57,839 bases of DNA from a virus (taxonomy: Duplodnaviria > Caudoviricetes), in IMG/VR virus record IMGVR_UViG_3300042569_000835, positions 1-57,839 of that record. One strand, 5' to 3'. The translations under genes and the position numbers were made by a program. Positions 1 to 57,839 of this stretch are shown piece by piece. Position 1 is the first letter of the stretch. Each line of letters opens with the position of its first letter. The notes under the pieces are model-generated. The model had not been told where the DNA came from. It did no database searches and was given only the letters and a program-made list of their open reading frames with translations.

Positions 1-3000
1 TCTTGATAATCTAATAAACCAACACCGCCAATGCCGATTGCAATAATTTCAACCACGTCTCCTGTTGCAGGGGCAACATTAAATTCAATTTTATTTTCAA
101 CAAAATCTATAACATAATTAATAGTGCTATCGCCAATGTATTCTTGTTTTATCTTATTAACATACACCATTACAGACGATGCTTCGAAAATAGTTAGACC
201 GATGTCAAATCTAGTCTTAACGCCATCGCCGATAATAACTGTATTTTGTATCGGCGTAGCACCCGGATTGGTTTTGTTGAATACTTTGATACTTAGACTG
301 TCTAGTACTTGACCGGGAACGTTTTCTTCCGGAGCTGGCACTTGATCAGGGCTTACAAATTTTTCTCCGTCAATTACAATTTCTTCAGGAGTTAATCCGG
401 CAGCAGTTACATATGCTCCACCGATGTTCGATAATGATCCTCCACTAATTCGTGTGTCTAGTAGATTTACATCGCTGATTACTACAGATCCATCACTGTC
501 TAATTTTCTAAAGATCAGTGTATCGCCTGAATTAGTACTTAAATATCTATGTATTTCGATTATGTTTGTAGACCCATCACCGATAAAAGTTGGCATTTCT
601 GCATGAGGATTAGTTGCTACACTGGAATCCCAACTTGGTGTATAATTAGGGTCGTCGATCCTAATTGGTCGTTGGTCGCCTAGACGTTTAATATACACTG
701 AAATTGGCTGATTGTTTTCTGGAGTATATGGTAAAACAACAAATGTTGTACTGCCGTCAGCTACATAGTAAAAATCATTACTGGATTCTACACTATCCCA
801 ACTGTCTGTAAACCAAGGAAGCGCATCCCATCCGCCTGTTACATCAAAGGTTGTACCTTGTACTTGTACTCCACCAAAGTCAATGCCTGTCATTAACTGG
901 CTCAAATTATTGCCTTTCATCCCCGAAGTAGGTTGGTAGGATTTTTGTATTCTATCTATGCTATTGAATAATTCAACATTTTTTTCATAATTAATTACAA
1001 TCACATCACCTAAGTTTGGATTAGCAAAAAATTTTAATTTACCTTTTAATAAGTCATAACTATCCACAGTAGAAATATACAAACTAATTTCGTATTCGCT
1101 CGAAATTACTAGTTGATCATTTTTAATTACTGTAATTTTTCCCTTATCTCTAGACGGAGCGTAATTTAGGTCAAATACTGCGCTAAATCCTGTGGCAACA
1201 AAAGTTTGAGAATATTCAAAATTTTCGTAGGTTCCAATCTTGTTTGTTCTGTCAAACTTTATTGTTAAATCAAAAGATCTAACTTTTGTTTCGCCGAGAA
1301 TGGGAACTGCTCGAGCAACGTTAACTGAAGATCCGTTTCCGCCAACTAATGAAATTGTCGGCGTTTGTGTGTACCCGCTGCCTGAAGTAATAACTTTGAT
1401 ACCAGATACTCGTCCGTTGGATATAAATGCCTGAGCAGTGGCTCCTGTTCCGCTGCCGGTAATTAACACCGCTGGGGGTGTACGATAGTCTGCGCCCGCA
1501 TCTGCAACTTCAATTGCTACTATAGAATAGCCGTTGTTATCAAACCAAGACTTCCAAGGATATTCATTAAATCTATTATAGTATTGATTTACTGGTAATA
1601 TTGCACCATCTCTAACAGAATATGCAGGTGGCAGATCAAAATCTGATACTGCTGAATTAGAAGAATCTGTTTTAGTATACCTGCTGGTATATTCCCTAAT
1701 ACTGGTTCTGTAGGGCTTGACTTCTTCAATATAACTTTGGAAACTTTCTAAGTTATCATTTTTATAATTGGCTTTTTGTTCTAGGTCGCCGACATTATGA
1801 ATAGCGTTTAAGAAGCTGGTTTTAAATGCCCAATCAACATAGGGCTGTTCTGAAAACGCATACTTTATTGAAGAGAAGAATAAGTTATTCCACTCAACTC
1901 TTAGATCGTCGACAAATATATTTTCTTTTGCTGCTTGTAGAATTATTCTTAATTCTTTAGTCGGTTGCAGATCATACAATGCTGCATCATACGATCCCAC
2001 ATTATCATAGCCTAAGCTGTTGATTAATCGATTGTAAAGAGTGTCTTTAATCTGTATTGTACCGTTTTGACGGCCAACTAAATTATAGTTGTCTAATAAA
2101 TCGCCGGCGCCTTGGGCAGTTTTTTCTAATACTACCCAACCGCCATTGCCGTATTCTTTGACTCTAATTAGATCGCCTACAGAAAGTTCTAGAGTAGGTT
2201 CTTGATAGATATTATTAATTTCTTTAACAATCTTAGAATTAATAGAATAATCAGAATTCCACCAATCCACAAATTGCCAATAGATTGTTGTATCATATCC
2301 CTGAGATTTACTGCGGTAAAAAATTCTACGTTGCTGATCCCATGCATATACACTCCAGAATCCGAACAATGTAGAATCACTTCTTACTAGTACAGAGAAC
2401 GGTCTTACTTTTATAGTGGCTGTTGTATATTTTCTACCTTTAGAAATTAAATTTATAGAGTTTACTTTACCTTGTGCGTTTAGGGTAATTGTTGCTTTAG
2501 CTCCAAATCCGTCGCCTTGTATCTCTATATAAGGAACTGTTCTATATCCGAATCCGGCATCTTTGATATCGATTGTATCTATTTCACCGTTAATTATATT
2601 TGCGGTAAATTCTGCTTGACGAACTTTTACTGTACCCACTTGATCTAGATCAATAAGAGTGTCTACAGATAAATCGTACTGGTTTAACACCTCGCTTGGA
2701 ATTGGATCAAGTCTGTTAAGATTGCCGAAATCAATTGTATCGGAGAACGGTCTAGTTGTCAGCACAGAATTAATATTGTCAATTGCAATCTTTAATGCTT
2801 TGTCTCTATTAACAAACATGCTCTGTCGAGGCCTAAAACTTAATCCCTGTTGTTTTTTAACTGGTAGTCTAGAATCAGGAACAGCATTACCTGCTTCATC
2901 CGATCCCACTAAACTGTCGATCCATTTCTTTTCTAGGTATTCAGAAGGTAGGCTATCAGCTACGCCGCTAGTCAATAATTGATACTCTCTATGAATCGGT

Positions 3001-6000
3001 GTTAATTGTTTTTTATTTTTAGTGTATTCAACATTTACTAGTGCTGTATCTGTGCCAATGATTGCTGTTAAATTATAGGCTAAAAATTTGTCTGGCCCTA
3101 GTATTCCTACAAACGGAATTCCAGACCCAATTGGGTTATCGATAAAGCCTTCGATCGCTGCTGCCGAAATTCGTCTAATTGAATTATTCGTTGGCAATAT
3201 AGTCTTCGACGAAACCCAATAATAGTATAAAGTACCAGTTTCGAGACCAGTATTGGGATTATATAAAATCTTAGTATTGTATACAGTATTGTCGGCAAAT
3301 TTAGGTTGGCCAGAAATTCCTTCGGCCAATCCTTCTACTGTATCAGCAAGTAGGCTCCACTCCGACGGCAGTAGCACAGACTCTACCCATTCGTAAATAT
3401 CAACCGATGAGCCTTCTGCTTGTCTATTCCAATTTCCTATTCGATAGGCAAAATCACTTTGCTCATAATTTATAAATTTAACGGTGCTTAGATCCCACCA
3501 AATTTTTCCAACATTTTTTTCAAACCAAGGTTGTGATTCGTCAACAACTTGGTCATCTGTTCCAATCATATATATTGCAGGATCATATACTGTTTTAAAA
3601 GAAATTTCTTGTTCAGCAACTCCTAATATTTTTAATTTAAACCCATCAACTATATCTAAGTCTGCAATTTTTCTATTATTAACATTGTCATACAGTTCAA
3701 TATTTTGCAACAACTCAACATCTACTAAAGGTATTTCTTGAGAAATTATGTTAAAACTATTTGTTTCGATTGATTTTTTAAACAGTCTAACCATACCAAC
3801 TGCTACACCTTCTACTTGATATGTAGGGGAGCCTACAACAACAACAGAGCTTGTACAATCAATAGAATAGCCGAACGATTCGCCGGATACCAGATCGGCT
3901 TCTAGTTTCTCAACTAGGAAATAACCTTGATCTTTTCTCTCATATACATAGACCTGTCCCGGAAATCCTCTAGAAGAAGAAAAAGAAGTTCTTCTTCTAT
4001 CAAATGTTGTGCCGTCATTAAAAAATGCTAAGATTGAATATCCAGCATTTTTTGCACCTACAACAATTCGTTCTGTAGAAGGACTGATAGATATGCTAGA
4101 TCCAAAATATTCGTTGGTAAAGTATTCATAACTTTGCAATTTTTGTTTTAATCTAAACTGGGATACCGATGAATCAGCATCGTATTTGAAAACATATGCT
4201 GCACCTTGGTTTTGTTTGTTAATATCTGCTAACGGGCTACTGGCTACAATAGTTGTACCGGAGGCGTCAATATCGATGGCAAACCCGAACTGATCCCCTG
4301 ATCCAATGATTCCAGAATTTGCAGTATCATTGATATCAGATAAAGAGTCAGCTGTAATAGTCTGTGTCAAACTATATAGATTGTTTACATCTCGTTCATA
4401 GATATAAATTTTACCCGTAGACGGCGATGCACTATCTCCTACATTTAACCAAGGTAGTCCTGCATCCGGGTATTGACCAAGACTAGTAATAGTTGATGTT
4501 GTTGCGTCGGTCAATCTATGATAGCCGTTTTGATATTTTACAACATCGCCTTCTGTGTACTCTTGATAGACATTCCAATCTCCTCGATAGTTAGCAAAGT
4601 ATTGACCATCACTATTTGGAGCACCAACAACTAATAGCCGTCCATCGCGGCTCATAGTAAGAGAGAATCCAAATTGATCTCCGTCTTTGACCAACTCAGC
4701 TAACTGAGTAGGGCTTAATAATCCCTCTGCTAGAGTAGAGCCGTCATCGTCTATAGCAATGTTTGTTGGTAGTGAACATTGAGTTGAAATAGGATCTAAT
4801 TTTTTCCAATCATTTGATTCTAAAGATAGAGAACTGCCATCACCTGTATTATCGTATAATGCTTCCCATAAACTACCATTAGACCATACTATTGATCCAG
4901 CGGGATAGATTGACAGCGGAGACGGTTGGTATAAGCCTAGATATTTTGTGTTTTCTAAATGACTCCAAGTGGTTCCGTTAAATTGATAAAGATAAATTCT
5001 TCCTTTGCCGGTACTTGCTCCAATGCTAGGGTCGCATAATGATCCTGGAGCAGATACTGCCATATAATAAGTTGTACCAGAAACTCCAATTGTAATTGCT
5101 GAACCAAATTCTTCATAGGCAGCTTGTCTAGGACTTACAAAACTGTGGGCAATTTCCCACTGTCCCTGATTATACTTGTACAAAGAAATCATTCCTTGAT
5201 CAGTAAATCCGTTGCCCCTGGCTGCGGGATTAGCGTTGACTATAGTTGCTGGTTTCCAGTCTTGACTGTTAAAATTAATAGAACTACCGTCGCCTACATC
5301 TATATTATCAACTGCTTCCCATAGCTTGCCTTGATAAAGTGCTATCTCGCCTGCTAGATAACTTCTAGACGGATTTAATTCACCTTGATAGGCGCTTTTT
5401 ACACCGCTAGCATTTGGAGCACCCACTGCTAACCATTTATAATCTGGACTAACTGCCAGGACTTTGCCGAACGAACCTGCGACCGCAGTTTCAAATCCAT
5501 CCGGTGGTGGCACAATTTGCTTTAGACCAATGACTTCGCCGGAAGTCTTGGTTGTATAAATCATTACATAACCAGATCCTGGAATACCTGTTGCAATTTG
5601 TTTTAGGTTGTCAATGTATACTACCGATGTGCCTGTTCCTATAGGTGTAGTAATTCCATACTCACTTAACTCATAGGTAACATACTGCTTAGTTTTTTCG
5701 ATAACTTCCCAGTGGTCGCTACCGTTGTTATCTATCCATAACTTCGATGAAAGATTTAATAATGCAGCTTGTTGATTATCTAATTCCTGATAGGTCAATT
5801 TTCTTGCAATTGTAAAAATTCCAACAGTTGCCGATGTACTATCTATAATCTCAGGTTCATCGGTGCTTGTGGTAATAACTGTAATTGTTTTGTTTGTAGT
5901 TGCAGTAATTTTAAAGAATCCGGTAAGATTATCAATATACTTTAACCCGACAACATCACCAACTGAAAAATTATGTATTTGGTTTAGAGTTATTTCTACA

Positions 6001-9000
6001 TTGGACTCTGTTTTTACCAAAGACTCTACTCGTAGTGCAACTTCTTGATTATATCGCAATACTGTCCATTCATTATTATAAAAAGTTATCCATATATGAG
6101 CATTTTCATAAACGTCTGCAATGTTTAAATTTACAATATCATCTAGAGTCTTTACAATAAAATCAACATGATTTGTGTTAACGTAGCCTGCAGATCTACT
6201 AGTGCCGTCATAATATGATGTGCGATTTAAATCTGTAGTAAAAGGAGTAGGTGCAGTTGTAAATTTTGAAGAATTAATTCTTAGGTATTGATCCAAGACC
6301 ACTGACGAATTTGTACTGTATGTTAACAATATAGGTTGAGGATTTATTACAAGATCATCTTTTTTGATTTCAAATTCAAATTCATCTATTTGAGTTGTTC
6401 CGCCAAACTCTCCAATTTTAAAAGCCCATTCTTCTTTAAGAACAACACTGTCGTCCTGTGTTCTGCTTAATTTATCAAATACTTTTACAATGGCATTTGC
6501 TGTGCCCTTTTCTCTAATAAAACCTTGATATATTCTAAACTGGCTAATTTCATCTTCTGCAATATTTTGTAGGTATTCTCTTTGTTGATATCCAATTGCA
6601 TGTCTTGCAAGGTCTCGTTGGCTAGATCCCACGCCATCTGTGTTTACTTCGTAGTAATCACTGAACTGATTTATTTTATAATCAAAGTTAGGAATTAACG
6701 ACTTGCTAGGAGTGGAGTCTAGTTTTGACCATGCCGCATCTTGGAATTCTACGGAACCTAATTGATTATATTTGCTTGTCCAATTATAAGACTTATAGGA
6801 TACAATGTCTCCTAATTTATAATCAGTAAACGGTTGCCATACCGCTATGTTTACATTATCAAACAAGAAACCGGGACTGGTATAGTCGCCGTCCCAGTCA
6901 ACAGTACGGAATCCTCTAGCTTTGATACGTTCTTGACGATAGCCTGTTGGTTTGTCATAGATAATATCGTTGAAAACTGTTTTGTCATCAAATACAACCA
7001 CATGCTCTTTAAGAACAAAATGCATTCTTAAAAAATATATACCGTCGGTGGTGTTTGTGGTAGACACTGTGATTTCTTGGAAATCTCTATTCACATTGAT
7101 GAATCTTGGCTGTAGCGGATTTCCGTCGTTTTTCAAAACTTGATAGTCGTAAAAGCTGTCTAGAATGCTATCAGCAACACCTATTGCAAATTTAATTTTT
7201 ATGTAAGTTGCAGAAGGGCTAAGTGTAAGTAAAGAATTTTCGGCCCAGTTATGCTTGGACCAGAACATAAATTCTTTGGCCGAAGTATACCAATCAAACG
7301 ATGTTGAAGAAGCTGTATCATACCCGTCAAATATAAATCCAACAGATTTAAGATATTCTTGATAGCCCAGTAAGAAGTCAACTACCTGCTGTATGCTGTT
7401 TAATATAGAGCCATACGATAGAGTTCTAAGTCTTAGCTTGTTAAAATTTCTTCTTCTAAATGCTTCAACCGCGCCGGTCAGCGGCAACGAAGGTAGCTGT
7501 TTCCATATACTCGAACCGTTTGTGCCTTCTGAAAATTCAGTCGAGCTTGTATGACTGCTAAGACATCTATAAAATTTATCTTTAAATCTGCAAATTACAC
7601 CGTTGCCATAGAATGTGTTTTCAGTCCAATCTAAGAAATTTTCACTTAGACCGCCTACCGAAATTAGAGGATCTGACTGAGAATCAGTTGGCTGGTAATA
7701 GTAAAACAAAGGGGTTGAATTATCGTATCCAGAAATTTTCCAGCCAGCATTAACTTTTTCTAAGATAACTCCACTATAGGCTAAATTAAAAATTGGAGCA
7801 CTGACATTGAAAATAATGTCATAGTTCTCTGGTGGTACAAAAACACTACTAGATGTAGACTTGGGATTTTTGCTATCTAAAATATATTTTTGTTGTTGCT
7901 GATCAACAAATCCAGAAATTCTATTAGATAGTTTTACATTTATATTTGAAACAACGTCTTCTAACTTAAGTGTCGAAGAAGCAGTACTCTTTAAATAGTT
8001 TGTAATGTAAACTACTAATCCCGAAACTGGAGTATCTACAGTATTCTCGTAGACAAAATCACTCAATGTAGAAAATAAATTAGTTTTTAAATTTATTGTC
8101 TGACCTAACTTGTTAGTTGCTATAGAAGATTTATTAAAATTGTCGGTAATAAATTCAAACGGTTTTAACAATGCTAGCGCAGAAATTATTGCAAACGGCC
8201 ACTCCGAGCTCATTCTCCAAGCTGCTTCAACTGGAGCATTATCACCTATTTTAAATGCTCCTTGATTATTAATCAAAGAAAAATTTCCTGCTAGTCCCGA
8301 ACTCAACGGGCTTAATAATTTGCCATCCCCATCTACAGGAATATGACTCATAATCGACGGACGCTTGTATCTATCTCTAATTCCGGCTCGCTCGCCTTGA
8401 CGGATAATACCGTCTCTAAGATCTTCCCAAAGAATCAAGTTATTACTTGTATACGGCGCAGGACCATATTCAGTTTCCCACCATATAGGCATTTCACTAA
8501 AGCCTAACATTTCCCAAGGATGTGTATGGGGACGATCAGTATCGTAGAACCATATATATACTTCCCTCCAATATCCTGGCAGGTTTTGCGTTCCCGTAGG
8601 ATCAACCATATTAGAATAGGTATAGGTAAAACTATTTTCGCTGTCAAAAAATACGTTGTTTACATAATCAATATTTGTTCCAGAAATCCATTTTAAAAAT
8701 TCTGAAGAAACAATTTTGTCCAGTGCTGGTTTTCCATAAAGCGAATTTCCATAATATCCCCCAAGAATACTGTCTATATCAAATACAGACTCGTTATACT
8801 CTTGTTTAATATTGTTATAGATTCGAGTTTCTAATTCTAATAAAACATCGTCTCTAAAATCACCATAGGCAACAGTGATACTTCCGTCGTGTCCTTGAAT
8901 TACTTCTCTTGGTTCAACATAGGTGTCATCGAGAAATTTTCTAGGTTTATATTTTTTGTACAACCCTAACTTGGTCGGAGTAGGTGGAATAAAATTGATA

Positions 9001-12000
9001 GCAGTCGATGCGTATTCTCTAATCTGGATCACATCGCCTTCAACTAAATCGATCAATAGATTAACAAACCCGAATGTAGAATTAAATTCGTAATCTCGAT
9101 TTACCAGTAATTGCTGATCATTAAAATAAACATAAACTGCTCGAGAGCTTAAAGTTTGTAGATCAAACTTTTCTGACAGAGCAAATGTTTTAATTCCTGT
9201 ATCTTCAACTGTATAATTTATGCTGGTGTATGCACCGCTGCCGATCATGTCAGATCCGGCAAACGGTCTACTTACGTCTTGCGTTCTACTAATTTCTTCT
9301 AGAACAGAATCTACAAAATCATTAGCAGTTTGATTGTAAAATATTTCATATGCTAGTGCAATAAAACTATTTTTAAAATCGGTGTATGATTTTTTTGCAT
9401 ACTGAATAGATTTTATAATATTATTTTCTTTATTACACAATAATGCAATAGATAACGGCGCCGGACTAGAATGTTTTAAAAATCTTCTTGTTAATGTTTG
9501 ATATCCACTGATGTCTCGTAGGTTGTTTAATCCTGGAAATATTCCACTAAAGTCTTCAGATAGTTCTAATCCTGTAGATATGTGGTCAGCAGCTTGACCT
9601 AACGTAAATGTTTTTATTTTTTCGTTTAGGGGATTTTTTTCTAATCCCAACGGAATTTCATAATAGCCGGTGTCGGGATCAATATTGGCAAATAGTTTAA
9701 TTGCTACTGTGTCCCCTACTGCAAATTGTGTGTCGAATACAAACGTACCTTCTGTTCTAGTAAAACCTGACCGAACGTGTACACCATTTAGATAAACTAA
9801 TATTTTGCGAATATCACTATCGGCTAACAGATTCCAATCAACCATGGTTGTGGTAATTTCGTTTGTAGGTTCTACAATATCCACACTGTCAATTATTGGC
9901 TGGACATAATTAGAATCTAATGTATTCCATGCATTAGTGAAAGTGTCGTCATTGCTAAACTTTAAATAGCCCGTTGCAATTTCTTTAGAGTAGTTGGCAT
10001 TATCAAGTTTATAAGTAAACGAGTCTGTATCAAGATTAAAGTTAAATTGTATATCACCTACGTTATCTATATTAAGATAACTAACGCTAAACCCTAACTC
10101 AATATCGATTGGGCCGGAACCAATTTTATAGCTTAGAATCGAGGTTCCTACGAAGGAACTAACAGGATATGTTTCAACATCACCGAAGCTAACTTCGTTG
10201 TCATCAAAAAGATCAAACAACGGGGGTTGGTTTACCGAAGTCTTTAGTTGACTCTTAACCCAATCAATTCCATTAAAGTGATACATGACCCCTTTATTCT
10301 TTACACCGCGGCGTATTAATACTCCATCGCCGGCCTGTGTGTCAACATTAGATTCACGAGTTAAACTGATCTGCTTAATATTGTTATGGGTGATAAAATT
10401 TACAATGTAAATTTGATTGTTGGCTAATGTATCAGTATCGTTGGTTATTAAAAGTCTTGCTCCGTTGAATAGATATTCACCATCAACAATATATCCAGTG
10501 CTACCTTCAACGACTGAAAAAACATCGGTAGTAAAATCGTCAACAAAGTCAACTGCGTCTTTGGCTATCGACCCATGATTAAATAACTGTATATTTGATT
10601 TAAATTCAATGATTGGTCTTTTTGCTCGAGATGTTTCTGATGCATCAAAATTAGAATTATTTAGAGTATGGGCATAGTCTAATACTGCGCGATGGCACCA
10701 ACGATTGTATCGGCTCCACGGATTTGAATCGATACTAGATCGATTAATTGTAATATAATCTTTCTTTCCTGGGTATGCGCTTGCATCATCAAACGGTTGA
10801 GTATCAAATCCTCCATTATCAAATAATATCTCAGGAGCAGTATCTGAAAATGTAGTCGATACTATTAGGCTAGCCACATTAGTTAGGGTGATTCTTTCTC
10901 CCACACCTTCAACTATCCACTTGTTATTGTTGATTTTTCCTGAATACTTTTCTGGAAAAACGTTTCCGCCAAAGTAAACAATCATACCATTGCTTAATGT
11001 TATTCCATTGCTGCTGGTATAGTTTGTCTTGCCGATTATTTCTTTTTCAACATCAATTTTTGTATTTTCTTCAACGTTAGTAATAACGATTCTACCAAAT
11101 CTATTTGGATCTGTAAAACTTTGATAATATAATACATCTGGAGCATTTAAGGGAACTTCAAAGGTGATAGTTCCGCTTTCAATTCCAGCATTGGTTAGAC
11201 CTTTTGTATAATTTAACGCAGATGACGATGCTGAGGTAAAATCGACAAATTCCCAATCATCTGTATTTTCGTCAATGGTGCTTCCGTCGCTAGTGGTTAT
11301 ATTAGTTTTTGCCTTCCATAATTTTCCATCAAATACAACTAGTTGGCCGACGGAATATTGAAAGTCGGGATTATATAATAACGTTCCAGTGTCAATAGTA
11401 GTTCTAAACAATAACGGATTTCCTGGAACATTAACTTGGAACTTGTATGTTTGTCCTCTATATAAAGTTAATGTAGGATTGTTTGTTAGGCCGTCGGGAG
11501 TGAAAAGGTAAACGCTACCCACGCCAAGGCCCACTCGATATGTGCTTGTAATATTCTGAGCCTGACCTAGAATCTTAATAGGAGGTGGGCCGTCTGGTAC
11601 CCAATAATATTCTCTATAATTTACAAACTTGTCCCAATCGATGGGAGGGGCCCATGTATAGTGTTCTTGAGCTGTAATTAGATCGTCTCGCTCTTCAGTG
11701 TTATTAAAAAACTTTAATTGATTTTTAAAGTCGAGATAATCGTAAAACTGTTCAATCTTGCCATCTTTTTCTACAACAACACCAGGTTCTAATTGATATC
11801 TACTGCGTAAAGTTTGATCTGTGTCTAGGTAAACTTCACTAGATTTGTAGGTTTTACCATATCGTCTACCTAGATATCCTACTTTTTTTTCTAAGACACC
11901 CGGTTGAACTAACGGGTCTAGTGCTCCTGCAAGAAATTTTGAGTTTGCTTCAGTTTGAAAAATCTGAGGCAAAAGATCTATTGTCTTTCTTATAGGAAGT

Positions 12001-12029
12001 TGACTATCTGGAAAAAATTTATCTGCCAT
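1..12029 (-). CDS. Giant baseplate wedge-like (gp7-position) multidomain virion protein, >=4009 aa, 3' end outside the window
   Basis: ATG at 12029, just after the gp6-like stop at 12032, reads MADKFFPDSQLPIRKTIDLLPQIFQTEANSKFL. The same frame still reads DVVEIIAIGIGGVGLLDYQ at positions 59-3. Its absence from the ORF track is consistent with no in-frame stop. Contains FG-GAP-like repeats at ~3800-5650. Confidence 0.85.
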   Translation of the reverse strand, partial: MADKFFPDSQLPIRKTIDLLPQIFQTEANSKFLAGALDPLVQPGVLEKKVGYLGRRYGKTYKSSEVYLDTDQTLRSRYQLEPGVVVEKDGKIEQFYDYLDFKNQLKFFNNTEERDDLITAQEHYTWAPPIDWDKFVNYREYYWVPDGPPPIKILGQAQNITSTYRVGLGVGSVYLFTPDGLTNNPTLTLYRGQTYKFQVNVPGNPLLFRTTIDTGTLLYNPDFQYSVGQLVVFDGKLWKAKTNITTSDGSTIDENTDDWEFVDFTSASSSALNYTKGLTNAGIESGTITFEVPLNAPDVLYYQSFTDPNRFGRIVITNVEENTKIDVEKEIIGKTNYTSSNGITLSNGMIVYFGGNVFPEKYSGKINNNKWIVEGVGERITLTNVASLIVSTTFSDTAPEILFDNGGFDTQPFDDASAYPGKKDYITINRSSIDSNPWSRYNRWCHRAVLDYAHTLNNSNFDASETSRAKRPIIEFKSNIQLFNHGSIAKDAVDFVDDFTTDVFSVVEGSTGYIVDGEYLFNGARLLITNDTDTLANNQIYIVNFITHNNIKQISLTRESNVDTQAGDGVLIRRGVKNKGVMYHFNGIDWVKSQLKTSVNQPPLFDLFDDNEVSFGDVETYPVSSFVGTSILSYKIGSGPIDIELGFSVSYLNIDNVGDIQFNFNLDTDSFTYKLDNANYSKEIATGYLKFSNDDTFTNAWNTLDSNYVQPIIDSVDIVEPTNEITTTMVDWNLLADSDIRKILVYLNGVHVRSGFTRTEGTFVFDTQFAVGDTVAIKLFANIDPDTGYYEIPLGLEKNPLNEKIKTFTLGQAADHISTGLELSEDFSGIFPGLNNLRDISGYQTLTRRFLKHSSPAPLSIALLCNKENNIIKSIQYAKKSYTDFKNSFIALAYEIFYNQTANDFVDSVLEEISRTQDVSRPFAGSDMIGSGAYTSINYTVEDTGIKTFALSEKFDLQTLSSRAVYVYFNDQQLLVNRDYEFNSTFGFVNLLIDLVEGDVIQIREYASTAINFIPPTPTKLGLYKKYKPRKFLDDTYVEPREVIQGHDGSITVAYGDFRDDVLLELETRIYNNIKQEYNESVFDIDSILGGYYGNSLYGKPALDKIVSSEFLKWISGTNIDYVNNVFFDSENSFTYTYSNMVDPTGTQNLPGYWREVYIWFYDTDRPHTHPWEMLGFSEMPIWWETEYGPAPYTSNNLILWEDLRDGIIRQGERAGIRDRYKRPSIMSHIPVDGDGKLLSPLSSGLAGNFSLINNQGAFKIGDNAPVEAAWRMSSEWPFAIISALALLKPFEFITDNFNKSSIATNKLGQTINLKTNLFSTLSDFVYENTVDTPVSGLVVYITNYLKSTASSTLKLEDVVSNINVKLSNRISGFVDQQQQKYILDSKNPKSTSSSVFVPPENYDIIFNVSAPIFNLAYSGVILEKVNAGWKISGYDNSTPLFYYYQPTDSQSDPLISVGGLSENFLDWTENTFYGNGVICRFKDKFYRCLSSHTSSTEFSEGTNGSSIWKQLPSLPLTGAVEAFRRRNFNKLRLRTLSYGSILNSIQQVVDFLLGYQEYLKSVGFIFDGYDTASSTSFDWYTSAKEFMFWSKHNWAENSLLTLSPSATYIKIKFAIGVADSILDSFYDYQVLKNDGNPLQPRFINVNRDFQEITVSTTNTTDGIYFLRMHFVLKEHVVVFDDKTVFNDIIYDKPTGYRQERIKARGFRTVDWDGDYTSPGFLFDNVNIAVWQPFTDYKLGDIVSYKSYNWTSKYNQLGSVEFQDAAWSKLDSTPSKSLIPNFDYKINQFSDYYEVNTDGVGSSQRDLARHAIGYQQREYLQNIAEDEISQFRIYQGFIREKGTANAIVKVFDKLSRTQDDSVVLKEEWAFKIGEFGGTTQIDEFEFEIKKDDLVINPQPILLTYSTNSSVVLDQYLRINSSKFTTAPTPFTTDLNRTSYYDGTSRSAGYVNTNHVDFIVKTLDDIVNLNIADVYENAHIWITFYNNEWTVLRYNQEVALRVESLVKTESNVEITLNQIHNFSVGDVVGLKYIDNLTGFFKITATTNKTITVITTSTDEPEIIDSTSATVGIFTIARKLTYQELDNQQAALLNLSSKLWIDNNGSDHWEVIEKTKQYVTYELSEYGITTPIGTGTSVVYIDNLKQIATGIPGSGYVMIYTTKTSGEVIGLKQIVPPPDGFETAVAGSFGKVLAVSPDYKWLAVGAPNASGVKSAYQGELNPSRSYLAGEIALYQGKLWEAVDNIDVGDGSSINFNSQDWKPATIVNANPAARGNGFTDQGMISLYKYNQGQWEIAHSFVSPRQAAYEEFGSAITIGVSGTTYYMAVSAPGSLCDPSIGASTGKGRIYLYQFNGTTWSHLENTKYLGLYQPSPLSIYPAGSIVWSNGSLWEALYDNTGDGSSLSLESNDWKKLDPISTQCSLPTNIAIDDDGSTLAEGLLSPTQLAELVKDGDQFGFSLTMSRDGRLLVVGAPNSDGQYFANYRGDWNVYQEYTEGDVVKYQNGYHRLTDATTSTITSLGQYPDAGLPWLNVGDSASPSTGKIYIYERDVNNLYSLTQTITADSLSDINDTANSGIIGSGDQFGFAIDIDASGTTIVASSPLADINKQNQGAAYVFKYDADSSVSQFRLKQKLQSYEYFTNEYFGSSISISPSTERIVVGAKNAGYSILAFFNDGTTFDRRRTSFSSSRGFPGQVYVYERKDQGYFLVEKLEADLVSGESFGYSIDCTSSVVVVGSPTYQVEGVAVGMVRLFKKSIETNSFNIISQEIPLVDVELLQNIELYDNVNNRKIADLDIVDGFKLKILGVAEQEISFKTVYDPAIYMIGTDDQVVDESQPWFEKNVGKIWWDLSTVKFINYEQSDFAYRIGNWNRQAEGSSVDIYEWVESVLLPSEWSLLADTVEGLAEGISGQPKFADNTVYNTKILYNPNTGLETGTLYYYWVSSKTILPTNNSIRRISAAAIEGFIDNPIGSGIPFVGILGPDKFLAYNLTAIIGTDTALVNVEYTKNKKQLTPIHREYQLLTSGVADSLPSEYLEKKWIDSLVGSDEAGNAVPDSRLPVKKQQGLSFRPRQSMFVNRDKALKIAIDNINSVLTTRPFSDTIDFGNLNRLDPIPSEVLNQYDLSVDTLIDLDQVGTVKVRQAEFTANIINGEIDTIDIKDAGFGYRTVPYIEIQGDGFGAKATITLNAQGKVNSINLISKGRKYTTATIKVRPFSVLVRSDSTLFGFWSVYAWDQQRRIFYRSKSQGYDTTIYWQFVDWWNSDYSINSKIVKEINNIYQEPTLELSVGDLIRVKEYGNGGWVVLEKTAQGAGDLLDNYNLVGRQNGTIQIKDTLYNRLINSLGYDNVGSYDAALYDLQPTKELRIILQAAKENIFVDDLRVEWNNLFFSSIKYAFSEQPYVDWAFKTSFLNAIHNVGDLEQKANYKNDNLESFQSYIEEVKPYRTSIREYTSRYTKTDSSNSAVSDFDLPPAYSVRDGAILPVNQYYNRFNEYPWKSWFDNNGYSIVAIEVADAGADYRTPPAVLITGSGTGATAQAFISNGRVSGIKVITSGSGYTQTPTISLVGGNGSSVNVARAVPILGETKVRSFDLTIKFDRTNKIGTYENFEYSQTFVATGFSAVFDLNYAPSRDKGKITVIKNDQLVISSEYEISLYISTVDSYDLLKGKLKFFANPNLGDVIVINYEKNVELFNSIDRIQKSYQPTSGMKGNNLSQLMTGIDFGGVQVQGTTFDVTGGWDALPWFTDSWDSVESSNDFYYVADGSTTFVVLPYTPENNQPISVYIKRLGDQRPIRIDDPNYTPSWDSSVATNPHAEMPTFIGDGSTNIIEIHRYLSTNSGDTLIFRKLDSDGSVVISDVNLLDTRISGGSLSNIGGAYVTAAGLTPEEIVIDGEKFVSPDQVPAPEENVPGQVLDSLSIKVFNKTNPGATPIQNTVIIGDGVKTRFDIGLTIFEASSVMVYVNKIKQEYIGDSTINYVIDFVENKIEFNVAPATGDVVEIIAIGIGGVGLLDYQ

Positions 12030-12031
12030 TT

Positions 12032-15000
12032 TTAATTTGTACTCGATATGATTGAATCGGAAGAAATTCTAAGTTCGGATGCTGAGAGCGAGGACACAAT
12101 TTCTATATCATCTACTGTTGCACCGCTAACAAAAATTTCATCTACTCTACTTTGGATCTCAAATAAACTGCCAAACGACTGTGTTAGCTGTCTAGGGAGA
12201 ATAACAATATTACTGATATCAGGAGAAACAGTATTTACAATGTAGGTTATCAGTTCGCTGACGTAAAATCTATCTCCAAAGTCCCAGTTGTTGATATTAA
12301 AAAATTCATTTATTGCATTAATAATTCTAACTTTTAAATCGTTGTCGTTGATTAATCTATTAGAGTTTTTAACCACCTTAAACTTTGCCTGTAATTTAAC
12401 ATCTGCGGTGGGTCCGAAAAGAACTTTATAATCTACAGGATGATATATAATTTCATCGCTGATAGATTTTATCAAATCTAAATTAGAACCAAACGATATT
12501 CGTAGACTATCGCTATTTGGCGCTTCTGGTCTAGTTCCTACTCCTGCTAGAAAATTTCTAAAGGCGGTATTATAGCTTCTTGTTAAAAGATAAACGTCGA
12601 TGATATTACTAGAACTAGGATCAATTCTTCTATCAATATTGGCATTATGCACATACTGAAATTTTAATCCGGCACGGCCAACATTTGCCTGATAGGTACT
12701 TTCTAATATCAATGTATTTGTTGTTCTATCTACTCGTTTTACAACATTTTCATCACTGTTATAAAAATATATTAAATCCCCGTCATTGTAATTGTTAACA
12801 TTAACAAGGCTTTCTTTTGACACAATAGAAATATGATTATCGCTATTATCTACATATTCATTTATGGTATTTCCTGCAACATCTATAGATTCTTTAAAAA
12901 ATAAGTAATTGAGATCTAGATCAGTTCCTACAATTTGTTCAAAGGCTTCAGGATTATCAATAACACCATCGTCGTCTGTATCAGAAAATGCTATTTTTAT
13001 TTCATTGGTGCTTTGATAACCGTCATCATATTTTATTGTATCACTTATTTCAAAACTAATATCTTGTTTGAGCGGCCCTAATAAATTGCTGTTAGGATTT
13101 ATACTTAAAACTTTCACCTGATCTTTTATTACGTTGCCAGTCTTGCTATCGTAAGTTTTTTGTGCCGAATCAAAATAAAATCTGTTTTCTTCAAGGCTTC
13201 CAAATATGTAATCGAGTCCACGAATTCTTACAAAATATTCGTCTGCTTCCTTAATAAATGCAATAATCCAAGATGAATCTAAGCTGCTGTTAGAAGTATC
13301 GCCCGACTTACCAAGACTAAAATTATCTAATAAATTTAGATTGGCTGAAGTAATTAGCTTCCAAGACGATTCAATCATAGAATAGCGAAGACCGAAGTTT
13401 AAATTTGAAAATAACAAATTGGTCATTTCTAACTCTAATCCTTCAGATAAGTTAGAAACAAATTTTGGAATAATTCTGGTTGCAATTGCACCTGTAGGAA
13501 TTACATCACTAAACTGAACTGGTCCTAGTCCTGTGCTTAGGACTCCTCGACCAGCATTGGTTCCGTCTCCAACAACCTTAACTGTTTTAGTCCATATAGC
13601 ATTTGTTTGTTCTGGGTCTAAGTCATCACTATTGACTAATTTTCCCCGTTTAAATGCCTTGCCTTCTGGCGCAGTAAACTTGATTAGCGCACCGGGAGTT
13701 GCATATTTTAGTGTACTTGTAGTATATGTTCCTACTTTTAAAATAGCAGAATCAACACTGTTATAAAAATATCCTGTAGAACTGTTAACATCCGTAGTCA
13801 GTTGATTCCACCTATAATTAATATCTGTAAACAAAATTTTATCAAACTTAGTTAGATAAAAATTATAGATATCTGTTGCGGTAAAAATTGGTTCAATACT
13901 ATTCTTAATAAAATTAATAATGTCAATTCTATTAGAATACTTAAAGGCTAGAGATCTTTCTATTTCATCTTTGTAGATAAGTCCATCAGAAGCAAAAACA
14001 TTAACATTTGAATATTTCCCGCTAGCGTCAATAAGATCAAAATTTCTACTTATTCCGCTTGATACTCGATTAATAGCTTTTACTTTTAAAATGTTCTGTG
14101 ATGATGTCAACGGTGCAAGATTATAATCTTCACCGGTAATCATTCTGTTTTGTGTATAATATTGTGCCGGAGCATTTTGTCTAATAGACGCAACAGATTC
14201 AGTAGCCGATGAAGAACTTACTGTGTATTTTAATCCTAATGTTACTGTTAGAGTGTGTCTTACTCCCGACTTATTAACATAAGGAATGCCGATTGTGATC
14301 CCTCGCATTTCATTAGGTGCTATTTGGTACACTAGGCCATTGCTAGTTCTGTAATAAGTTCTAAAAGCGCCGATCGGTAAATTTCCATAAACTCCATCTG
14401 AAAATGCAAGATCAACTCTGTCATTTTCTTTAGTGATTACTGAATATATGTTTCTAATATTAGAATCAATACTGTTATAAGAAATATTATTTCCTATTAA
14501 AGACGACACCTTGGTCCATTCGTTTAATTGTACACCGGTTGAGCTTAATGAATATAACCAAATATCGTCGTTGTTGATATTGTTGCTGTCAATGGCTATC
14601 AACTCGTTGGTTGTAGGAATATCTATAGAAAAATCTGCAAGCTCTAAGGTGCCTTGTTTAAACATTAAGAAAAAACCAGTGTTTGCACTAGTACCACCTT
14701 TTCCATCATTTCTATATACAAATCCCAATTGATTGCCCGGCACTGGAGGTTCTTCATACAATTCTTCTTTGCCTTTGAACCCGGTACTAACTAGCTCAAA
14801 TGTCATTTGTCGTCCAGCAACTATTTTACTGTATGTAAAAATTGGAACATCATTTGATGCTGTTCTAAATCTATATTGGTCTGTGGCAATATCGTCAATA
14901 ATAGCCGTTCCTTGACTTCGGCCGAATACAGTATTATCGGCCATAGCAGCATTTAAAATTGTAACAAATTGTTCGGGCCAATTAGAGTTTGTAGGATCGT

Positions 15001-15433
15001 TCCACACAATAGTCTGTTGTGCTAGATTTTTTCCGTTATTATCTAACACACTTTCTGTAGTACTTACAGTGTCAAATTTTAATATACCTTTAGAAGGAAT
15101 ATTTCTCTTAGCGTTATAACTGAGCATTTTTGCAAGACGTAGAACACTTTCTTTACGCTCTGCAAGTTCAATAAAATTTTCTCTGCTGGCTAAATCAATA
15201 CGGAACGCAAGACTCTGGCCAAGGAATGCAATAGCATCAATTAAGGCTAGGTACTCTGAACTTTCAATGTAGTCATTAAAATCTTCAGGATAGTTTTCAC
15301 GAAAATAGGCAATAATAACTCTGCGAAGATTTTCAAAGTCGTAGCTTTTGAAATCAGAACTTTGAAAAGTCTGATAAATTCTAGTCCAATCTTCATTTAA
15401 AATTAAGTTGTTTTGTCTAGACGTTGTGGTCAT
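12032..15433 (-). CDS. gp6: Baseplate wedge subunit, T4 gp6-like
   Basis: N-terminal DFENLRR...DFNDY...LIDAIAF...RENFIELAERKESVLRLAKMLSY and the later QNRMITGEDY motif are typical of gp6/baseplate-J; directly downstream of gp25. Confidence 0.85.
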   Translation of the reverse strand: MTTTSRQNNLILNEDWTRIYQTFQSSDFKSYDFENLRRVIIAYFRENYPEDFNDYIESSEYLALIDAIAFLGQSLAFRIDLASRENFIELAERKESVLRLAKMLSYNAKRNIPSKGILKFDTVSTTESVLDNNGKNLAQQTIVWNDPTNSNWPEQFVTILNAAMADNTVFGRSQGTAIIDDIATDQYRFRTASNDVPIFTYSKIVAGRQMTFELVSTGFKGKEELYEEPPVPGNQLGFVYRNDGKGGTSANTGFFLMFKQGTLELADFSIDIPTTNELIAIDSNNINNDDIWLYSLSSTGVQLNEWTKVSSLIGNNISYNSIDSNIRNIYSVITKENDRVDLAFSDGVYGNLPIGAFRTYYRTSNGLVYQIAPNEMRGITIGIPYVNKSGVRHTLTVTLGLKYTVSSSSATESVASIRQNAPAQYYTQNRMITGEDYNLAPLTSSQNILKVKAINRVSSGISRNFDLIDASGKYSNVNVFASDGLIYKDEIERSLAFKYSNRIDIINFIKNSIEPIFTATDIYNFYLTKFDKILFTDINYRWNQLTTDVNSSTGYFYNSVDSAILKVGTYTTSTLKYATPGALIKFTAPEGKAFKRGKLVNSDDLDPEQTNAIWTKTVKVVGDGTNAGRGVLSTGLGPVQFSDVIPTGAIATRIIPKFVSNLSEGLELEMTNLLFSNLNFGLRYSMIESSWKLITSANLNLLDNFSLGKSGDTSNSSLDSSWIIAFIKEADEYFVRIRGLDYIFGSLEENRFYFDSAQKTYDSKTGNVIKDQVKVLSINPNSNLLGPLKQDISFEISDTIKYDDGYQSTNEIKIAFSDTDDDGVIDNPEAFEQIVGTDLDLNYLFFKESIDVAGNTINEYVDNSDNHISIVSKESLVNVNNYNDGDLIYFYNSDENVVKRVDRTTNTLILESTYQANVGRAGLKFQYVHNANIDRRIDPSSSNIIDVYLLTRSYNTAFRNFLAGVGTRPEAPNSDSLRISFGSNLDLIKSISDEIIYHPVDYKVLFGPTADVKLQAKFKVVKNSNRLINDNDLKVRIINAINEFFNINNWDFGDRFYVSELITYIVNTVSPDISNIVILPRQLTQSFGSLFEIQSRVDEIFVSGATVDDIEIVSSLSASELRISSDSIISSTN

Positions 15434-15452
15434 AATTTGCTATCCTATCATG

Positions 15453-15459
15453 TATTTAA
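15453..15459 (-). promoter_or_regulatory. Late promoter (TTAAATA) for the gp6-like gene
   Basis: TAAATA core ~20 nt upstream of the start; the same motif recurs upstream of other structural genes. Confidence 0.6.
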
Positions 15460-15475
15460 CTAAAAAATAAAGTGG

Positions 15476-15910
15476 TCAGTTTATAATTTTATTTTCTTTA
15501 TCAAAGTCAAATGCCATTCTTTCATTAATGGCAAAAGGCAAATATGTAATATCAGCTTCTATTCTGATACCCATATCTGTAGAATCAATTACTACTCCGT
15601 TGATGGCTATTCTAGGATCATAGTTAATGATCTGTTCAACATCCTCTGTAATTAATTTTTTAACTTCCTCAGTGAACGGTTCAAAAAGCAAATCCCAAAT
15701 TACTGTTCCAAAATCTGGGTTTTCTAATTTTTCCCCTTTTCTAATATAAAAATGATTAATAATATCCTGTTTTACTAAATCAATGTCGTATAATTTAAAT
15801 CCATTTTTAGATTCTTGAGAACTAAATCCCTTGTAGGTAAATGCGATTTGACTGTCAGCAACGCTGGCATTGAGTGATGCTACAGACTTTTGATTGTATA
15901 ATTTTGCCAT
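15476..15910 (-). CDS. gp25: Baseplate wedge subunit / sheath initiator, gp25-like
   Basis: DIDLVKQDIINHFYIRKGEKLENPDFGTVIWDLLFEP...INYDPRI matches the GPW/gp25 family. Confidence 0.9.
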   Translation of the reverse strand: MAKLYNQKSVASLNASVADSQIAFTYKGFSSQESKNGFKLYDIDLVKQDIINHFYIRKGEKLENPDFGTVIWDLLFEPFTEEVKKLITEDVEQIINYDPRIAINGVVIDSTDMGIRIEADITYLPFAINERMAFDFDKENKIIN

Positions 15911-15918
15911 TGTATTCC

Positions 15919-17478
15919 TTATGTGTCTCGATCAGTATTTGTAGGTTTTAATACCGTGGGAGCAAAATTTTCATGTAATGACCACGGTTCGTGCATTGGT
16001 ATTCTTTTCATAATACTTTTTGTAGTACCTGCTTGATATCGTTTTTTATTGCCCCACCCGCTGCCTGTACTAGTTACAGGGTTAGCATGTGTGCTCAACG
16101 GTGATGCAGGGGTTGCAGGAGTTGCAGGGGTTGCAGGGGGACCGTTCATGTGAATTTTGCTGGCAGATTCTATATGTTGACCGCCGCTACTGATGTTGGT
16201 ATTGGCTCCTGCTGTAAAATTATTTGCACTACCGGAATTAATATCTGTTGATCCACTAGTAGACAATTTAGTACCCGAAGCCGATATCAAGTCAAATCCT
16301 GCACCTATTGTAATTTTTCCGTCTGCACCTGCAATTAGATTAAAATTGCTGGCGGCTTCTAATTGCATTTTCCCGCCAGCTGCTTTTATATTGACATTTC
16401 GGCCTGCTTCAAAATTAATATCTCTGTCGGCTCTAAAATTTAAATCGTTTTCGGTGTGGATAGAAATACTATCCTGTGCATAGATATCAATTTTACCGTT
16501 AGACGTTAATTCTACCCAGCTGGTACCGCGAGCATTACCAATATAAATTAAATCTTCTGAATTATGTAATAATATCTGATGGCCTGTTCGAGTTCTAAGC
16601 CTTACATATTCGTTATACGGAACATCGGGATTTCCCTTTTCATTTTTTAACGTGTCTACATATTTTACAGGGCCTGTTCCGGCTGTAGTTGCTCTTTGAA
16701 ATTGATCATCACCATCATCAAACACTAACTGTGATCCGCCTAGTCTACTAACGGGCACTGCTGATGGACTTTGAGCTTGTCGCTTTCCGATAAATTGTTT
16801 TTTTGCGTTTGGTCCTCGATCAAAGGGCCCGGGGGTAGAAATACCAAAAACTGTGTTTGGTATACTTCTTCTGGTTGTACTGGTAGTGGTTCCTCGTACA
16901 TCATCTTCTAACAATCCCTGTTCTAAAAACCTATCTGCGATAGGATGTACCGGGCGTTTTATCTTTTCTATTTCTAATTTTTTATCTAGTTCGTTTGTTT
17001 TTCTGTTAATTTCTGCTACAGGCAAAGGCGAAGTAGTATCATATTTCTTTTTTTGTTCTTCGGTTAATTCTACTGATGTTGATCCACCAATAGCCGGAAT
17101 CATGTGATTCATAAATCTACTGGGCACACAGGCAAACCAATAGCCTTCAGATGTATTACCATTAACAAATGCGCACAATACTGTGGATCCAATCTCTGGG
17201 GTTGGAAACCACATGCCATAACTTTTTTGGGTATCGTTAAAATCTGTTTTATTCAACCCCATATTTTCATATCCAGTAACACCATAAAAGGGACTGGCAT
17301 ATTTTACAGTGTATGTTTGACCTAGATCCCCAATCGTGTTGCCGTTATCTCTTTGAAGTGTAACTTCTAATCCGCACATAAATGACGGATCTAAGTATCC
17401 TACTACTTTGGCCAACATTAATCCAGTATCTAGTTTACTAGAATTAACATCGACCGGCGTCCGTTTTTCTATTGACAT
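15919..17478 (-). CDS. Baseplate central spike, gp5/VgrG-like, without a lysozyme domain
   Basis: OB-fold signature YGMWFPTPEIGSTVLCAFVNG, then RTRTGHQILLHNSE and periodic beta-helix repeats ending KIHMNG. Confidence 0.75.
   Translation of the reverse strand: MSIEKRTPVDVNSSKLDTGLMLAKVVGYLDPSFMCGLEVTLQRDNGNTIGDLGQTYTVKYASPFYGVTGYENMGLNKTDFNDTQKSYGMWFPTPEIGSTVLCAFVNGNTSEGYWFACVPSRFMNHMIPAIGGSTSVELTEEQKKKYDTTSPLPVAEINRKTNELDKKLEIEKIKRPVHPIADRFLEQGLLEDDVRGTTTSTTRRSIPNTVFGISTPGPFDRGPNAKKQFIGKRQAQSPSAVPVSRLGGSQLVFDDGDDQFQRATTAGTGPVKYVDTLKNEKGNPDVPYNEYVRLRTRTGHQILLHNSEDLIYIGNARGTSWVELTSNGKIDIYAQDSISIHTENDLNFRADRDINFEAGRNVNIKAAGGKMQLEAASNFNLIAGADGKITIGAGFDLISASGTKLSTSGSTDINSGSANNFTAGANTNISSGGQHIESASKIHMNGPPATPATPATPASPLSTHANPVTSTGSGWGNKKRYQAGTTKSIMKRIPMHEPWSLHENFAPTVLKPTNTDRDT
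16105..16139. repeat. 9-nt tandem repeat encoding PATPATPATPA
   Basis: TGCAGG(G/A)GT repeated about 4 times. Confidence 0.8.
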
Positions 17479-17518
17479 TTAATATCCTTATTGCTTGATT
17501 GATTTTTCACATTTAATA

Positions 17519-20131
17519 TTATAAACCCGATCGAGTAAACTCACGAGACAACGCAGCGGCGCCTACATTATTGCCAACAGTTGCTGATATATTTTGTGCT
17601 TGCTCTTCGCTTTGTCCTGCGGCGCGGGCCTGTAGATAAGCAGCTACTCTAGCTTCTTGTTGCTCTGCTCTAATATTAATGTTGATGGTTCTACCGGTGC
17701 CTGGTTCCGAAGGTGTGCTAGCAGAACTAGGTGCCGGTGCTCCTAGTGGGTCTTCGTCCATTGGATCAGAGTAATCAACTACACTGGTTCTTGGACGCTC
17801 TTCAAGTGAAGTATTGTATAGCATCTGTGTTTGCTTATTAACTGTTTCAGACCCGTCAATGAAGTCGTTTGATTGCCCTTGCAATCTCATCAACTCAAGA
17901 GTCTGCTGGAATGTTCCGCCTGAGAATTTACTGTTAACATATTGAACTTTATAGATTCCGCTAAACGGACTTACCCATTCCCCTTTAGGAAAATTGTATA
18001 GGCCGCCCCTTCCTGCTGTACCTAAATTTGGCTCAACTGGACTTCTCCAAGATATGTAAACAAAAATTTCGCTGCCTTCCCAATTCATAGATGAGTCTGC
18101 ATTAACTTGCTTGTTGGGTCCTTTCTCAGCAAAGTGATTGGAATTTAGTCCGCTGTCAGAAATAAAATATGGATCTCCTAAAATATCTATATTAACGTTG
18201 GCTAAATCTTTTGATCCAGATTGCAGAAATGCATGGTTAAATGCATCTGCAATTACTTGTTCAACTGTTTTATCACCAGAAGCCGTACCAGTAGGAATAT
18301 TATAATCAGGTTTAAGAGATGCGCCGCCTGAGGTCGCCGATACACCGCTAGCAGCTTCACCTGATTGCACTACTGCTTGATTTCTTTTCTCATCCGTGCC
18401 AGCATTAAGATCTTTGTTTGCAATAGTAGCATTGTTGTTTGGAGCGGTGGGCATCTGGCCTTGATACCATAGAGAGTTAAATTGAATATCAAATTTTAAC
18501 AGATCGTTGTTGGTACCAGTATAGATATAATCATATCTTTTGGCGATAACTTTATTTAATTTCGCATGACCGTCTGGAGCGGCATTAGGATTTTTAAATA
18601 CTCCTGCATTAACGTCATATGGCACTATCCTATAAACATATTTTTTAGCACGAACGTTTCGTTTGCTATCATAGTCTAATAATTGTATTTGACAATCTAG
18701 TCGATACCATTCAACAAATCCGTCAACAATAGCTTCGGGTTTGATTGCATTTTCTGCAAATTTAGAACTGAGAATAATTCTATGAATAACTTGACTTATT
18801 TTCTCACCTTGTGGAAAAGTAAAGAGTCTAAGATTAGTATCGATGGACATTTTTTCTTTATCTACCTTTTGACCCTTTTCGTCCACGACGTCGCTTTCAT
18901 ATTTAAAAACATAGTTTCCGCCAGACGTTGCATCAAATCCCATAGTGTTTTTATCAGCGCCAATTGGACCTGAACCAAAGTCGAGCTGTAGCTCATCTGA
19001 TGTATCGCCGATTTTCTTTGCTGTTTGTTTGTTAGGATCTGCTGTTGCTCGCAATACATCAGTAGATGAAGTAGATTGATCTACTCCAACAGGGTCTGAT
19101 GCATCGAGAGGAAACACAATTTGATAAACATCTGCTACTTCCTGTTGACCGTTTTTTACTGCTAATTGTTGTATTCTATTCAGTGCATTACACAAACTTC
19201 TCGACCCAGAAGATAAAATACTTTTGCAAGTTTCGCCGGTAATCGAAATTTCATTAGGTAATATATTAACTAAATCACTAAAACCAGAGTAATGTAACGG
19301 CATAGCTGTTATGTTATATCTGCTTCCGCCTTCGTCAACTTTAAACTCTACCTTGTTAATTCTAATTGTAAAAAATTTAGTTAGAGTTTTTGTTGATCCA
19401 AAAATAGCACCATTGTCTTTCATGCCTTTAAATTCTAACATTAACAAATAGGGAGTAACTTCTAGATAACTAGGATATCCGGCATTTACTGCTGCTACTT
19501 TTAAACTTTGCAAAAACAGACCCATTGAGTAAGGTTCGTATACATCAAAAGTAAAGTTAAAATTATTTGTGTTTCCGTCTTTTGCACCAGGGGCCACGTT
19601 GTGTTTCATTTGAACGTTATCAATAAAATATTCTGGCTTGCCATTTGTAGTATTTGTTCGCTGAGCATCGTATCTACCTGCAGACGATAAAATAACATTT
19701 CGTAATCCTGCAGGATTATTTCTATATGACTGAGGATTATTAAATTCGCTTGGTTCTAAACAGGACAATGTCCACACTGGTGAATAAGTGGCAAATTGTT
19801 CTAATACATTTTCATAAGGCGGTCCGCCGGGTGGGCGAATGAAAGTCATGGCAATTGGGGCAATTTTTGTAGGATCTGGTTCCCAGGACTGGCCTTTATC
19901 TGTAAGGATTGTTGCTCCACTAGTAAATGCTTTGGTAATCTGTCTAGCAGAACCAGTTACTATATTTGCTGTAGCTGATGCTATTTGTAATATAGGATTA
20001 CCATCAGGTTTTAAAAAATTGCTAGCCGTTTGGCCGATGTCTCTAGTATTTGTAGAAGTTGTCTGCGTATAGGCTGATCCTAATCTTGCATATTTTTCTA
20101 GGGGAGTTTCGCCTGAGCCAAAAATCGACAT
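17519..20131 (-). CDS. Putative baseplate hub protein (gp27-like)
   Basis: 870-aa ORF between the gp53-like and gp5-like genes; ILGDPYF and FSGIYKVQYVNSKFSGGTFQQTLELMR resemble the C-terminal barrel of hub proteins. Confidence 0.55.
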   Translation of the reverse strand: MSIFGSGETPLEKYARLGSAYTQTTSTNTRDIGQTASNFLKPDGNPILQIASATANIVTGSARQITKAFTSGATILTDKGQSWEPDPTKIAPIAMTFIRPPGGPPYENVLEQFATYSPVWTLSCLEPSEFNNPQSYRNNPAGLRNVILSSAGRYDAQRTNTTNGKPEYFIDNVQMKHNVAPGAKDGNTNNFNFTFDVYEPYSMGLFLQSLKVAAVNAGYPSYLEVTPYLLMLEFKGMKDNGAIFGSTKTLTKFFTIRINKVEFKVDEGGSRYNITAMPLHYSGFSDLVNILPNEISITGETCKSILSSGSRSLCNALNRIQQLAVKNGQQEVADVYQIVFPLDASDPVGVDQSTSSTDVLRATADPNKQTAKKIGDTSDELQLDFGSGPIGADKNTMGFDATSGGNYVFKYESDVVDEKGQKVDKEKMSIDTNLRLFTFPQGEKISQVIHRIILSSKFAENAIKPEAIVDGFVEWYRLDCQIQLLDYDSKRNVRAKKYVYRIVPYDVNAGVFKNPNAAPDGHAKLNKVIAKRYDYIYTGTNNDLLKFDIQFNSLWYQGQMPTAPNNNATIANKDLNAGTDEKRNQAVVQSGEAASGVSATSGGASLKPDYNIPTGTASGDKTVEQVIADAFNHAFLQSGSKDLANVNIDILGDPYFISDSGLNSNHFAEKGPNKQVNADSSMNWEGSEIFVYISWRSPVEPNLGTAGRGGLYNFPKGEWVSPFSGIYKVQYVNSKFSGGTFQQTLELMRLQGQSNDFIDGSETVNKQTQMLYNTSLEERPRTSVVDYSDPMDEDPLGAPAPSSASTPSEPGTGRTININIRAEQQEARVAAYLQARAAGQSEEQAQNISATVGNNVGAAALSREFTRSGL

Positions 20132-20132
20132 A

Positions 20133-20432
20133 TTATACTCCTATGTACTTTTCTAAGTTAGATTTCTTAGGGCAGTATATTGCTGTGCCTGGAGCAAAGT
20201 CATAAATTGGATCTCTTATCACGGTCATGTTTCGTTGAGCAAATACCCACCATAATTTTGGAGTACCGTATAAATCGTATGCCAATAGATCCGGTCTATG
20301 TTTATATTGAGTCTCTATGACGTATTTAAAATCGTCGGCTTCAGCAGGTACCGGCCGAATTGTCAACAATTCTAAATAAAAATTATTTTGTTTTGTGTTG
20401 TAATAGGGCGATAATCGATTATAAGTAGCCAT
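20133..20432 (-). CDS. gp53: Baseplate wedge subunit, gp53-like (LysM-like)
   Basis: YKHRPDLLAYDLYGTPKLWWVFAQRN motif. Confidence 0.8.
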   Translation of the reverse strand: MATYNRLSPYYNTKQNNFYLELLTIRPVPAEADDFKYVIETQYKHRPDLLAYDLYGTPKLWWVFAQRNMTVIRDPIYDFAPGTAIYCPKKSNLEKYIGV

Positions 20433-21595
20433 TAAATATATCCTTGTCCGCCTACTATCTGTCCGTTGGCGTAGCTTTTGAGATTAAACTGTCTTAATCT
20501 AGTTCTATTATATATTGGAGATACCGTTACTGATATTGTACTCATAACTGGTACCCATGTTGGTGCGCCACCACCAACTGGAGTATATTTGATATAGCTG
20601 ACATCATCTTTAAAGTCTACTGAAAAACTTTTTACAATAACAGGAACATTATTAAAAATTCTTGCACCGTATCCTGTTAAGTTACATATGATAGGCGGGT
20701 TGCCTACGTTTTCTCCTGTACCAAAAAACATCTTGGTTGCGGTTTTTAAAAACGTAGTACCCTCTATCCAATACTGTGCATCTAATTCGCTTTCAACTGA
20801 GAATTCTCCGGAGATTTGAATATCGTCAACTTGACTATTTTTATATGCATAGAACGGCTGAATGTTATGGACGGGGTCTATTTGTGTATAGTTGGCCTTG
20901 GTTGCAACTGTAATATTAGGCAAGTAAGGCCACACAAATCCACCTGTAGCCGACAGTCTAGAAAATGCACTACCGAACAGTCCAAAATTTGCATTTAGTT
21001 TTACTCGCCAGTCGTTGGCAGCACCCGGTTTAAGTTCAACGAAGGAACCCTGCTGACTAAATAACTCTGCGCCACTAGGAAGGTTCTTGCCTCTAGCCAT
21101 ACTTAATAAATTATTAATCATACCTGCTGCCGACGATATTTGTCCAGCAACCTGTGCAAGTCCTCCGCCAAGGCCGCCACTGGCTAATCCTAATTTGTTT
21201 AAACTTGCACCAATAGCTGCTCCGGTATTGCTTATCGACCCTGCTACTCCCCCTAGCTGTCCTGCAATACCACTTAATGTTCCTGTGGCGTTTGATGCTA
21301 GGCTTTGTATTGTGCTACTGACTCCGCCTAAGGCTCCGGTAACTCCGCCTAACGCACCAGTGGTTTGTCCTAATGCACCTTTAGCATCATTTAAAAAAGT
21401 ATTAGCGGATGCTGTCATACCGTTTAGGCCGGTGCCAATTTCACCACTTAGACGGCCAACAGTGGCATCTAGGTTAGATTTTAAAGCGGCAAAATTATCG
21501 CTTTTCAGTGCTCCGCTAGCAGCATCGGCCGCTGCGCTAACTTGTTCCGAGACCGACGAAACTAATTTTGCCAAAGGGTTGATAGATAAGGCCAT
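20432..21595 (-). CDS. Tail tube initiator / baseplate-tube junction protein (gp48/gp54-like) with Ala/Gly-rich N-terminal half
   Basis: C-terminal tube-like domain (WPYLPNI...ISGEFSVE...GNPPIICNLTGYG...VPVIVKSFSVDF); first gene of the baseplate operon. Confidence 0.55.
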   Translation of the reverse strand: MALSINPLAKLVSSVSEQVSAAADAASGALKSDNFAALKSNLDATVGRLSGEIGTGLNGMTASANTFLNDAKGALGQTTGALGGVTGALGGVSSTIQSLASNATGTLSGIAGQLGGVAGSISNTGAAIGASLNKLGLASGGLGGGLAQVAGQISSAAGMINNLLSMARGKNLPSGAELFSQQGSFVELKPGAANDWRVKLNANFGLFGSAFSRLSATGGFVWPYLPNITVATKANYTQIDPVHNIQPFYAYKNSQVDDIQISGEFSVESELDAQYWIEGTTFLKTATKMFFGTGENVGNPPIICNLTGYGARIFNNVPVIVKSFSVDFKDDVSYIKYTPVGGGAPTWVPVMSTISVTVSPIYNRTRLRQFNLKSYANGQIVGGQGYI

Positions 21596-21621
21596 TTTGA
21601 GTGATTATTCCTTGTATACTC

Positions 21622-21628
21622 TATTTAT
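21622..21628 (-). promoter_or_regulatory. Late promoter (ATAAATA) for the baseplate operon
   Basis: Reverse complement of TATTTAT, 27 nt upstream of the start at 21595. Confidence 0.7.
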
Positions 21629-21630
21629 TC

Positions 21631-21650
21631 TTGACAAAATATGCTATTAT
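21631..21650 (+). promoter_or_regulatory. Possible host-sigma promoter elements upstream of gp55
   Basis: TTGACA at 21631 and extended -10-like TGcTATTAT at 21642-21650, but the spacing between them is non-canonical. Confidence 0.3.
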
Positions 21651-21676
21651 ATTAACTACTGGAGAATTCTATAACA

Positions 21677-22543
21677 ATGACAATAATGCCCTCACAACCT
21701 CCTAAGATAAAGTATCTTACCAACAAGGATTTACTGAAAGAAATTCATCTAAGTAAAAACACCTATTGTTCCTATACTGATCCTGAATACGGAGATTACG
21801 ATTTAATAGTTCCAAATATATCTAAGATTAATATTAGAACAATTGCAGATGCAAAACGCAATCGAGCAATAAAAATGGGCAAAAAAGCTCACGAAATTGC
21901 ACAGTCTGGTGGAAAGAAAATTCCAGCAAAAGAGTTCGAAGTTGATTACAAAACTATTAAAAAAACTGATGTTGTTTTTAGAGTCATGACCTTTGAACAC
22001 ATCCCACTTGCACCGGGTCGTAAAAAGACTTTGAAAAATACCGCAGACAGTCATGACAAGGTAAACTTTCCTCCTTTTCAACACTGGAAGTTTGACGACA
22101 ATAGCAACCTTATATGTGTGGGCAAGAGTCATTGGAAAGGGCCGTTAGACACCGGATCGTTTAACAAAGAACACGGGCAAATGACTAACAATCTAGCTCG
22201 CATGTTTTTAAAACTGTGTGAGCGTTATGCTACTAGAGGAAACGTCCGTGGCTACACGTATAACGATGAGATGCGTGGGCAGGCAATTTTACAGCTTACT
22301 CAAATTGGTCTTCAGTTTGATGAAAGCAAATCCGATAATCCGTTTGCTTATTACACTGCTGCTGTTACAAATTCATTTGTTAGAATTATTAATATTGAAA
22401 AACGCAATCAAAATATCCGCGATGATATTTTAGAAATTAACGGAATGAACCCGTCGTGGACTAGACAAAATGCCGCAGGTAAAGGCGGTGCTAGCTATGG
22501 TCCGGTCAGCACAACTCCTGTAGATGGCGGTGATTGGGATTGA
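21677..22543 (+). CDS. gp55: Late transcription sigma factor, T4 gp55-like, with a large insertion
   Basis: YLTNKDLL and RGYTYNDEM...FDESKSDNPFAYYT...NSFVRIINIEK motifs; gp55-gp47-gp46 order as in T4. Confidence 0.9.
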   Translation: MTIMPSQPPKIKYLTNKDLLKEIHLSKNTYCSYTDPEYGDYDLIVPNISKINIRTIADAKRNRAIKMGKKAHEIAQSGGKKIPAKEFEVDYKTIKKTDVVFRVMTFEHIPLAPGRKKTLKNTADSHDKVNFPPFQHWKFDDNSNLICVGKSHWKGPLDTGSFNKEHGQMTNNLARMFLKLCERYATRGNVRGYTYNDEMRGQAILQLTQIGLQFDESKSDNPFAYYTAAVTNSFVRIINIEKRNQNIRDDILEINGMNPSWTRQNAAGKGGASYGPVSTTPVDGGDWD

Positions 22544-22569
22544 CCTAGTTGTTGTAAATGTGTTACACT
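22540..22569 (+). promoter_or_regulatory. Sigma70-type promoter for gp47-gp46
   Basis: TTGACC-N18-TACACT with extended TG at 22561-22562, followed by the AAGGAG ribosome-binding site. Confidence 0.6.
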
Positions 22570-22584
22570 AACTAAGGAGATTTT

Positions 22585-23595
22585 ATGTCATTATTCAAAA
22601 AAGTAGCTTGTTTCACCGATATCCATTTCGGTCTAAAGTCGGGAAGTCGCACACACAATCAAGATTGTGAGGATTTTGTTTCTTGGTTCTGCGATACTGC
22701 CAAAGCACAGGGTTGCGAAACCGCAATCTTCCTCGGAGACTGGCATCATAATCGTAGCACTACTGATGTCAGTACTATGAACTATACTGTGTCAAACTTA
22801 GAACGGCTAAGCCAGTCGTTTGAAAAAGTCTATTTCATTCTAGGCAATCACGATTTATTTTACAAAGACAAGCGTGAGATTAACTCTATCGAGTTTATGC
22901 GTCTGTTTCCTAATGTTGTTCCTATTAAGGAAACGCTAACTGAAGGCGATGTTACTATCATGCCTTGGTTAGTAGCAGATGAATGGAAAAACATTCCCAA
23001 TATCAAAAGCAAGTATTTGTTTGGACATTTAGAATTGCCTAGCTTCTATATGAATGCTATGGTACAGATGCCAGATCACGGACAAGTACAAAGCAGTCAT
23101 TTTATTAATCAAGAATATGTGTTTACCGGACACTTTCATAAGCGTCAACATAATAGAAACATTCATTATATCGGTAATGCATTTCCACACAACTACGCCG
23201 ATGCCGGCGACGACGAACGTGGTATGATGATATTAGAATGGGGCGGCAAGCCAGAGTTTAAAACATGGCCGGGCCAACCTGTTTATAGAACATATAAACT
23301 TAGTCAAATTATTGATAAGCCCGACGAACTGTTAAAAGAAAAAATGCATTGCCGTGTTACCATTGATTTGCCTATTAGTTTTGAAGAAGCAAACTTTATC
23401 AAAGAAACATTTGTACCTCAGTATAATCTCCGAGAGCTTATGTTAATTCCGGAGAAAGTTGAAGTTGATGCACAGTCTACACCTATAGACATTAACTTTG
23501 AAAGTGTTGACACTATTGTCATGAATCAAATTAATGCAATTGAAAGTGATGCATTTGATAAAGCTCTATTATTAAACATTTATAATAACCTATGA
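22585..23595 (+). CDS. gp47: Recombination endonuclease subunit (Mre11/SbcD-like)
   Basis: Metallophosphoesterase motifs TDIHFG, LGDWHH, LGNHD, GHLE, GHFH. Confidence 0.93.
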   Translation: MSLFKKVACFTDIHFGLKSGSRTHNQDCEDFVSWFCDTAKAQGCETAIFLGDWHHNRSTTDVSTMNYTVSNLERLSQSFEKVYFILGNHDLFYKDKREINSIEFMRLFPNVVPIKETLTEGDVTIMPWLVADEWKNIPNIKSKYLFGHLELPSFYMNAMVQMPDHGQVQSSHFINQEYVFTGHFHKRQHNRNIHYIGNAFPHNYADAGDDERGMMILEWGGKPEFKTWPGQPVYRTYKLSQIIDKPDELLKEKMHCRVTIDLPISFEEANFIKETFVPQYNLRELMLIPEKVEVDAQSTPIDINFESVDTIVMNQINAIESDAFDKALLLNIYNNL

Positions 23596-25370
23596 TAAAG
23601 ATTAAAGATTTAACTGTTAGAAACTTCATGAGTGTTGGGGCTCAGACTCAGGCTATCACATTTGATAAAGGTCAACTGACTCTTGTTCTAGGTGAGAATT
23701 TAGATCTAGGAGGCGACGATAGCGGTGCCCGCAATGGTACAGGTAAGACTACCATTATTAACGGACTCAGCTATGCTATCTACGGCACGGCCTTAACCAA
23801 CATCAAGAAAGACAACCTTGTTAACAAGATCAACAACAAAGGTATGTTGTGTACTGTAACATTTGAAAAAGACGGTCAAGAATATCATATCGAAAGAGGG
23901 CGTAAACCTAACGTACTCAAGTTTAGTGTTAACGGGCAAGAGCAGGCAACAGAAACAACCGACGAAGCACAGGGCGACAGTAGAGAAACACAAAAGGCCA
24001 TTGAAGAAGTATTTGGTATGAGTCATGAAATGTTCAAGCACCTCGTGGCATTGAACACGTATACTGAACCGTTCCTTAGCATGAAGGCTGCTGATCAACG
24101 GGCTGTTATTGAACAACTGTTAGGTATTACTCAGTTAAGTGAAAAAGCAGAGTCTCTTAAAGAAGCAATTAGAATCAGCAAAGACTCTATTGCAACTGAA
24201 AATACAAAAATAGAAACAATTAAAGCATCTAACGATCGAATTCAACAAAGTATCGAATCGTTAGAGCGCAAACAACGGCTGTGGGAAGAGCAACACGAAA
24301 CAGCTCTTACTAATTTGACCAAGGCAATAGAAAAACTTTTAGATATTAACATCGATGAAGAAATTGCCAATCAGAGATCACTAGTTGAATGGACAAAAAG
24401 CAAAAAGGAACGTGATAGCCTAACCGCTTTAATTGCCAAACAAACTAGTACACTAGAACGTGAACAAAAGAATTTAGACAAGTTAGAACGTGAATTAACA
24501 ACACTAGCAGATCACAAGTGTCATAGCTGTGGTCAAGACATTCACGATGTCAAGCATGACGAAATGATGACCGCAAAGGTCAAACAGGTCGAAGAAAGCC
24601 ACGGTCATATTAAAACGTATAGTGAAGAACTAAGTGAGCTTAACGAAGCTATTAGTTTAGTTAGTGAGCTTGGTGCTTGCCCAAGTGTCATTTACGACAA
24701 TCTAGAACAGGCACTAAATCATAAAAACACACTTAGTGGACTAGAGCGTGATCTGGAAGTAAAGGTTAACGAAAACAATCCTTATGTTGAACAGATTAGC
24801 GAATTGCAAAACACAGCGGTACAGGAAATCAATTATAATAATGTAAATGATCTAGTTAGAGTAAAAGATCATCAAGAATTCTTACACAAGTTATTAACTA
24901 ACAAAGATTCGTTTATTCGTAAGCGTATCATTGATCAGAATCTAGCATATCTAAATCAGCGATTGACCTATTATCTAGATAAAATAGGTCTCCCTCACTT
25001 GGTAGAATTTCAAAATGACCTAAGTGTTATTATTACACAATTAGGTCAAGACTTAGACTTTGATAATTTAAGCCGAGGCGAACGTAATCGCTTGATATTA
25101 TCAATGTCATGGGCATTTCGTGATGTGTGGGAAAATCTATATCAAGCTATTAACTTACTATTCATTGACGAACTAGTTGATTCGGGCATGGATGCTAGTG
25201 GTGTTGAATCTAGTATTGCAGTTCTTAAGAAGATGACCCGTGAACGCAACAAGAATGTGTTCTTGATTTCGCATAGGGATGACTTAACCAGTAGGGTAAA
25301 TCATGTGCTTAAGGTGATTAAAGAAAACGGATTCACTAGTTATTCAACAGATGTGGAGATTGTTGATTGA
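23592..25370 (+). CDS. gp46: Recombination ATPase subunit (Rad50/SbcC-like)
   Basis: Walker A NGTGKTT, coiled coil with CHSC zinc hook, signature LSRGE, Walker B LLFIDE, ISH motif. Confidence 0.93.
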   Translation: MIKIKDLTVRNFMSVGAQTQAITFDKGQLTLVLGENLDLGGDDSGARNGTGKTTIINGLSYAIYGTALTNIKKDNLVNKINNKGMLCTVTFEKDGQEYHIERGRKPNVLKFSVNGQEQATETTDEAQGDSRETQKAIEEVFGMSHEMFKHLVALNTYTEPFLSMKAADQRAVIEQLLGITQLSEKAESLKEAIRISKDSIATENTKIETIKASNDRIQQSIESLERKQRLWEEQHETALTNLTKAIEKLLDINIDEEIANQRSLVEWTKSKKERDSLTALIAKQTSTLEREQKNLDKLERELTTLADHKCHSCGQDIHDVKHDEMMTAKVKQVEESHGHIKTYSEELSELNEAISLVSELGACPSVIYDNLEQALNHKNTLSGLERDLEVKVNENNPYVEQISELQNTAVQEINYNNVNDLVRVKDHQEFLHKLLTNKDSFIRKRIIDQNLAYLNQRLTYYLDKIGLPHLVEFQNDLSVIITQLGQDLDFDNLSRGERNRLILSMSWAFRDVWENLYQAINLLFIDELVDSGMDASGVESSIAVLKKMTRERNKNVFLISHRDDLTSRVNHVLKVIKENGFTSYSTDVEIVD

Positions 25371-25597
25371 CCACAGAAAGCCACGACAAAATGATTGCTG
25401 CTTTTCAGGAATATTTTAAGTGGCAGGAACGATTTGAATACAAAGGCTCTGACGAAGCAGGCATTAAGGCAAGATATTGGCTCAGCGAAATACGCAATGA
25501 AGCCAGTATCAGAAGAGTAGAAATACAGGCAAAGCGTGAAGAACGCAAACAAGCCAGAAAAGGCATGATAGGCAGACCCAAGAAACTAACTAAGTGA
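25367..25597 (+). CDS. Small basic helical protein, Hc1 (histone H1-like) family-like
   Basis: TTG start overlapping the gp46 stop; FEYKGSDEAGIKARYWLSEIRNEASIRRVEIQ resembles the KGNxxAGxRAR pattern; basic C-terminal tail. Confidence 0.5.
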   Translation: MTTESHDKMIAAFQEYFKWQERFEYKGSDEAGIKARYWLSEIRNEASIRRVEIQAKREERKQARKGMIGRPKKLTK

Positions 25598-26026
25598 ATG
25601 TCATGGTACTATCAAGATCAACTAATCGAACACCTTCCCGAAGAATGCGTGGGATTTGTTTATCTTATTACTAATATTACCACTGGCAGAAAATACATAG
25701 GCAAAAAACTAGCCAAATTCTCCAAGACTAGCTATAAAACAGTAAAATTAAAAAACGGCACTAAAAAGAAAAAGAAGATACGTTCTAAAATAGACAGCGA
25801 TTGGCGTGATTATTACGGGTCAAACGTTGAATTAAGCAAGGACGTAGAACAATTAGGCAAAGAAAACTTCCGTAGAGACATACTATTTTACTGCACATCC
25901 AAGGCGCAATGCTCATATATAGAAGCTAGAGAACAATTCACCCACAAAGTTTTAGAATCAAAAGACTATTATAACGGTCAGATTTCTGTCCGTGTACATG
26001 GTTCGCATATACTCAAAGGCCAATAA
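25598..26026 (+). CDS. Stand-alone GIY-YIG (Seg-like) endonuclease
   Basis: GFVYLITN...KYIGKK, YYGS, ENFRRDIL, YIEAREQ (catalytic Glu) and YYNG; 142 aa, catalytic domain only. Confidence 0.85.
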   Translation: MSWYYQDQLIEHLPEECVGFVYLITNITTGRKYIGKKLAKFSKTSYKTVKLKNGTKKKKKIRSKIDSDWRDYYGSNVELSKDVEQLGKENFRRDILFYCTSKAQCSYIEAREQFTHKVLESKDYYNGQISVRVHGSHILKGQ

Positions 26027-26040
26027 TTCAGGCAATTTAA

Positions 26041-26348
26041 CTGCCAAATAAGCCCGCACCGGCGTTGTTAGTGTGCCCTTAAAGCTGGATCTCGGATCGC
26101 AGTCAATGGAATTCCCTACTTGGCAGAGGGGTTGTACAGTAGTATCCTTAACAGGACCACAATCGGATATGCCTACAGAACCGGTTTACTGTACAAGAAA
26201 GTATTATATCAAGGCTAAAGATGGGAGAAAAACCCACGGTTGTTATGCAAGACTGCGTTTGTGTAGCAATCCGCCGTCATTAATAAGACTTGGCTCGAGG
26301 TACCGGATGACCGCCTCTGTAATCGCCATAACGCCGTATGTACTGTGC
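26041..26348 (+). ncRNA. Candidate large structured non-coding RNA, family not recognised
   Basis: Closing helix 26060-26068/26328-26336; perfect 10-bp helix 26132-26141/26187-26196; 15-bp helix with four G-U pairs at 26237-26273; several short hairpins; 7-bp loop pairing 26098-26104/26251-26257. Boundaries approximate. Confidence 0.7.
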
Positions 26349-26427
26349 AACTCGCATAATGCTTCTTAGCCCGCAAGGGCTAAGTATGACTGAACAATCT
26401 GCATAATACTTAAATTGCTTCGCAATT
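26336..26427 (+). repeat. Two imperfect direct repeats (47-nt period), each followed by a hairpin
   Basis: ACTGTGCAACTCGCATAATGCTT (26342-26364) vs ACTGAACAATCTGCATAATACTT (26389-26411), 17/23 identical; hairpins at 26365-26384 and 26413-26427. Confidence 0.75.
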
Positions 26428-26458
26428 ACAATAGTCAACAATGTTTAGAAGAAAGAAA

Positions 26459-26502
26459 ATTCGTTGAGCGATAGCGATAACGAATGTGAGCTTCAGCTCA
26501 CA
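26459..26502. other. Two adjacent hairpins, one containing GAGCGATAGCGA
   Basis: ATTCGTT/AACGAAT (26459-26485) and TGTGAGC-TTCA-GCTCACA (26485-26502). Confidence 0.7.
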
Positions 26503-26507
26503 ATACA

Positions 26508-26514
26508 ATAAATA
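26508..26514 (+). promoter_or_regulatory. Late promoter (ATAAATA)
   Basis: TAAATA core 21 nt upstream of the ATG at 26536. Confidence 0.7.
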
Positions 26515-26535
26515 ACATACTATCTGTGAGTAAAC

Positions 26536-28005
26536 ATGCGTGTAAGCAATATATTATTTGAACAACATATGAATAATTCTAATAAAATTCTATTAGAATC
26601 ATGTCATGGCCTTGATCAAGAACAACGTGTAGTCGTTGAAGGCATTTATAATGAATTACTGCCTTTAATCGAAGCTAGTCTTAGTCCCGATCAAATCAAA
26701 TCTATATTTGGTGCTGTAGAAAAGTCTGCTACTGACGCAGGCGGTAATAGAACCATGTTAGGCAAGGGCGTTGATGTCGGTAAGAAAGCCAACGAAATTG
26801 TTGATAACATAGGCAAGTGGCTACAAAACACAACTCCGGTTAAGGCTTTTGATCAAAAGTTTGATGATTTAAAAAGAAAAATTAATACTAAATTTCCAGA
26901 TTCAAAAATACTAGATGCTGTATCTAACATGGGCATATGGGCTCAAGAGAATCCTGGAAAAACCGCAGCAATTATTGGAGTACTTACTGCTATTGCTTCA
27001 TTGGCAGGCGGGCCAGTTGGAGGTGCAATTGCTGGTCAAGTGCTGCGGGGATCTGTAGAATTACTCAAAGGTGAAAAACTTTCCACAGCCATTGGCAAAG
27101 GTGTTAAGACAGCGGCCTACGGTTTCATTGCTGGCAAGACATTTGAACTATTAGGCGATGCAATCAAAGACGGTGCGCAAGTAGTCAAAGATAACTTATT
27201 TCCAAACGCTCTTCGCCTAAATATGAAATCTGTTTTTGATGAAGTTGGCGGAGAACTAGGTACTCGTTGGGCTAATTTTGAAATTAAAGGTCTGGTAGGC
27301 AGGCCTGAAGACATAAACACTGCTAAAAAATTATTTGCCGAAGCTGGGCAATATTGGAAAGCAGGCGATTATGAACAAAGTGCAGCCACTTGGAAATCGT
27401 TAGAAGGCATGATTGCCGATACATTTAAAGATCCGGAATACATAGCTCAGATAGCCTCTGACCAAGCTAGCAGAACAATGATTAGTCAAGCAGCACAGGC
27501 TGCTCAAGAAGCTACAAAATATCTCGGAGCGGCTGCACAAGGTGCTGTAGCTGCTGCTGGAACTAAAGGCAGTCTAGCTAAAAAAGAATCAATAACCCGC
27601 CAAACTCGCCCGTTAAGCGAAGGTCAAGTATATTTAATATTCAATCGTGTTGTATCTTCGCAGCTCAATGAAGGGCCAATGGATGCTATTAAAGGCTTTG
27701 CCGGCAAGGCTATGGACAAAGTTCGAACAGCGGGCACTAACTTAACAACTAAAATTACCGCAGACAAATTAAATTCAGCTTGGCAAAAAGCAGGAGCTCC
27801 CGCTGACAGTGAAGAACTTAAAAAGTTTTTAATCAGTCAGGGAGTTGATGCTACTGTAATAGATACAGTATATAAATCTTTAAAGATAGTTGGTGGAGCT
27901 GCATCTGTTTATGCACAAGTTAAAACAGACCTAGCTAACCTAGATAAGAAAAGCAAACAACGCCTTGCATCCTACCTACAAAAACAATTAGGAACCGTAA
28001 AATGA
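26536..28005 (+). CDS. Hypothetical late protein, probable internal head / ejection protein
   Basis: 489-aa ORF behind a late promoter, with several (I/L)xE sites and a hydrophobic Gly-zipper segment. Confidence 0.6.
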   Translation: MRVSNILFEQHMNNSNKILLESCHGLDQEQRVVVEGIYNELLPLIEASLSPDQIKSIFGAVEKSATDAGGNRTMLGKGVDVGKKANEIVDNIGKWLQNTTPVKAFDQKFDDLKRKINTKFPDSKILDAVSNMGIWAQENPGKTAAIIGVLTAIASLAGGPVGGAIAGQVLRGSVELLKGEKLSTAIGKGVKTAAYGFIAGKTFELLGDAIKDGAQVVKDNLFPNALRLNMKSVFDEVGGELGTRWANFEIKGLVGRPEDINTAKKLFAEAGQYWKAGDYEQSAATWKSLEGMIADTFKDPEYIAQIASDQASRTMISQAAQAAQEATKYLGAAAQGAVAAAGTKGSLAKKESITRQTRPLSEGQVYLIFNRVVSSQLNEGPMDAIKGFAGKAMDKVRTAGTNLTTKITADKLNSAWQKAGAPADSEELKKFLISQGVDATVIDTVYKSLKIVGGAASVYAQVKTDLANLDKKSKQRLASYLQKQLGTVK

Positions 28006-29090
28006 AAATCACAGAAATATTAGTAGAAAATCAACAAGTAGATGAAGGTCCACTCCTAAATAAAATTGGGGCTGGCATTGGCAAGGCAGCAGGCACAGTT
28101 GCTAAAGGCATAGGAGCCGTAGCAGGCGGCGTTGTGGGCGCAGGTAAAGCTCTAGCAAAAGGTTATCAAGCAGGCAAATCTACAGTAGGCGGAGCTGGAG
28201 ATGATGAAGAAGCAGATACTGGAGCAGCACCAGCGTCTAATACAGCATCGGCTGGAACAACTCCTACAGCTAAAACAGCTCTAAAAACTAAGACAACTCC
28301 AACGGCAGGAGGTGCAGCAACTAGTGCTCCAACAAGCAATGCTGCACCAACAAGCAATGCTGCACCAACAAGCAATGCTGTTCCAGCAGCAGGTGGTACT
28401 GCCTATGCTCAGGTTAAAGCAAACATTGACAAACTTGATAAGAAAGGCAAGCAAAGAATTTTAGCCGCTCTACAAAAAGAAGTAGGTGCAGCACCAGCTG
28501 CTAAGCCAGCGGCTCCTGCCGCAAAACCGGCAGCAGGTAACGCAGAAGCTCCAGCTGATAGTGGAGCAATGACTAACATGGCAGGTCAACTGGCAAAAGC
28601 AGGAGCATCTACGAAACCTAATACAATGGCTAATACTCCTACTAGCAAAACTAATAAAGCTAAACCAGGTAATCCAAATGCTGCCGCAGCACCAGCTGCT
28701 GAACCTGCGCCGCCAGCACCAGCTGCTGAACCAGTAGCACCGACTAAACCCGCGGCAGGTGCAACTACAACTGCACCGAGTGGTGAAAAAGTTCTTGCAA
28801 ATCCTGTAGCCACTGTAGGAACTAAACGTGCAACTAATATTGGTCAAGCAACGTTTGATAAAGAGACAGGTAAAGCACTTCCTGGACAAGCTCTTAATGC
28901 TATTCGTAAGAAAGCAGAGTACGGTACAGGTGCATTAGGTGCTGCAAGAAAGAGAATCAAAGCTGGCGCAGCAGCACCGACTGCTCAAGAATCAATTGAT
29001 GCTGATCGTAGAAACATTATGGGAACTTCAAAACCTGCAAAGGCTAGAGAAAAAGTTTCAGAAAGTTTTAGTCTGTTTAAAAAACGTTAA
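28002..29090 (+). CDS. Ala/Pro/Thr/Lys-rich low-complexity protein, probable internal head protein
   Basis: 362-aa ORF overlapping the previous stop; MKITEILVE N-terminus; shares a ~28-aa motif with the upstream protein. Confidence 0.6.
   Translation: MKITEILVENQQVDEGPLLNKIGAGIGKAAGTVAKGIGAVAGGVVGAGKALAKGYQAGKSTVGGAGDDEEADTGAAPASNTASAGTTPTAKTALKTKTTPTAGGAATSAPTSNAAPTSNAAPTSNAVPAAGGTAYAQVKANIDKLDKKGKQRILAALQKEVGAAPAAKPAAPAAKPAAGNAEAPADSGAMTNMAGQLAKAGASTKPNTMANTPTSKTNKAKPGNPNAAAAPAAEPAPPAPAAEPVAPTKPAAGATTTAPSGEKVLANPVATVGTKRATNIGQATFDKETGKALPGQALNAIRKKAEYGTGALGAARKRIKAGAAAPTAQESIDADRRNIMGTSKPAKAREKVSESFSLFKKR
28329..28380 (+). repeat. 18-nt tandem repeat, 2.9 copies (PTSNAA)
   Basis: CCAACAAGCAATGCTGCA repeated exactly. 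Confidence 0.9.
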
Positions 29091-29095
29091 CAAAC

Positions 29096-29122
29096 AAAAA
29101 AGGACTCCTAGGAGTCCTTTTT
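29096..29122. terminator. Bidirectional intrinsic terminator
   Basis: AAAAAA-GGACTC-CTAG-GAGTCC-TTTTT between convergent genes. Confidence 0.88.
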
Positions 29123-29126
29123 ACTA

Positions 29127-29354
29127 TTAGAAGAATGGTAATCCACTTTTCTTAGTTGTTTCTAGATTTTCTTTTATGAGTTCGCCAATCAATTGTCTTT
29201 CCTCCCAACTGAGCAGCATTGCTTCCCAATAACTCATACCACGCATATACCAACAGATTTTTAAAATATCTCGTTTAATTTCCTTGGCCTCTTTTTCCAG
29301 CTGCTGAACCCAAAGTAGAATCTCCGGCTGAGGAAGAGTTAAGATCCTACTACG
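29127..29354 (-). CDS. gp51-like / gpT-like extension, probably reached by -1 frameshift from the gp26-like gene
   Basis: 75 open codons (RSRILTLPQPEILLWVQQLEKEAKEIKRDILKICWYMRGMSYWEAMLLSWEERQLIGELIKENLETTKKSGLPFF) ending TAA TAG TAA. Not in the ORF track; the first ATG is about halfway in. Confidence 0.7.
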   Translation of the reverse strand, partial: RSRILTLPQPEILLWVQQLEKEAKEIKRDILKICWYMRGMSYWEAMLLSWEERQLIGELIKENLETTKKSGLPFF

Positions 29355-30211
29355 AAAAAATTTGTTTGATCCATAGCAACCTCAACAGTGAACTTATGAC
29401 TGCACTCTTGACATTCAACATCGTGCGCTTTTAAAGCCATTAGATCTTTCATTTCTCTAACTTGATCATTAACCAAGTTAAAAATTTCACTAGAAGTATT
29501 TTCCATAAATTCTCTAATCATTTCTTTATCGGAAACAATACCATCTGGAGTTTCAACACTTTCGATGCAATTCACAACAACATCAACTGTTAATCTTGTT
29601 AGGTTAACAAAACTTTCTCCGAATTTAGCAATTTTATCTTCCTCGGAAAGATCTTCATTGGTAACAATAGAAATTAATTTTTGTTGTTCAAATGTTTTTA
29701 TTGCTGCTTTGGTTAATTCTTTGTAGTTATAAGGACGTAATTTAATAGTTAATTGCCCAACCGATACAGTATCTTTATATGTAAAACCGTTAGACTTGTC
29801 TAAAAATGACAGAAGATCTAGATTGTATTCATTGTGATGTCCACATTCTGGACAACCGCTATTAACCTCCATCGATTCGCCATAGGATGCAATTCTAATT
29901 GCAATTAACACTGCATCAATATCAATGCTGGGCATTAGCCATGGTTGTTTAATTGCCGGAACACAACTCTTAATAACTTCGACAGTGGCCTGGCCGTTCA
30001 TTAGAGCATCCGGAGTTTTAAACATCAGTTCGTCTTTGGCCGTCATGGCAAACACTGCGTACTCATCATTTTGACTGGAATCTAATGCTCCCTCGGGATA
30101 AAAGTTTCCATGACTGGGCAGTTGGATGTATAATTTTGGTTGCCTAAAATAATTGGCAAGGGGGTTGTTAGCTGGCTTTTTTTGCTGCTGCTGTTCAAAT
30201 TGATCTGGCAT
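29339..30211 (-). CDS. gp26: Baseplate hub / tail assembly chaperone, T4 gp26-like
   Basis: LPSHGNFY...MTAKDEL...IDIDAVLIAIRIASYGE, CPEC and CQEC zinc motifs, and NFF near the end. Confidence 0.75.
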   Translation of the reverse strand: MPDQFEQQQQKKPANNPLANYFRQPKLYIQLPSHGNFYPEGALDSSQNDEYAVFAMTAKDELMFKTPDALMNGQATVEVIKSCVPAIKQPWLMPSIDIDAVLIAIRIASYGESMEVNSGCPECGHHNEYNLDLLSFLDKSNGFTYKDTVSVGQLTIKLRPYNYKELTKAAIKTFEQQKLISIVTNEDLSEEDKIAKFGESFVNLTRLTVDVVVNCIESVETPDGIVSDKEMIREFMENTSSEIFNLVNDQVREMKDLMALKAHDVECQECSHKFTVEVAMDQTNFFVVGS

Positions 30212-30222
30212 TTTTATCTCCG

Positions 30223-30229
30223 ATAAATA
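30223..30229 (+). promoter_or_regulatory. Late promoter (ATAAATA) for the tape measure/portal genes
   Basis: TAAATA core in the intergenic gap. Confidence 0.7.
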
Positions 30230-30244
30230 CTTTATCTAGTCGTA

Positions 30245-30252
30245 TATTTATA
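30245..30252 (-). promoter_or_regulatory. Late promoter (perfect TATAAATA) for the gp26-like gene
   Basis: Exact T4 gp55 consensus on the minus strand. Confidence 0.75.
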
Positions 30253-30278
30253 TGCGCAGTTTTCAAGGTCTAAATTAA

Positions 30279-33200
30279 ATGGCAGAAGTTACTGGTGATT
30301 TTGGCGGTCAGCCAATACAATTAAACAATGCGGCCACAGAGGCAACGTTAAAGCAGCTTCTTGCGGCCATGACTGTTATTGCCAATAACACTGGTAAAGA
30401 TAAATCTGCACAGGCAAAATCACAAAAAGAACTCGAAGCAGAATTAAAAAAACTTGCAGCCGCTTCCAAAAAACAAACTGAAGCATTAGATGCTGCAACT
30501 AAAGCTCAAAAGAAAGCAGACGAAGCCGAAAGACGAAAACTCGAAGCTACAGAGCAAACTACAAAAGCACTCAAAGAAGAGATCAAATCTTTAAACAATA
30601 CTATCAAGGCAGTTGATCTTTTCAATAACTCGCTAGAAGGTGCAGTTGGCTATCTAACTAAGACAATGGGAACATTCAGCAACCTGAACTCTAGCATGGG
30701 TTCGGCTGCACAGGCTATGAGTGCAATTCCATTAGTTGGAAACATGTTGGCCAGTACGTTCGGAGTAGTTGCCCAAGCTGGTGAAAGAACTTACAAAGCA
30801 TTTCAGCAGGCATCTAGCGTAGGTGCAAACTTTGGTGGTAGTATCAATGACATGATCAATTCTGCCACTAGTGCTGGCATGACCTTTGATCAATTTGCTG
30901 GAGTGATTGCAAAGAATGGAGAATCGATAGCCTTACTAGGCCAAGGTGCAGGCGATGGTGCTAGACGATTAGCCGAGCTAGGATCTAAGATTCGAAAAAG
31001 TCCGTTAAATGCTGACTTGGCTAGACTAGGTTATAGCACTGAAGACATTAATAGCGGAATGGCTCAGTATGTTGGAATCCTTGCCAAGACTGGAAAATTG
31101 CAAGGACAAAATGATGAACAACTAGTTGCAGGCAGTGCAAATTATCTAAAGAACATGGATGAACTGTCTAAACTGACAGGCAAAAGCAAAGATGCACTCA
31201 AAGCCGAACAAGATGCCTTAATGGCTGATGCTGCCTTTCGTTTAAAACTGTCAAAGATGGATCCCGAAGGTGCAGCAAGACTTACACAGTACATGAAAAC
31301 GTTGGGGCCAACTGCACAAAAAGGCATGAAAGAATACATTGCATTTGGAAATGCAACCAGTGATCATGGAAGAGAATTTGCTACACTAATGCAAAAATCA
31401 GCAGGTGGTGCAAACGCAATGTATCGAGAGATACAACAAACAGGCACAGTGTCTCAAGCATCGCTTAATAATTTAGATAAAACATATAGAGCAGAAGCTA
31501 GAGCTGTTAATGAGTCTGGAATTTCTGATTTATATGCTAACGTAGGTAATAATATTCAACAAGGATTAGTATTAGATAATTTAAATATTGCTGCACAAAA
31601 AACCAATTTAGAAGAAATTAAAAAGCAGTCTGATGCAGAACAAGCAGCAGCTAGAAAACGTGCTGCTGACCAAGCAGGAGTTAAAGACGGATTAGACCCT
31701 GCACAACTACAAAGATTCCAACAGTTAATTGCTGAACTTAATAACAGAATAACTCAATCTGTGGCAAAATATCTGCCAGAGTTAGAATCAGCATTTAAAA
31801 AACTAGCCGGGTTCGTTGAAAATTGGATTTTGCCAGCATTCAAATACTTCATGGATAACATTGAAGGAATCACGGTATTGCTCGGTGCTATGAAAATAGC
31901 ATCAATATTGTTTAAGGGTGCGCTGGCAATAAAAGAATACCAAATGGCTCAGAGGGGAACTTCTCCGTTAAATGCTTTGTTTGTTCGAAACGCAGACGGC
32001 GGCCTGTTAGATAAAGGTGGCAAAGGCGGCGGTAGGGGTGGCGGCGGTAAGGGTGGCGGCGGTAGGGGCCGTCAGACACCACCGCCAACAGCTGGTGGCG
32101 GTGGCCAAATGGTATCAGCGCAAAATGCTGTTAGAGGAGTTGCAGCAGTAGGTACAGTTATAGCTGTAGCCAATATGGCTAGTGATTTAAAAGGTATTAG
32201 CGAAGATGTTAAATCAGGAAAAATATCAGAACAAGAAGGCACCGCACAAAAAGGCGGAGCGATAGGCGCAGCAGGCGGTGGAGCCCTAGGAGCATGGGGA
32301 GGTGCGGCTGCAGGAGCAGCTATAGGTTCAGTTGTACCAGTAGTCGGCACAATCATTGGGGGATTACTTGGCGGAGCTCTTGGCGGCTGGCTTGGATCTA
32401 AAGGCGGTGAAGTGGTTGGAACTGCTACAGGAAAATTGATAGCAGGTGGGCCAAATCCGGCAACTGGAACTTCTACTTCATTAACTTCGGAAGCAATGGC
32501 AAACGCCAAAGAAGAGGAAAAAACTTTAAGGGCACAGCTAAAGGCTCAAGTAGAAGCAATTTCTATAGCCAAAGCAAAAAATAGACAAGATCGATATGCT
32601 GCCGAATCAGCAGAAGCATTAGCCGACGCTGAAAAGAAAAAGAGAGAAATAGAAGCTCGATTGGCAGCAAATAGTAAAAAAATACAAGAAGGCCTAACAG
32701 TTTCTACCAAAGAATTAGCTGATGCAAAGAAAGCCGAACTCGATGCTGTAAAAAAAGCAGAAGAAGAAGCTAGGGCAAAAGACAAGAAACCAGGATTGGA
32801 TTTTAGCAGCCCCCAAGCATTGTTTAACAGTTTTAGAGACATGAGAGCAGGAGGATCAGGAGCTCCTCAGGTCGCAGCACCGTCTGGAACCACATCTGGA
32901 TCAGCACCCGTACCACAAGTACCTGGAGCGTCTGCAATTGGTACTGGTCTAGGAGCAGTAGCAGAAAAATACGAATCAGCAGGTCGTGGCAGCGGAACTG
33001 TTGGGTGGGATAAAAGCGGTGGTACTAGCTACGGTAAAAAACAAATTTCATCCAAAGCCGGAGCAATGACCGATTTTCTTAAGTTCCTTGAAAAGACAGG
33101 AAAAGGAGATGTTGCTAAAAAATTACGTGATGCAGGCATAGAAAAAGACACTGGTAGTACCAGTGGTAAAGCAGTTGACGTGTGGAAAGAAGTTGCAGCT

Positions 33201-33860
33201 AGCGGTGCGTTAGGCAACAGCGAAAATGAGTTTTTAGGACAAGGCTATCAAACGGCGCTAAAAGGCCTAAAAGATCAAAGTCTACAATCAAGAATTAGCG
33301 GTAGTCGTGCTCTTCAAGAAATGTTGTTTAGTACCGCTGTACAACACGGCGCCGGCGGCGCGATGGGAATCTTTAACAGCGTGTTTAAGCCGGGCATGAC
33401 AGACGAACAATTGGTAAAAGCTGTTTATGCAGAAAGAGGAGCTGATGGCGGTAAGAAACACTTTACCAAAAGCAGTGCCAATGAAAGAGTCGGAGTTGTA
33501 AACAGATTCGGAAGAGAACAACAAGACATAATGGCATTGTTAAGCAATCCAGGTTCAAATGTTCCTAGTACAGACACCGCTAGAACAGCATTGACACCAA
33601 CCCCAGCACCTTCTACTACTACTGCATCAACTACTGCAAGTTCGGTAGTCGAAACTCAAACTGTTCGAAATACTGCCACCGGTTCGGGAGCACCCAGTGC
33701 CGGGGGAGTATCGAGTCTAAATGCGGTGGTAGCAAGTTTAGAAATGTTAAATACACAGATGGGTCAATTAATTGCCTTAAATAGAGAAAGCGTAGATTTG
33801 AATGCAAATCAGTTAAGGGGATTAAGAGCAATGAGCACAGACATGTTTATGTCGTCTTAA
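30279..33860 (+). CDS. Tape measure-like protein with a C-terminal lysozyme-like domain
   Basis: 1193 aa, Ala/Gly-rich and helical, with Gly-zipper hydrophobic segments; AEKYESAGRG...GGTSYGKKQ muramidase-like motif; adjacent to the chaperone gene. Confidence 0.7.
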   Translation: MAEVTGDFGGQPIQLNNAATEATLKQLLAAMTVIANNTGKDKSAQAKSQKELEAELKKLAAASKKQTEALDAATKAQKKADEAERRKLEATEQTTKALKEEIKSLNNTIKAVDLFNNSLEGAVGYLTKTMGTFSNLNSSMGSAAQAMSAIPLVGNMLASTFGVVAQAGERTYKAFQQASSVGANFGGSINDMINSATSAGMTFDQFAGVIAKNGESIALLGQGAGDGARRLAELGSKIRKSPLNADLARLGYSTEDINSGMAQYVGILAKTGKLQGQNDEQLVAGSANYLKNMDELSKLTGKSKDALKAEQDALMADAAFRLKLSKMDPEGAARLTQYMKTLGPTAQKGMKEYIAFGNATSDHGREFATLMQKSAGGANAMYREIQQTGTVSQASLNNLDKTYRAEARAVNESGISDLYANVGNNIQQGLVLDNLNIAAQKTNLEEIKKQSDAEQAAARKRAADQAGVKDGLDPAQLQRFQQLIAELNNRITQSVAKYLPELESAFKKLAGFVENWILPAFKYFMDNIEGITVLLGAMKIASILFKGALAIKEYQMAQRGTSPLNALFVRNADGGLLDKGGKGGGRGGGGKGGGGRGRQTPPPTAGGGGQMVSAQNAVRGVAAVGTVIAVANMASDLKGISEDVKSGKISEQEGTAQKGGAIGAAGGGALGAWGGAAAGAAIGSVVPVVGTIIGGLLGGALGGWLGSKGGEVVGTATGKLIAGGPNPATGTSTSLTSEAMANAKEEEKTLRAQLKAQVEAISIAKAKNRQDRYAAESAEALADAEKKKREIEARLAANSKKIQEGLTVSTKELADAKKAELDAVKKAEEEARAKDKKPGLDFSSPQALFNSFRDMRAGGSGAPQVAAPSGTTSGSAPVPQVPGASAIGTGLGAVAEKYESAGRGSGTVGWDKSGGTSYGKKQISSKAGAMTDFLKFLEKTGKGDVAKKLRDAGIEKDTGSTSGKAVDVWKEVAASGALGNSENEFLGQGYQTALKGLKDQSLQSRISGSRALQEMLFSTAVQHGAGGAMGIFNSVFKPGMTDEQLVKAVYAERGADGGKKHFTKSSANERVGVVNRFGREQQDIMALLSNPGSNVPSTDTARTALTPTPAPSTTTASTTASSVVETQTVRNTATGSGAPSAGGVSSLNAVVASLEMLNTQMGQLIALNRESVDLNANQLRGLRAMSTDMFMSS
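32025..32069 (+). repeat. 15-nt G-rich tandem repeat x3 (Gly-rich linker)
   Basis: GGCGGCGGTA(G/A)GGG(T/C) repeated three times. Confidence 0.85.
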
Positions 33861-33872
33861 ACGGAATTATAA

Positions 33873-35570
33873 ATGAGTTGGAAAAAATACTTTACACCTG
33901 TTGATGTTAGAAACCAAATGGGTTCGTCTAGCCCAATTTCGGGTGGCGGTCGTCCTGGTCCAGCCCGAGCAAATTATTCTAGCTATCTGCCAGATGTTTA
34001 TGCAGGTACACCCAATCGTGTTGAGCGTTATATGCAGTACGATACCATGGATATGGATTCAGAAGTTAATGCTGCCCTAGACATTCTTGCTGAGTTCTGC
34101 ACTCAAAAAGACAAAGAAAATGCAACTCCATTTCAAACATTCTTTCGTGGCCAACCTACTTCAACTGAAGTTAAACTGATCAAAGAAAGTCTACAAAAAT
34201 GGACCAAACAACAACAATTTGAAACTAGAATTTTCCGCATAGTTAGAAATGCTTTTAAGTATGGAGATGTATTTTTTATACGTGATCCTGAAACTAAAAA
34301 ATGGTTGTTTGTTGATGCAGCCAAAGTATCAAAAATTATTGTAAACGAAAGCGAAGGTAAAATTCCCGAGCAATATGTTGTTAGAGACATTAATTTTAAC
34401 TTTAAAGATTTAATTGCAGTTACTCCTCACGGAACTACAAATACTGCACCTAGTGGTACTAGTTCATATACCAGTGGCGGAAGTCAAGGTCGTGGTATGG
34501 TAGGTTCCGCTAGTCAACCTCCGGGCACACGTTTTCACAACCAAACAAACGAAGTTACTGTTGACGCAAAGAATGTGGTGCATATTAGTTTATCAGAAGG
34601 TATTGATACTAACTATCCTTTTGGTAATAGTCTATTAGAATCAGTGTTTAAAGTCTACAAGCAGAAAGAACTGCTTGAAGATGCTATCATTATCTATCGT
34701 GTACAACGTGCTCCTGAAAGACGCATATTCTATATTGATGTTGGAAATATGCCAGCACACATGGCCATGAGCTTTGTTGAACGTGTTAAAAACGAAATCC
34801 AACAAAGACGCATACCATCATCAACAGGTGGCGGCAACAATGTTATCGATGCCAGCTACAATCCTCTAAGTGCTTCAGAAGACTATTTCTTTCCACAGAC
34901 AGCAGAAGGTCGTGGATCAAAAGTTGACACCCTTGCAGGCGGTACTAACCTTGGCGAAATTACAGATTTACGTTTTTTTACCAATAAACTGTTCCGTGCC
35001 CTAAGAATTCCAAGTGCTTACTTGCCTACAGGTGTTGAAGAAGCTTCAAACACAGTAGCTGATGGAAAAGTAGGAACGGCCTACATTCAAGAACTGCGTT
35101 TTAACAAATATTGCGAACGTCTACAGTCAATGATTATTGAAACATTTGACTTAGAATTTAAAATGTGGTTGGAAAATAACGGAGTAAACATTGATCCAAG
35201 TCTATTTGAATTAAAGTTTAATCCACCACAGAACTTTGCAGCCTATCGCCAAAGTGAACTAGATACAGCCCGTGCAGCTACATTTGCACAGCTACAAGAA
35301 ATTCCTCACCTTAGCAAACGATTTGCTATGAAACGCTTCTTAGGCATGACACAAGAAGAGATTACAGAAAACGAAAAGCTGTGGAGAGAAGAACAAGGCG
35401 GAAACTTAAAACCAGCATTAGATGCAGGCGGCCAAATGCGTTCAGTAGGGATTACTCCAAGCGGAGCTCAAACAGATCTAGCGGCGCAAGCTGAAGAAGC
35501 ACCTGAAGAAGCACCAGCAGACACAGGTGTAGAAGGTGAAGCGGCACCTGCTGAACAACCGGTTCAATGA
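33873..35570 (+). CDS. gp20: Portal protein
   Basis: LLEDAIIIYRVQRAPERRIFYIDVGNMP, EDYFFP, RGSKVDTLAGG and ELRFNKY motifs of the T4 gp20 family. Confidence 0.95.
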   Translation: MSWKKYFTPVDVRNQMGSSSPISGGGRPGPARANYSSYLPDVYAGTPNRVERYMQYDTMDMDSEVNAALDILAEFCTQKDKENATPFQTFFRGQPTSTEVKLIKESLQKWTKQQQFETRIFRIVRNAFKYGDVFFIRDPETKKWLFVDAAKVSKIIVNESEGKIPEQYVVRDINFNFKDLIAVTPHGTTNTAPSGTSSYTSGGSQGRGMVGSASQPPGTRFHNQTNEVTVDAKNVVHISLSEGIDTNYPFGNSLLESVFKVYKQKELLEDAIIIYRVQRAPERRIFYIDVGNMPAHMAMSFVERVKNEIQQRRIPSSTGGGNNVIDASYNPLSASEDYFFPQTAEGRGSKVDTLAGGTNLGEITDLRFFTNKLFRALRIPSAYLPTGVEEASNTVADGKVGTAYIQELRFNKYCERLQSMIIETFDLEFKMWLENNGVNIDPSLFELKFNPPQNFAAYRQSELDTARAATFAQLQEIPHLSKRFAMKRFLGMTQEEITENEKLWREEQGGNLKPALDAGGQMRSVGITPSGAQTDLAAQAEEAPEEAPADTGVEGEAAPAEQPVQ

Positions 35571-35576
35571 TAAATA
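35570..35576 (+). promoter_or_regulatory. Late promoter (ATAAATA) 4 nt before the ATG at 35581
   Basis: TGATAAATATCGTATG; overlaps the portal stop codon. Confidence 0.65.
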
Positions 35577-35580
35577 TCGT

Positions 35581-35832
35581 ATGCTCCTATTAGAATTCCT
35601 TTATTTTAACGACAACAATAACGACTTTGCAGTTGATCGTCGCTATGAAAATAACAAAGACAGTTCAGTTCTTAAAAGAAGCGATACTAGAAAAACTCGC
35701 CTTACACTAAGACAAATTAACAGACTGCGTATGCAAGCAGAAGCTCATGAATATGAGCGTGATTCTGAATTAGAATTTGTTAGACAGATGTATGGAGCGC
35801 CAGCCGGTGAAGCAGAGCAACCAGCAGAATAA
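35581..35832 (+). CDS. Small head-associated protein (83 aa)
   Basis: I prefer the ATG at 35581 to the track's 35536, which lies inside the portal gene; MLLLEF start; located in the head operon. Confidence 0.7.
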   Translation: MLLLEFLYFNDNNNDFAVDRRYENNKDSSVLKRSDTRKTRLTLRQINRLRMQAEAHEYERDSELEFVRQMYGAPAGEAEQPAE

Positions 35833-36448
35833 TGTTGCATTTGTATTGGGCAACGGTACAAGCAGACTAAAACTAAATCATAAAAACCTACTAGATAAAG
35901 GCATAGTCTATGCCTGCAATGCTATCTATAGAGAGTTTGAACCGCATCATTTGATAGCAGTAGATGTTAAAATGATCAACGAAATCGTAGCTTCCGGCTA
36001 TCACAAAACACATTCTGTATGGACTAATCCCAACAAAGGAATCAGCAATAAACATAACCTAAATATGTTTAATCCACACAAAGGATGGAGTTCGGGACCT
36101 ACAGCATTGTGGTTCGCATCGGAACAAGGACACAGAGACATATACATTTTTGGATTTGATTATCAGGGTGTGCAAGGTAAGTTTAACAACGTATACGCAG
36201 ATACCTACAATTACAAAAAAAGCAACGATGCAGCAACTTTTCATGGAAACTGGCTGAGTCAAACCGAAAGAACAATTAGAGATTTTAGAAACATACAATA
36301 TCACAGAGTAATAAATTCTGGAGATTTTATTCCAGATCAATTGGGAATACAGTTAAAAAATCTCAAACACATTACCTACGAAGAATTTAGTAAAAAATTT
36401 TCGGACTGTACTTATACAGTAGAAAACGTTCAAAAAACTACCATTTAA
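35807..36448 (+). CDS. Putative glycosyltransferase-like protein (GT42/Maf/DUF115-like fold)
   Basis: AFVLGNGTSR, YACNAIY, LIAVD, SSGPTAL and IYIFGFDY motifs; GTG at 35807 with GGAG 9 nt upstream. Confidence 0.6.
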   Translation: MKQSNQQNNVAFVLGNGTSRLKLNHKNLLDKGIVYACNAIYREFEPHHLIAVDVKMINEIVASGYHKTHSVWTNPNKGISNKHNLNMFNPHKGWSSGPTALWFASEQGHRDIYIFGFDYQGVQGKFNNVYADTYNYKKSNDAATFHGNWLSQTERTIRDFRNIQYHRVINSGDFIPDQLGIQLKNLKHITYEEFSKKFSDCTYTVENVQKTTI

Positions 36449-36469
36449 CCCCAGATTGTAATCATAGTG

Positions 36470-36476
36470 TTAAATA
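36470..36476 (+). promoter_or_regulatory. Late promoter (TTAAATA) for the prohead/capsid genes
   Basis: TAAATA core upstream of the AAGGAG site and the ATG at 36513. Confidence 0.7.
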
Positions 36477-36512
36477 AACGCACAGCCTAACCATCTTGAA
36501 GGAGAATACAAC

Positions 36513-37418
36513 ATGGCAGATAAATCATTACTTGAGCAGATGCTCGAACGCTTGGTCAACGACGATCAAGCAAAAGCAGAAGAATTATTCCACGAATACG
36601 TAGTTGGAAAATCTCGCGAAATTTACGAAAACCTCATCGAAGCCGAAATGGATGACGAAGAAGAGGAAGAAGAAGTTGACGAAGCAGCAGAAGATGAAGA
36701 TGCTGAAGAAGAAAAAGTTGACGAAGAATTTGAAGACATTGCCTATGAAGGCGATGACGAAACAGGCGGTCCTGCCGGCGATATGGGCGACGACTTAGCT
36801 GGAGAAATTGGTCCAGAAGAAGAAGGTGAAGACCTAGGCAGCGAATCCGAAGAAGAACTATTTCAAGACTTAGACGCTATTGTAGACGAACTACAATCAC
36901 GATTTGACGCACTTGGCGGCGATGAAGGTGGCGATATGGGCGACGAAATGGGCGCATCAGATGAAATGAAAGATGACTTTGATCTAGAAACTGTACGTGA
37001 GTATGTTGAAAAAGTTCCAGGTGGTCATGGTGCAGAGAAGAAAGGCGCAGGCGAAGGTGCTATGGTTGGTACTGGCAAACTAAGTCAAGGTTCTAGCACA
37101 AATGCTAAATCAATCGTTGCAGGTAAGAACGATATGGGCGGCACAACAGCTAATATCTTAGGCGGCAAAGAAGAAGCCCCTAAGTACGCAGGTGCAGGTG
37201 GTGGACAACTAGGCGGATCAAGCCTATTCAAAGGTACACCAAAAGAAGATAACGCAGGCAACATCAACGTTCCAGGCGGCAAGGCAGGTGGTGCTTTCAG
37301 TAAGAAAGAGCCAGGCCATGGTGCAGAGAAGAAAGGCGAAGCTGAAGGCAAATTCAGCGGAGCAGGCGGTTCTTCCGGTTCAGTTGACAAAGCAAGTCTT
37401 TTCCGTGGTCGTAGATAA
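36513..37418 (+). CDS. Acidic prohead core protein (gp67-position)
   Basis: Very Asp/Glu-rich first half and Gly/Lys-rich second half; directly upstream of the prohead protease. Confidence 0.6.
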   Translation: MADKSLLEQMLERLVNDDQAKAEELFHEYVVGKSREIYENLIEAEMDDEEEEEEVDEAAEDEDAEEEKVDEEFEDIAYEGDDETGGPAGDMGDDLAGEIGPEEEGEDLGSESEEELFQDLDAIVDELQSRFDALGGDEGGDMGDEMGASDEMKDDFDLETVREYVEKVPGGHGAEKKGAGEGAMVGTGKLSQGSSTNAKSIVAGKNDMGGTTANILGGKEEAPKYAGAGGGQLGGSSLFKGTPKEDNAGNINVPGGKAGGAFSKKEPGHGAEKKGEAEGKFSGAGGSSGSVDKASLFRGRR

Positions 37419-37427
37419 TAGGACGCA

Positions 37428-38057
37428 ATGGTGAAAACTAATCTCAGTGAACAATTGAGTTTTGACCAGGCTAAGATTGTCTTGGAGAGCGAAGGCGAGG
37501 GCGATAAAAAATCGCTGCATCTGAACGGTATCTGCATTCAAGGAGATATCCGTAATCAGAATCAGCGAATTTATTCTTCTCAAGAGATTGGCAAGGCTGT
37601 CAAAACGCTTAACGAGCAGATCTCTGGCGGATATTCAGTTTGCGGAGAGTTAGATCATCCTCAGGATTTAAAAATCAATCTAGATCGTGTTAGTCATATG
37701 ATTACCAAGATGTGGATGGATGGTCCTAACGGCTACGGAAAACTTAAAATCATCCCAACTCCAATGGGTCAATTAGTACAGACCATGTTGGAGTCGGGAG
37801 TAAAGTTGGGTGTATCGAGTAGAGGTTCCGGTGAAGTAGATGGCAGTGGTAATGTTCAAGGTTTTGAAATTATCACAGTTGATATTGTAGCACAACCTAG
37901 CGCCCCGGGAGCTTACCCAACTCCAGTATACGAACATTTAATGAATACATTAGGTGGAAATCAGGCATTTAGAATAGCACAAGAAGTCAAAGGCGACCCA
38001 AAGGCACAGAAATACATAGCAGAGAGTCTGGTGAAGATCATCAGAGGTCTCAAATAA
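37428..38057 (+). CDS. gp21: Prohead maturation protease
   Basis: NQNQRIY, GELDHP, RVSH, GVSSRGSG and DIVAQPSAP motifs. Confidence 0.95.
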   Translation: MVKTNLSEQLSFDQAKIVLESEGEGDKKSLHLNGICIQGDIRNQNQRIYSSQEIGKAVKTLNEQISGGYSVCGELDHPQDLKINLDRVSHMITKMWMDGPNGYGKLKIIPTPMGQLVQTMLESGVKLGVSSRGSGEVDGSGNVQGFEIITVDIVAQPSAPGAYPTPVYEHLMNTLGGNQAFRIAQEVKGDPKAQKYIAESLVKIIRGLK

Positions 38058-38072
38058 CAGTAGGAGAATCAC

Positions 38073-39167
38073 ATGCTAGATTTCGTTAAACAGTTGTTTG
38101 AAAACAATGTGATTTCCGAAGAACTTAAATCGGAAATTGAAACCGCTTGGCAAAGCAGAATTCAAGAAAACCGTGACCAAGTCACTGCCACGCTACGTGA
38201 AGAATTTGCACAAAAGTACGAGCACGACAAATCCGCAATGGTTGAAGCTGTAGAAGCAATGTTAGCAGACCGCCTACAGGCAGAGCTATCAGAGCTAGCA
38301 GAAGACCGTCAAGGACTTATCGAAGCCCGTGCTAAGTATGCACAAAAAATGAAAGAAGATGCTACAGCAATGGAAGCATTTGTATTGAATAATTTGCGCA
38401 AAGAACTTGCAGAATTACACGAAGACCGTAAAGCAGTTGCTAACAATGTCGGTAAATTAGAATCTTTTATCGTGGACGCACTAGCGAAAGAAATCGCAGA
38501 ATTCCACGCAGACAAGAAAGACTTGGCTGAAACAAAAGTTAAACTAGTACGCGAAAGCAAAGCTAGATTTGAACAAGTTAAGAAAGATTTTATTGCTCGC
38601 TCATCAGCTATCATTCAAGAAACAGTCTCTAAAGGACTAAAATCTGAAATGGTACAGTTGCGTGAAGATATCGATGCTGCCCGCAGAAATGATTTTGGTC
38701 GCAGAATTTTTGAAAGCTTCGCTAGCGAATATGCTGCAAGCCATCTCAATGAGAAAAGCGAAACAGCAAAACTTCTAAAAGTGGTTGCTACAAAAGAGCA
38801 AGAACTTGAAGAAGCAGCAAAGATTGTTGCAGAAACACAAAAATTAGTAGAAAGTCGTGAACAAGAACTACGTATTGCACAAGACGCAATGAGCCGCAAA
38901 GAAGTTATGAGCGAATTGCTCGGCCCATTAAGTGGAGACAAGCGTGTAGTAATGAAAGAATTACTAGAATCAGTTCAAACAGACAAACTACGCACAGCTT
39001 ACGACAAGTACATCCCTTCAGTAATGAACGGCGGTGCACCTGCTAAGAAAACATTAACAGAAGGCAAAGAAATGACAGGCGATAAAAAACAGGCACAATC
39101 TTTTAGCAGTGAAGAAAAAACTGCTGAAATTTTTGACATCCGCAGGCTTGCGGGACTAAAAGTTTAA
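38073..39167 (+). CDS. gp22: Prohead scaffolding protein
   Basis: Coiled-coil Glu/Ala/Lys-rich protein between the protease and capsid genes; RRIFESF motif. Confidence 0.75.
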   Translation: MLDFVKQLFENNVISEELKSEIETAWQSRIQENRDQVTATLREEFAQKYEHDKSAMVEAVEAMLADRLQAELSELAEDRQGLIEARAKYAQKMKEDATAMEAFVLNNLRKELAELHEDRKAVANNVGKLESFIVDALAKEIAEFHADKKDLAETKVKLVRESKARFEQVKKDFIARSSAIIQETVSKGLKSEMVQLREDIDAARRNDFGRRIFESFASEYAASHLNEKSETAKLLKVVATKEQELEEAAKIVAETQKLVESREQELRIAQDAMSRKEVMSELLGPLSGDKRVVMKELLESVQTDKLRTAYDKYIPSVMNGGAPAKKTLTEGKEMTGDKKQAQSFSSEEKTAEIFDIRRLAGLKV

Positions 39168-39178
39168 GGAGAACTATA

Positions 39179-40354
39179 ATGTCACAATTACTCGAGTCAC
39201 GCTGGTCGGAAACCAAAGAAGCTCTTTTAGAAGGACTTCAAGGTAACAAGCGTTCAGTAATGGCAGCTACTCTAGAGAATACCCGCAAGTATTTGGCAGA
39301 GAGCGCCACAGCTGGAGCTACATCCGCTGGCAACGTTGCAACCCTAAATCGTGTGATCCTTCCAGTGATCAGACGTGTGATGCCTACGGTCATCGCTAAT
39401 GAATTAGTTGGCGTACAGCCAATGACTGGCCCAGTTGGTCAAATCCACACACTACGTGTTCGCTACTCTGATACATTCAGTGACGGCACAGGTGGATCTA
39501 CAACAGCTGGTGAAGAGGCACTAAGCCCATTCAAGATTGCTGAAGGCTATTCTGGTGTTGCACCAGGAAAAGCTGATGCTACAGCAGCAAAAGAAGGTGT
39601 TGCTGGTAACAAACTAAGCATCCAAATCTTGAAGCAAACAGTTGAAGCCAAGACACGTAAGTTGTCAGCTCGCTGGACATTCGAAGCAGCTCAAGATGCA
39701 CAAGCCCAACAAGGTATTGACATCGAAGCTGAGATCATGGCAGCTCTTGCACAAGAGATTACTGCTGAGATCGACCAAGAAGTTCTACGTAGCCTAGGTA
39801 CTTTAGCTTCTGGCGCAAGTAACACAGTAGCATACAATCAGGCAGCAGTGTCTGGTACAGCTACATTCGTTGGTGATGAGCACGCCGCATTGGCAGTTGC
39901 TATTAACCGTGTTGCTAACGTGATCGCTCAGCGTACACGTCGCGGTGCAGGAAACTGGGCTGTTGTTAGCCCACAAGCATTGACAATTCTTCAAAGTGCT
40001 ACAACTTCTGCGTTCGCAAGAACAACAGAAGGTACATTCGAAGCACCTACAAACACTAAGTTTGTTGGTACATTGAATAGCGCAATGAAAGTGTATGTTA
40101 ACACATACGCTGCTGATGACAGCGCAATTATTGTCGGTTATAAAGGTTCTAGCGAATCTGATGCAGCAGCATTCTATTGCCCATACATTCCATTGATGAG
40201 CAGTGGTGTTGTTCTAGATCCAAGCACATTTGAGCCAGTAGTTTCTTTCATGACCAGATATGGTTATGTTGAGTTAACAAATACTGCTTCATCTCTTGGT
40301 AATGCAGCAGACTACCTAGGTCAAGTAACAATCGCTGGTGTTTCTTATACCTAA
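39179..40354 (+). CDS. gp23: Major capsid protein
   Basis: GVQPMTGPVGQI, VEAKTRKLSARWTFEAAQD, EITAEIDQE, FYCPYIPL and FMTRYG motifs of the T4 gp23 family. Confidence 0.97.
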   Translation: MSQLLESRWSETKEALLEGLQGNKRSVMAATLENTRKYLAESATAGATSAGNVATLNRVILPVIRRVMPTVIANELVGVQPMTGPVGQIHTLRVRYSDTFSDGTGGSTTAGEEALSPFKIAEGYSGVAPGKADATAAKEGVAGNKLSIQILKQTVEAKTRKLSARWTFEAAQDAQAQQGIDIEAEIMAALAQEITAEIDQEVLRSLGTLASGASNTVAYNQAAVSGTATFVGDEHAALAVAINRVANVIAQRTRRGAGNWAVVSPQALTILQSATTSAFARTTEGTFEAPTNTKFVGTLNSAMKVYVNTYAADDSAIIVGYKGSSESDAAAFYCPYIPLMSSGVVLDPSTFEPVVSFMTRYGYVELTNTASSLGNAADYLGQVTIAGVSYT

Positions 40355-40383
40355 TCTGTATTAGAAATAATTGCACTAAATTC

Positions 40384-40407
40384 AAAAAGGCTCTTCGGAG
40401 CCTTTTT
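40384..40407 (+). terminator. Intrinsic terminator after the major capsid gene
   Basis: AAAAA-GGCTC-TTCG-GAGCC-TTTTT with a cUUCGg loop. Confidence 0.92.
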
Positions 40408-40414
40408 GTTTGAC

Positions 40415-40421
40415 TTAAATA
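40415..40421 (+). promoter_or_regulatory. Late promoter (TTAAATA) 5 nt before the ATG at 40427
   Basis: CTTAAATATCAATATG. Confidence 0.55.
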
Positions 40422-40426
40422 TCAAT

Positions 40427-40696
40427 ATGCAAATAGAAAGCGAACACGATTTTGTAAAATTAAGAAACCAATTTTTAATTTGGCGCAAACGCTTTCCTAT
40501 GTTTACACACGATGTGTATCAAATAGAAAAAATTATAAATTCTCACATACAACAGCACAGCAAAATTATGGTGTTGCATAGACAAACACACAGCAGAAGC
40601 TATTTAGAACAGGCGCAACTAGAAATAGATGCTATCAATCAAGTTATAACCACTGTAGAAAAGTTAGAGTTAATGGCTATGCTGAGTCGCGGATAA
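40427..40696 (+). CDS. Hypothetical protein (89 aa)
   Basis: ATG at 40427 preferred because the track's 40406 start lies in the terminator T-tract. Confidence 0.65.
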   Translation: MQIESEHDFVKLRNQFLIWRKRFPMFTHDVYQIEKIINSHIQQHSKIMVLHRQTHSRSYLEQAQLEIDAINQVITTVEKLELMAMLSRG

Positions 40697-40699
40697 ATA
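40693..40699 (+). promoter_or_regulatory. Late promoter (ATAAATA)
   Basis: Overlaps the upstream stop; precedes a structured leader. Confidence 0.7.
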
Positions 40700-40704
40700 A
40701 AGTA

Positions 40705-40752
40705 TCTAGAAATGATTTATGCGGTACCCTCCGCGTAGACCTAGAACGTCAT
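40705..40752 (+). promoter_or_regulatory. Candidate structured 5' UTR element
   Basis: Stem TTATGCGG/CCGCGTAG (40717-40738) plus TCTAG/CTAGA and GAC/GTC pairings before the AAGGAG site. Confidence 0.45.
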
Positions 40753-40768
40753 ATTAAGGAGAAACAAA

Positions 40769-41173
40769 ATGGGACGTCCATTAAGAAAAGATGTAAACGG
40801 TGTTGATGTAATTGGAACACCTTCAAGCGCAACAGGTGTTAGAGTTGAAGCATATGTTGGTACAACAGCCTATACTGATGCTACATACAACAACTCAACA
40901 AACTATGCCTATATCTACAAGCAGCGTGGTGCAAAAACTTTTACATTGAAAAATCAAGCAGGTACAAATCTTGGACCTTGCGTATTGCAAGCAGCAATTC
41001 CTTCCGCTACCGGTCAAATGAGAATCAACGGATACATTGGTGGAAACGGGTCTGTTCCAACACCATTGGCTAAGATTAACAAGCGTACAGCCAAAGATTT
41101 TAACGGTGTTCGTTATACATGGCAGCTTGTAAACGATTCTACATCTGACTACATTGTGCTAACAGCAGTTTAA
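40769..41173 (+). CDS. Putative virion structural protein (possible head decoration)
   Basis: 134-aa ORF with a strong ribosome-binding site and late promoter, near the capsid gene; IYKQRGAKTF motif. Confidence 0.55.
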   Translation: MGRPLRKDVNGVDVIGTPSSATGVRVEAYVGTTAYTDATYNNSTNYAYIYKQRGAKTFTLKNQAGTNLGPCVLQAAIPSATGQMRINGYIGGNGSVPTPLAKINKRTAKDFNGVRYTWQLVNDSTSDYIVLTAV

Positions 41174-41187
41174 TTTAGGAAGTAAGC

Positions 41188-42177
41188 ATGGGACAGTTTA
41201 TACAAGTAAGTGGCGACTACAATATCAAAGCCGGAGAAGGAGCGACAATAACTCTAGATACCGGCGCCGGTGTTGGCAACACTAGAGTCACTGGAAATCT
41301 TATTGTCGAAGGTGACACATTAAACGTCTCTGTTGAAAATTTAAATATTCAGGACAACATCATTACCTTAAACTTTGGTGAAACGGGTAATGGTGTTAGT
41401 CTTAGATATTCTGGTATCGAAGTTGATCGCGGCCTTGCACAAGATGTGTCTTTATTGTGGGACGAAAATGATCAAACATGGAATTTTAAAGAAGGTGCAG
41501 GTTATAATTCTAGTAAGGTTAGACTAAAAGAAATTCTAACTAATGCTGACACCGACAGTGGTGATTTAACATTAATCGGTACTGGTACAGGAGTTGTTAA
41601 AGTAGCTGGGACAACTGCCTACGAATTACAAGTTACCGATGACGATGATATTCCTAATAAAAAATATGTCGACGATGCAATTCAAACTAATCCAACATTT
41701 CAAATTTTAAGAAATGACACACGTACAGCAGCATTTGATATAAACGATCCTATTGACCCGGGATTATTTCCAATTGGTCCGTATTTCCTACAGCCCGCAG
41801 AAAGTCTAGTGGGCGTAGTGATTGACAATAACATTGTTGCACAGTTCTTTAGAAATAGAGTACAATTAGCCGGCGCAAACTTCTTTACAGAAGATCCAAC
41901 ACCAAATGATCCGTTAATTCCTGATGCCACTGTAATTCAAACAGTTAATACTAACGGTAATATCAAATTAGAAACTAACGGTACAGGAAAAGTTGAAATT
42001 ACCTACGCACTGCAATTAGACAATCCAGGCACTACTCCAGCGGCAGTAAACAACGCCAGTTTAGTATATGGCGGCACAGTGGGTGCAGGCAGTACAGGGG
42101 TATATTTTAGAAACACCAGCAAGAATGATGAATTGATAAGCAAGAGCAAAGCTCTTGTTTTTAGCATGATATTTTAA
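41188..42177 (+). CDS. Virion fibre-like structural protein
   Basis: VTGNLIVEG, IQDNIITLN, SGIEVDRG, IPNKKYVD and LETNGTGKV motifs common in phage fibres. Confidence 0.65.
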   Translation: MGQFIQVSGDYNIKAGEGATITLDTGAGVGNTRVTGNLIVEGDTLNVSVENLNIQDNIITLNFGETGNGVSLRYSGIEVDRGLAQDVSLLWDENDQTWNFKEGAGYNSSKVRLKEILTNADTDSGDLTLIGTGTGVVKVAGTTAYELQVTDDDDIPNKKYVDDAIQTNPTFQILRNDTRTAAFDINDPIDPGLFPIGPYFLQPAESLVGVVIDNNIVAQFFRNRVQLAGANFFTEDPTPNDPLIPDATVIQTVNTNGNIKLETNGTGKVEITYALQLDNPGTTPAAVNNASLVYGGTVGAGSTGVYFRNTSKNDELISKSKALVFSMIF

Positions 42178-42189
42178 GAGACAATAAAA

Positions 42190-42573
42190 ATGATATACAG
42201 CACACGACTAACAACTTCAGGAGATACATTGGTGTTTACCAGCACTAGTACAGGAGCCCCAGTTGGTGGCGCAGTAGTTGCACAAGATAATGCCATTACA
42301 AATATCATAGTTTGTAATACAGGAACACCAAACTTAACCGACGAAACTGTTAACAGTTGCACATTAACATTAAATTTAGTAGTAGCAGGTGGAGTAAGTT
42401 CTGATACCAATACCGTTGTTAAAAATCTAATTGTACCTGCAGGCGAAACAGTATTCTTCAGCGATGAGCGCATAGTTTTAAAAGGTAGCAGCACCTACGG
42501 TAATGATCAAATTCGTGCTACTGCCAGCGTTGGAAACTTGTTAAGTATTACAGTGAGTGCATTACCAGTATGA
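42190..42573 (+). CDS. Small beta-rich virion protein, paralogue of 45364-45696
   Basis: IIVCN...LIVPAGET...ERIVL resembles IGCNLAN...LTIPPQS...EKLIL. Confidence 0.65.
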   Translation: MIYSTRLTTSGDTLVFTSTSTGAPVGGAVVAQDNAITNIIVCNTGTPNLTDETVNSCTLTLNLVVAGGVSSDTNTVVKNLIVPAGETVFFSDERIVLKGSSTYGNDQIRATASVGNLLSITVSALPV

Positions 42574-43070
42574 GATTTCTTAAACAAAAAACTCTTAGCA
42601 AGTATAGCCCTAGTGATCAAACACTGTTTACCAATCACTACGGTCGTGCTGTTATGGAAATAACAGGCGGATTACGCTTACCCAAAGGCACTACTGCACA
42701 ACGTCCACAGCTCAGTGGGGTTAGAACTACAGGCGGCGCCAACGGATTTATGCGCTACAATACCACAACTAACTCTATAGAAGCCTATGTCGACGGAGTG
42801 TGGGAAGTGGTGAGAGCCCCAGGCGCTACTGCAATTACCAAACAGACTCTAGGACCAGGCAACGAAGTAGAAACAACATTTGGACCTCTAACCAAAATTC
42901 CAAATTCTGAAAACAACATACTGGTATTTGTTGAAAACGTTTTTCAAATTTCAGATACCAACTACAACCTAGTGGACAACTATCTAGGATCTGGAAACAC
43001 CTATATTGTGTTTACCAGTTCAGTTCCTTTAGACAAATATATCACAATATATTACGGCTACGCCGATTAA
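42570..43070 (+). CDS. Fibre-associated structural protein
   Basis: LPKGTTAQRP...GFMRYNTTTNSIEAY..GVW module plus ILVFVENVFQ domain. Confidence 0.65.
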   Translation: MRFLKQKTLSKYSPSDQTLFTNHYGRAVMEITGGLRLPKGTTAQRPQLSGVRTTGGANGFMRYNTTTNSIEAYVDGVWEVVRAPGATAITKQTLGPGNEVETTFGPLTKIPNSENNILVFVENVFQISDTNYNLVDNYLGSGNTYIVFTSSVPLDKYITIYYGYAD

Positions 43071-43088
43071 TATTACCGGAGAGAGCGA

Positions 43089-44172
43089 ATGCCAGAACCG
43101 TTTGTAGCACAGCTTGGTAGGATCAGTGGAAAACTATTAACTGAAAATCTATTAAGAAACGGCGTCGACCTAACTTTTAGAAATGCTCCAACAGATGCTG
43201 ACCTATTATATCTAGATGTTAATAATTCTAGAATAGGTATTAATTCTAATCCACCTGACTACGATTTAGACGTTGTAGGGGACTCTAGGGTTAGTAGCAG
43301 TGTCATAGTAAACGGTACACAAGCAGAAGTAGATAATTTAATTTTCTACACTTCCGGAACTATAGGTACCACTGTGGGGCCTATAATTATAGAACCTAAC
43401 GGTGCAGATGCTTATGTACAGTATGGTAAAATATTAACACCTGATTAAAGACAACTATATTAGGGGTGTTGCTACTAATGCTGATATTACTCTAGACGCT
43501 GCTGGCACTGGTAAAGTTGACATATTATCTAGTACAGACATTGCAGGCAATCTAGCTGTTAATGGAAATATTTCTGCAACCGGAGAAGTAAGATTAGACG
43601 GACAGTTTATAGTTGGCGATAGCCCATTAGACACGATTACTATTGCTCCTGATTTTACACAAAGTATTATTCCAGGCTTAGACGGAACATACGACTTAGG
43701 TAAAAACGATAAGCGTTGGAGCGAATTGCATCTTTATGATTTAAATGGTGTTGACTTAGTTGATACTCAAAATCTGTTTATCAGCGATCAATTGAAATTT
43801 ACTGCTAATACAATATCAACAATTCAAAGCAATGATAATCTAGTTGTTGACTCCGCTACTGGTACAATAAGAATAGAAAATATTTCAATAAATGCGGGAG
43901 TAATAAACAATTTCAATAACACTCCTATAACTATTAGTCATACAGGCACCGGCTACCTACAAATCAATGATACAAATGCCTTTAGGATTCCGTTTGGTGA
44001 TATATCGGAACGTACTCCTGTTGAAGTGGGAGCCACCCGGTGGAACAGCGAAATAGGCTACATGGAATGTTTTGACGGCTCAATTTGGCAAGTGGCTACT
44101 GGTGGTGGTATTGTTATCACTGCACCTATCATGGAAGAACTTGGCCATGTTTACACACTGATCTTCGGCTAA
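43089..44172 (+). pseudogene. Fibre protein gene broken by a +1 frame change at ~43444 (paralogue of 44307-45359)
   Basis: ORF 43089-43448 ends at CCT GAT TAA. The +1 frame from 43444 (IKDNYIRGV...GNLAVNGNISATG...) runs into track ORF 43726-44172. The joined ~360 aa align end to end with the 350-aa paralogue. Confidence 0.8.
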
Positions 44173-44185
44173 TTAGCCAATATGA

Positions 44186-44192
44186 CTAAATA
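44186..44192 (+). promoter_or_regulatory. Late promoter (CTAAATA)
   Basis: TAAATA core ahead of a ~110-nt leader. Confidence 0.65.
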
Positions 44193-44199
44193 CTAGTAA

Positions 44200-44292
44200 T
44201 TGCAGCGAACGACCAATTTGCTGCAGGATTCGACTGTGGTAAACCAGCAGAGAGCGCAAGCTGAAAATTTGGTTATCGGTGAAACACCGGGT
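44200..44292 (+). promoter_or_regulatory. Candidate cis-regulatory RNA in a late 5' UTR
   Basis: Four hairpins (44201-44225, 44237-44246, 44253-44262 with GCAA loop, 44276-44290) with alternative pairings, ending just before AGGAG. Confidence 0.6.
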
Positions 44293-44306
44293 ATTTAGGA
44301 GAGCAG

Positions 44307-45359
44307 ATGGCTATTGGTCGCATTTCTGGTCCGCTCTTAAAGTCGAATTTGATTCGTGATGGAGTCAATTTAGCCTTTGAGACGAACCTTCTTTATCTTG
44401 ACGTTAATAACGCTCGAATCGGTATCAACACGGCTACTCCTCAATACCAATTAGACGTAGTAGGCACAGCAAGAACTACAAACCTAGAAGTTCTAAATCA
44501 ATTAGACGTTGGCAATTTTACTCTTACTGGCAACACAATTTCCAGTAATCTTCCAACCATTAGCTTTATAGCATCCGGCGGCGAAGCAACAGCCTACCAT
44601 TCTAGACTAACAGTCAACGATATAGAAATACACGGTAATAAGATTTCTACCACTGTATCTAATTCAAACTTAGAATTAGATCCTAGCGGAACTGGAAAAG
44701 TTGATATTCAAAGCGCCACTGATATTTTAGGTAATCTAGCAGTTAACGGAAATATTTCTGCAACAGGCAATATCACAATAGGTGGAAATCTCATAATCGG
44801 CGACGCATTATCAGACACTATTACAATCAATGCCAGTATTCGAAGCGATCTAATTCCAGAAACAAACAATTCCTATGATCTTGGATCAGCAGGATACAAA
44901 TGGCAAGCAGTTTATGCTCAAGGAGTTTTTGCCGACAGTCTGAGTCTAAGTTCCTTTGATATCGGCAATATACGTTTAGAAAACAATTCTATTACTACTA
45001 CGTCGAGCAGCGATCTAGTACTTGATCCTAGTGGATCTGGTGCAGTAGTTATTGGCAACTTCCGCATACGTGATAATACAATTACCAACTTTGTCAGCGA
45101 CAGCATAACAGAAATCGCACAAACAGGTACTGGCTATTTGAAAATAGCTGGAACTAACGCCTTTGTTGTCCCACGCGGAACAACCGGCGAACGCCCAACT
45201 GCGTATGCAGTTGAAGGCATGACTCGATACAACATAGATTCAAAAGCCTTAGAAATTTGGGACGGACTTCAATGGTCAAGTCCTGCAGGTACAATTGGTG
45301 CTGTTTCAGAAAGCACAGCCAACGACATTGCAATTAGATTTGCATTGACACTAGGATAA
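44307..45359 (+). CDS. Virion fibre protein
   Basis: LLYLDVNNARIGINT..P...LDVVG, repeated LxLDPSGxG units, SYDLGS and VPRGTTGERP...RYN motifs. Confidence 0.75.
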   Translation: MAIGRISGPLLKSNLIRDGVNLAFETNLLYLDVNNARIGINTATPQYQLDVVGTARTTNLEVLNQLDVGNFTLTGNTISSNLPTISFIASGGEATAYHSRLTVNDIEIHGNKISTTVSNSNLELDPSGTGKVDIQSATDILGNLAVNGNISATGNITIGGNLIIGDALSDTITINASIRSDLIPETNNSYDLGSAGYKWQAVYAQGVFADSLSLSSFDIGNIRLENNSITTTSSSDLVLDPSGSGAVVIGNFRIRDNTITNFVSDSITEIAQTGTGYLKIAGTNAFVVPRGTTGERPTAYAVEGMTRYNIDSKALEIWDGLQWSSPAGTIGAVSESTANDIAIRFALTLG

Positions 45360-45363
45360 TATA

Positions 45364-45696
45364 ATGCCAACCACATTTAAACACGCAGTCAACGCAGGAA
45401 TAGGAACAACACCAGTAGACGTCCTGCAGATTCCAGTAGGATTTAGAGCAACCGTTATTGGTTGCAATCTAGCAAACTCAACAGAATACGACACAGTTAA
45501 TGTTGATGTATTTGTAGTCAGCGACGATAGTACCCCTGCATACTATGTTAGGGGATTAACTATCCCGCCACAATCGGCAGTGAAAATTATTACCAACGGT
45601 GAAAAATTAATTTTACCAGAAACATCGGGATTGCGTATTGTAAGCGATACTGCAAATAGTGTTGATACTGTTGTAAGTTATGTTGAATTATCATAA
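45364..45696 (+). CDS. Small beta-rich virion protein
   Basis: 110-aa ORF with ribosome-binding site; paralogue of 42190-42573. Confidence 0.7.
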   Translation: MPTTFKHAVNAGIGTTPVDVLQIPVGFRATVIGCNLANSTEYDTVNVDVFVVSDDSTPAYYVRGLTIPPQSAVKIITNGEKLILPETSGLRIVSDTANSVDTVVSYVELS

Positions 45697-45706
45697 GGAA
45701 TAAATC

Positions 45707-46078
45707 ATGGCAAACAGCAATTATTATCTAGGACAGGATCCCGACAGTAGATTAGGCGCTACTCCAAGATTTTTCTACGGACTTAGAAAAAATGAAAACG
45801 GTAGTTTATTTTTAGAACGTAGCGATCAAACAAAAGGCACTGATACAATTCAGTTAAATAGTCCGGGATTAGAAACAGAGAACTATACAGACTTTGAAGT
45901 TGGAGTTGATTTTTTCGAAGGAATTGATGTAAACCATAATCCGGTTTATGACAATCTTAGATATCAACAGTATAGATGGGATGATAGAGCATTGTTCTAT
46001 TACATCAACGACGAAGGTGAATTGGTAGTTAGAATAAACAACGGTTATACCTACGACAACGGTTCATCAGAGGGTTAA
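45707..46078 (+). CDS. Hypothetical structural protein
   Basis: 123-aa ORF with AAGGA site, within the fibre operon. Confidence 0.65.
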   Translation: MANSNYYLGQDPDSRLGATPRFFYGLRKNENGSLFLERSDQTKGTDTIQLNSPGLETENYTDFEVGVDFFEGIDVNHNPVYDNLRYQQYRWDDRALFYYINDEGELVVRINNGYTYDNGSSEG

Positions 46079-46086
46079 TTTAGATC

Positions 46087-49000
46087 ATGGCAGAATTTAA
46101 ACTTAGTAGATTCAGATACACGTGGCACGGCGAGTGGTCTGCAAACACCAGATATAATCCTGACTATATTGTCAGCTTTGGCGGAAAGGTATACGTCAGT
46201 TTAGAAACACATACTTCAAATGCAGATTTCTATGCTGATTTAGAATACTTAAACAACGACACTCCACCATTATTAGTTCCTAAGTGGGAACTAGTTGCAG
46301 ACGGTGTTAGTTGGAAAGGCGATTGGGCCAATAGTACATATTATGTTCTAGGCGATAGTGTAAAATACGGCGGCACAGTTTATCTTTGCGTCAATGATCA
46401 TATTTCTAGTCCTGCTGAAATTTTAGATGCTAACGGAAACGTTATTTCTAATCCAGGCCTAGCAGCATTTGGCCTTGACGAAATACACTGGACTATCCAA
46501 GTTTCTTCCAAAGATTGGAAAATTGAGTGGACACCAGCGACCTATTACAAACTCAACGATATTGTGAGATATGGCGGAAGAGTTTATCGTTGCAATCAGT
46601 CTCATTTAGCGGCAGGCGATTCTGCCACCGGCCTAGAAGGAACTCAAAGTTCTTGGGATATCGTATCTATAGCCGACGACTGGAAAGGCTCGTGGGCAAC
46701 ATCAACTCGCTACAAGGTAAATGACCTAGTAAAATACGGCGGAAATGTCTACAAGTGTGAAATAGCACATACTTCTTCTTCTACAGAAACAACAGGACTA
46801 CCAGCAGACCAAGGCAAATGGTCATCATTGCATGTAGGAGTTGAGTATAAAGGAGACTGGACCGGCCTTACAATTTACAAACAAAACGACGTTGTAAAAT
46901 ATGGATCTTACACTTATGTTTCTTTAGGTTTCCATATAGCCGTTGATACCTTTGATTCCAGCTTATGGACTGTCTACTGTCCAGGAAATGAATATGATGT
47001 TGCATGGACAACAACAACAGTCTATCAAACCGGCGACATCGTGCAATACGGCGGAAATCTATATGCCGCACTTGAATTAAATGCAGGACAAAACCCAGTA
47101 ACAGCAGTATCATCATGGAAACTTTTATTTGAGAATTCTAGAATTAGAGGCGATTGGAATCAAATTATTGATTACAAAATTGGCGATGTAGTTAGACGTG
47201 GCGGCAATGTTTATCTTGCCCATAAAGATAGCACCAATCAGGACCCCGATATTACCAACGACGGTAGCACAACCAACGAAGAATATTGGGATCTAGTTAT
47301 TCCGGGCATTCGTTGGAGAGGTGTTTGGTCTCCGGGCGAAATTTACGTATCAGGTGATACTGTAGTTTGGATTTCTAGTTCTTACAAATGTGTAGACAAA
47401 CATTTCTCAGATAACGGTAATAGACCAGATGATGACGGCGCAGATAGCAGCCTTGTGGGCAGATACTGGGAAAAACTTACAGACGGTAATAGAATTAACC
47501 GATTAAAAAATATCGGAGATATTAGAACATTCGGTCCTACAGAAGACGGCAGTACTGTTGGATTTAAAGCATTAGAAATAGACGATCAAGGATTGGCACT
47601 GGCCAGCTTGACCGGCGAACCCGCTTGGGATCCGTTAATGTCCACTGACAAAGTTTACTTTGTTGCAGAATTTGGAGTAGATCTCCCCACAGCAGGCACT
47701 AGCCCACAGAGTCCTTGGAGAACAGTTAGATACGCCTGTGAAAATATTACAGGTTATGCAACCATTTATGTAAGAACCGGAGTCTATGATGAAATTCTAC
47801 CAATTCGAGTTCCTGCTTTTGTGGCAATCGTTGGCGACGAATTACGTAGTACAGTTATTCAACCAAGCAATACTGTATTGACTAGTGATTATATTACAAG
47901 ACTTTTAGCTGCAACAGATTACATAAAAGACATTTTAGAATTTGTATTAAAAGAACTACCAATAGGCAACGAAACACTTGCACCAGATACTGTGTTGTAC
48001 GGTATCATACCACAAGATTTTTCAGGAACTCCGGCAACCAACGAAGAAGTATTAATAACTACTTCGTTATTAAATCAGCTTGCCACTAGAATAACCACAG
48101 CCAATGCCACTTCTGTAAATGGTACTAATACAATAACTCTTGATGCTGCTAGATTAGCGGCTCGTGATCAAATAATTGCAAATAGAGCATTTATTAAAAA
48201 CGAAGCCACACTATATGTGGATCTCGAATACAATGATTCTGCAGGAGCATTAGGTTCTGAATCTCCTAGATGGTCAACAGATCTAGATAGAATTTTAGAT
48301 GCTATATTATACGATATCGCCTATGTAGGAAACTACAAAACCATCGAAGCAGCCAATTATTTCTTGTGCGCCAGTGATTACGATCAAAACAAAATCCAAA
48401 ACATGTTTTTGTTAAGAGACGGTACTGGATTGAGAAACTTTACTCTAAGAGGATTATCGGGAACATTAGGAGCCATCAATCAATATGGTACTCGTCGTCC
48501 TACAGCAGGCGCCTATGCCAGTCTAGATCCAGGATGGGGAGTAGGCGATACTGATGCATGGGTTGGAACTAAGTCGCCTTATATTCAAAACGTATCTACA
48601 TTTGGTACAGGTTGTGTAGGTTTAAAAATTGATGGCAACTTACATGCTGGTGGAAATCAAACTATTGTCTGCAACGACTTTACACAGATTTTATCAGACG
48701 GTATCGGAGTTTGGGCCAATGGCACAGGCCGTACAGAGTGCGTTTCAATCTTTACCTATTACAATCATATCGGTTATCTATCTACAACAGGTGGAAAAAT
48801 TCGAGGTACTAACGGAAACTGTTCTTATGGAACATACGGAGCAGTATCAGAAGGCTTTAATATTGCAGAAACTCCGATTGTTGCAACAGTTAACAATAGA
48901 TATTTCGATGCAACTACCTATCAAACATTGTGTAATACTGCTGGCGGCCTATTAAAATTATTTTATACCCATGCAGGAAATAACTACACTACGGCCACAG

Positions 49001-51627
49001 CTTCAATATTAGGATCGGGTAATAGTGGAGAGTTTGTTATAGATGACATTCGAGACGGCGCAGTGTCCGAAGTTAGAATTACTAATAGGGGCGACTCTTC
49101 AGCAGACGGCGGCGGCGGCTATGTATTTGCAACTAACTCGTCTCAAGGTGGTAATAACCTATCTATTCAACTTGCCGGATCAGATGAAAATGAAGCTTCA
49201 ACCTATAGAGGTATGCGAGTAGTAGTATCTTCAGGAACCGGTGTTGGACAGTACGGTTATATTGCCGAATTTGAATTTGCAGGAAAAACAGCCTATGTTG
49301 GACTAGAAAGACAGCCCGAAGTGTCAGCGACTCAAACATTCAACGCCGCGGGCGGCAACCTAATACAACTTTCAAGTGTAGCACATCTTACTGTCGGCGA
49401 TCCTATAATATTCACAGGCACAAAATTTGGAAACATTGCTGACAACACAGTCTACTATGTAAGAACAATAAACACAGGTTTAAATAGAATTACCATAAGT
49501 GAATTGTCGGATCTTAGCACAACATTTAGTTTAATTAACGGAGTACCATTTGGAACTAATCCAGCAATGGTTGTTCACTGCATAGGATGGCAACATTTTG
49601 TTGAAGGAACTCCTATTTTAACCTCATTGGATACTTCTACAAATTACTTTGTTGAACCGAGAGTAACATTTAGTAGTCCGGGATTTTCAACAACAAACAC
49701 AACACTGCCAGCAAACAGACAATGGACTAGTATTGCGGCCAACGCCAACAGATACGTTGCAGTTGCATTAGATACCGCAGCAACAGCATATTCGGTTGAT
49801 GGACAAACTTGGCTAAACGGCTCAATGCCATCTAGTGCATTATGGACAAAGGTAAAATATGTAGGCAGTGTATTCATGGCATTTGCCACGGGCGGCCAGG
49901 CTGCACGAAGCATTGACGGTATTACATGGTCGGCAATGACCATGTCCGCTACCGCAGAGTGGAGAGATGTTGCCTACGGTTCAATTAACGGTGTCGGCAC
50001 TTGGGTGGCTGTGGCCGCAGGCGGTGTTCAAGCTGCAAAATCCACAAACGGTACCACATGGTCAGCATTTAATTTGCCAGAAGGTGCAGACTGGAATGCA
50101 ATTGAATACGGTCTAGGAAAATTTGTTACTACTGCATTGAGCGAATCCAGCGCAACTGGAGCAGCCGTTGCTTATACTTCAAACGCAACTACCTGGACAA
50201 TTGGATCTATTCCGCAAGGAAGCTATTCATTGGCCTACGGCAACAATAGATTTATTGCACTATCAGGCGGTTATGCCGGTGCAACTGAAGTGGCTACTAG
50301 CTTTGATGGAATTACTTGGACAGAAGGTGTAATTCAAGCACAAGACTGGAGATCAGTGATCTATGCTCAAGGATTATTTTTAGCAGTAGCTACCGATTCA
50401 TCAGTAGCAGCAACTTCAATCGATGGAAAACTTTGGGAATACCAATCTTTGGGAACATCCGGACCATGGTGTGCTATTGGATTTGGCAACATATCAAAAC
50501 CCGGAAAATTTATTGTGTTGGGAGGACTAACTGCCAACTCAACAGCAGGTATAATTGTTAGCACTGGAAAAACAGCTCAGGCAAGAATTCGAGTAGTATC
50601 CGGTCGTGTTTCAGGAATCAGTTTATGGGATGTGGGTAGCGGTTATACTTCTGCTCCTGTCATGGTTATTACAGATTCAAATAATAGTTCTGAGGTTTCA
50701 ACAGCAGTTAGAATTTCCAACGGTGTTCTTGGTCCACCGACAATAGTTAATGCTGGTACAGGATACGAAACACTAAGTACACGCACAACAATTACAGGCG
50801 ACGGGTACAAAGACGAATATCAAATTGGCAGCAGTTTAGTTATCAGCGGATTAGACAGATTGCCTGGTCCAGGAGATAATATTCAAATTGTTGGAATTAA
50901 CGATTATACCTATAAATTACTGACAGTTGAAATTTTAGAAGGAGCATTTCCTAACGCTACAGCTAGATTATTGATTGCTAAAGATCTAGGAAGAGAAGAA
51001 AGCCCAGAGCATGATACAGAAATTGAAATTAGACAGCAGTACAGTCAAGTTCGTTTAACTGGTCATGATTTCTTGGATGTTGGTTTGGGGAATTTTGAAC
51101 AGACAAATTATCCAAATACACTATTTCCAAATGGCACTGTTCTAGCACCTGAAGATGAAATTAGAGAACGTGATGGCGGTCGTGTGTTCTACACATCAAC
51201 TGACCAAGACGGTAATTTCCGAGTCGGAGAATTATTTGCAGTTGAACAGTCAACGGGTATTGTTACTCTAAATGCACAGTTCTTCCAATTAGAGGGTCTT
51301 GAAGAATTAAGATTGGGCGGCGTAACTGTTGGCGGATCGGGAGTTGTTGTTCGTGAATTTTCAACAGACAATACATTTACTGCTGATTCAAACAACATTA
51401 TACCAACACAAAAAGCAATTAAAGGATATCTACAAAGACGAGTATCTGGCGGCGGCGCTGATGCAATAACCGGTCAGCTTACAGCAGGTATTGTTAGAGT
51501 AGGACCCGATACTATAACAACAACCACAGGCGACGAATTGATTTTTACAAGTAAGGTATCATTTAACGGTGGGATTGATGGAACTTGGTTGGCATTAAAT
51601 TATTTTACTTCCTCTGGGAGCTTTTAA
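46087..51627 (+). CDS. Large multidomain fibre/adhesin (CBM5/12-like repeats, pectin-lyase-like beta-helix, BNR-like propeller)
   Basis: Repeated WxGxW...Y...DxVxYGGxxY units; PWRTVRYAC...GVYDEILPI...IVGDELRS beta-helix start; repeated SxDGxTW Asp-boxes. Confidence 0.8.
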   Translation: MAEFKLSRFRYTWHGEWSANTRYNPDYIVSFGGKVYVSLETHTSNADFYADLEYLNNDTPPLLVPKWELVADGVSWKGDWANSTYYVLGDSVKYGGTVYLCVNDHISSPAEILDANGNVISNPGLAAFGLDEIHWTIQVSSKDWKIEWTPATYYKLNDIVRYGGRVYRCNQSHLAAGDSATGLEGTQSSWDIVSIADDWKGSWATSTRYKVNDLVKYGGNVYKCEIAHTSSSTETTGLPADQGKWSSLHVGVEYKGDWTGLTIYKQNDVVKYGSYTYVSLGFHIAVDTFDSSLWTVYCPGNEYDVAWTTTTVYQTGDIVQYGGNLYAALELNAGQNPVTAVSSWKLLFENSRIRGDWNQIIDYKIGDVVRRGGNVYLAHKDSTNQDPDITNDGSTTNEEYWDLVIPGIRWRGVWSPGEIYVSGDTVVWISSSYKCVDKHFSDNGNRPDDDGADSSLVGRYWEKLTDGNRINRLKNIGDIRTFGPTEDGSTVGFKALEIDDQGLALASLTGEPAWDPLMSTDKVYFVAEFGVDLPTAGTSPQSPWRTVRYACENITGYATIYVRTGVYDEILPIRVPAFVAIVGDELRSTVIQPSNTVLTSDYITRLLAATDYIKDILEFVLKELPIGNETLAPDTVLYGIIPQDFSGTPATNEEVLITTSLLNQLATRITTANATSVNGTNTITLDAARLAARDQIIANRAFIKNEATLYVDLEYNDSAGALGSESPRWSTDLDRILDAILYDIAYVGNYKTIEAANYFLCASDYDQNKIQNMFLLRDGTGLRNFTLRGLSGTLGAINQYGTRRPTAGAYASLDPGWGVGDTDAWVGTKSPYIQNVSTFGTGCVGLKIDGNLHAGGNQTIVCNDFTQILSDGIGVWANGTGRTECVSIFTYYNHIGYLSTTGGKIRGTNGNCSYGTYGAVSEGFNIAETPIVATVNNRYFDATTYQTLCNTAGGLLKLFYTHAGNNYTTATASILGSGNSGEFVIDDIRDGAVSEVRITNRGDSSADGGGGYVFATNSSQGGNNLSIQLAGSDENEASTYRGMRVVVSSGTGVGQYGYIAEFEFAGKTAYVGLERQPEVSATQTFNAAGGNLIQLSSVAHLTVGDPIIFTGTKFGNIADNTVYYVRTINTGLNRITISELSDLSTTFSLINGVPFGTNPAMVVHCIGWQHFVEGTPILTSLDTSTNYFVEPRVTFSSPGFSTTNTTLPANRQWTSIAANANRYVAVALDTAATAYSVDGQTWLNGSMPSSALWTKVKYVGSVFMAFATGGQAARSIDGITWSAMTMSATAEWRDVAYGSINGVGTWVAVAAGGVQAAKSTNGTTWSAFNLPEGADWNAIEYGLGKFVTTALSESSATGAAVAYTSNATTWTIGSIPQGSYSLAYGNNRFIALSGGYAGATEVATSFDGITWTEGVIQAQDWRSVIYAQGLFLAVATDSSVAATSIDGKLWEYQSLGTSGPWCAIGFGNISKPGKFIVLGGLTANSTAGIIVSTGKTAQARIRVVSGRVSGISLWDVGSGYTSAPVMVITDSNNSSEVSTAVRISNGVLGPPTIVNAGTGYETLSTRTTITGDGYKDEYQIGSSLVISGLDRLPGPGDNIQIVGINDYTYKLLTVEILEGAFPNATARLLIAKDLGREESPEHDTEIEIRQQYSQVRLTGHDFLDVGLGNFEQTNYPNTLFPNGTVLAPEDEIRERDGGRVFYTSTDQDGNFRVGELFAVEQSTGIVTLNAQFFQLEGLEELRLGGVTVGGSGVVVREFSTDNTFTADSNNIIPTQKAIKGYLQRRVSGGGADAITGQLTAGIVRVGPDTITTTTGDELIFTSKVSFNGGIDGTWLALNYFTSSGSF

Positions 51628-51645
51628 TGTTGATTAAGATTTTGA

Positions 51646-51652
51646 ATAAATA
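51646..51652 (+). promoter_or_regulatory. Late promoter (ATAAATA)
   Basis: Upstream of GGAG and the ATG at 51682. Confidence 0.7.
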
Positions 51653-51681
51653 TGATTTAATGCAAGAATATGGAGCTATAA

Positions 51682-54600
51682 ATGGCTGAATTTAAACTAG
51701 GTAGATTAAGATTTGTATGGAAAGACCAGTGGACAACCGGCACAACATACTACAAAGATGACATCATTGCATATGGTGGCAAAACATTCCTTTGTGTAGC
51801 AGGTCATACTGCCGCAGCGGACTTCTATACGGACTTAGACAATATTCCGACAAAGTGGAATCAGTTTAGTGATGGCCAAGATTGGAAAGGCGACTGGACT
51901 GGCACAACACTTTACAAAGTCAACGACATTGTAAAATACGGCGGATATGTATATATTTGTAATGACGGCCACACTTCGCAGTCTACTTTAGAACTGGATC
52001 AAAGCAAGTGGGACTTGTTTGCAGAATCGTTTGATTGGAAATCTTCATGGGCCACTGGAGTTGTTTACAAAGTTAACGACCTAGTCAAATATGGCGGGTT
52101 GGTTTATCTTTGCAACACTGCACATACTTCGGCAGGAACAGCCACTTTAGGATTAGAAGCTGATCAAAGCAAGTGGGATTTATTCTCAAAAGGCATTGAT
52201 TGGAAAGGCGCTTGGGCCACTAGCACACGCTACAAGGTAGGTGATGTTGTAAAATACGGCGGCACTACCTATGTATGTAATCTATATCATACATCACAGG
52301 CAACAGCCGCACTTGGTCTAGAACCTGATCAAGCAAAATGGGACTATTTCAACCAAGGAGTTGAATACAAAGGCAATTGGACCACTGCCACTAGATATAA
52401 AATTAATGATATAGTTAAAAGCGGTGGCGGCGTCTATATCTGTATCGTTAGCCATACAGCTGATGCTGCATTTCCTACAGACTACACAGGTGGAAAGTGG
52501 AATCAGTTTGTAGAAGGCGTTGAATTTGAAGGCGAATGGTTATCAGGAACTACCTATCAGCCAGGCGATATCGTACGCTACGGCGGAAACAGCTATATTT
52601 CTAAGACTGCACACATAGCAGCAGGCGGATTTACACCATCTACTAATACCACAGATTGGGATTTGTTTGCAACAGGTTTTAGATTTGCTGGAGCATGGAA
52701 CTCGGGAACAACCTATAAGGTTGGAGAAATTGTACGCAATCAAGGATATACCTACGTTGCAACTGCTGACGGTCAAAATTTTCAACCGCCTAACGCATCT
52801 TACTGGGAATTGTTGAATCAAGGTATTGATTGGACAGGCGATTGGGCCTCATTAACATCTTATGTACTAGGAGATGCTGTTAAATTTGGACCAAACAGTT
52901 ATATTACTGTACAGGCACATACCTCAACTGCTAGCGGATTAGATCGTCCTGATAACGATATTACGGGCACATATTGGAATTTGTTAACCGCTGGTAATGA
53001 AGAATCAGTGCTAACAACAACCGGCGACCTAGTATACTATTCAGGTGGCGGCCCAACAAGACTACCAGTAGGAGACGAAGGTCAAGTACTTACAGTTGAA
53101 AATGGACTACCAGCATGGAACTATTTTGGTCAAGTGGCCAAGGTATTTTATGTTGCGCCACACGGAATTAATACTCCTGCCCCAACATACGGTTTAACTA
53201 TTGACAAACCGTGGGCCAGTGTAAGATATGCCTGTGAACAAATTACCAACGGTACTGAATATCCTAATGCAGCCTATTTGTTAAAACAAAATAGAACATT
53301 TATTCAGAAAGAAATTGTTGAGTGGGTTAACTATCAAATTACCTACTATACAACTACAGTACCAACACCGTCTAGTATCTGGTACAATTTTACCAACGAC
53401 AGTATTTCCGCATGCCAACGAGACATGGGATTGATTGTTGATGCAATTACACACGACCTAACACATACTGGAAATGTAAAAACTCTAGAAGCTACTGAAT
53501 CTTATTTTTCAGCAGGTACACTAATTACCGCAATTTCCGATGAAGAGTTTCAATTAATTGCAGCGATCAATTACGGATTATCTTTAATCTCTAGTATTTT
53601 AGCTAATACAGCACCTGCTCAAAATTATCAAACATTAAACGGTATCGGCGCTGGTAGCAGAATCAAACAGATTATCGATGCAACTTACACAGCTGAAGCA
53701 ACAGCCTATGCACAATGCGAGTCGTTGTTAAACATTATTACAGCAGCATTGGCAGCAGGCGTAGATACAGGACTTCCAGAGTTAGATACTCCTGGCTATA
53801 CAATTAATGTTAAGACTGGTCAATTCTATGAAGTATTGCCAATTCCTGTTCCTGCTAATACAGCTATTGTAGGCGATGAACTACGCTCAACAAGAATTAG
53901 TCCAGAAGGCAGCTTAATTGCAACCAACGACAAGGCAAAGTCAGTATCGACATTACAAAGATTGCAGTCAGTAACTGATGAGATAATTGCCAATACTGCA
54001 ATTACACCTACTACGGGAAATACTGCTACTCAATATACCACTCTACAAAAAGCTGGTAATACTGGTAGTGCAACAGCGGTAAGTTCAGTTCAGGCTAATA
54101 CAGCAGAAATTAAAGATATCGTTACAAATAATACACCAAATGCCTATGTACGCCCAACACCAACTGGTGGAACAGGCAACGCATTTACTGCCGGCTATCT
54201 TGATGCTGCTAGATTGATTAATGCTAATAGAGCATTCTTACAGTCCGAAGTTAGTGCTTGGATTAACGCACAAATTTCTGGAAACATTGCACCGTTTGTT
54301 GGATTTGTCTATGGCGGAACACAACAAACAAAGTGCGAGCGCGATGTTGGATATATTGTAGATGCATTGGTCTACGACATAACCTACGGTGGTAATCTTG
54401 CTACAGAAATTGCTGCAAGATCTTATTACAGTTTAGGATCTTTTGTAGAACCGACTATTGAAAAGGCACCAGCATTGGCAGTTCAATTGCGCATCAAAGA
54501 TATAATTGACAACATTGCTACAGGCAATACTGCTGGTTGGACAAAAACTACCGGTCTAACTCAAGATGTATCTGGTACACCGGGTAGTGCTCCTGCAGCA

Positions 54601-57600
54601 TCTGCTGCACAAGATCGTATTCAAGAAATTTACAATACTATCGACACTGGCACATCACCAACAACAATTGCTCCTGATATTACTTGGCCTGCAGCCGCAT
54701 TGATTTCTGCTAGAACAGCATTAAACACAGCAAGAACACAGATTCGTAGCGATGCGGTTGCCTATGTTAAAAAATTATACCCAACATTATCATTTGACGA
54801 AACACTGTGTTCACGCGATGTTGGCTACATGGTAGATGCACTTGGCTATGATCTGATGTTTGGATCAAACTTCCTTTCAATCCAAAGCGGATTGTCATAT
54901 CAAAGAGGATTAACATCCACTGCACTAGTATTAGGCAGTCAATTGGCTGCGACTCAAGCGATCATTGACTTTTTATCAGCGGCAACTTCTAAAATTGTTG
55001 CTAGTGGAGCAGTTGTACTAGCAGACAATTTGTGGACAGACATTATTAACTATGTTAATACAGGAACACAGCCGATTATTGTAGGATCAAATGATCCTAC
55101 AGAAGATCTAGATAGAATCAACGGTGCTAAAATTCTACAACTTAATAAAGAATTCTTAGTAGCTGAAGCAGATGCTTACATTGCAGATACATTTAAGGCT
55201 ACAGTTTCTGCATCAGACAATGGTACAGATGTATTAACATGTGGATCACAGACCTGGATGGTAGCAGGAGATACTGTAAGATTTACAGGAACTGTATTTG
55301 GCGGAGTATCACTGAATACAACATACTATGTTCTTAGCGCAAGTTTAACAGCTACAACATTTAAGATTTCGTTAACACCTGGCGGTACAGCAGTTGACCT
55401 ATCAACAGCATCTGGAACAATGACAGTTAAATGGTACTATGGTTCTGCTAGCTGCAACAATGATGTGAGAAATTATGTAGAAGCCATTGCACACGACTTG
55501 GTATATACAGGAAACTACAAGTCAGTTTCAGCCGCACAGTATTATAGAAATGCATTAACTGGCTCTAAACTAGAAGACATGTTCTATGTTAAGAATGGTA
55601 CAGGTCTAAGAAACTGTACACTGACAGGATTAGACGGTAGCTCCGATGGTAATACCACAGGTTATCAATCTGCTCTAACAACTGTGCCTAATGAATACGG
55701 CACACTGCGTCCTAATGCCGGTGCTTATGTTTCTTTAGATCCAGGTTGGGGACCAAACGATGAGAATGTATGGGTAGTGAACAAATCTACATATGTTCAG
55801 AACGTTACAACATTCGGTATCGGATGCGTTGGACAAAAGATTGACGGAAGTTTACATGCAGGCGGAAACGATTCTATTGTTTCCAACGACTTTACACAGG
55901 TATTGTCAGACGGCATCGGCGCTTGGATTACCAACTTAGGTCGTGCAGAACTTGTTTCTGTATTCTCATACTATAACTACATTGGTTATCTAGCAGAAAA
56001 CGGTGGAAAGATTCGTGCTACTAACGGAAACAACTCCTACGGTACATACGGAGCAGTAGCTGAATTCATCGACATTTCAGAAACACCGGTATTAGGCAAT
56101 ATTAATAATAGAAACACTGATGCAAATGTACGCAGTGTGTTAACAGACGGTACTGGAGTATTATTACACGAATTTGGAAACGCAGGTTCTGAATACTCTC
56201 AGGCAATATTTACAATATCAGGAACAGGATCAGGAGTTGCTACAACTGCTAATGAATTTAGAGACGGTGGTGTATTCCAAGTTAGACTAACTGATCCAGG
56301 TGATTCAAGCGGTCCTGGAGGTGTAGGCTACGTTACTGCACAAAACCTTGCACAATCAGGAAATACTACACAGATCACACTAGCAGCATCTGACAATAGC
56401 TCAAGTGCAGCCTATGTGGGAATGAGCATATACATGATCGGCGGAGTTGGTGCAGGTCAATACGGCTACATTAACACTTACAATGCCGGCAGTAAAGTTG
56501 CCACAGTGTATAAGGAATCTACTGGCACACCTGGCTGGGATCATGTTGTTGCAGGTACACCAATCGAAGCAGCATTAGATCTTACTTCGAATTACGAAAT
56601 AACTCCAAGATTAGCATTCTCGGCACCTCCATTTACAAAATCCACAGCCGATATGCCAAGCAGCCAAAATTGGTCTGACGTTGCATGGGGCGACGGTGTT
56701 GGTAGTTATACTGCGGTTTCCGCAACAGGTGGCGCAGGAAGTCTAGCTACATTTAATGTATCTAGACGCAGCGGAGTGTATACAGTAGAAATTAATGCTC
56801 CTGGGGTATTGTACGTAGCAGGAAATACATTAACAATTCTAGGAACATCATTAGGCGGCGCAACTCCAGCAAATGATTTAACAATCACTGTAGATACAGT
56901 TAGCACAGTGGGCGGTATTATACAGAGTATAACACCGAGCGGAACAGCAATTACTCCTAAGTTTGTGGCGCTTGCCGGTGGAACTAATTCTGCAACTACA
57001 GCAGCAGCAACCAGTTTAGATGGAATTACATGGTCGGCAATGACCATGCCATCATCGGCACAATGGGTAGCTGTTGCCTACGGTGCTGTATCAGGTATCG
57101 GTTATTATGTTGCCGTTGCTAGAGAAAGTGCTTCAGCAGCCTATTCAAGAGACGGAGTAAATTGGACACTATCTAGTCTAGGCGAAGTTGCTGACTGGAG
57201 CGATATTGCTTACGGTGCAGGAACATTCGTTGCAATCTCAGAAAGCGATTCTAGTCAAACATTCAGAGCATGGAGCTCTAACAATGGTGCTACCTGGAAC
57301 ACAACAACTTTTGCATCGGGTGCAAAAGCAATTGCCTATGGCTTTAGTAGATTCGTTGTTGTAGAAGGCAACTTCTCTAATTCTGTAGCCTACTCAACCA
57401 ACGGTGCTACATGGACTGTGACTACATTGCCAAGCAATGATGATTCTACAGAATCAAACTGGGTAGACATTGCCTACGGTAATGGACGCTATGTTGCAAT
57501 TTCAGATAGTTCTGCAATGGCAGCATACAGCTTGAACGGAGCTACATGGTACAAGAGCAATTTGCCGGGTATCTATGAGTGGAGTTCAATTGGTTATGGA

Positions 57601-57839
57601 CAGGGTGTATTTTACGTGACCAGCTTAGGCGATGCCGCAGCAACTTCACCAGATGGTATTACATGGACATTAAGAGATGGTTCTTATGGATCGTTTGATA
57701 TTACAGCTACATCTCAAAACACAAACACTGCATATGCAGAGACAGCAACATTAACAAGTGGTACATGGACAGATGCTATTTGGACAGGCACACAATTTGT
57801 AGCGGTAGGTTATAGCGGATCAGCTGGTCTAGTTGCAAC
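51682..57839 (+). CDS. Large multidomain fibre/adhesin, paralogue of 46087-51627, >=2052 aa, 3' end outside the window
   Basis: ATG at 51682 reads MAEFKLGRLRFVWKDQW, compared with MAEFKLSRFRYTWHGEW; same domain order; absence from the ORF track is consistent with no stop in the window. Confidence 0.85.
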   Translation, partial: MAEFKLGRLRFVWKDQWTTGTTYYKDDIIAYGGKTFLCVAGHTAAADFYTDLDNIPTKWNQFSDGQDWKGDWTGTTLYKVNDIVKYGGYVYICNDGHTSQSTLELDQSKWDLFAESFDWKSSWATGVVYKVNDLVKYGGLVYLCNTAHTSAGTATLGLEADQSKWDLFSKGIDWKGAWATSTRYKVGDVVKYGGTTYVCNLYHTSQATAALGLEPDQAKWDYFNQGVEYKGNWTTATRYKINDIVKSGGGVYICIVSHTADAAFPTDYTGGKWNQFVEGVEFEGEWLSGTTYQPGDIVRYGGNSYISKTAHIAAGGFTPSTNTTDWDLFATGFRFAGAWNSGTTYKVGEIVRNQGYTYVATADGQNFQPPNASYWELLNQGIDWTGDWASLTSYVLGDAVKFGPNSYITVQAHTSTASGLDRPDNDITGTYWNLLTAGNEESVLTTTGDLVYYSGGGPTRLPVGDEGQVLTVENGLPAWNYFGQVAKVFYVAPHGINTPAPTYGLTIDKPWASVRYACEQITNGTEYPNAAYLLKQNRTFIQKEIVEWVNYQITYYTTTVPTPSSIWYNFTNDSISACQRDMGLIVDAITHDLTHTGNVKTLEATESYFSAGTLITAISDEEFQLIAAINYGLSLISSILANTAPAQNYQTLNGIGAGSRIKQIIDATYTAEATAYAQCESLLNIITAALAAGVDTGLPELDTPGYTINVKTGQFYEVLPIPVPANTAIVGDELRSTRISPEGSLIATNDKAKSVSTLQRLQSVTDEIIANTAITPTTGNTATQYTTLQKAGNTGSATAVSSVQANTAEIKDIVTNNTPNAYVRPTPTGGTGNAFTAGYLDAARLINANRAFLQSEVSAWINAQISGNIAPFVGFVYGGTQQTKCERDVGYIVDALVYDITYGGNLATEIAARSYYSLGSFVEPTIEKAPALAVQLRIKDIIDNIATGNTAGWTKTTGLTQDVSGTPGSAPAASAAQDRIQEIYNTIDTGTSPTTIAPDITWPAAALISARTALNTARTQIRSDAVAYVKKLYPTLSFDETLCSRDVGYMVDALGYDLMFGSNFLSIQSGLSYQRGLTSTALVLGSQLAATQAIIDFLSAATSKIVASGAVVLADNLWTDIINYVNTGTQPIIVGSNDPTEDLDRINGAKILQLNKEFLVAEADAYIADTFKATVSASDNGTDVLTCGSQTWMVAGDTVRFTGTVFGGVSLNTTYYVLSASLTATTFKISLTPGGTAVDLSTASGTMTVKWYYGSASCNNDVRNYVEAIAHDLVYTGNYKSVSAAQYYRNALTGSKLEDMFYVKNGTGLRNCTLTGLDGSSDGNTTGYQSALTTVPNEYGTLRPNAGAYVSLDPGWGPNDENVWVVNKSTYVQNVTTFGIGCVGQKIDGSLHAGGNDSIVSNDFTQVLSDGIGAWITNLGRAELVSVFSYYNYIGYLAENGGKIRATNGNNSYGTYGAVAEFIDISETPVLGNINNRNTDANVRSVLTDGTGVLLHEFGNAGSEYSQAIFTISGTGSGVATTANEFRDGGVFQVRLTDPGDSSGPGGVGYVTAQNLAQSGNTTQITLAASDNSSSAAYVGMSIYMIGGVGAGQYGYINTYNAGSKVATVYKESTGTPGWDHVVAGTPIEAALDLTSNYEITPRLAFSAPPFTKSTADMPSSQNWSDVAWGDGVGSYTAVSATGGAGSLATFNVSRRSGVYTVEINAPGVLYVAGNTLTILGTSLGGATPANDLTITVDTVSTVGGIIQSITPSGTAITPKFVALAGGTNSATTAAATSLDGITWSAMTMPSSAQWVAVAYGAVSGIGYYVAVARESASAAYSRDGVNWTLSSLGEVADWSDIAYGAGTFVAISESDSSQTFRAWSSNNGATWNTTTFASGAKAIAYGFSRFVVVEGNFSNSVAYSTNGATWTVTTLPSNDDSTESNWVDIAYGNGRYVAISDSSAMAAYSLNGATWYKSNLPGIYEWSSIGYGQGVFYVTSLGDAAATSPDGITWTLRDGSYGSFDITATSQNTNTAYAETATLTSGTWTDAIWTGTQFVAVGYSGSAGLVA

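What the first reader, a model, noticed from the sequence alone, without database searches (positions are those of the whole stretch)
26041..26348. Ornate ~300-nt RNA with two multiway junctions and probable pseudoknots
Pairings found by eye: outer helix CGGCGTTGT 26060-68 / ATAACGCCG 26328-36, extendable by GCAC/GTGC; hairpins GATC-TCG-GATC (26088-98) and TCCCT/AGGGG (26113-31). A three-way junction closed by TTGTACAGTA/TACTGTACAA contains TCCT/AGGA and AATCGG/CCGGTT. A four-way junction closed by GGCTAA 26213-18 / TTGGCT 26290-95 contains TGGG/CCCA, a 15-bp stem and GTC/GAC; GAGG-tac-CGG-atga-CCG-CCTC follows. Long-range complements: GACTGCG 26251-57 with CGCAGTC 26098-104, TTGGCAG 26120-26 with CTGCCAA 26041-47, TACAGA 26174-79 with TCTGTA 26316-21. 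The many G-U pairs work only on the + strand, which points to RNA rather than DNA palindromes. The region is visibly GC-richer than its flanks, and I cannot match it to a family I know.
Basis: partly seen in the sequence, partly recalled or inferred. Interest (0 to 1): 0.88.

Follow-up and report, generated by a model that had tools for sequence, protein, structure and literature searches.

The report
Extended Polynucleobacter-1 RNA in a phage
The region is a real, heavily knotted non-coding RNA of a giant freshwater T4-like phage whose first third is an already catalogued RNA family of unknown function, while the rest, including two short repeats that always mutate together, has not been described.

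Summary
Window 26051-26196 is a full-length match to Rfam RF01718, Polynucleobacter-1 RNA (81.6 bits, cut-off 37). The conserved element is far longer, about 26036-26502. It has the RF01718 5' domain, an unmodelled 3' domain (26197-26345), and a tail of two direct-repeat boxes and hairpins. Among 154 unique homologues from viral contigs, most local helices covary. The 98-aa ORF is not conserved.

The RNA follows a small GIY-YIG nuclease gene behind gp47/gp46 in T4-like phage records (up to 355 kb). RF01718 also occurs in Polynucleobacter chromosomes, with a different middle domain but a homologous tail. The 7-nt cores of the two tail boxes are identical in 154 of 154 homologues, despite at least 51 inferred changes. 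No complementary partner was found.

Function is unknown. I favour a stand-alone structured RNA rather than a leader. It is a new variant of a known kind.

The parts
25598..26026 (+). Upstream neighbour: a 142-aa stand-alone GIY-YIG nuclease-domain protein (SegE-like).
   Evidence: Pfam PF19835 at 2.9e-32, covering residues 3-129 against profile positions 1-123 of 123. PHROG 447. It lies directly upstream on the same strand in all 50 first-set loci.
26036..26502 (+). The whole conserved non-coding RNA element: 5' domain, 3' domain and tail.
   Evidence: An nhmmer profile of 26036-26430 hits 217 of 311 fetched loci, 182 of them full-length. Hairpin H3 beyond 26430 is found in 89 of 147 homologues. 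The region is not coding.
26041..26047 (+). 5' strand of pseudoknot PKa. It pairs with 26120-26126, the loop of the P3 hairpin.
   Evidence: 6 of 7 pairs change on both sides; 0.77 canonical. Covariation at 26043:26124 and 26044:26123.
26051..26196 (+). 5' domain, which is Rfam RF01718 Polynucleobacter-1. Helices: P1 26056-60/72-76, P2 26085-91/95-102, P3 26113-17/27-31, P4 26132-41/87-96, P5 26145-47/54-56, P6 26161-66/81-86. Also a small pairing 26052-54/26061-63.
   Evidence: cmscan 81.6 bits against a cut-off of 37, model positions 1-141 of 141. Helix counts.
26197..26345 (+). Phage-type 3' domain, not in Rfam. Helices: P8 26222-25/33-36, P9 26238-50/59-71, Hc 26291-94/26325-28, Hd 26297-300/26314-17. 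Pseudoknots: Ha 26252-57/26332-37 and Hb 26276-80/26307-11.
   Evidence: On alignment A1 (37 sequences): 88.7% of cells paired against 69.7% when shuffled; 29 of 35 pairs change on both sides; covariation score 0.571 against 0.221; 0 of 500 shuffles reach it; slid controls 0.08-0.13. Covariance model R1 scores the window at 114.3 bits.
26350..26361 (+). Tail box A (ACTC + 7-nt variable core + G).
   Evidence: Its core is identical to that of box B in 154 of 154 unique homologues at the four variable columns, with at least 51 parsimony changes.
26365..26384 (+). Hairpin H1, between the two boxes (GCAA loop in the window).
   Evidence: 0.80 canonical; 3 of 8 pairs change on both sides.
26397..26408 (+). 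Tail box B (ATCT + the same 7-nt core + A).
   Evidence: One module per genome in 5 large phage records. Only one in the window.
26413..26427 (+). Hairpin H2.
   Evidence: 6 of 6 pairs change on both sides.
26460..26484 (+). Hairpin H3: a conserved GAGCG-N-GCGA interior closed by a covarying stem.
   Evidence: The motif is present in 89 of 147 homologues that have enough downstream sequence, with different closing stems. It aligns with the chromosomal Polynucleobacter copies.
26485..26502 (+). Hairpin H4, the last structured piece before the next gene.
   Evidence: Read directly from the sequence. The same palindrome was flagged, for the opposite strand, by the terminator scan. Conservation was not quantified.
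26536..28005 (+). Downstream neighbour: a 489-aa ORF of a hypervariable set.
   Evidence: No Pfam or PHROG family. 142 of 207 loci have a same-strand ORF within 450 nt, falling into 31 clusters.

Best explanation
SHOWN.
- 26036-26502 encodes a + strand, non-coding, modular structured RNA. It is a phage-borne, extended member of the Polynucleobacter-1 family.
- It has three modules:
  1. The RF01718 5' domain, with a pseudoknot to the 5' leader.
  2. A doubly pseudoknotted 3' domain specific to the phage lineage.
  3. A tail (box A, hairpin, box B, hairpins) that is shared with the chromosomal Polynucleobacter version.
- The Rfam model describes only the first module.

INFERRED (about 0.4 on its own).
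- It acts as a stand-alone structured RNA, not as a leader of the next gene.
- It would be made by read-through from the gp47-gp46-nuclease genes, or from a promoter that I could not see. Its conserved tertiary fold would serve as a scaffold for a protein or ligand.
- The two tail boxes work as a pair that must carry the same 7-nt word. This implies that each box is read against the other, or against a copy of the other. Candidate mechanisms are realignment of a nascent strand across hairpin H1, strand exchange between the two sites, or like-with-like parallel pairing.
- The adjacent nuclease is most simply the phage's structure-specific recombination nuclease, and a positional neighbour only.
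For: Identity:
- RF01718 at 81.6 bits, full-length.

RNA rather than protein or DNA:
- Covariation in 13 helices. G-U cells 1116 against A-C cells 215. The ORF is open in only 5 of 154 homologues.

Length and modularity:
- 182 of 217 profile hits span the whole profile.
- The 3'-domain model R1 hits all 5 nuclease-less RF01718 loci. It hits none of the copies in the five other genus loci searched (L330-L332, L334, L335), two of which lie on chromosomal contigs.
- A profile of the chromosomal 3' region matches the phage loci only in the tail, profile positions about 196-383, E 7e-8 to 3e-3.

Not a leader:
- In 27 loci the convergent baseplate-hub gene ends only 267-410 nt after the RNA, so there is no downstream same-strand gene.
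- Where downstream ORFs exist, they fall into 31 unrelated clusters.

Independent of the nuclease:
- 10 of 68 unbiased nuclease loci lack the RNA.
- 3 loci have a PDDEXK_15 nuclease instead, and L259 has no nuclease upstream.
- The GIY-YIG protein occurs in 499 cultured-phage records. The three contexts inspected have no room for the RNA next to it, or show no sign of it.

Boxes:
- A equals B in 154 of 154 homologues, with at least 51 changes.
- A equals B in 5 of 6 chromosomal copies, and in 2 of 2 loci with a different RNA body.
- There is one module per genome.

Expression:
- Contigs from four RNA libraries of four studies lie on parts of 26039-26470. This is weak, because DNA can be present in such libraries.
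Against: - No transcript ends, promoter or terminator were established. The sigma-70 and terminator scans were at chance level.
- 142 of 207 loci do have a same-strand ORF starting about 90-110 nt after the profile end. The chromosomal copies also have one about 150 nt after the tail. A leader role in those genomes is therefore not excluded. The 2010 description rated the motif as probably cis-regulatory (table seen).
- The RNA abuts a small nuclease gene in 193 of 201 loci with enough upstream sequence. That is more than a casual neighbour would suggest, although most of those loci were found through the RNA itself.
- No mechanism for the box pairing was demonstrated. No A-to-B junction was reported in the four RNA runs laid (contigs only).
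- The fold is no more stable than shuffled sequence.
Confidence: 0.55

Rival explanations
1. Cis-regulatory 5' leader or riboswitch of the downstream gene. In the phages this would be the hypervariable ORFs with MK-x-x-[DE]-[IL]-I-type N-termini. In Polynucleobacter it would be the ORF-integrase pair. The tail hairpins would be the expression platform.
For: - The 2010 table rates the motif as probably cis-regulatory, with riboswitch status marked unknown.
- 142 of 207 loci have a same-strand ORF within 450 nt. In the cluster examples it starts 91-111 nt after the profile end.
- The chromosomal copies also have a same-strand ORF after the tail.
- The conserved hairpins run to 34 nt before the start codon at 26536.
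Against: - 27 loci have only a convergent late gene 267-410 nt downstream.
- The downstream ORFs fall into 31 unrelated clusters.
- No terminator-like U-run follows the hairpins on the + strand.
Confidence: 0.17
2. RNA partner of the adjacent catalytic-domain-only DNA enzymes: GIY-YIG or PDDEXK nuclease in phages, and a 188-aa tyrosine recombinase in Polynucleobacter. The two identical box cores would act as guide-like words that specify two DNA sites sharing a 7-bp core.
For: - The RNA abuts a small nuclease gene in 193 of 201 loci, with gaps mostly of -5 to +60 nt.
- Two different nuclease folds occupy that place.
- The GIY-YIG protein is catalytic domain only.
- 6 of 6 chromosomal copies have a 188-aa Phage_integrase-domain-only protein about 1.3-1.5 kb downstream on the same strand.
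- The like-with-like 7-nt cores have the length that I recall for tyrosine-recombinase overlap regions.
Against: - The GIY-YIG family is widespread without the RNA.
- 10 of 68 nuclease loci lack the RNA, and L259 has the RNA without a nuclease.
- No PF00589 gene is present in the window or in 5 large phage records, 3 of which are 99-100% complete.
- No third site with the same core lies downstream in the phages: 33 occurrences against 20.6 expected, with no shared context.
- No binding was tested.
Confidence: 0.1
3. A self-processing RNA (ribozyme). The complex double-pseudoknot fold would catalyse cleavage or ligation at the two boxes, releasing or skipping the H1 unit.
For: - The size and knottedness are comparable to large ribozymes: four long-range pairings in about 300 nt.
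- The two boxes have invariant flanks and stand at a fixed place after the fold.
Against: - No match to any ribozyme family, group I introns included, at E up to 10.
- No complement to the box cores lies within the RNA body.
- No junction was reported in the RNA contigs.
Confidence: 0.08
4. Primarily a DNA-level element: a recombination or insertion hotspot, a homing target next to free-standing endonuclease genes, or an origin. The boxes would be crossover or iteron-like sites.
For: - Fixed position with cassette-like variation on both sides. The upstream gene is GIY-YIG or PDDEXK. Different RNA bodies carry the same tail. There are 0-3 downstream ORFs.
- An integrase sits beside the chromosomal copies, and one genome has two copies about 18 kb apart.
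- One chromosomal locus has a third box-like site beyond the integrase gene.
Against: - The helices tolerate G-U but not A-C (1116 against 215 cells), which points to selection on the + strand RNA.
- The boxes are only 47-58 bp apart, too close for excision, from what I recall of DNA looping.
- The nuclease lacks a DNA-binding domain and is a near-constant gene rather than sporadic.
Confidence: 0.07
5. The 98-aa ORF 26073-26369 is a protein-coding gene.
For: It is open in the window.
Against: - Open for 90 aa or more in only 5 of 154 homologues.
- 2269 indel runs are not divisible by three, against 309 that are.
- Variation by codon position is flat: 0.245, 0.224, 0.222.
- No Pfam or PHROG family.
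Confidence: 0.01

Closest known systems
Rfam RF01718, Polynucleobacter-1 RNA (Weinberg et al. 2010, Genome Biol 11:R31; table entry seen)
   Same: 26051-26196 matches the whole 141-position model at 81.6 bits. The same helices covary. The setting is freshwater and Burkholderiales.
   Different: The model stops after the first module. The phage RNA continues for about 300 nt more, with a doubly pseudoknotted domain and a tail. The chromosomal copies continue for about 430 nt with a different middle and a homologous tail. A 5' pseudoknot strand (26041-47) lies outside the model.
Large structured non-coding RNAs of unknown function in bacteria and phages, such as GOLLD, ROOL, OLE and HEARO (recalled; not tested here)
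   Same: Several hundred nucleotides, many covarying helices and pseudoknots, links to phages or mobile elements, and no known function.
   Different: No sequence or model match to any of them at Rfam thresholds. This RNA is modular, with exchangeable middle domains, and it carries the paired boxes.
Systems that require two identical short words: overlap regions of tyrosine-recombinase sites, take-off and landing codons of T4 gene 60 translational bypass, and leader/body transcription-regulating sequences of nidoviruses (all recalled)
   Same: Two direct copies of a short word must be identical while the word itself is free to vary. In gene 60 the copies are also about 50 nt apart, with a hairpin after the first.
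   Different: - No reading frame is conserved through the boxes. The spacing is 47-58 nt, so the frame varies.
- No recombinase is found in the phages.
- No jump product was observed.
This is a resemblance in logic only. Membership is not claimed.
T4 free-standing Seg homing endonucleases beside RNA genes, for example SegB in the tRNA cluster (recalled)
   Same: A GIY-YIG gene of the SegE Pfam family lies next to a conserved structured-RNA gene in a T4-like phage.
   Different: The protein is 142 aa, catalytic domain only. It is present in all 50 first-set loci and in 499 cultured-phage records, one place per record. It is replaced in some loci by a PDDEXK_15 nuclease that PHROGs labels a Holliday-junction resolvase. 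This fits a housekeeping recombination nuclease better than a mobile homing gene.

Membership tests
Rfam RF01718 Polynucleobacter-1 RNA | Covariance-model score at or above the curated gathering score (37 bits). | tested here: met
   81.6 bits, E 8.6e-16. Same result in the local search.
Rfam RF01718 Polynucleobacter-1 RNA | The match covers the whole model, on one strand. | tested here: met
   Model positions 1-141 of 141, + strand, not truncated.
Rfam RF01718 Polynucleobacter-1 RNA | The model's helices are kept by compensatory change among homologues. | tested here: met
   P1: 5 of 5 pairs. P4: 9 of 10 pairs. P6: 4 of 6 pairs. All with changes on both sides across 154 homologues.
Rfam RF01718 Polynucleobacter-1 RNA | Occurrence in Polynucleobacter/Burkholderiales and in fresh water. 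| tested here: met
   13 of 121 genomes of that genus are over the cut-off. DNA holders of the window are lake-water metagenomes.
Group I intron or other known ribozyme | Match to the family's covariance model. | tested here: not met
   No family other than RF01718, plus a chance miRNA hit at E 6.7, up to E 10 in 25200-26700.
tmRNA / tRNA | Detection by ARAGORN. | tested here: not met
   0 genes in the window.
Riboswitch or cis-regulatory leader | Consistently upstream of a same-strand gene, usually of a related function. | tested here: not met
   27 loci have no downstream same-strand gene before a convergent gene 267-410 nt away. Elsewhere the ORFs fall into 31 clusters.
Riboswitch or cis-regulatory leader | Ligand-dependent or signal-dependent change of downstream expression. 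| not testable with these tools
   Needs reporter assays or in-line probing.
Free-standing GIY-YIG homing endonuclease (for the neighbouring gene) | GIY-YIG catalytic domain joined to a DNA-binding domain. | tested here: not met
   The domain model covers residues 3-129 of 142, and there is no second domain.
Free-standing GIY-YIG homing endonuclease (for the neighbouring gene) | Sporadic presence among close relatives. | tested here: not met
   Present in 50 of 50 first-set loci and in 193 of 201 RNA loci with enough upstream sequence.

The most novel reading that the evidence does not exclude
The tail is a like-with-like reading device, and the RNA is a new kind of modular ribonucleoprotein RNA. 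Boxes A and B would each hold the same programmable 7-nt word so that two nucleic-acid sites with an identical core are brought together, or so that a polymerase is made to jump between them. The knotted body would serve as scaffold for catalytic-domain-only DNA enzymes: a small tyrosine recombinase in Polynucleobacter, and GIY-YIG or PDDEXK nucleases in the phages. This would be a functional analogue of bridge or guide RNAs, built on different enzymes.
Probability: 0.1. Interest if true: 0.92.

Novelty: new variant of a known kind. Interest (0 to 1): 0.62.

Why it matters
Polynucleobacter-1 has been in Rfam since 2010 as a 141-nt motif of unknown role. My full-text searches found no later study of it.

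- **Size and structure.** The motif is one module of a 470-nt-class RNA with at least four long-range pairings. That places it among the few large, complex bacterial and phage RNAs without a known function. It also gives correct boundaries for any experiment.
- **Host link.** The RNA connects 345-355 kb T4-like freshwater phages with Polynucleobacter chromosomes. This is a host-link clue for uncultured phages.
- **Modular exchange.** The same tail occurs with different bodies.
- **The paired boxes.** The two box cores change together in 154 of 154 sequences, over at least 51 inferred changes, and no complementary partner was found. Ordinary base-pairing does not produce that signature. Explaining it could reveal an unfamiliar mechanism.
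- **A route to experiment.** Polynucleobacter strains can be cultured (recalled), so the question is directly testable.

Tried and rejected
1. Thermodynamic support. The minimum-free-energy z-scores are +0.31 (+ strand) and -0.57 (- strand), which is not informative.

2. Known families for the 3' half. Nothing in Rfam up to E 10. No tRNA or tmRNA.

3. Similar DNA in cultured phages. Only a 75-nt stretch of the nuclease gene of Synechococcus phage S-SRM01 matched. In S-SRM01 the next annotated gene starts 88 nt after the nuclease gene. In Melnitz and phiN3 the gaps are about 150 and 30 nt. I did not run a covariance search on those three loci with RF01718. R1 found nothing in them.

4. Boxes as a genome-wide promoter or signal.
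   - AYYYGCATAATR with up to 1 mismatch gave 8 matches against 6.6 expected.
   - The longer B module occurs once in the window.
   - It occurs once per genome in 5 large records, with all other matches at control level.
   - The sigma-70 and terminator scans were at chance.

5. A complementary partner for the box cores.
   - No covarying column in the element.
   - The own-core complement is no more frequent than swapped cores. In the 320 nt downstream: 9 of 124 loci against a mean of 8.1. In the 700 nt upstream plus the RNA body: 0 of 131 against a mean of 3.1.
   - Exact 10-mer complements on the same strand: 6 hits, at inconsistent places inside coding genes.

6. Boxes as attL/attR of downstream cassettes in the phages. 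There were 33 further core copies against 20.6 expected, with no shared context.

7. A tyrosine recombinase in the phages. None in the window or in 5 large records.

8. A small ORF or translational bypass through the boxes. The spacing varies from 47 to 58 nt and no frame is conserved.

9. Expression.
   - In the four RNA runs laid, no contig covered 26471-26900, and none covered 25502-25654.
   - By the tool's own caution, absence of cover proves nothing. I do not use it as evidence.
   - The contigs show neither ends nor strand.

10. Cellular origin of the pattern hits in genome contigs. 8 of 14 were real, and all lie on contigs of metagenome-assembled genomes. The seven with enough flanking sequence carry phage genes, so they are most likely mis-binned phage DNA. 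The other 6 were chance.

12. Supplements of the 2010 paper (motif drawings and gene contexts) and of the 2023 catalogue of viral structured RNAs could not be opened. They may already show longer versions or list this element.
   - For the 2010 paper I saw one table passage.
   - For the 2023 paper I saw five passages.
   - Other titles are known from search listings only.
Full report
**What is at the coordinates**

A scan of the whole window against Rfam 15 gave two matches above curated thresholds. One is RF01718, Polynucleobacter-1 RNA, at 26051-26196 on the + strand. It scores 81.6 bits against a gathering score of 37, and it matches model positions 1-141 of 141. A permissive local search of 25200-26700 up to E 10 found nothing else except a chance miRNA hit at E 6.7. 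So the 5' half of the finding belongs to a known family, and the 3' half matches no described family.

The predicted fold is no more stable than shuffled sequence. The z-score is +0.31, and 61 of 100 shuffles fold at least as well. The minus strand gives -0.57. The region is GC-richer than its flanks: 48.1% against 37.7% and 39.6%.

**Genome and neighbours**

The window is a virus record of 57,839 bases, estimated 16% complete. Upstream lie four genes on the same strand:
- homologues of T4 gp47 and gp46 (SbcD-like and SbcC-like);
- a 76-aa ORF;
- a 142-aa protein that is wholly covered by the SegE GIY-YIG catalytic-domain model (PF19835, 2.9e-32).

Downstream lie two ORFs without any family match (489 aa and 362 aa), and then a baseplate-hub gene on the other strand.

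**Homologues**

- A pattern from the 5' domain fetched 119 viral-contig loci. An nhmmer search with 26031-26400 hit 50 of them, most over the whole query.
- Two further scans added 80 loci found with the nuclease protein and 112 new loci found with a 3'-domain pattern.
- A profile of 26036-26430 then hit 217 of 311 loci, 182 of them over its whole length.
- After removing identical copies, 154 unique full-length sequences remained. At below 95% identity, 137 remained.
- The host contigs reach 345-355 kb.

**Coding or RNA**

In the stretch equivalent to the 98-aa ORF, only 5 of 154 homologues keep 90 or more open codons. Indel runs relative to the window are 2269 not divisible by three, against 309 divisible. 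Variability is flat across codon positions (0.245, 0.224, 0.222). In the supported helices there are 1116 G-U cells against 215 A-C cells. The selected product is therefore an RNA read from the + strand.

**Structure**

I used mutual information on the 154-sequence alignment and per-helix counts.

5' domain. The supported helices are:

| Helix | Positions |
|---|---|
| P1 | 26056-60/26072-76 |
| P2 | 26085-91/26095-102 |
| P4 | 26132-41/26187-96 |
| P5 | 26145-47/26154-56 |
| P6 | 26161-66/26181-86 |
| small pairing | 26052-54/26061-63 |

3' domain. The supported helices are:

| Helix | Positions |
|---|---|
| P8 | 26222-25/26233-36 |
| P9 | 26238-50/26259-71 |
| Hc | 26291-94/26325-28 |
| Hd | 26297-300/26314-17 |
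| pseudoknot Ha | 26252-57 (P9 loop) with 26332-37 |
| pseudoknot Hb | 26276-80 with 26307-11 (Hd loop) |

I tested the 3' domain on a separate 37-sequence alignment with the counting tool:
- 88.7% of cells are paired, against 69.7% in shuffles.
- 29 of 35 pairs change on both sides.
- The covariation score is 0.571 against 0.221, reached by 0 of 500 shuffles.
- Sliding the partners by 1-3 columns drops the score to 0.08-0.13.
- Ha has 6 of 6 pairs with compensatory change, and Hc has 4 of 4.

- outer helix: 0.46 canonical;
- four-way-junction closure: 0.54;
- 26251-57/26098-104: 0.57;
- 26174-79/26316-21: 0.56.

GTC/GAC is invariant and competes with Hb.

Conservation continues through a tail:

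| Part | Positions |
|---|---|
| box A | 26350-61 |
| hairpin H1 | 26365-84 |
| box B | 26397-408 |
| hairpin H2 | 26413-27 |
| hairpin H3, with a conserved GAGCG-N-GCGA interior | 26460-84 |
| hairpin H4 | 26485-502 |

The two boxes are direct repeats with invariant flanks (ACTC...G and ATCT...A) around a 7-nt core.
- The four variable core positions are identical between A and B in 154 of 154 sequences.
- Ten different cores occur.
- A strict pattern found both boxes in 131 of 154 sequences, identical in all 131.
- On a tree built from the RNA body, the cores need at least 51 changes.
- I found no partner for the cores. No covarying column exists. The own-core complement is not enriched in the flanks relative to swapped cores. 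No consistent third copy lies downstream.
- The module is unique in the window and occurs once per genome in five large phage records.

**Association with the nuclease gene**

- All 50 first-set loci have the GIY-YIG gene directly upstream on the same strand.
- In the set fetched with the protein, which is unbiased for the RNA, 58 of 68 genes with at least 450 nt downstream are followed by the RNA. The other 10 have no RF01718 match.
- Of 201 RNA loci with at least 500 nt upstream, 8 lack the gene. Five of these are clear RF01718 copies.
- In three of those five, a PDDEXK_15 nuclease lies upstream in its place: directly upstream in two, and with an RNase H gene between it and the RNA in the third. 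PHROGs labels this nuclease a Holliday-junction resolvase.
- In one (L259) the neighbours are unrelated genes.
- The GIY-YIG protein has relatives in 499 cultured-phage records, at one place per record. The three contexts I looked at have no room for such an RNA next to it, or show no sign of one.

I read the nuclease as the structure-specific nuclease of the recombination module, and the adjacency as positional. This is an inference.

**Downstream genes**

- 142 of 207 loci have a same-strand ORF within 450 nt. These ORFs fall into 31 clusters. Many of the cluster examples share an N-terminus of the type MK-x-x-[DE]-[IL]-I. From memory, this resembles the capsid-targeting peptide of T4 internal proteins.
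- In 27 loci the convergent hub gene ends only 267-410 nt after the RNA, so nothing lies downstream to regulate.

**Cellular copies**

- A genome-contig scan found 8 true copies, all on contigs of metagenome-assembled genomes. Seven of them carry the phage genes in the flanking sequence held.
- A family search in the genus of one such bin found RF01718 over the cut-off in 13 of 121 genomes. Several hits lie on contigs of about 2 Mb, and some genomes have two copies.
- The phage 3'-domain model hits none of the copies in the other five genus loci searched (L330-L332, L334, L335), two of which lie on chromosomal contigs.
- Six chromosomal copies share their own conserved extension of about 430 nt. 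Its tail is homologous to the phage tail: nhmmer E 7e-8 to 3e-3, profile positions about 196-383.
- Their box cores are identical in 5 of 6 copies, using other words.
- All six lie between a divergent DUF6641 gene and, about 1.3-1.5 kb downstream, a 188-aa protein that is only a Phage_integrase catalytic domain.
- No such recombinase is found in the window or in five large phage records, three of them 99-100% complete.
- Two nuclease loci without RF01718 (L172, L133) carry a different non-coding body of about 330 nt. It is followed by the same box-hairpin-box tail, again with matching cores.

The family is therefore modular: a 5' domain, an exchangeable middle, and a conserved tail.

**Expression**

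DNA holders of the stretch are lake-water metagenomes. Six metatranscriptome runs hold small shares of it. In the four runs laid, from four studies, contigs lie on parts of 26039-26470 and on parts of the nuclease gene. Some contigs continue upstream into relatives' sequence. This shows presence in RNA libraries only. It shows neither ends nor strand.

**Interpretation**

The identity (RF01718 plus undescribed modules) and the RNA nature are well supported. Function is not shown.

I favour a stand-alone structured RNA at the end of the recombination-gene block over a leader, for three reasons:
- a fifth of the examined loci have no downstream gene;
- the downstream genes are unrelated to one another;
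- the same RNA occurs in quite different gene contexts.

The boxes need a mechanism in which one copy is read against the other. I list strand realignment, strand exchange and like-with-like pairing as candidates. None was demonstrated.

**Literature**

'Polynucleobacter-1' occurs in one paper of the library, and 'RF01718' in three. Of the three, only the 2010 discovery paper is about the motif. The passages I read of a 2023 catalogue of viral structured RNAs do not mention it. Supplements were closed.

Noticed in passing
window 40700-40771 (+): A second Rfam match: RF02980 freshwater-2 RNA, 50.4 bits against a cut-off of 49.9. It ends at an AAGGAG...ATG, that is, just upstream of a gene start.
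   Followed up: no
L172:3427-3862 and L133:3430-3896: Downstream of the same GIY-YIG gene these two loci carry a different conserved non-coding body of about 330 nt (90% identical to each other) with no Rfam match. It is followed by the same box A - hairpin - box B - hairpin tail, with matching cores (ACATGAA in both boxes). This is a candidate second RNA class that shares the tail.
   Followed up: partly
L156:2036-2194, L220:10533-10702, L278:9-187, L224:3566-3609: Weak matches to the 3'-domain model (20-32 bits) in loci without an RF01718 match. They keep the GGTACCGG...ACCGCC stretch, so they may be a diverged third variant.
   Followed up: partly
L233:3963-4484, L273:8819-9385, L218:1198-1719 (-): In these loci a PDDEXK_15 nuclease (PF24608; PHROG 244, labelled RusA-like resolvase) occupies the place of the GIY-YIG gene upstream of the RNA. 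This looks like a non-orthologous replacement in the recombination module. L218 also has an RNase H gene between the nuclease and the RNA.
   Followed up: yes
window 25598-26026 and public phage records: PHROG 447 and many GenBank records call this GIY-YIG domain protein 'NAD synthetase'. Pfam places it in SegE_GIY-YIG at 2.9e-32, so the name looks like an annotation error that has spread.
   Followed up: partly
window 26536-28005 and the first ORF after the RNA in 142 loci: The downstream ORFs are hypervariable (31 clusters). Many of the cluster examples begin MK-x-x-[DE]-[IL]-I..E, and these start about 91-111 nt after the RNA profile end. From memory this resembles T4 internal-protein capsid-targeting peptides and their cassette-like loci.
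   Followed up: partly
L259 (contig of 31,971 bases): This is a different phage-like context for the RNA. There is no nuclease upstream; an amidoligase-like ORF and a kinase-like ORF flank it. A permuted tmRNA (RF04321, 92.5 bits) and a tRNA lie about 3-4.5 kb upstream.
   Followed up: partly
L336-L341 (Polynucleobacter-genus chromosomal loci): A conserved cassette in 6 of 6 copies: DUF6641 gene (divergent) - RNA - ORF - 188-aa tyrosine-recombinase catalytic domain. One genome has two copies about 18 kb apart. In L337 a third box-like site with the same 8-mer and a similar right flank lies about 0.8 kb beyond the integrase gene.
   Followed up: partly
window 26145 and 26157: These two columns covary without forming a standard pair: T with C in 111 sequences and C with T in 43. 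They sit at the base of the P5 hairpin. This may be a register shift of an A-C mismatch or a non-canonical pair.
   Followed up: no
window 26276-26289: The invariant GTC...GAC local hairpin uses the same 5' strand as the covarying pseudoknot Hb (26276-80/26307-11). The two cannot form together, so this may be an alternative conformation.
   Followed up: no
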